Shown here piece after piece: positions 1-19,502 of a DNA stretch of 19,502 bases. The stretch spans positions 1-19,502 of the forward strand of contig LKMN01000013.1 in the NCBI GenBank assembly GCA_001563875.1, given 5' to 3'. Position 1 is the first letter of the stretch. Each line of letters opens with the position of its first letter. The DNA is from Nanohaloarchaea archaeon B1-Br10_U2g1 (GTDB lineage: Archaea > Nanohalarchaeota > Nanosalinia > Nanosalinales > Nanosalinaceae). A program made the translations under genes and the position numbers. The notes beneath the pieces were generated by a model, which made no database searches, was not told the DNA's origin, and saw only the letters and a list, made by a program, of their open reading frames with translations.

Positions 1-2
1 TA

Positions 3-320
3 ATGGTATCTGAGGAAAAGGTCTGGGAGCAGCTGGAAGAAGTTATAGATCCTGAACTAAACATTAACATTGTCGACCTTGGACTAATATACGAAGTTGA
101 TGTTGATGGTTCAGACGTGTTCATACTTATGACGTTAACAACTCCCGGCTGTCCTTTACACGGAGTGTTTGACGAGCTCGTGAAGAGAGAGGTCAGGAAG
201 GCGGAAGGAGTAGAGAAAATTGATGTAGAGCTTACTTTCGAGCCACGTTGGACGCCCGAGAAAATGTCTGATAAAGGTCAGAACCAGCTTGGTAATGTAC
301 CCGGAATGGACTTGTTCTAA
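3..320 (+). CDS. Metal-sulfur cluster assembly factor, DUF59/MIP18 (SufT/PaaD-like) family
   Basis: Family motifs VIDPELNINIVDLGLIY, MTLTTPGCP (conserved Cys) and FEPRWTPEKMS. Confidence 0.93.
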   Translation: MVSEEKVWEQLEEVIDPELNINIVDLGLIYEVDVDGSDVFILMTLTTPGCPLHGVFDELVKREVRKAEGVEKIDVELTFEPRWTPEKMSDKGQNQLGNVPGMDLF

Positions 321-376
321 CCATTGTTCCGGACCCTGTTAACTGTTATTAAGGTCTGAGATACAGCGTTTAAGGA

Positions 377-589
377 ATGGACTCCGAATGGATTCTACTA
401 GATGACTCAAACCGGCTGAGACTTTCTGAAGCCGGCAGCCAGAAAGAAGCTATAAGAGAGGCCTTAAGGCAAGGTATACGCCCAAGTAATACGAACCAGG
501 TCAGGCCTAGGGTTGCCAGATGGGATAGCGACAACAGACTGATGTCTACATCAGAGCTCATGGACTATATTGAAGAAATAACTCAGTAA
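377..589 (+). CDS. Hypothetical protein (70 aa)
   Basis: ATG ORF filling the gap after the DUF59 gene, with TATA-like ttattaag about 25 nt upstream; no recognised motif. Confidence 0.65.
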   Translation: MDSEWILLDDSNRLRLSEAGSQKEAIREALRQGIRPSNTNQVRPRVARWDSDNRLMSTSELMDYIEEITQ

Positions 590-757
590 GCTTTTCCAAC
601 ATTTTAAGACAATTTAAGACTCTTAAAAGCTATAACATCACATAAAGTATGTCTTTATAGATTATAGCGATACAAAAACACATATATCAGTCTATAAACA
701 GCATTTTACCACATACTTTATAAAATCATTCAACCTATTCACAAACTGCAAAGGAAG

Positions 758-967
758 GTGGCACTACAGATGTGGAAAAGAATCGAGTCCGAAGAACACG
801 ACGAAAGACCCCGTAAATGGGAGCACAAAGATACAGGAGATACCGTCAAAGTCGAGAGATACGTCAACGATACCTGGGACACAAAACACAATGACAGACT
901 GATAGAAAACTTTGATACAGTAGAAGAAGCACTTGAAAGAGGTAAAAAACTAATTGGAGAAAGCTAA
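758..967 (+). CDS. Hypothetical small acidic protein (69 aa)
   Basis: GTG start after purine-rich aaaggaag; TATA ctttataaaa at 716-725; acidic composition; resembles the C-terminal half of 8105..8515. Confidence 0.75.
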   Translation: MALQMWKRIESEEHDERPRKWEHKDTGDTVKVERYVNDTWDTKHNDRLIENFDTVEEALERGKKLIGES

Positions 968-1138
968 AGACAAACAAAAGAATCTAAACAGACAAAAAGC
1001 TAGCAAAATCTGAACGAAACAGAAGAAAAACACAAAGAGATGTTTCCCACTACATAGTTACCTAAAAAGCTCAAGTCCTGCTGTCTAACTAACTCTTCAG
1101 AACCAAAAACCCTGATAAGACCAAAGGAGGTAACAACA

Positions 1139-1270
1139 TTGTGCTACAGCTGTAACACCATGGAAATTGAACTAGAAGCATTAGACCAAGAAAAACTCCG
1201 GTCACCAACCCTGAAAGAATCAGTCTACCGTAAGGTAGAAGGAGATTCTAGCTCATTAGTAAAGGACTAG
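1139..1270 (+). CDS. Putative small protein with N-terminal CxxC (MCYSCNTMEIELEALDQEKLRSPTLKESVYRKVEGDSSSLVKD)
   Basis: Hand translation; GGAGGT (1126-1131) lies 7 nt before TTG at 1139; alternative ATG at 1160; stop TAG 1268-1270. Confidence 0.4.
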   Translation: MCYSCNTMEIELEALDQEKLRSPTLKESVYRKVEGDSSSLVKD

Positions 1271-1589
1271 GAGAAGTTACTACTCCAGAAAAAATGTCCT
1301 CTCAGAACCTTCAGCGATACTAATGAGAAAAGGATCTAAATCACTGAAAGCGCCAGTCTTACAGAAACCGATATAGAACAGCCTCCCCGACTCAAAACCA
1401 ATTTAAAACCTGAAAGATTGAAACTAGTCCTTTCAACATAAAAAAGACTTATCGAAACAGATCTCAAGACAGAGACAACATCTCAACACCACAAATAACA
1501 TACAACCAAATAAAAACGTATTAGAACCTACATAACCCTTGAAAACAATTTTTTCCTGTACAGTTCTCAGAGACTAAACCGATATGTTC

Positions 1590-1597
1590 TATATAAA
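1590..1597 (+). promoter_or_regulatory. TATA box for the cold-shock gene
   Basis: tatataaa about 45 nt upstream of the ATG at 1643, followed by a short leader carrying SD GGAGGTG (1627-1633). Confidence 0.6.
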
Positions 1598-1642
1598 GCT
1601 GTGGACTCAATAGTTGTAATACAGAAGGAGGTGTTTTATTTT

Positions 1643-1834
1643 ATGAAAGGTACTGTGAAGTTCTTCCACGATCAGAAGAACTATGGTTTTATCGAGACTG
1701 AAGAGATGGACGAAGATGTTTTCTTCCACGTCAGCGAACTCGATACCGATTCTATATCGGAGGATACTGAAGTCGAATTCGAGACAGAAGAAGGCGACAG
1801 AGGTCCAAAAGCTGTAGACGTAGAACAGGTTTAA
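1643..1834 (+). CDS. cspA: Cold-shock domain protein (63 aa)
   Basis: MKGTVKFF, RNP1 KNYGFI, RNP2 VFFHVS and C-terminal GDRGPKAVDV; the real start is the ATG at 1643 (SD GGAGGTG), not the GTG at 1601. Confidence 0.96.
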   Translation: MKGTVKFFHDQKNYGFIETEEMDEDVFFHVSELDTDSISEDTEVEFETEEGDRGPKAVDVEQV

Positions 1835-1842
1835 AATAGGTT

Positions 1843-1862
1843 CTCTCATTCGAGAGTTTCTT
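1843..1862 (+). terminator. Possible terminator after the csp gene
   Basis: Short hairpin ctctc-attc-gagag followed by tttctt; further T-rich tracts to about 1915. Confidence 0.3.
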
Positions 1863-1955
1863 GAAGACCAGTTCCAAAAATTTTCTTTATCATATATTAT
1901 TTATTCTCTTCCTTCAATCGGAAACCCAGTTAAAGCTCGAACAATCAGTTTATCC

Positions 1956-3185
1956 GTGCCGATGATTAGCTTTCTGAAAAACCTGTTTGAACCAGAGAAA
2001 GATATAGAGATCAATTACAAAGAAGCCGAACAGTTCTACAGAGACCAAGAATCAGACCAGATAGAAAAGACTGTAGAAAAGGCAGAGCTACTTACAGAAA
2101 AGACCTCTGAAATAGTTTCTGATATAGAGTCGGAGATAGAAGCCCTACAAGGTTATAAGGACAGGCAAAACATACAGGCTGTCGAAGATGTTGCAGAAAA
2201 CTTTTTCAAATCACGTAAAAAGATACTAGATAGTTTTCAGCCCTCCGGAAAAGTAAGAGAGCATAGAGACGACCTCGAGCAGTTTCTCTCGGAGTTCGAG
2301 GACACATCAAGGAAACAGGCCGCAGTAATGAAAAGAGCGCAAGACGAGTTCAACCCATTCTTCAAGACCGTGGAGGATCTTAATACGCATCTACAAGAGG
2401 TAGAGGATTTTCTTGAAGAAGAGTACAATACAGTAGATAGACTGAATCATTTGAACAAGCTTTCAACAGAGATAGAAGACTGTGAAAAACAGATAGATAA
2501 CTTGAGGAAAGATATCAAGGAGACCAAGCCCAGTAAGATAGAAGAGGATATTAAGAACCAGGAAGAGAAGCTGAACCGGCTGAAGAATAGTAGCGACTGG
2601 ACCGAAAAAGAACGGCTCGAAGATGAAAAGAACAATATTGTCAAGGAGAAGAAGTCATTGAGAAACCAGCTTTCTCGAAATATCTCGAAAATCGATAGAG
2701 GGATTAAAAAAATCATCTATGCGGTCGAAAACCAAGGCAAGGAGTTCGAACAAGATCTGGAGGAGTTGAAGGATCTAAGACAGAAAAATTTTGATTCTGT
2801 TAGCAGCCCGAAGTCCGTGCTTAGAGAGGCGGTAGACGTTATTGAGGACGAAAACCTTTTGGACGAGACCCAGAAGGAAAAGTTCATAGATTCAGTAGAG
2901 AAGTTTGAGACATTCGAATCAGATCTAGAAAAAATTGAGGATTATGAAAGAAAGAAGAAGGAGTTGGAAGAAAAGCTCGAAAACCTCCGTATAGAGGAAA
3001 AAGTCCATGATGCCAACAAAGAGATCAAGAAGCTGAAGAGGAAACATATCGAGGCAGTTGAAGAAGTTGAAGAGAAGGAGAAAGAGATAGAAAAGCAGAA
3101 AAAGCAGAAGGCAGATATCTTGGATCAACTAGAGAACTCCTTAAACAAGTCTTTTAAACACAATATTTCTCTGAAACAGACATGA
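1956..3185 (+). CDS. Long coiled-coil protein with N-terminal amphipathic helix (start GTG 1956 or ATG 1962)
   Basis: E/K/L-rich heptad pattern throughout; N-terminal MISFLKNLF; no Walker A motif, so not a complete SMC/Rad50. Confidence 0.85.
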   Translation: MPMISFLKNLFEPEKDIEINYKEAEQFYRDQESDQIEKTVEKAELLTEKTSEIVSDIESEIEALQGYKDRQNIQAVEDVAENFFKSRKKILDSFQPSGKVREHRDDLEQFLSEFEDTSRKQAAVMKRAQDEFNPFFKTVEDLNTHLQEVEDFLEEEYNTVDRLNHLNKLSTEIEDCEKQIDNLRKDIKETKPSKIEEDIKNQEEKLNRLKNSSDWTEKERLEDEKNNIVKEKKSLRNQLSRNISKIDRGIKKIIYAVENQGKEFEQDLEELKDLRQKNFDSVSSPKSVLREAVDVIEDENLLDETQKEKFIDSVEKFETFESDLEKIEDYERKKKELEEKLENLRIEEKVHDANKEIKKLKRKHIEAVEEVEEKEKEIEKQKKQKADILDQLENSLNKSFKHNISLKQT

Positions 3186-3389
3186 GGAAAACCATCCGAG
3201 CACTAGTTTAGCTAGATATTTAAAGATTCAGCATATATTATCGACCACAGAAGGTTTCAATACCTTTTGGCGAAATCTCAATTGTTTTATAACTCTATAG
3301 AAGGCACAGATTTAAGATTAACGGTTCTAAAAATTATATCTTTAAATTAAACTAAAAGAATATATGTAAACCGAGAGGGGGATACCTTA

Positions 3390-3515
3390 ATGTCTACAGA
3401 AGCTGCAAAGCTTGGACAGTGCATAATATGTGGAGATAGAGTGTACAGAGAGGGAAAGCATATTACCTCTACTGAAGGCTACTGCCACAATATATGTCTA
3501 AAAGATACTGCCTAG
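3390..3515 (+). CDS. Small zinc-finger protein, 41 aa, CxxC-x18-HxxC (absent from ORF track)
   Basis: Hand translation MSTEAAKLGQCIICGDRVYREGKHITSTEGYCHNICLKDTA*; SD-like gaggggga upstream; AT-rich promoter region 3340-3370. Confidence 0.8.
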   Translation: MSTEAAKLGQCIICGDRVYREGKHITSTEGYCHNICLKDTA

Positions 3516-3572
3516 ACAGAGGGTAAAATAAGGTCTGAGAGACTTTAAAACAGTTGTTTGAGAATTGAGTAT

Positions 3573-3752
3573 ATGCGAGAAGAGGTTCTGGAAAACAAGA
3601 AGGTGTTTGCAGCCATAGCAGTTATTTTGGGTTTCTGGCTAGCTACTCCAGCTCTCTTACAGCATTTTTACGGCTTATCAGCTCCTTTAACTGCTTTCTC
3701 AATAGCTATAATCTATCTCGTTGTTTTCAAAGTCTACCAGTTCGTCTCTTAG
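3573..3752 (+). CDS. Small two-TM membrane protein (59 aa)
   Basis: Two hydrophobic stretches; TTTAAA at 3544-3549 sits 23 nt before ATG 3573, favouring this start over TTG 3558. Confidence 0.75.
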   Translation: MREEVLENKKVFAAIAVILGFWLATPALLQHFYGLSAPLTAFSIAIIYLVVFKVYQFVS

Positions 3753-4126
3753 AGCTGTTGTATCCTGTAAATTGTTAGACTGTTTTCCGAGTTATGGACA
3801 TAGTTGAAGTAAATCCTATAGCTTTCCTGGCCAAGCGTTACGACCTGAGATTCTCTGTGCTCGCCTTCCTCAAGATCTATATCGATAGTTGGAGCATCTT
3901 CTCTTTCGATAAATGCTTGAGATGTCCAAGGTTCAAAAAAGAAGTTTACTTCTTTCCCATCGAAGTTTACTGTCTGGTTGTATTCCTGTTCATTCAGAGT
4001 GATATTCGTATCTGAAGAGTACAGAGAACTCTCTTGTACGCTGAAAACCTCTAAACCGGCTATAAAACCTAGTGAGGCTGCCAGTATTATAGTTGAAATC
4101 CCTACAAAAACGGTCTGTCGCTCCAT
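3749..4126 (-). CDS. Hypothetical membrane-anchored or secreted protein
   Basis: N-terminal hydrophobic helix VFVGISTIILAASLGFIAGL followed by an acidic, beta-rich domain. Confidence 0.8.
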   Translation of the reverse strand: MERQTVFVGISTIILAASLGFIAGLEVFSVQESSLYSSDTNITLNEQEYNQTVNFDGKEVNFFFEPWTSQAFIEREDAPTIDIDLEEGEHRESQVVTLGQESYRIYFNYVHNSENSLTIYRIQQL

Positions 4127-4157
4127 AGTTCTGTAAAGTAGATAAATCTTTTACATC

Positions 4158-4793
4158 TTAACTTTTGTCTGTATACTCCTCCAGTATATCTGGGAACTCT
4201 CTGCCTCTTATCTGTCTGAGACCGAAGTCTTCCGCCCAGTTGAGAACTCCATTGTCTTCCGTGACCACTGTAGCATCCATCTCTTTAGCGAGTAGTAAGA
4301 GATCTAGATCTTCTCGAGAGTCTACAATACCTTTTCTCAGTGCTTCCTTGTAATCGTCTCTGAGATCTGATATAGCCACATCAGATTTTGAGTAGTATTC
4401 TTCCTCCGGCTCTTCTTCCATCTCTTCAAGTTCTCTTAAAGCCTTTTCCGATAGTCTGAGTCCTCTGTCAACTCTTTTTCTCATCTCTTCAACGAAGTCG
4501 TGCATTATCTCCCCGGAGACCTTTACTTCGTAACGGGTTGGAGATTTCTTGACTATCCATGTTTTCAGCTTGTCTTCGGTCTCCTGTTCTATCTTTCCGT
4601 CAAGTATTTCCATAAGCTCGTTGTATGTGGATGGAGGCATATAGCAGACTATATCTTTTCTGTCGGCCCGTTCTATAAGATCTATCAGACGGTCAACCGT
4701 GTTTTCAACAGGCTCGTTATCTTTCCTTATATGCTGGGTTAGGAATAACGAGGTGTCTACTACGAAGCTGTCTCGAAAGTTTTTCTCAGCCAT
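4158..4793 (-). CDS. RNA-free ribonuclease P (HARP; PIN-like, 'RNA ligase partner' MJ0950/Aq880 family)
   Basis: FVVDTSLF, YMPPS, KKSPTRYEV, MRKRVDRGLR, LRDDYKEALRKGIVDSREDLDLLLLAKE and VVTEDNG..WAE..GLR match HARP; ATG at 4793 preferred over GTG 4811. Confidence 0.9.
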   Translation of the reverse strand: MAEKNFRDSFVVDTSLFLTQHIRKDNEPVENTVDRLIDLIERADRKDIVCYMPPSTYNELMEILDGKIEQETEDKLKTWIVKKSPTRYEVKVSGEIMHDFVEEMRKRVDRGLRLSEKALRELEEMEEEPEEEYYSKSDVAISDLRDDYKEALRKGIVDSREDLDLLLLAKEMDATVVTEDNGVLNWAEDFGLRQIRGREFPDILEEYTDKS

Positions 4794-4826
4794 GGAAACG
4801 TTGTGGCCCACAAACTAATTTAGTGT

Positions 4827-5774
4827 TTACTGTTGAAGGTTTTGAGGTGCTTCTACATCTGTATCTTCTACTATATCTCGACCTCTTTCACGTACTGTGA
4901 CAGTGGTTACATTTAAGATGTCGGAGATCTCTCTCAGCGATCTTTCCTCTCCTTCATGGAACGCAGCTATATAGACAGATGCTGCAGCGATACCTTTTGA
5001 GGACTTACCAGAAATAGTTTCCTCGCTCGTCCTCTCTACTATTTCTCTGGCTTTTATAGCAGCTTCAGGAGTCAAACCGAGTTTGGCACAGAATCTTTCT
5101 ATATACTGTTCGGGTGGCGGAGGAACGATACGCAGATCTAGTTCACGTGCAATATACCGGTAGGCCTTTCCCACATCTCTTTTTTTCTCCCTCACTGTCT
5201 CCGATATCTCATCCAGAGTTCTAGGCTCCTGTTTTTCTCTCGCCGTGATGTATACTATGCCGCCAAGCACCGCGTTGAAGCTTCTGCCCGATAAAAGGTC
5301 TTTATCTCTGGCTTCTTCCAGTACTTGTTCCGATCTTTGTTGAACGTCTTTGGATAGATCCAGTTCGGTTACAGCTCTTTGAAGCTCTGTTAGTTCGTAG
5401 TATGATCGGTCTTTAACTTCAGGAAGCCATCTCTCAACCCCCTCATAGTCCGGCATAGTTATCGCTATAAGGAATATTCCTAAAGCGGTTACCGGTATTG
5501 AAAGACCTAGTAAAACCGCTGCCGCCACTAAAAGCTCTGAACTCACCGAGCAGTCTCTAAAGTCTTTATATAGAAGGTTAAATGTCAGAACAGATAGAAC
5601 AGGTAGAGCGAGTAGGGCTATGTACAGAGGCTGTTCGAGTAGCTCTACAGGTGTAAAGGCATGGTTCATCCCAGATACGGCTCCGATAAAAAGTCCAAAA
5701 AGTATGAAGACGGTACCATAGACGACACAGTTTAGACCTATATTTCTCCAAGCTGCTCTTTTACCGTAACTCAT
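4827..5774 (-). CDS. tfb: Transcription initiation factor IIB (TFB) core fused to an N-terminal multi-pass membrane domain; lacks the Zn ribbon
   Basis: Two cyclin repeats: GRS..VYITARE..EPRTLDEI..VGKAYRYIAREL and YIERFCAKLGL..SGKSSKGIAAASVYIAA..LREIS..VTTVTVRER. Residues about 12-106 form three hydrophobic segments; no CxxC...CxxC. Confidence 0.88.
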   Translation of the reverse strand: MSYGKRAAWRNIGLNCVVYGTVFILFGLFIGAVSGMNHAFTPVELLEQPLYIALLALPVLSVLTFNLLYKDFRDCSVSSELLVAAAVLLGLSIPVTALGIFLIAITMPDYEGVERWLPEVKDRSYYELTELQRAVTELDLSKDVQQRSEQVLEEARDKDLLSGRSFNAVLGGIVYITAREKQEPRTLDEISETVREKKRDVGKAYRYIARELDLRIVPPPPEQYIERFCAKLGLTPEAAIKAREIVERTSEETISGKSSKGIAAASVYIAAFHEGEERSLREISDILNVTTVTVRERGRDIVEDTDVEAPQNLQQ

Positions 5775-5885
5775 TTTCTTACACCTTTAGAACTGTTTTC
5801 AAAGCTTTTAACCACTATTTGTATTAGACAACAATCTTGTAGTCGAACGCTAAAGTTATTACTGAGGTTCGTAAATACCGTCTCT

Positions 5886-6611
5886 ATGGAAGGAAAAGTC
5901 GTTTTCATAACCGGAGGTTCAACAGGTATTGGAAAATCAACAGCAGAAAAGTTCTCTGAAAAAGGTGCAGAAGTAGTAATAGGAGATATAAACAAAGAAA
6001 AAGGCCAGGAAACAGCAGAAGAGATTGGAGCAGAGTTTAAAGAATGTGATGTAGCGGACTGGGAAAGCGTGAAGTTCGTTGTAGACAGTATTGTCGAAGA
6101 ATACGGCAGGCTTGACGTCGTGGTCAACAACGCCGGTATAGGATCAACGTCAACCATAGAAGAGATGGATAAAGAAGAGTGGGAAAAAATCATAGCTGTC
6201 GATCTGGACGGCGTGATGCACGGTACAAAAGCCGCGGCACCTCATCTAAAAGAGACTGAAGGATGCGTAATAAACACCGCATCTATATACGGACTCGTAG
6301 GAGACGTAGGAGCTACCGCATACAACGCAGCTAAGGGAGGCGTGGTAAACTTTACACGTTCTGTAGCGAACGACCTAGCAGAACACAACGTTAGAGTCAA
6401 CTCCATCTGCCCCGGATTCATTGACACACCTCTGATACAGGAGGCTATGGACGATGAAGACTTCAAGAACCACGTTCTCGGAGAAACACCTTTAGGGAGA
6501 GTTGCAGAGCCAGAAGAGGTAGCTGAAGTCATGGTCTTCCTTGCATCTGATAAAGCATCCTACATAACAGGAGCCAACATCCCTGTGGACGGTGGCTGGA
6601 CAAGCCACTGA
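5886..6611 (+). CDS. Classical short-chain dehydrogenase/reductase (FabG/glucose-1-dehydrogenase-like)
   Basis: TGGSTGIG Rossmann motif, NNAG, catalytic S...YNAAK, PGFIDTP, YITGANIPVDGG. Confidence 0.96.
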   Translation: MEGKVVFITGGSTGIGKSTAEKFSEKGAEVVIGDINKEKGQETAEEIGAEFKECDVADWESVKFVVDSIVEEYGRLDVVVNNAGIGSTSTIEEMDKEEWEKIIAVDLDGVMHGTKAAAPHLKETEGCVINTASIYGLVGDVGATAYNAAKGGVVNFTRSVANDLAEHNVRVNSICPGFIDTPLIQEAMDDEDFKNHVLGETPLGRVAEPEEVAEVMVFLASDKASYITGANIPVDGGWTSH

Positions 6612-6666
6612 AAACTCCTCTTCTTCCCATACCGTTCTTTAAAACTTAATTTACCCAGTTTAGATA

Positions 6667-7881
6667 GTGGCCGAAGAAGACAGAACTGTAAAGACACTTT
6701 TCATTACTATACTTGCCGAGGTGATTGGCTTTGGAATACTTATACCGGTAGTTCCGCTGCTTTTCGCAGACCCCAGCTCATCATACTTCATGCTTCCTGA
6801 AAGCTACTCTCTAGAAACCGGTTATATCCTTCTAGGGGTTTTGCTCGGTGTTTATCCGCTTGGACAGTTCTTTGCAACTCCTTTGCTTGGAGAGTTAAGT
6901 GACATATACGGTAGAAGAATTGTGATACAGCTTTCAATCGTTGGAACAATCATATCTACACTAATATTTACCTACGGCCTTCTGGCCGCAAGCATATGGC
7001 TTATCTTTCTCTCAAGAGTTGTAAACGGTTTGACAGGAGGGCTTATAGCTGTAGCTCAGGCCAGTATAGCAGATATATCTAGTGAAGGTGAGAAGTCAAA
7101 GAACTTCGGTCTAATAGGCGCCGCCTTCGGAACAGGTTTTATTATAGGTCCTTTCCTCGGAGGCCTGCTATCCTCAGGCATACATCCTCTGCTTACGGTT
7201 ACAACTCCTTTCCTTTTCGCAGCGTTTTTGAGCGGGATAAGTCTTTTCTATGTTACACGACATCTTGAGGAAACCAGTCCGAAGAAGGATAAAACGGTTA
7301 ACTGGAGGAAGCCTTTCTCACAGGTAGTCCAAGGATTAAGACTTCCAGGCCTTCAGAAGCTGTTTGCAGCCAACTTCTTCTACTTCTCCGGCTTCGCGTT
7401 CTTCACATCCTTTATACCCGTTCTACTTATTGAACGTTTCAGCTTCTCACAGTTCGATATAGGAAACTTCTTCCTGTATATAGGAGTTCTGATACTTATC
7501 ACGCAGGTCTATCTTATCAGAAAGATATATCCGCGGTTCAGAGAGGAAAGAGTAACTCCTGTAACGATTATAGCTGCAGGTACGTTCTTACTACTTCTTT
7601 CAGTAGCTCCAAACCTCTGGATCTTCCTACTGGTTATAGGTCTTTTCTCGTTCAACAGCGGTATAAGCAAGATAAGTTTAGAGACACTGATATCAAAGAA
7701 TGCAGATTCTGACAGTCAGGGACTGGCAATGGGCACTAACCAGAGTCTGAGAGCTTTAGCAAATGCCATACCATCCGTGCTTTCAGGTGTTGCTGCAGCC
7801 CTGTTCACTCCTGCAACCCCTATAGTTATAGCAGGTATATTGATACTCCTGACAGGTCTGACCTTTAAAGCTCTAAACTAA
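6667..7881 (+). CDS. MFS transporter, drug:H+ antiporter DHA1/TetA-like
   Basis: About 12 TM segments; motif A GELSDIYGRR; motif C GAAFGTGFIIGPFLGG. Confidence 0.93.
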   Translation: MAEEDRTVKTLFITILAEVIGFGILIPVVPLLFADPSSSYFMLPESYSLETGYILLGVLLGVYPLGQFFATPLLGELSDIYGRRIVIQLSIVGTIISTLIFTYGLLAASIWLIFLSRVVNGLTGGLIAVAQASIADISSEGEKSKNFGLIGAAFGTGFIIGPFLGGLLSSGIHPLLTVTTPFLFAAFLSGISLFYVTRHLEETSPKKDKTVNWRKPFSQVVQGLRLPGLQKLFAANFFYFSGFAFFTSFIPVLLIERFSFSQFDIGNFFLYIGVLILITQVYLIRKIYPRFREERVTPVTIIAAGTFLLLLSVAPNLWIFLLVIGLFSFNSGISKISLETLISKNADSDSQGLAMGTNQSLRALANAIPSVLSGVAAALFTPATPIVIAGILILLTGLTFKALN

Positions 7882-7890
7882 GTACTGTTC

Positions 7891-8064
7891 ATGGAAAAGG
7901 AAGTAGTTTACAACGGCTTTATAGCCGGAGCCTCTGGAGGCGCAGTATACATGGCTATGTCTTATATCCGTAGTTCGGCCGTTGACTGGTCCGGCGGACT
8001 AGGATTTATGTTCGGTTTTGCAGCAGCCTTCATACTTTTCAAATGGTTCCAGGAGAGGCGTTGA
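7891..8064 (+). CDS. Small Gly/Ala-rich two-TM membrane protein, 57 aa (absent from ORF track)
   Basis: Hand translation MEKEVVYNGFIAGASGGAVYMAMSYIRSSAVDWSGGLGFMFGFAAAFILFKWFQERR*; fills the gap between neighbours; TTTAAA at 7864-7869. Confidence 0.78.
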   Translation: MEKEVVYNGFIAGASGGAVYMAMSYIRSSAVDWSGGLGFMFGFAAAFILFKWFQERR

Positions 8065-8104
8065 ACTCTAACTGAAATAAAAGCTGTTGAATCATAACAG
8101 AGTT

Positions 8105-8515
8105 ATGGAGCCCGGAGACCTTGAGGAAGGAGACTTGGTACTTTTCAACGACAGAAAGACTCCTTTAGAAGTAGTAGAAACAGGTGATGAAATTACGGTT
8201 AAAGGTCCTCACGGTGCTTTATACACTATCTATGGGGAGAATAACTCCCTACTGGTCTGTTCCAAAGACCAGAAACGTTACTCCTCTTACTGTGAAGAGC
8301 TGCGTAAGGTGGGCGAATGGATTGAAACTGATAACGGCTGGAGACACTCTAAATCAGACGCCGAGATCCTTATAGAAAGAAAGGATAACGGCTTTTGGAC
8401 GGTAAAAACTGTTGGTATCGATGAAGAGATCGATGTGCCTCTGTACGGTTTCACAGACAAGGAGTTCGCTAGAGAGGAGGCGGAGAAGTTTCTGGATAAA
8501 AATCCTGAGGGCTGA
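8105..8515 (+). CDS. Hypothetical two-domain protein (SH3/KOW-like beta N-terminus; Trp-containing C-terminal domain)
   Basis: Acidic ORF; DLEEGDLVLFNDRKTPLEVV is KOW-like; ATG at 8105 lies downstream of aaataaaag. Confidence 0.8.
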   Translation: MEPGDLEEGDLVLFNDRKTPLEVVETGDEITVKGPHGALYTIYGENNSLLVCSKDQKRYSSYCEELRKVGEWIETDNGWRHSKSDAEILIERKDNGFWTVKTVGIDEEIDVPLYGFTDKEFAREEAEKFLDKNPEG

Positions 8516-8575
8516 GAAACCGTTGTTGATAACCCCTCCAATTATTAACTTTTAAAGTATCTAAGTTGTTCTGTT

Positions 8576-9811
8576 GTGGATAGTTTACTCTGGGATATAG
8601 AGCAGGAGGAGAAAGAAGAGTTAATCCGGTCTCTAAGACTGCGTTACGAGAATATAGACGAGATAAAGTCGGATACCGAGATACCTTACTCAAACCTGAA
8701 ACAACATGAAAACGGAGAGCTAAGATCTATAGGGCTTTCAAACGTTGCAGACCTTATACAGACTGTTAACAGTTCGGAATCGCGTTTTTCAGAGAGCTCT
8801 CCAGAGGATTTCATACTGAAAACCTTCGACTACTCCGAACCAAGAGTCCAGATACCTGAAGACCTCCAAAAAACACTTTTCAGAACTTTCGACGTAGATA
8901 CTGTAGAAGAGCTTACAGAAAGATCTCGTCAGACTGTTAACAGGATCAGAGTAGGCGATTCAAAAAGGATAGCTCTTGAAGATTATCAGAGGATATTTGA
9001 AGAGGTCAATGAAAAGCTGGATGAGAACTTTGAGGCTTCAGGAGTGCTTAAATACTCTGGAAACGGAGATGAGCTCTTTGAAGCTGATGCGGAACAGGTT
9101 GTAGAGATTCAAGGGATACGAGACAGCTTGGAGAAAATCGAAAGAGATGAACCTTACAAGACAGGTAGACTGAAACACAGTATAGACGTATTAGATAAGC
9201 CTCCGGAGCATGACAGAGATCTTATAAGACCTGAAGGAAAGACCGAGGGCTACGTCTACTCGGTTCTAGAGGAGCTAGGTCTGATGGAAAAATGGGGTGG
9301 ACAGGCTTCACCTTACCAGATACTGAAACAGCCTGAGTACTTCGAAATAGTTAGGAAAGAGCTGGAGAAGGATATTGACAAAGAAGAAGAAACAAGATAT
9401 AGCCGTGATGAACTAGTAGCTCTTCTTGATGATTATGTAGACAGACCTAGCAAGAGAGATATAGAAGAGAACAGTGAACTTCCCTCCTCAGGCACTTACG
9501 AAAACGTCTTCGGATCCTGGAACAACGCAATGTGGTGCGCAGGCTTCACGCCTCTAGAACAGATCTACTCCGAAGAAGAGCTTTTCACTCAGCTTTACGA
9601 ACTAAACGACAGCCTCGGAAGAATTCCTACACGGCAAGAGTTTATGAAAAACGGAGCTACAGCCAGCAGAAATGCTGTTGAAAACCATTTTGGAAGTTAT
9701 GAAGAGTTCGCAGAACAGGCTGGACTTTACGATATAGGTATAGGTGCTGAAGAAGCTTTAGGCAAGTATTATACATCTACAGAGTCGGAAACAGCTTACG
9801 CATCAGACTGA
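8576..9811 (+). CDS. Multidomain putative DNA-binding protein: HTH-like segments plus two C-terminal homing-endonuclease-associated repeats (HNH_repeat-like)
   Basis: Repeats YSRDELVALL..RPS..PSSGTYENVFGSWNNAMWCAG (9398-9546) and YSEEELFTQLYEL..LGRIPT..SRNAVENHFGSYEEFAEQAGL (9566-9727); Cro-like HTH patterns near the N-terminus. Confidence 0.75.
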   Translation: MDSLLWDIEQEEKEELIRSLRLRYENIDEIKSDTEIPYSNLKQHENGELRSIGLSNVADLIQTVNSSESRFSESSPEDFILKTFDYSEPRVQIPEDLQKTLFRTFDVDTVEELTERSRQTVNRIRVGDSKRIALEDYQRIFEEVNEKLDENFEASGVLKYSGNGDELFEADAEQVVEIQGIRDSLEKIERDEPYKTGRLKHSIDVLDKPPEHDRDLIRPEGKTEGYVYSVLEELGLMEKWGGQASPYQILKQPEYFEIVRKELEKDIDKEEETRYSRDELVALLDDYVDRPSKRDIEENSELPSSGTYENVFGSWNNAMWCAGFTPLEQIYSEEELFTQLYELNDSLGRIPTRQEFMKNGATASRNAVENHFGSYEEFAEQAGLYDIGIGAEEALGKYYTSTESETAYASD

Positions 9812-9826
9812 AAGGAGGACTACAAA

Positions 9827-10264
9827 ATGGGTTACAGAGATTCACGGGAAGAGTATTTTGAAGACCTTATGGTAGCAGGCGCTCCTATACAGGAGACCGA
9901 GTACGGTCTTTTCAAAGAACATTACAGAGATGTTGCCTCAGCTCTAGACTCTATGAAGTCCTCCAAGCTTTCCTTAGAACAGATTAGAGAAGCGATGGTA
10001 GAGCATGAGGAGACCGCTGCTTTAACAGGCAAAGAACTAGAAAGAGTTATGGACCATTACGACAACCTTGGGATAGTTACCAGCGAGGTAAAAACTTTTG
10101 ACCGCAGAAAGGTCTATAGAATCCCTAGCTACAGCGGAAGAGGGACCACGAAGTCTTGGCCAGATATCGTTGACGAGCTTGAACAAGACATGAAAGAGGC
10201 AGAAGAAACACATTGCTGGAACAACCAGGGCGAGGGCATCTACGATATAACAGAGTACGAGTAG
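9827..10264 (+). CDS. Hypothetical protein, possible winged-helix fold
   Basis: SD GGAGGA upstream; 15 nt after the previous gene; LSLEQIRE..ELERVMDHYDNLGIVTSE..VYRI resembles a wHTH recognition helix plus wing. Confidence 0.75.
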   Translation: MGYRDSREEYFEDLMVAGAPIQETEYGLFKEHYRDVASALDSMKSSKLSLEQIREAMVEHEETAALTGKELERVMDHYDNLGIVTSEVKTFDRRKVYRIPSYSGRGTTKSWPDIVDELEQDMKEAEETHCWNNQGEGIYDITEYE

Positions 10265-10267
10265 AAT

Positions 10268-11316
10268 CTAGAGAAAGATAAGCAGTAGAGGCATTAAGAA
10301 CACTGATACCGTGAAAACGTACAAAAGCCTTTTATCTGATACTATAGAGTCAAACATCGTTTTAATCAGCTTGAAGTACTGTTTATAGAAAACCAGAGCC
10401 GTTAATGTCACCAAAGTGATTGTCGCTGTAAGCATCAGAACCGCTTTCATACCGATAAGCGAGTCCAGTACTATAGCAGCGATTATCGAGCTTATCATGG
10501 TGGTTACGTTGGCTCCTAAGATGTATGGTATGATCTCTTCTCTCCTCAGATATCCTTTATTGTATAAAGGTACAATTATACCTAGCGATAGCGCCACACT
10601 TGTCGTTACCAGTGTTAAGACAGCTCCTGCTATAAATCCTATCCATTTACTGGTTATAAGGAATCTTATGTAGTCATCACGCATCTTGTCTTTCCCTATA
10701 CCTTTGAACGCTTTATCGAACTGTTTCAGACTGAAAAGCAGCAGCATTATCGACAGGAAGAACAGTATTGGCGCAAAAATGTTTTCAGATAGTAGATCCA
10801 CTATAGGCTGGAACACCATTGTCAGAGAGTAGCCTAAGAACGCGGGTCCCGATGTCTCAAGGTATCCGAACTCGAAGCTTCCTAAAAGAAGGTAACCCAG
10901 TATTATTGCCGGTATATAGATTGTGTATGTCAGTAGAAAGGTTAAGATTCCTACAGAGCATGAATCTGCTAAGCTTGAAGACTTACCTTTGGTGTATTCT
11001 ATAGCGCTCCTATCAGTATTACAATAAATGCTGCTCCAAGACGTGAACCGGATATAACCATGAAGACTTGTGTGAACTCTATTAGACCGGACTCGAAAAG
11101 CGCTAAACCTATAGCTGCGGAAGTTGCGCCGTTAAGTACCATGTAAGCCATGAACCATCCTGTCCCCAGTGCCGAAAGTTCAGTAGTAATAAACGCCGTG
11201 AAGAAGTTCTGTAGTAGAGGCGCTATTTCCTGGGTAGATTCTCCTAGTAGCTGCAAAGAAAGTATAAACCCAAAAATTGCAATGAAACCATAGAAGAATC
11301 TTTTTCTCTTATCCAT
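10268..11316 (-). pseudogene. Na+/phosphate cotransporter family membrane protein split by a frameshift near 10999-11008
   Basis: N-half (GSRLGAAFIVILIGAL*) and C-half (TTSVALSLGIIVPL..YILGANVTT) are joined by a stop-free 60-codon stretch in the C-half frame (EYTKGKSSSLADSCSVGILTFLLTYTIYIPAIILGY..). Removing 2 nt restores about 348 aa. Confidence 0.82.
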
Positions 11317-11386
11317 CTAAAGAGAGATTGACTTACAACAGTAATAAATATAAGACCAGAGTCCAATTCAACCATAGGCAGGAAAT

Positions 11387-11911
11387 ATGGTCAAAGACTT
11401 GGAGAAAGAACCTACAGACAGTCAAGAGAAAAGATTTGAAAAAACGGAAGTGCTTGGAGACGCCAAAGTTGAAGAGTACTCTGGTATAGAGGAAAAACTT
11501 TCTCCCAAGGAAAAAGTCAGGCTTTTCGCAGCGCTGAGAACCGATAAGGGTAACAAGAACCTTCTGGCTTTAACACAGAACAGGCTGTTAACGTTTAGCA
11601 ATCCGAAAGTTAAGCTTCTGGGCGAGAAAGAGCGTTTCAAAGACATAGGATTAAACGATATTCAAGAGATGAATGTCGAGGAACGTAAAGGCTTCGACAC
11701 ATTAGCAGTTACGACGTCGAAAGGTAAGAGAAAGTTTATGGTGCCTGAGCATACAGGAGTAAGGATTTCAGGCGAGATAAGAGAGCTACAGTCCGAACAG
11801 AACGTTGATCCTGCTGAACAGCTCGAAAAACTTGGAGGAGAGAAAGAAAAAGGAAACCTTACCTCTGAAGAGTACAAGAAAAAGAAAGACGAACTTATAG
11901 ACCGCATATAA
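11387..11911 (+). CDS. Bacterial-type PH-domain protein with C-terminal SHOCT domain
   Basis: LLALTQNRLLTF..FKDIGLNDIQEMNVEERKGFDTLAV (bPH pattern); PAEQLEKL..KEKGNLTSEEYKKKKDELI (SHOCT). Confidence 0.85.
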   Translation: MVKDLEKEPTDSQEKRFEKTEVLGDAKVEEYSGIEEKLSPKEKVRLFAALRTDKGNKNLLALTQNRLLTFSNPKVKLLGEKERFKDIGLNDIQEMNVEERKGFDTLAVTTSKGKRKFMVPEHTGVRISGEIRELQSEQNVDPAEQLEKLGGEKEKGNLTSEEYKKKKDELIDRI

Positions 11912-11925
11912 GATAACTTGTACTG

Positions 11926-13803
11926 CTAGAAGATCTTTCTACGAGCCGGCTCCGATCCATACATAGATAATACCTCTTCAACAGCTTCTTTACGGCCCGT
12001 AACCGTTAGACGATCATTCTTCCTGAGTTTGAGATCTCTTTCTGGAGTCACAGTCCTGCTGTTTCTGGTTACCAATGTTACTGCACATCCCTCAGGTAGC
12101 TCTCTTTCAAAATCCTCAAGCTCTAGTCCGTTTACTTCCCTAGTGTTGAGCGTTATCTCCTGGATATCTACTTGGTCCTTGAACTCGGTTATCTGGTTCC
12201 AGAGCGCCGGTCTCTCAATCGTGTTGTCTATAGCGTCCGCCACTGCAGAAGGAGAGGACACAAGCTCTACCCCCATATCTCTAAACGCCTGTTCGTTCAC
12301 AGGGTCGTTTACCCGAGATATAATGTTTTCAACGCCGTGCTTGGATTTAGCCATCTGTGCTACCACAAGGTTGGCGTCATCGTCCCTGGTCACCGTTGCC
12401 AGGATCTTAGCTTTATCTATACCTGCTTTCTCAAGAATCTCTATATCTCTTGCATCGCCTTTTACAGCGTTAAATCCCTGATGGCGTGCTTTTTCTACTT
12501 CTTTTGCCCTTTTTTCTATTATTACAGTGTTTTCTCCTTTTCTTTGGAGTTTTTCAGCAAGTTCTAGACCTGCTTCTCCTGCGCCAACTATTACTATGTG
12601 CATAGGTATCACCTCAAGTTTCTCTGCTATATGTCTTGCCAGTCCTCCTTCTATGAAAGATGTTGCAAATATTACAAGGAAAACCGATCCTACTAATGTA
12701 GCTGAAAGCTCTTGGTAGCCCATCTGTTGTAGTTCTAGTGCGAAAAGCGTTGCTACACTTGCAGGTATAATACCTCTTGGTCCTACAAGACTTATATACG
12801 CTTTTTCACGTGTCGAGAAGGTTTCTCCCTTTGTTGACATGTAAACTGTTAAAGGTCTGACGATTAGAGTCACTGCGAGCACGAACAGTATTCCGCCCAA
12901 ACCTAAGGCTACTAAGTCGTCAAATGATAGTAACGCAGTTAGTGTGATGAATACAAAGGATATTACAAGTACCGTAATGGTGTCTTCGAACTCTTTGATC
13001 TCTTCTTTGTAAGGTATCTCCATGTTTCCTAGCATTATCCCTGCTGTTGCAACAGCCGCTATACCGGCCTCGCTTATTATCATCTCTGCCAGACCGTAGG
13101 ACAGAAGTGCTGCTCCTATAGTAACTATCCGTGCGTCTTGAACCTCGTTAGGTGAATCCAAGTCCACCTTCTTTATCAGATACCATGCAGCTAAAGCAAC
13201 TATTATACCGACGAGTACTCCGCTTCCAAGTCTTGTGAAGAAGTGTGAAACCAGCTGGTCAAACGCCTTGGACTCTATTATCACGAACTCGAAAACTACT
13301 ATAGCCATTATTGCGGCTGTAACATCGTTTACGATACCTTCGGTTTCGAGTGCTGCTTGAACATGTTGGCGTACAGGGACAACCTCCATAATTGGTTTTA
13401 TCACTGTCGGACCTGTAGCAACCAGTAAAGCTCCTATAAGGAAGGATATATCCCAGGGAACATTCAGGGTATAGTAGGCAACCACTGCTGTAGCTATACA
13501 TGAGAATACAGCGCCCAGTGTTCCTAGACGGATAGCTTCGGACTGTGCAGCTTTTAACTTGGTTAGTTTTAGATGAAAGGCTCCTTCGAACACTATTATT
13601 GCAACACTCAGGCCGATAATAGTCTGTATTCCGTCCCCGAAAGCCTCTGGATTGATTATGTTAAGCACTTCGGGGCCGAAGATTACTCCTGCTATAATAA
13701 GAAACAGTATGCTCGGTACTTTGTACTTGTCCGCAATAATCTGTGAGATTATACCTAATGCGAAGATTGTAACTACAAGTAAGAGTATTCCTCCATCGTT
13801 CAA
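11926..13803 (-). CDS. CPA1/NhaP-type cation:proton antiporter with C-terminal TrkA-N and TrkA-C (RCK) domains
   Basis: ATGPTV, LETEGIVND and GPRGII motifs; IVIVGAGEAG Rossmann motif; about 12-13 TMs; TTG start with SD-like gaggcga. Confidence 0.94.
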   Translation of the reverse strand: MNDGGILLLVVTIFALGIISQIIADKYKVPSILFLIIAGVIFGPEVLNIINPEAFGDGIQTIIGLSVAIIVFEGAFHLKLTKLKAAQSEAIRLGTLGAVFSCIATAVVAYYTLNVPWDISFLIGALLVATGPTVIKPIMEVVPVRQHVQAALETEGIVNDVTAAIMAIVVFEFVIIESKAFDQLVSHFFTRLGSGVLVGIIVALAAWYLIKKVDLDSPNEVQDARIVTIGAALLSYGLAEMIISEAGIAAVATAGIMLGNMEIPYKEEIKEFEDTITVLVISFVFITLTALLSFDDLVALGLGGILFVLAVTLIVRPLTVYMSTKGETFSTREKAYISLVGPRGIIPASVATLFALELQQMGYQELSATLVGSVFLVIFATSFIEGGLARHIAEKLEVIPMHIVIVGAGEAGLELAEKLQRKGENTVIIEKRAKEVEKARHQGFNAVKGDARDIEILEKAGIDKAKILATVTRDDDANLVVAQMAKSKHGVENIISRVNDPVNEQAFRDMGVELVSSPSAVADAIDNTIERPALWNQITEFKDQVDIQEITLNTREVNGLELEDFERELPEGCAVTLVTRNSRTVTPERDLKLRKNDRLTVTGRKEAVEEVLSMYGSEPARRKIF

Positions 13804-14083
13804 CGCTGATTTCTCGCCTCATAACAACTCTGAACCTTAAAACATAAAAACACATTCTAGAAGACGTTCATATGATGAAAGACATATTTTTTACAGTTTC
13901 AACGTATATTCGTACATTATGTATGTGTTTTGAGGACTGAAAAGTTTTTAAATATATTTTCTATTGTTTAATGTCTCTGAAACTGTTCAAAGATGTTCCC
14001 AAGCCCTATTATGTATAGGTATACGGGAGGTGAGGCAAGAGTACATAACGTTTTCTGGTTAAACTGGTTAAACAGAAGGTAAA

Positions 14084-14806
14084 ATGAAGTCTGTAAAGCT
14101 GGAGTTCGATGTTGAAGATAATTTGAACCGTTTTGATGCTTTCTTAGGCGTTCACTCAAACTATTTTATGGATAAAGATAATGAGATAGAGCGAGAACTG
14201 GAAAATTATGTTGAAGAAGGTCCTGAAAACTATATGAGCGTGATCGGTTATGAAGCCGGCTGTTTTGAAAAACTGCTGGATGCCGAAAAGTTTGATGCTG
14301 TAGGCGCAGAGCTTCCTGACACCGATATAGGTATAAGCGGTTTACCGCCTGCTTATGTATCGGATATCAAGTCGACAGATAACTACCTGGATATGGATCG
14401 GGCTATAGGTTACAGCACGGAACCTTTCTACGTTAGAGATTTTGGTTCTGCGGAGACCGCCTTTGATCTTGCAAGAGAGCAGCTTGAGGACAGATGGTTT
14501 CTGCACAGCTGGTACAGTGAAGACGATACGGTAGAGGTCTGGGAGTACTTCAAGGGTAGCCTGAATGTTTTCTACGGTCGGCCTCCTTCAGAGATAGAGA
14601 AAAAAGGTATAGACAACTCAGCAGTTATTAGATCGCTTTCTTCCGAGATACCTTTTGATAGCCGTGAAGCGCTTGAAGAGGAGCTTGATAACGCTTTAAG
14701 GGCCACGATGCTGGAACGGGACAGAGAGCTTGAGGTAAGCAAAGCCAGAGAGTTCGGTCAGAAACAAGGTATTGCTATGGATCCGGGTACGGGCCCGACT
14801 TTCTAG
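14084..14806 (+). CDS. Hypothetical acidic protein (240 aa)
   Basis: Long ATG ORF with halophilic composition; no recognised motif. Confidence 0.8.
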   Translation: MKSVKLEFDVEDNLNRFDAFLGVHSNYFMDKDNEIERELENYVEEGPENYMSVIGYEAGCFEKLLDAEKFDAVGAELPDTDIGISGLPPAYVSDIKSTDNYLDMDRAIGYSTEPFYVRDFGSAETAFDLAREQLEDRWFLHSWYSEDDTVEVWEYFKGSLNVFYGRPPSEIEKKGIDNSAVIRSLSSEIPFDSREALEEELDNALRATMLERDRELEVSKAREFGQKQGIAMDPGTGPTF

Positions 14807-14825
14807 ATCTCCTAGTTTTTTCCGT

Positions 14826-14857
14826 CTTTCTGAACCACGAAACAGAAAGTGTTTAAA
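14826..14857 (+). promoter_or_regulatory. Inverted repeat CTTTCTG-N10-CAGAAAG adjoining the TATA box (TTTAAA 14852-14857) of the glutaredoxin operon
   Basis: Perfect 7-bp arms at 14826-14832 and 14843-14849. Confidence 0.45.
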
Positions 14858-14884
14858 AGTTCAACATTTATACACTAACTTATT

Positions 14885-15127
14885 ATGACAACCATAACAG
14901 TATATTCGACGCCTTCATGCCCTTACTGTGTAAAAATCAAGGACTGGCTGGACTCCGAAGATCTGGAGTACACGGAGCACAACGTTGCGGAAGACCAGGA
15001 GAAAGCTATGGAGATGGTTAAGAAGACAGGTCAGAGAGGAGTACCTCAGACAGTCGTTGAGAAAGACGGCGAGGAAAACATTGTGGTAGGTTTTCAGCCT
15101 CAGAAGATACAGGAGCTGGTAGAGTGA
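14885..15127 (+). CDS. Glutaredoxin-like protein (NrdH/YruB type)
   Basis: ITVYSTPSCPYC active site and GQRGVPQ cis-Pro motif. Confidence 0.95.
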   Translation: MTTITVYSTPSCPYCVKIKDWLDSEDLEYTEHNVAEDQEKAMEMVKKTGQRGVPQTVVEKDGEENIVVGFQPQKIQELVE

Positions 15128-15306
15128 GTTCAGAGCTTTTCGTTAGACGTCTGGCCGGCACCGTTGTAACACTAGGTTTCCTGGGAGGCTGGTTCGTGAA
15201 TGAATGGATCTACTTAGTCACTCTTTTCGCCGGTTTAAACCTTTTACAGAGCTCCTTCACAGGTTTCTGTCCTCCGGAGAAACTTTACAACCGGTTTCAG
15301 GGATAG
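15124..15306 (+). CDS. DUF2892 (YgaP-like) membrane protein
   Basis: VRRLAG..two TMs..GLNLLQSSFTGFCP signature; GTGA overlap with the glutaredoxin stop codon. Confidence 0.88.
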   Translation: MSSELFVRRLAGTVVTLGFLGGWFVNEWIYLVTLFAGLNLLQSSFTGFCPPEKLYNRFQG

Positions 15307-15339
15307 GAGTTAAAGGCTTTCAGTTCTCTTTTCTTTTCT

Positions 15340-15669
15340 ATGGAATGTCCTCCCGAGATGCAGCAGCTTATGAAGGTCCTGTACAATCTTTCAGGTTCGG
15401 AGACAGAGATACTCTACTTTCTATGCGGGAATGATGCCCGGGTATCCGAGATCGCTGAAGAGCTTGAGAAGGACCGTTCAACCGTTCAAAGATATCTTTC
15501 GAAGCTCCAGTCTTCAGGACTTGTAAGACGTGAGGCCCGTGTTGAGGAAGGTAAGAAAGGCCGTTACTTTGTCTACAGTGTTCCTGACAAGGAGAGGATG
15601 AAGGAGAAGATCGCGGAAAGGATGGAAGAGTGGAAAGAGGAGAAGTTTGAGGTCCTTGAGGATATCTAG
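15340..15669 (+). CDS. Winged-helix transcriptional regulator (TrmB/ArsR-like, archaeal COG3355 type)
   Basis: VSEIAEELEKDRSTVQRYLSKLQSSGLVRRE..GRYFVY; Cys3 and Cys29. Confidence 0.9.
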   Translation: MECPPEMQQLMKVLYNLSGSETEILYFLCGNDARVSEIAEELEKDRSTVQRYLSKLQSSGLVRREARVEEGKKGRYFVYSVPDKERMKEKIAERMEEWKEEKFEVLEDI

Positions 15670-15696
15670 ATATTGAGCCTCTTTACTTTACTGTAA

Positions 15697-15735
15697 TGTT
15701 TCCGGGATAGATCAGCGGAAACAATATGTATAAAA
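15697..15735 (+). promoter_or_regulatory. Inverted repeat TGTTTCCG-N11-CGGAAACA just upstream of the TATA box (TATAAAA 15729-15735) of the RND gene
   Basis: Perfect 8-bp arms at 15697-15704 and 15716-15723. Confidence 0.5.
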
Positions 15736-15757
15736 GTGCAACATTCATACACAAATT

Positions 15758-18082
15758 ATGTCTATGTCTTCCAAACCAGAACTCAAGATAGATCAGAGAC
15801 TTGGAAAAGTCGGAGAGTACTCCGCATCAAACCCGTTAAAAGTTATAGCCGCAACCGTACTAATTCTAGCGGTAGCCGGTCTAGGAGCCTCACAGATCCA
15901 GATGAATATGGGGATGGAGCTGTATATAGATGACAACTCACAGGTCAACCAGGACTGGCAGGAGCTGCAGAAAGACTTCAACAAGGGAAACGTAGTATTC
16001 GTGGTTCTTGAGTCAGAAGAGGACTACAATATCTACAGTCCTGAGAACATGAAGATACTGGAGTCGGTATACCAGGATCTTTACGAAGAGGTCGAGTCCG
16101 CAGGACTTGTAACAAGTATGGCACATCCTGTCAAGGCCGGGCCCGGAGGCGGAGAGATACCTGAGACAAGTGAAGACGTGAAACATTCTCTGACCGCGAC
16201 ACAGCAGGCGCACTACATGAACGAGAACGTTATCAAGAACCTTCATCCGGATATGTATGAAGAGAACAGCACCGCCGTAATAATGGTTCAGTACGGAGAC
16301 GTTGAAGTAGCTGAGGACGACAGACTTCTAGGCCTCTTACCGGTTTCAGAGGAAGAAGTTGTAGAGAGACAGGTAAGGGACGTACTTGAGAGAAACGATC
16401 TGCCTGAGGAGCTTGATGTTACTGTTACGGGAGACCCTGTCTTCGAGGACGCAGCGTTTGGAATGATGCTTCCCGAGATGATAAAGCTGTTCTCCGCCGC
16501 ATTTCTTGTGATACTTACAACGGTCTTCTTCGTGATGAGAGGAAGACTTGGAAGAACCAGAAACGTCTTACTTCCCCTGACCTCTTCACTGGCCGCTCTA
16601 GTGCTGATGATGGGTTTCATGGGTTTCCTAGGCTTCAACTTCAACGCGATTATGCTCGGTGTGCTTCCTATCGCACTGGGACTGAGTATCGACTACGGCC
16701 TACAGATACAGACAAGGTACACAGAAGAACGCGGTAAAGGCAGAGACCAGGTTGAAGCAGGAAGTATAGCAGCAAAGAACACCGGTAAAGCACTGGCTAT
16801 AGCGATGACAACTACGGCTATAGGACTGGGAGCCTTACTTATCTCAGATGTACCGCCTACAAGACAGTTCGGAGCCACCTCTATCTCCGCTATCGCAGGA
16901 GCTATGGTTTTATCCGTTACTTTCCTAGTTGCTCTGCTTGTACTTTTCGATAGAGGAAACAATTCTAAGAAAGGTCAGGGACTGGAGAACCAGGTAAAAA
17001 TCTTTACAGGAAAGATTCTGGAACATAAGGAGAAAGTTCTAGGTATTGGACTGATCGCTGTACTTCTCGGAGGTTTAGCGGCTCCATACGTAGATACAAC
17101 GGATGATATGCTTGACTACTGGCCTCAGATCCAGGAGAGACATGATATCACAGATCTGGAGGAAAGTGTGGCTAGCCCGAACATAATGTACGTTATCGTT
17201 GAGGACGAGGACGTCTACAGTCCTGAAAGCTTTAGGGAGATAGGACGGTTCCAGAACATGACCGAGGAACACGAGAACATTGTGACGACTGTGAGCGCCG
17301 TCAAGGCCACGGAAGCTACCAACAACGACTGGCTGCCAGAGACACAGGAAGAGCTTGATGAACAGATGGAGATAAGAGCCGGTGTTGACCGTCCGCCAAC
17401 GGTTTCACAGCCTGTTGAGAACCATCCTGACCGTCTGCTAATACAGGTGTTTGTAGAGGATATATCCGGAGAGACTGAAAGAGAGGTTATCGACTATATC
17501 GAGTCGGAAGCCCAGAGCCTTGAACAGGATACACGTGTAACAGGAAAGCTTGTGGTGAACAGAAATGTTATAGAGAACGTTACCTCAGGTCTTGGACCTA
17601 TGACAGGTCTAAGCTTCGGTCTCGGACTGCTGTTCCTGACGGTGGCGTTGAGATCGGTTAAGGAGTCAGCAGTACTTATAGGCTCTGTAGCGGTTTCAGC
17701 AGTTCTAATGCTTACAGGTGCAATGTATCTGTTCGGGATTCCCTGGAACCCTTTAACGGTGACGGTAGCCGCTATAGTACTTGGTATAGGAATCGACTAC
17801 GGGGTACATGTGAACGAACGGTACAAGGAAGAGCTCGGACAGAAAGACAGTTTAGAGGCGATGAAGACCGCGGTAGCTCAGAAATCCCGGCCGATACTTG
17901 GATCCGGACTGACAACGCTTCTAGGATTCGGTGTGCTCGTGGTGTCGGACTTCCCGGTGCTTGCAAACTTCGGGTACGCTGTAGTCTTCGCGATGACGTT
18001 CGCTTTAGTAGCGACTTTCGTGCTGCTGCCGGTAGCCGTCCTAACCGTAGAAAGGTTAGAGGGGAGGCTGAAGACGTTGTAA
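15758..18082 (+). CDS. MMPL/RND-family transporter (archaeal HAE3 type)
   Basis: Two-fold 1+5 TM architecture with two extracytoplasmic loops; LGLSIDYGLQIQTRY and LGIGIDYGVHVNERY motifs; VTG motifs before TM2 and TM8. Confidence 0.94.
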   Translation: MSMSSKPELKIDQRLGKVGEYSASNPLKVIAATVLILAVAGLGASQIQMNMGMELYIDDNSQVNQDWQELQKDFNKGNVVFVVLESEEDYNIYSPENMKILESVYQDLYEEVESAGLVTSMAHPVKAGPGGGEIPETSEDVKHSLTATQQAHYMNENVIKNLHPDMYEENSTAVIMVQYGDVEVAEDDRLLGLLPVSEEEVVERQVRDVLERNDLPEELDVTVTGDPVFEDAAFGMMLPEMIKLFSAAFLVILTTVFFVMRGRLGRTRNVLLPLTSSLAALVLMMGFMGFLGFNFNAIMLGVLPIALGLSIDYGLQIQTRYTEERGKGRDQVEAGSIAAKNTGKALAIAMTTTAIGLGALLISDVPPTRQFGATSISAIAGAMVLSVTFLVALLVLFDRGNNSKKGQGLENQVKIFTGKILEHKEKVLGIGLIAVLLGGLAAPYVDTTDDMLDYWPQIQERHDITDLEESVASPNIMYVIVEDEDVYSPESFREIGRFQNMTEEHENIVTTVSAVKATEATNNDWLPETQEELDEQMEIRAGVDRPPTVSQPVENHPDRLLIQVFVEDISGETEREVIDYIESEAQSLEQDTRVTGKLVVNRNVIENVTSGLGPMTGLSFGLGLLFLTVALRSVKESAVLIGSVAVSAVLMLTGAMYLFGIPWNPLTVTVAAIVLGIGIDYGVHVNERYKEELGQKDSLEAMKTAVAQKSRPILGSGLTTLLGFGVLVVSDFPVLANFGYAVVFAMTFALVATFVLLPVAVLTVERLEGRLKTL

Positions 18083-18145
18083 ACCTTCTACCCTTCCTTT
18101 AACCGGTTACGTTATATTATTTGAGACGTAATTAAACCGTGTTAG

Positions 18146-18913
18146 ATGTCAAAAGCAGACTCTGAAGACACATCCACAGACCTTGAAAAGATAGTTCCCT
18201 GGACAGAAGACTTCAACCAGGATGAGCTTGCCTTACTCCAAGAAAGGCTGGGAGACGAGTTCGGTATAGAGTTCGACGAACTTGACTACGACCTTAAAGG
18301 CGCATCGGAGCTCGAACTAAAACCTTTCTACACCGGAGTCAACGAGACATTTGAGATCTACGGATCACCGTTAACACTTCATTTCAAAGACTCAGATATA
18401 GGCTACGAACTAGAGTACTGGAGCGACGACCTGGAAGTGCTTGGAGAGTTCTCAGACTGGCTGAAACCCGGAGAAGAGGAAAACGACGTAGAGGTTATGG
18501 ACGAACCTTACAAAGTTAGAGATGTTAAGGACACCGAGCTAAAAACAATTATAGAAAGTCTGGAGGAGAAAACCGTTTTAACAGATCCTGTAGAACGTCC
18601 CGGGAAAGGCCAGGTAAGACGTTACCCTGTCAGAACCGAGCATCTAGACCTAGATGAAGAGGAAAGCTATACTGACAAAGCCTTCACGGTAGTTGGAGAC
18701 GGAACCTACAGAATAGAAGGACTTGCAGAAGAAGAACCAGACCTAGGATACGAACTGGAAGGAGAAATCCATATAAGACCTGTGAAAAGCGAGGACGGAA
18801 TCTACAATATAGGAATCGATGCCGAGCTTCCATCACTAGGCTACCTAGTCGACCACGTAAGAAAAGTAGATACAAGCTATGAAGACAACGGAGAAGACGT
18901 TCTTGAAACCTAG
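18146..18913 (+). CDS. Hypothetical highly acidic protein (255 aa)
   Basis: Long ATG ORF, very D/E-rich; D[IL]GYELE occurs twice. Confidence 0.8.
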   Translation: MSKADSEDTSTDLEKIVPWTEDFNQDELALLQERLGDEFGIEFDELDYDLKGASELELKPFYTGVNETFEIYGSPLTLHFKDSDIGYELEYWSDDLEVLGEFSDWLKPGEEENDVEVMDEPYKVRDVKDTELKTIIESLEEKTVLTDPVERPGKGQVRRYPVRTEHLDLDEEESYTDKAFTVVGDGTYRIEGLAEEEPDLGYELEGEIHIRPVKSEDGIYNIGIDAELPSLGYLVDHVRKVDTSYEDNGEDVLET

Positions 18914-18952
18914 AAAGAACTGGTTTAAAGCTTCCTATTCTTTTTCCCGGGT

Positions 18953-19502
18953 ATGACCAAACACGGGCCTGTAATAAGGGTAGAAGTTCCTGGAACCGAG
19001 TACAGCTCAGAGTATGCAACTCGTAACGCTGAAGCATTCATCGAACTAGGTAAAGCTGTCGCCGACACATTCAACACGGATTACAGCGAACTCAGGATTA
19101 CGGATGAAGAACATTACCTCGTGGTTGAACAGGAAGACGAACTAAGTCCTTACAGTCTAAGAGAGTTTGAACCCGGTGTGGAGTACGGAGAAGACAGCTT
19201 TGAGGAAGCTGCCTGGAAAAAAGCTTTAAGCTTGGAAGGCTTCGAAGAGATGCTTGAAAGTATAAAAGATAGCGGTGCCGAGATCCAGAAGTTTTCAAGA
19301 GCCGGAAACTACAGTCCCAGATCAGAAGAAAACAGTTCTGAAAGCCTCAGGAAAGTTCCTTCAAGCTACAGAGATGCCTCACTACCTTTAACCTCCGAAA
19401 ACAAGGATATCAATACCTTGTTCACCGCTGCACCGAACTCAGGAACCGGTTTAAACCCTTCACCGGTTGATCTAGCGGAGGCAAGAGCCAAATCAGTTGT
19501 AA
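18953..19502 (+). CDS. Hypothetical protein, 3'-truncated by the window edge (absent from ORF track)
   Basis: ATG at 18953, 23 nt after TTTAAA (18924-18929); open to the end: MTKHGPVIRVEVPGTEYSSEYATRNAEAFIELGKAV...DLAEARAKSVV. Confidence 0.8.
   Translation, partial: MTKHGPVIRVEVPGTEYSSEYATRNAEAFIELGKAVADTFNTDYSELRITDEEHYLVVEQEDELSPYSLREFEPGVEYGEDSFEEAAWKKALSLEGFEEMLESIKDSGAEIQKFSRAGNYSPRSEENSSESLRKVPSSYRDASLPLTSENKDINTLFTAAPNSGTGLNPSPVDLAEARAKSVV

What the first reader, a model, noticed from the sequence alone, without database searches (positions are those of the whole stretch)
4827..5774. Membrane-anchored TFB: the general transcription factor core is fused to a transmembrane domain that replaces the Zn ribbon
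Seen: one uninterrupted 315-aa ORF. Residues about 12-34, 50-68 and 81-106 are hydrophobic; the last is long with a central Pro and may be a hairpin returning the C-terminus to the cytoplasm. Next comes ERWLPEVKDRSYYELTELQR, resembling the end of the TFB B-linker, then both cyclin repeats. Established: the TFB Zn ribbon/B-reader recruits RNA polymerase, while the cyclin core binds TBP and the BRE; canonical TFB/TFIIB is soluble. I know of no described membrane-integral TFB. Inference: an archaeal counterpart of membrane-tethered transcription factors. It could sequester TBP or tether promoters at the membrane, act as a dominant-negative TFB released by intramembrane proteolysis, or pair in trans with a ribbon-only partner (the converse of Sulfolobus TFB3). 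In an ectosymbiont it could link host contact to transcription.
Basis: partly seen in the sequence, partly recalled or inferred. Interest (0 to 1): 0.88.

Follow-up and report, generated by a model that had tools for sequence, protein, structure and literature searches.

The report
Membrane-embedded TFB paralogue without zinc ribbon
A tiny salt-lake archaeon encodes, beside three normal copies, a version of the general transcription factor TFB whose polymerase-recruiting head is replaced by a conserved membrane-spanning domain, an architecture that appears undescribed and suggests transcription control from the cell membrane.

Summary
Window 4827-5774 (-) is one 315-aa ORF with three strongly hydrophobic segments (about 12-34, 49-68, 81-106), a short remnant of the B-linker, and two TFIIB cyclin repeats. 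It has no Zn ribbon and no B-reader.

- **Not an artefact.** Contigs from other samples bridge the junction without indels. The internal Met107 is Ile in near-identical strains. pN is far below pS in both halves.
- **A small conserved family.** I found 21 distinct full-length members, all 304-338 aa. Only 10 of 1.84 billion representative proteins match the N-terminal profile. Within the order, 7 of 70 genomes carry it; named homologues are Nanohalarchaeota MAGs.
- **An extra paralogue.** The genome also has three ribbon-bearing TFBs and one TBP. The membrane-type cores form one clan (100/99 support).
- **Core signature.** The cores keep the PRT..E and VT.VT.R motifs but are net acidic.

Charge counts place the N-tail and loop 2 inside the cell. 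The core is therefore cytoplasmic only if segment 3, with its conserved G-x3-P-x4-G, is a hairpin. This remains unresolved.

Most likely this is a membrane-tethered TFB core that binds TBP and promoter DNA but cannot recruit RNA polymerase, acting as a sequestering or tethering regulator. Function is inferred, not shown. I rate it a new variant of a known kind, of moderately high interest.

The parts
4827..5774 (-). Whole ORF, 315 aa plus stop (P0001): the membrane-type TFB paralogue
5742..5774 (-). N-tail, residues 1-11 (K5, R6, R10), with a conserved W+ motif before TM1; predicted cytoplasmic
   Evidence: 36 K+R in the N-tails of 17 family members
5673..5741 (-). Hydrophobic segment 1, residues 12-34, with the conserved C-[LV]-x-Y-G (Y19 invariant)
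5631..5672 (-). Loop 1, residues 35-48, nearly free of K/R; predicted outside
   Evidence: 8 K+R in 17 sequences
5571..5630 (-). Hydrophobic segment 2, residues 49-68
5535..5570 (-). Loop 2, residues 69-80, K/R-rich in the family and ending in the invariant E80; predicted cytoplasmic
   Evidence: 34 K+R in 17 sequences
5457..5534 (-). Hydrophobic segment 3, residues 81-106, with conserved G90-x3-P94-x4-G99. AF2 breaks the helix at 89-91. Either a re-entrant hairpin or a kinked single span
5397..5456 (-). Junction, residues 107-126: Y-x-G-[IV]-E-[KR]-W-x-P motif. It is a remnant of the B-linker end that keeps Y110 and W116 but has lost the basic residues. pLDDT is below 50 at 110-121
5148..5387 (-). 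TFIIB cyclin repeat 1 (residues about 130-209) with the invariant P184-R185-T186..E189
4884..5114 (-). TFIIB cyclin repeat 2 (residues about 221-297) with the helix-turn-helix V-T-T-V-T-V-R (T290, T293, R295)
5775..5885 (.). 111-bp divergent intergenic region shared with the SDR gene. It holds a TATA-like TTAAAAG at 5805-5811 (-) and an AGGTG at 5782-5786 (-), 7 nt before the ATG. Both were read by eye and not tested
   Evidence: In three homologues a TTTTAAG lies 22-24 nt before the first in-frame ATG
4158..4811 (-). Downstream same-strand neighbour, 15 nt away: PIN_5 ribonuclease. Possibly co-transcribed here, but not a conserved neighbour

Best explanation
The gene encodes an integral-membrane paralogue of the archaeal general transcription factor TFB. 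About 110 N-terminal residues form a conserved compact helical membrane domain, made of two transmembrane helices plus a third long hydrophobic segment. That domain replaces the Zn ribbon, the B-reader and most of the B-linker, which are the parts that bind RNA polymerase and help open the promoter. A short flexible tether of about 12-15 residues leads into a complete two-cyclin TFB core.

Most likely the N-tail, loop 2 and the core all face the cytoplasm, with segment 3 dipping into the membrane as a hairpin. There the core would bind the cell's single TBP, and TBP-bound BRE/TATA DNA, at the inner face of the membrane. It could not recruit polymerase. It would therefore act as a recruitment-incompetent competitor of the three canonical TFBs, by titrating TBP or by occupying or tethering promoters. 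The conserved membrane domain would be the part that receives a signal or a partner.

Shown here: the architecture, its conservation, purifying selection, the full-length start, the existence of the paralogues, and retention of core signature motifs. Inferred: topology, TBP and DNA binding, and a negative or tethering role.
For: **Architecture.** Two TFIIB repeats, no ribbon. In the family, TFIIB matches 15 of 15 members and the Zn ribbon 0 of 15. Of 30 core homologues at E<=1e-20, the 8 without PF08271 are all the membrane type and the other 22 have the ribbon.

**Real and full length.**
- A 6399-nt contig from another sample spans 4700-5900 with 5 differences and no indel. Other contigs bridge 5400-5460.
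- M107 is Ile (ATA) in close strains, and the column is variable in the family.
- A TATA-like box lies 22-24 nt before the first ATG in three homologues (read by eye).

**Selection.** N-terminal pN/pS is 0.317/0.678 and 0.207/0.683. Core pN/pS is 0.092/0.500. Of 36 listed strain differences, 23 are synonymous.

**Family.** Ten of 1.84 billion representatives match the N-terminal profile, nine of them 306-329 aa. Seven of 70 genomes of the order carry it. The cores form one clan at 100/99 support.

**Paralogues.** Three ribbon-bearing TFBs and one TBP are present.

**Core.**
- It aligns to P. woesei TFBc 1AIS/1D3U over residues 125-310, E 2e-34.
- 26 of 61 canonical-invariant columns are kept in at least 80% of the clan, including PRT..E, G..YR...R and T..T.R of the helix-turn-helix.

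**Division of labour in TFB/TFIIB.** The C-terminal domain carries the TBP and promoter functions; the ribbon and linker bind polymerase (PMC3025549, passages read).

**Topology.** K+R counts in 17 sequences are N-tail 36, loop 1 8, loop 2 34, and first 15 residues after segment 3 40. AF2 breaks segment 3 at 89-91 in both models, and G90/P94/G99 are conserved.

**More than an anchor.** Y19, E80, G90 and G99 are invariant, and the domain model has pTM 0.73.
Against: **Topology is not settled.**
- With the N-tail and loop 2 inside, a plain single-span segment 3 would put the core outside the cell.
- At 26-30 residues, segment 3 is short for a full helical hairpin.
- I could not see model coordinates and no topology predictor was on hand.

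**The cores have changed charge.** Clan cores are net acidic (median -8.5) against +8.5 for the ribbon-bearing cores of the same genomes. Many canonical-invariant basic residues are lost. DNA affinity may therefore be reduced or altered. However, 7.7 of the 17-unit shift lies in the linker remnant, and one ribbon-bearing paralogue is also acidic at -4.

**Canonical constraints are only partly kept.** 35 of 61 canonical-invariant columns are not kept. In the recognition helix, E291 is T and Y298 is variable.

**Other gaps.**
- There is no expression data and no conserved gene neighbour.
- Distribution is patchy: 7 of 70 genomes, and it was not found in the one same-genus genome (79% complete). 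Whatever it does is dispensable for the lineage.
Confidence: 0.5

Rival explanations
1. The TFB core is displayed outside the cell. The protein would have three full membrane spans with the N-terminus inside and the C-terminus outside. The cyclin-fold domain would then be a surface module with a non-transcriptional role, for example contact with the haloarchaeal host or binding of external DNA or protein.
For: The positive-inside counts put the N-tail (36 K+R) and loop 2 (34) inside and loop 1 (8) outside, so one more span exports the C-terminus. Segment 3 is only 26-30 residues, which is normal for one tilted helix. The clan cores have turned net acidic and lost many canonical basic residues, as expected if DNA binding were relaxed.
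Against: The TBP-facing and helix-turn-helix signature motifs stay invariant across the clan, which is hard to explain outside the cell. The 15 residues after segment 3 are as K/R-rich as the inside loops, 40 in 17 sequences. A conserved G-x3-P-x4-G sits mid-segment and AF2 breaks the helix there. From my own knowledge, I know of no exported TFIIB-fold protein.
Confidence: 0.15
2. It is an active, membrane-located initiation factor. The core would nucleate pre-initiation complexes at the membrane, and polymerase would be brought in by other contacts such as TFE, the cytoplasmic N-tail or loop 2, or a partner protein. Chosen genes, for instance those for membrane proteins, would then be transcribed at the membrane.
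For: The core motifs are retained. The N-tail W+ motif and loop 2 are conserved and cytoplasmic by charge. The recognition helix differs from the canonical one (E291T), which suggests its own promoter subset.
Against: The ribbon and the B-reader/linker are required for polymerase binding and for stimulating initiation (PMC3025549, passages read), and all of these are missing. The linker remnant has lost its basic residues. No ribbon-only partner was found with PF08271: the only extra hit, E 6e-4 and below cut-off, lies in a short ORF that I recognise from memory as resembling ribosomal protein L40e, and I ran no family search on it.
Confidence: 0.12
3. It is a stored, releasable regulator. The membrane domain would hold the core inactive until an intramembrane or juxtamembrane protease cuts it. 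The soluble ribbon-less core would then compete with the canonical TFBs.
For: There is a flexible low-confidence tether at 110-121. The genome encodes one M50 site-2 protease and two rhomboids. Eukaryotes offer precedents in membrane-tethered factors; plant BRP1 sits on the plastid envelope and reaches the nucleus only when its proteasomal turnover is blocked (PMC7865254, passages read).
Against: Those protease families were found in all 14 control genomes, so they say nothing specific. No cleavage motif or linked protease gene was seen. Release would not restore polymerase recruitment.
Confidence: 0.1
4. It is an artefact or a decaying gene: an assembly chimera, a pseudogene, or a soluble core translated from an internal start.
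For: None found.
Against: Independent contigs bridge the junction without indels. Four near-identical proteins come from NCBI, Logan and ENA. There are 21 family members of constant length. pN is far below pS in the N-terminal half. M107 is not conserved.
Confidence: 0.02

Closest known systems
Canonical archaeal TFB (for example Pyrococcus woesei TFBc in 1AIS/1D3U; the three ribbon-bearing TFBs of this genome)
   Same: It has two cyclin repeats that align end to end (E 2e-34). It keeps the PRT..E motif, the VT.VT.R helix-turn-helix, and Y110/W116 of the linker end.
   Different: It has no Zn ribbon, no B-reader and no basic B-linker, and about 110 residues of membrane domain stand in their place. 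The core is net acidic. It forms a separate clan and scores under the NCBIfam TFB cut-off.
Short ribbon TFB paralogue found here (L035:1462-2283:-, 273 aa; 6 of 8 genomes of sister family f4)
   Same: It shares the junction motif Y-S-G-I-E-K-W and four of the eight clan-specific residues (G112, G209, P219, L287). In the tree it lies between the membrane clan and the canonical TFBs.
   Different: It keeps a CxxC..CxxC ribbon joined by a linker of about 30 residues, and it has no membrane segments. It may resemble the ancestor of the membrane form; that is inference.
Sulfolobus TFB3
   Same: It is a truncated TFB paralogue that acts beside the full-length TFB (PMC6101594, passages read).
   Different: It is the converse truncation. 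TFB3 keeps the Zn ribbon, lacks the C-terminal helix-turn-helix, and activates transcription. The protein here keeps the core and lacks the ribbon.
Plant pBrp/BRP1, a TFIIB-related protein on the plastid envelope
   Same: It is a TFIIB-family protein held at a membrane surface away from its nuclear site of action (PMC7865254, passages read).
   Different: It is eukaryotic. [quoted passage not shown] It is controlled by proteasomal turnover.
Membrane-tethered transcription regulators (SREBP/ATF6 type, ToxR/CadC type, anti-sigma factors). This comparison is recalled from my own knowledge and was not tested
   Same: The logic is the same: a DNA-binding or factor-binding domain is fixed to the membrane so that a membrane signal can control transcription.
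   Different: Those are gene-specific regulators or sigma antagonists with unrelated folds. This is a paralogue of the general initiation factor itself. No release mechanism is shown.

Membership tests
TFB/TFIIB family (Pfam TFIIB PF00382; NCBIfam PRK00423) | Two cyclin-like repeats forming the C-terminal core | tested here: met
   PF00382 gives two stretches, E 9.6e-33. It aligns to 1AIS/1D3U TFBc over residues 125-310. 15 of 15 family members match.
TFB/TFIIB family | N-terminal Zn ribbon (PF08271) that docks on RNA polymerase | tested here: not met
   There is no PF08271 hit at E<=1, and 0 of 15 family members match at E<=0.01. The only cysteines in residues 1-126 are C16 and C75.
TFB/TFIIB family | B-reader and B-linker between ribbon and core | tested here: not met
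   Only the last roughly 15 residues align (Y110, W116). The canonical EWRAF..R.G block is replaced by hydrophobic segments. The remnant has lost 7.7 charge units.
TFB/TFIIB family | Full-length match over the curated NCBIfam cut-off | tested here: not met
   166 bits against a cut-off of 384; only model positions 127-310 are matched.
TFB/TFIIB family | Helix-turn-helix of repeat 2 that reads the BRE | tested here: inconclusive
   T290, T293 and R295 are conserved, but E291 is T and Y298 is variable. DNA binding itself was not testable.
TFB/TFIIB family | Binding to TBP | not testable with these tools
   The PRT..E motif is invariant and the genome has one TBP gene. No usable computed or experimental binding result was obtained.
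Membrane-tethered transcription factors released by intramembrane proteolysis | Integral membrane anchor with the DNA-binding domain in the cytoplasm | tested here: inconclusive
   There are three hydrophobic segments. The charge counts need a hairpin in segment 3 for a cytoplasmic core. AF2 shows a helix break at 89-91, but I could not see coordinates.
Membrane-tethered transcription factors released by intramembrane proteolysis | Signal-dependent cleavage by a dedicated protease | not testable with these tools
   An M50 protease and rhomboids are present, but the same families are in all 14 control genomes. No linkage was seen.

The most novel reading that the evidence does not exclude
The general transcription machinery of these ectosymbiotic archaea is wired directly to the membrane. 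A conserved sensor-like helical bundle would control a ribbon-less TFB core that captures the cell's only TBP, or TBP-bound promoters, at the inner membrane face. Membrane state or host contact would then set global or promoter-class transcription. This would be an archaeal counterpart of anti-sigma or membrane-tethered factor control, built from the basal factor itself.
Probability: 0.25. Interest if true: 0.85.

Novelty: new variant of a known kind. Interest (0 to 1): 0.64.

Why it matters
TFB/TFIIB is the universal bridge between promoter-bound TBP and RNA polymerase in archaea and eukaryotes, and it is treated as a soluble factor. A conserved, selected paralogue that keeps the promoter/TBP half, drops the polymerase half and is built into the membrane would be a new way of regulating basal transcription. 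It could work by subtraction (titrating TBP or promoters) or by location.

It would also be a rare regulatory clue for Nanohaloarchaeota. These organisms have tiny genomes, few recognisable regulators, and a lifestyle that depends on contact with a host.

The family is small and the protein short. The key questions (topology, TBP and DNA binding, competition with canonical TFB) are therefore directly testable by expression in a haloarchaeal host and by in vitro transcription.

Tried and rejected
- **Complex prediction.** TBP with core residues 122-315 returned no verdict (score 0.00, controls not run). It is not used either way.
- **RNA evidence.** No RNA holder was listed for window 4700-5900, so expression and the transcript start could not be examined.
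- **Atlas search.** Residues 1-122 gave no usable hit.
- **Foldseek.** The N-terminal model against the PDB gave 0 matches at E<=0.001. The best was E 3.3, with TM-score at most 0.48 to NqrD chains. The domain fold stays unassigned and the hits do not settle hairpin versus single span.
- **Family libraries.** Pfam and NCBIfam found nothing credible in residues 1-126 (Anthrone_oxy, E 0.096).
- **Conserved neighbours.**
  - PIN_5, SDR, MFS and two small ORFs of the window have no counterpart in the five homologue loci.
  - A 136-aa protein lies near the gene in three genomes but occurs in 54 of 70 genomes of the order, so it is not specific.
- **Ribbon-only partner.** PF08271 in the own genome found only the three TFBs plus a sub-threshold hit in a short ORF that I recognise from memory as resembling ribosomal protein L40e.
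- **Proteases.** An M50 protease and rhomboids are present but also occur in all 14 controls.
- **Dropped hits.** The G030 hit (E 0.002, four stops inside, 83-aa frame) and the Electrothrix hit (23 residues) were dropped as chance.
- **Topology count.** Four of 21 sequences (P0015, L011, L014, L022) were left out of the K/R count because my threshold merged segments 1 and 2.
- **dS saturation.** dS was saturated in three of six comparisons, so I rely on pN versus pS.
- **Literature.** Six searches found no membrane-integral TFB. The library lacks most subscription journals.
- **Closed or unavailable.** Supplements were not consulted.

Full report
**Observation**

Window 4827-5774 (-) is one open frame of 315 codons plus a stop. 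Kyte-Doolittle 19-residue means peak at 2.22 (16-34), 1.92 (49-67) and 2.38 (85-103). Nothing in residues 130-315 exceeds 1.18.

Pfam finds two TFIIB repeats (E 9.6e-33) and no Zn ribbon. The NCBIfam TFB model aligns only its positions 127-310 of 312 to residues 127-309, at 166 bits against a cut-off of 384. The protein is therefore a complete TFB core preceded by about 126 residues that match no family.

I aligned it with the genome's own canonical TFBs. Y110 and W116 fall on the canonical 'Y.R.+KW' at the end of the B-linker. The ribbon cysteines and the EWRAF-type B-reader block have no counterpart.

**The genome and its other TFBs**

The window is contig C25 of a 0.71-Mb assembly: 26 contigs, 96.75% complete, 0.28% contamination. 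The TFIIB model finds four genes. Three have CxxC..CxxC ribbons, at 367, 312 and 325 aa. The fourth is this one. There is one TBP gene. The membrane form is thus an extra paralogue, not a replacement.

**Is it real?**

- Near-identical proteins (at least 90% identity) are on record from NCBI, Logan and ENA assemblies.
- Contigs from a second sample cover 4700-5900 in one 6399-nt piece with 5 differences and no indel.
- A third sample from a soda lake gives a 438-nt contig across 5332-5769 with 43 substitutions and no gap.
- No joints or indels were reported. These are contigs, not reads, and the best holder may be the source sample.

I classified 36 of the listed differences that fall inside the ORF; 57 further differences were not shown by the tool. 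Of the 36, 23 are synonymous and 13 mostly conservative. One turns Met107 into Ile (ATA) in two runs. Met107 is also not conserved in the family, so an internal start giving a soluble core is not a feature of this gene.

Upstream of the first ATG, three GC-rich homologues carry TTTTAAG 22-24 nt before the start codon. The window has TTAAAAG 30 nt before it and AGGTG 7 nt before it. I read these by eye and did not test them.

**A conserved family**

- A 132-residue N-terminal query found full-length counterparts in 5 further genomes of 60 relatives. A sixth hit, with stops inside, was discarded.
- A profile of six N-terminal domains (A2) found 7 of 70 genomes of the order, the own genome included: own family 3 of 49, sister family f4 3 of 8, family f3 0 of 10. 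It was not found in the single same-genus genome, which is 79% complete.
- Against 1.84 billion representative proteins, the same profile found 10 at E<=0.001. Nine are 306-329 aa and one is an 86-aa fragment.
- A search with the core found 30 proteins at E<=1e-20. The 8 without a precomputed Zn-ribbon domain all have the hydrophobic N-terminus, and the other 22 all have the ribbon.

In all I count 21 distinct full-length members of 304-338 aa. TFIIB matches 15 of 15 scanned and the Zn ribbon 0 of 15. Named records holding homologues are Candidatus Nanohalarchaeota and Ca. Nanohalalkaliarchaeum MAGs. Runs that hold the stretch are salt-lake and soda-lake metagenomes.

**Selection**

| Pair | Region | pN | pS |
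|---|---|---|---|
| Same-genus pair 1 | N-terminal domain | 0.317 | 0.678 |
| Same-genus pair 1 | Core | 0.092 | 0.500 |
| Same-genus pair 2 | N-terminal domain | 0.207 | 0.683 |

dS is near or beyond saturation, so the ratios of 0.13-0.25 are rough. Across 15 aligned members Y19, E80, G90, G99 and Y110 are invariant, and G112, W116 and P118 nearly so. The membrane part is constrained in sequence, more than a bare anchor would need.

**Relationship to other TFBs**

I built a maximum-likelihood tree of 201 core columns from 16 membrane-type and 12 ribbon-bearing TFBs, all from genomes that carry the membrane form. The membrane-type cores lie on one side of a branch with 100/99 support.

One ribbon-bearing protein of genome G052 lies between the two groups. 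It is 273 aa, with a ribbon joined by about 30 residues directly to 'YSGIEKW', the same junction motif as the membrane family. It has no B-reader. It shares four of the eight clan-specific residues, and its relatives are in 6 of 8 f4 genomes. Loss of the B-reader may therefore have preceded the swap of ribbon for membrane domain. That order of events is inference; the tree is unrooted.

**The core**

It aligns with P. woesei TFBc (1AIS, 1D3U) over residues 125-310 at E 2e-34.

- Of 61 columns invariant in 11 canonical TFBs, 26 keep the same residue in at least 80% of the clan. These include P184-R185-T186..E189, G202..Y205-R206...R210, P218/P221, G256, and T290/T293/R295 of the helix-turn-helix.
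- Differences include E291 to T and Y298 to small residues in that helix.

The clan cores are net acidic (median -8.5) whereas ribbon-bearing cores are net basic (median +8.5). Of the 17-unit shift, 7.7 lies in the linker remnant 110-126, where the canonical basic run is replaced. Repeat 1 accounts for 3.5 and repeat 2 for 5.8. This fits loss of B-linker function, but it also warns that DNA affinity may differ.

**Topology**

In the 17 sequences where my threshold separated three segments, K+R counts are:

| Region | K+R |
|---|---|
| N-tail | 36 |
| Loop 1 | 8 |
| Loop 2 | 34 |
| 15 residues after segment 3 | 40 |

(four sequences were dropped because segments 1 and 2 merged.) By the positive-inside rule, which is established knowledge, the N-tail and loop 2 are cytoplasmic.

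A third full span would then export the core. A hairpin in segment 3 would keep every K/R-rich part inside. Segment 3 carries a conserved G-x3-P-x4-G. AF2 breaks it into helices 77-88 and 92-106 in both the full-length model (pLDDT 80.6) and the domain model (pLDDT 80.6, pTM 0.73). I could not see coordinates, and 26-30 residues is short for a full hairpin, so it would be re-entrant. I put the cytoplasmic reading at roughly three in four, mainly because the TBP and DNA signature residues stay conserved.

**Mechanism**

[quoted passage not shown] The ribbon and linker bind polymerase and stimulate initiation (PMC3025549, passages read). A protein with only the first half, fixed to the membrane by a tether of about 12-15 residues (pLDDT below 50 at 110-121), should capture TBP or TBP-promoter complexes without recruiting polymerase. 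That makes it a competitor of the three canonical TFBs for the single TBP, or a promoter-membrane tether. The conserved helical bundle is the likely input side. None of this is shown.

The rivals are listed with their tests: a surface-displayed core, an active membrane-located factor, and a releasable regulator. One M50 protease and two rhomboids exist, but those families are in all 14 control genomes.

**Comparison and novelty**

It is a TFB-family member by its core, but it fails three defining features of a full TFB: the ribbon, the B-reader/linker, and the curated full-length score.

- Sulfolobus TFB3 is the converse truncation. It keeps the ribbon and lacks the helix-turn-helix (PMC6101594, passages read).
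- Plant BRP1 is a TFIIB relative held on the plastid envelope surface (PMC7865254, passages read).
- Six full-text searches found no membrane-integral TFB. The library misses most subscription journals, and the proteins themselves are already in public databases without a distinguishing name.

I class it as a new variant of a known kind.

**Limits**

- No expression data.
- No verdict from complex prediction.
- No structural relative for the membrane domain.
- No conserved neighbour.

Noticed in passing
L035:1462-2283:- (genome G052); relatives L061-L065: A 273-aa TFB paralogue has a Zn ribbon joined by about 30 residues straight to 'YSGIEKW' and the core, with no B-reader or B-linker block. 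It is present in 6 of 8 genomes of sister family f4 and sits between the membrane clan and the canonical TFBs in the core tree.
   Followed up: partly
window 8105-8515 (+): A 136-aa soluble protein with no Pfam match lies within 0.4-2.3 kb of the membrane-type TFB in three genomes. In G052 its position is next to a canonical tfb match. It is present in 54 of 70 genomes of the order. It is a lineage-wide protein of unknown function that is often near tfb genes.
   Followed up: partly
window 4158-4811 (-): A PIN_5 ribonuclease gene (E 1.7e-66) starts 15 nt after the TFB paralogue's stop on the same strand, so it may be co-transcribed. It is not a neighbour in the five homologue loci examined.
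   Followed up: partly
window 3390-3515 (+): A 41-aa ORF with CxxC and CxxxC pairs and no Pfam match. It could be a small zinc-finger protein.
   Followed up: no
window 8576-9811 (+): A 411-aa protein with two homing-endonuclease-associated HNH repeats at its C-terminus.
   Followed up: no
window 5771-6193 (-): A 140-aa ORF that mostly lies antisense to the SDR gene (5886-6611 +) and overlaps the TFB paralogue's start by 4 nt. It is serine- and threonine-rich and probably not a gene.
   Followed up: no
L014 / L022 (genomes G033, G061): In these two same-genus genomes, a long frame resembling an aminoacyl-tRNA synthetase C-terminus (my reading by eye, not searched) lies next to the membrane-type TFB, ending 3 nt from it in L022. 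This is local synteny that the window does not share.
   Followed up: no
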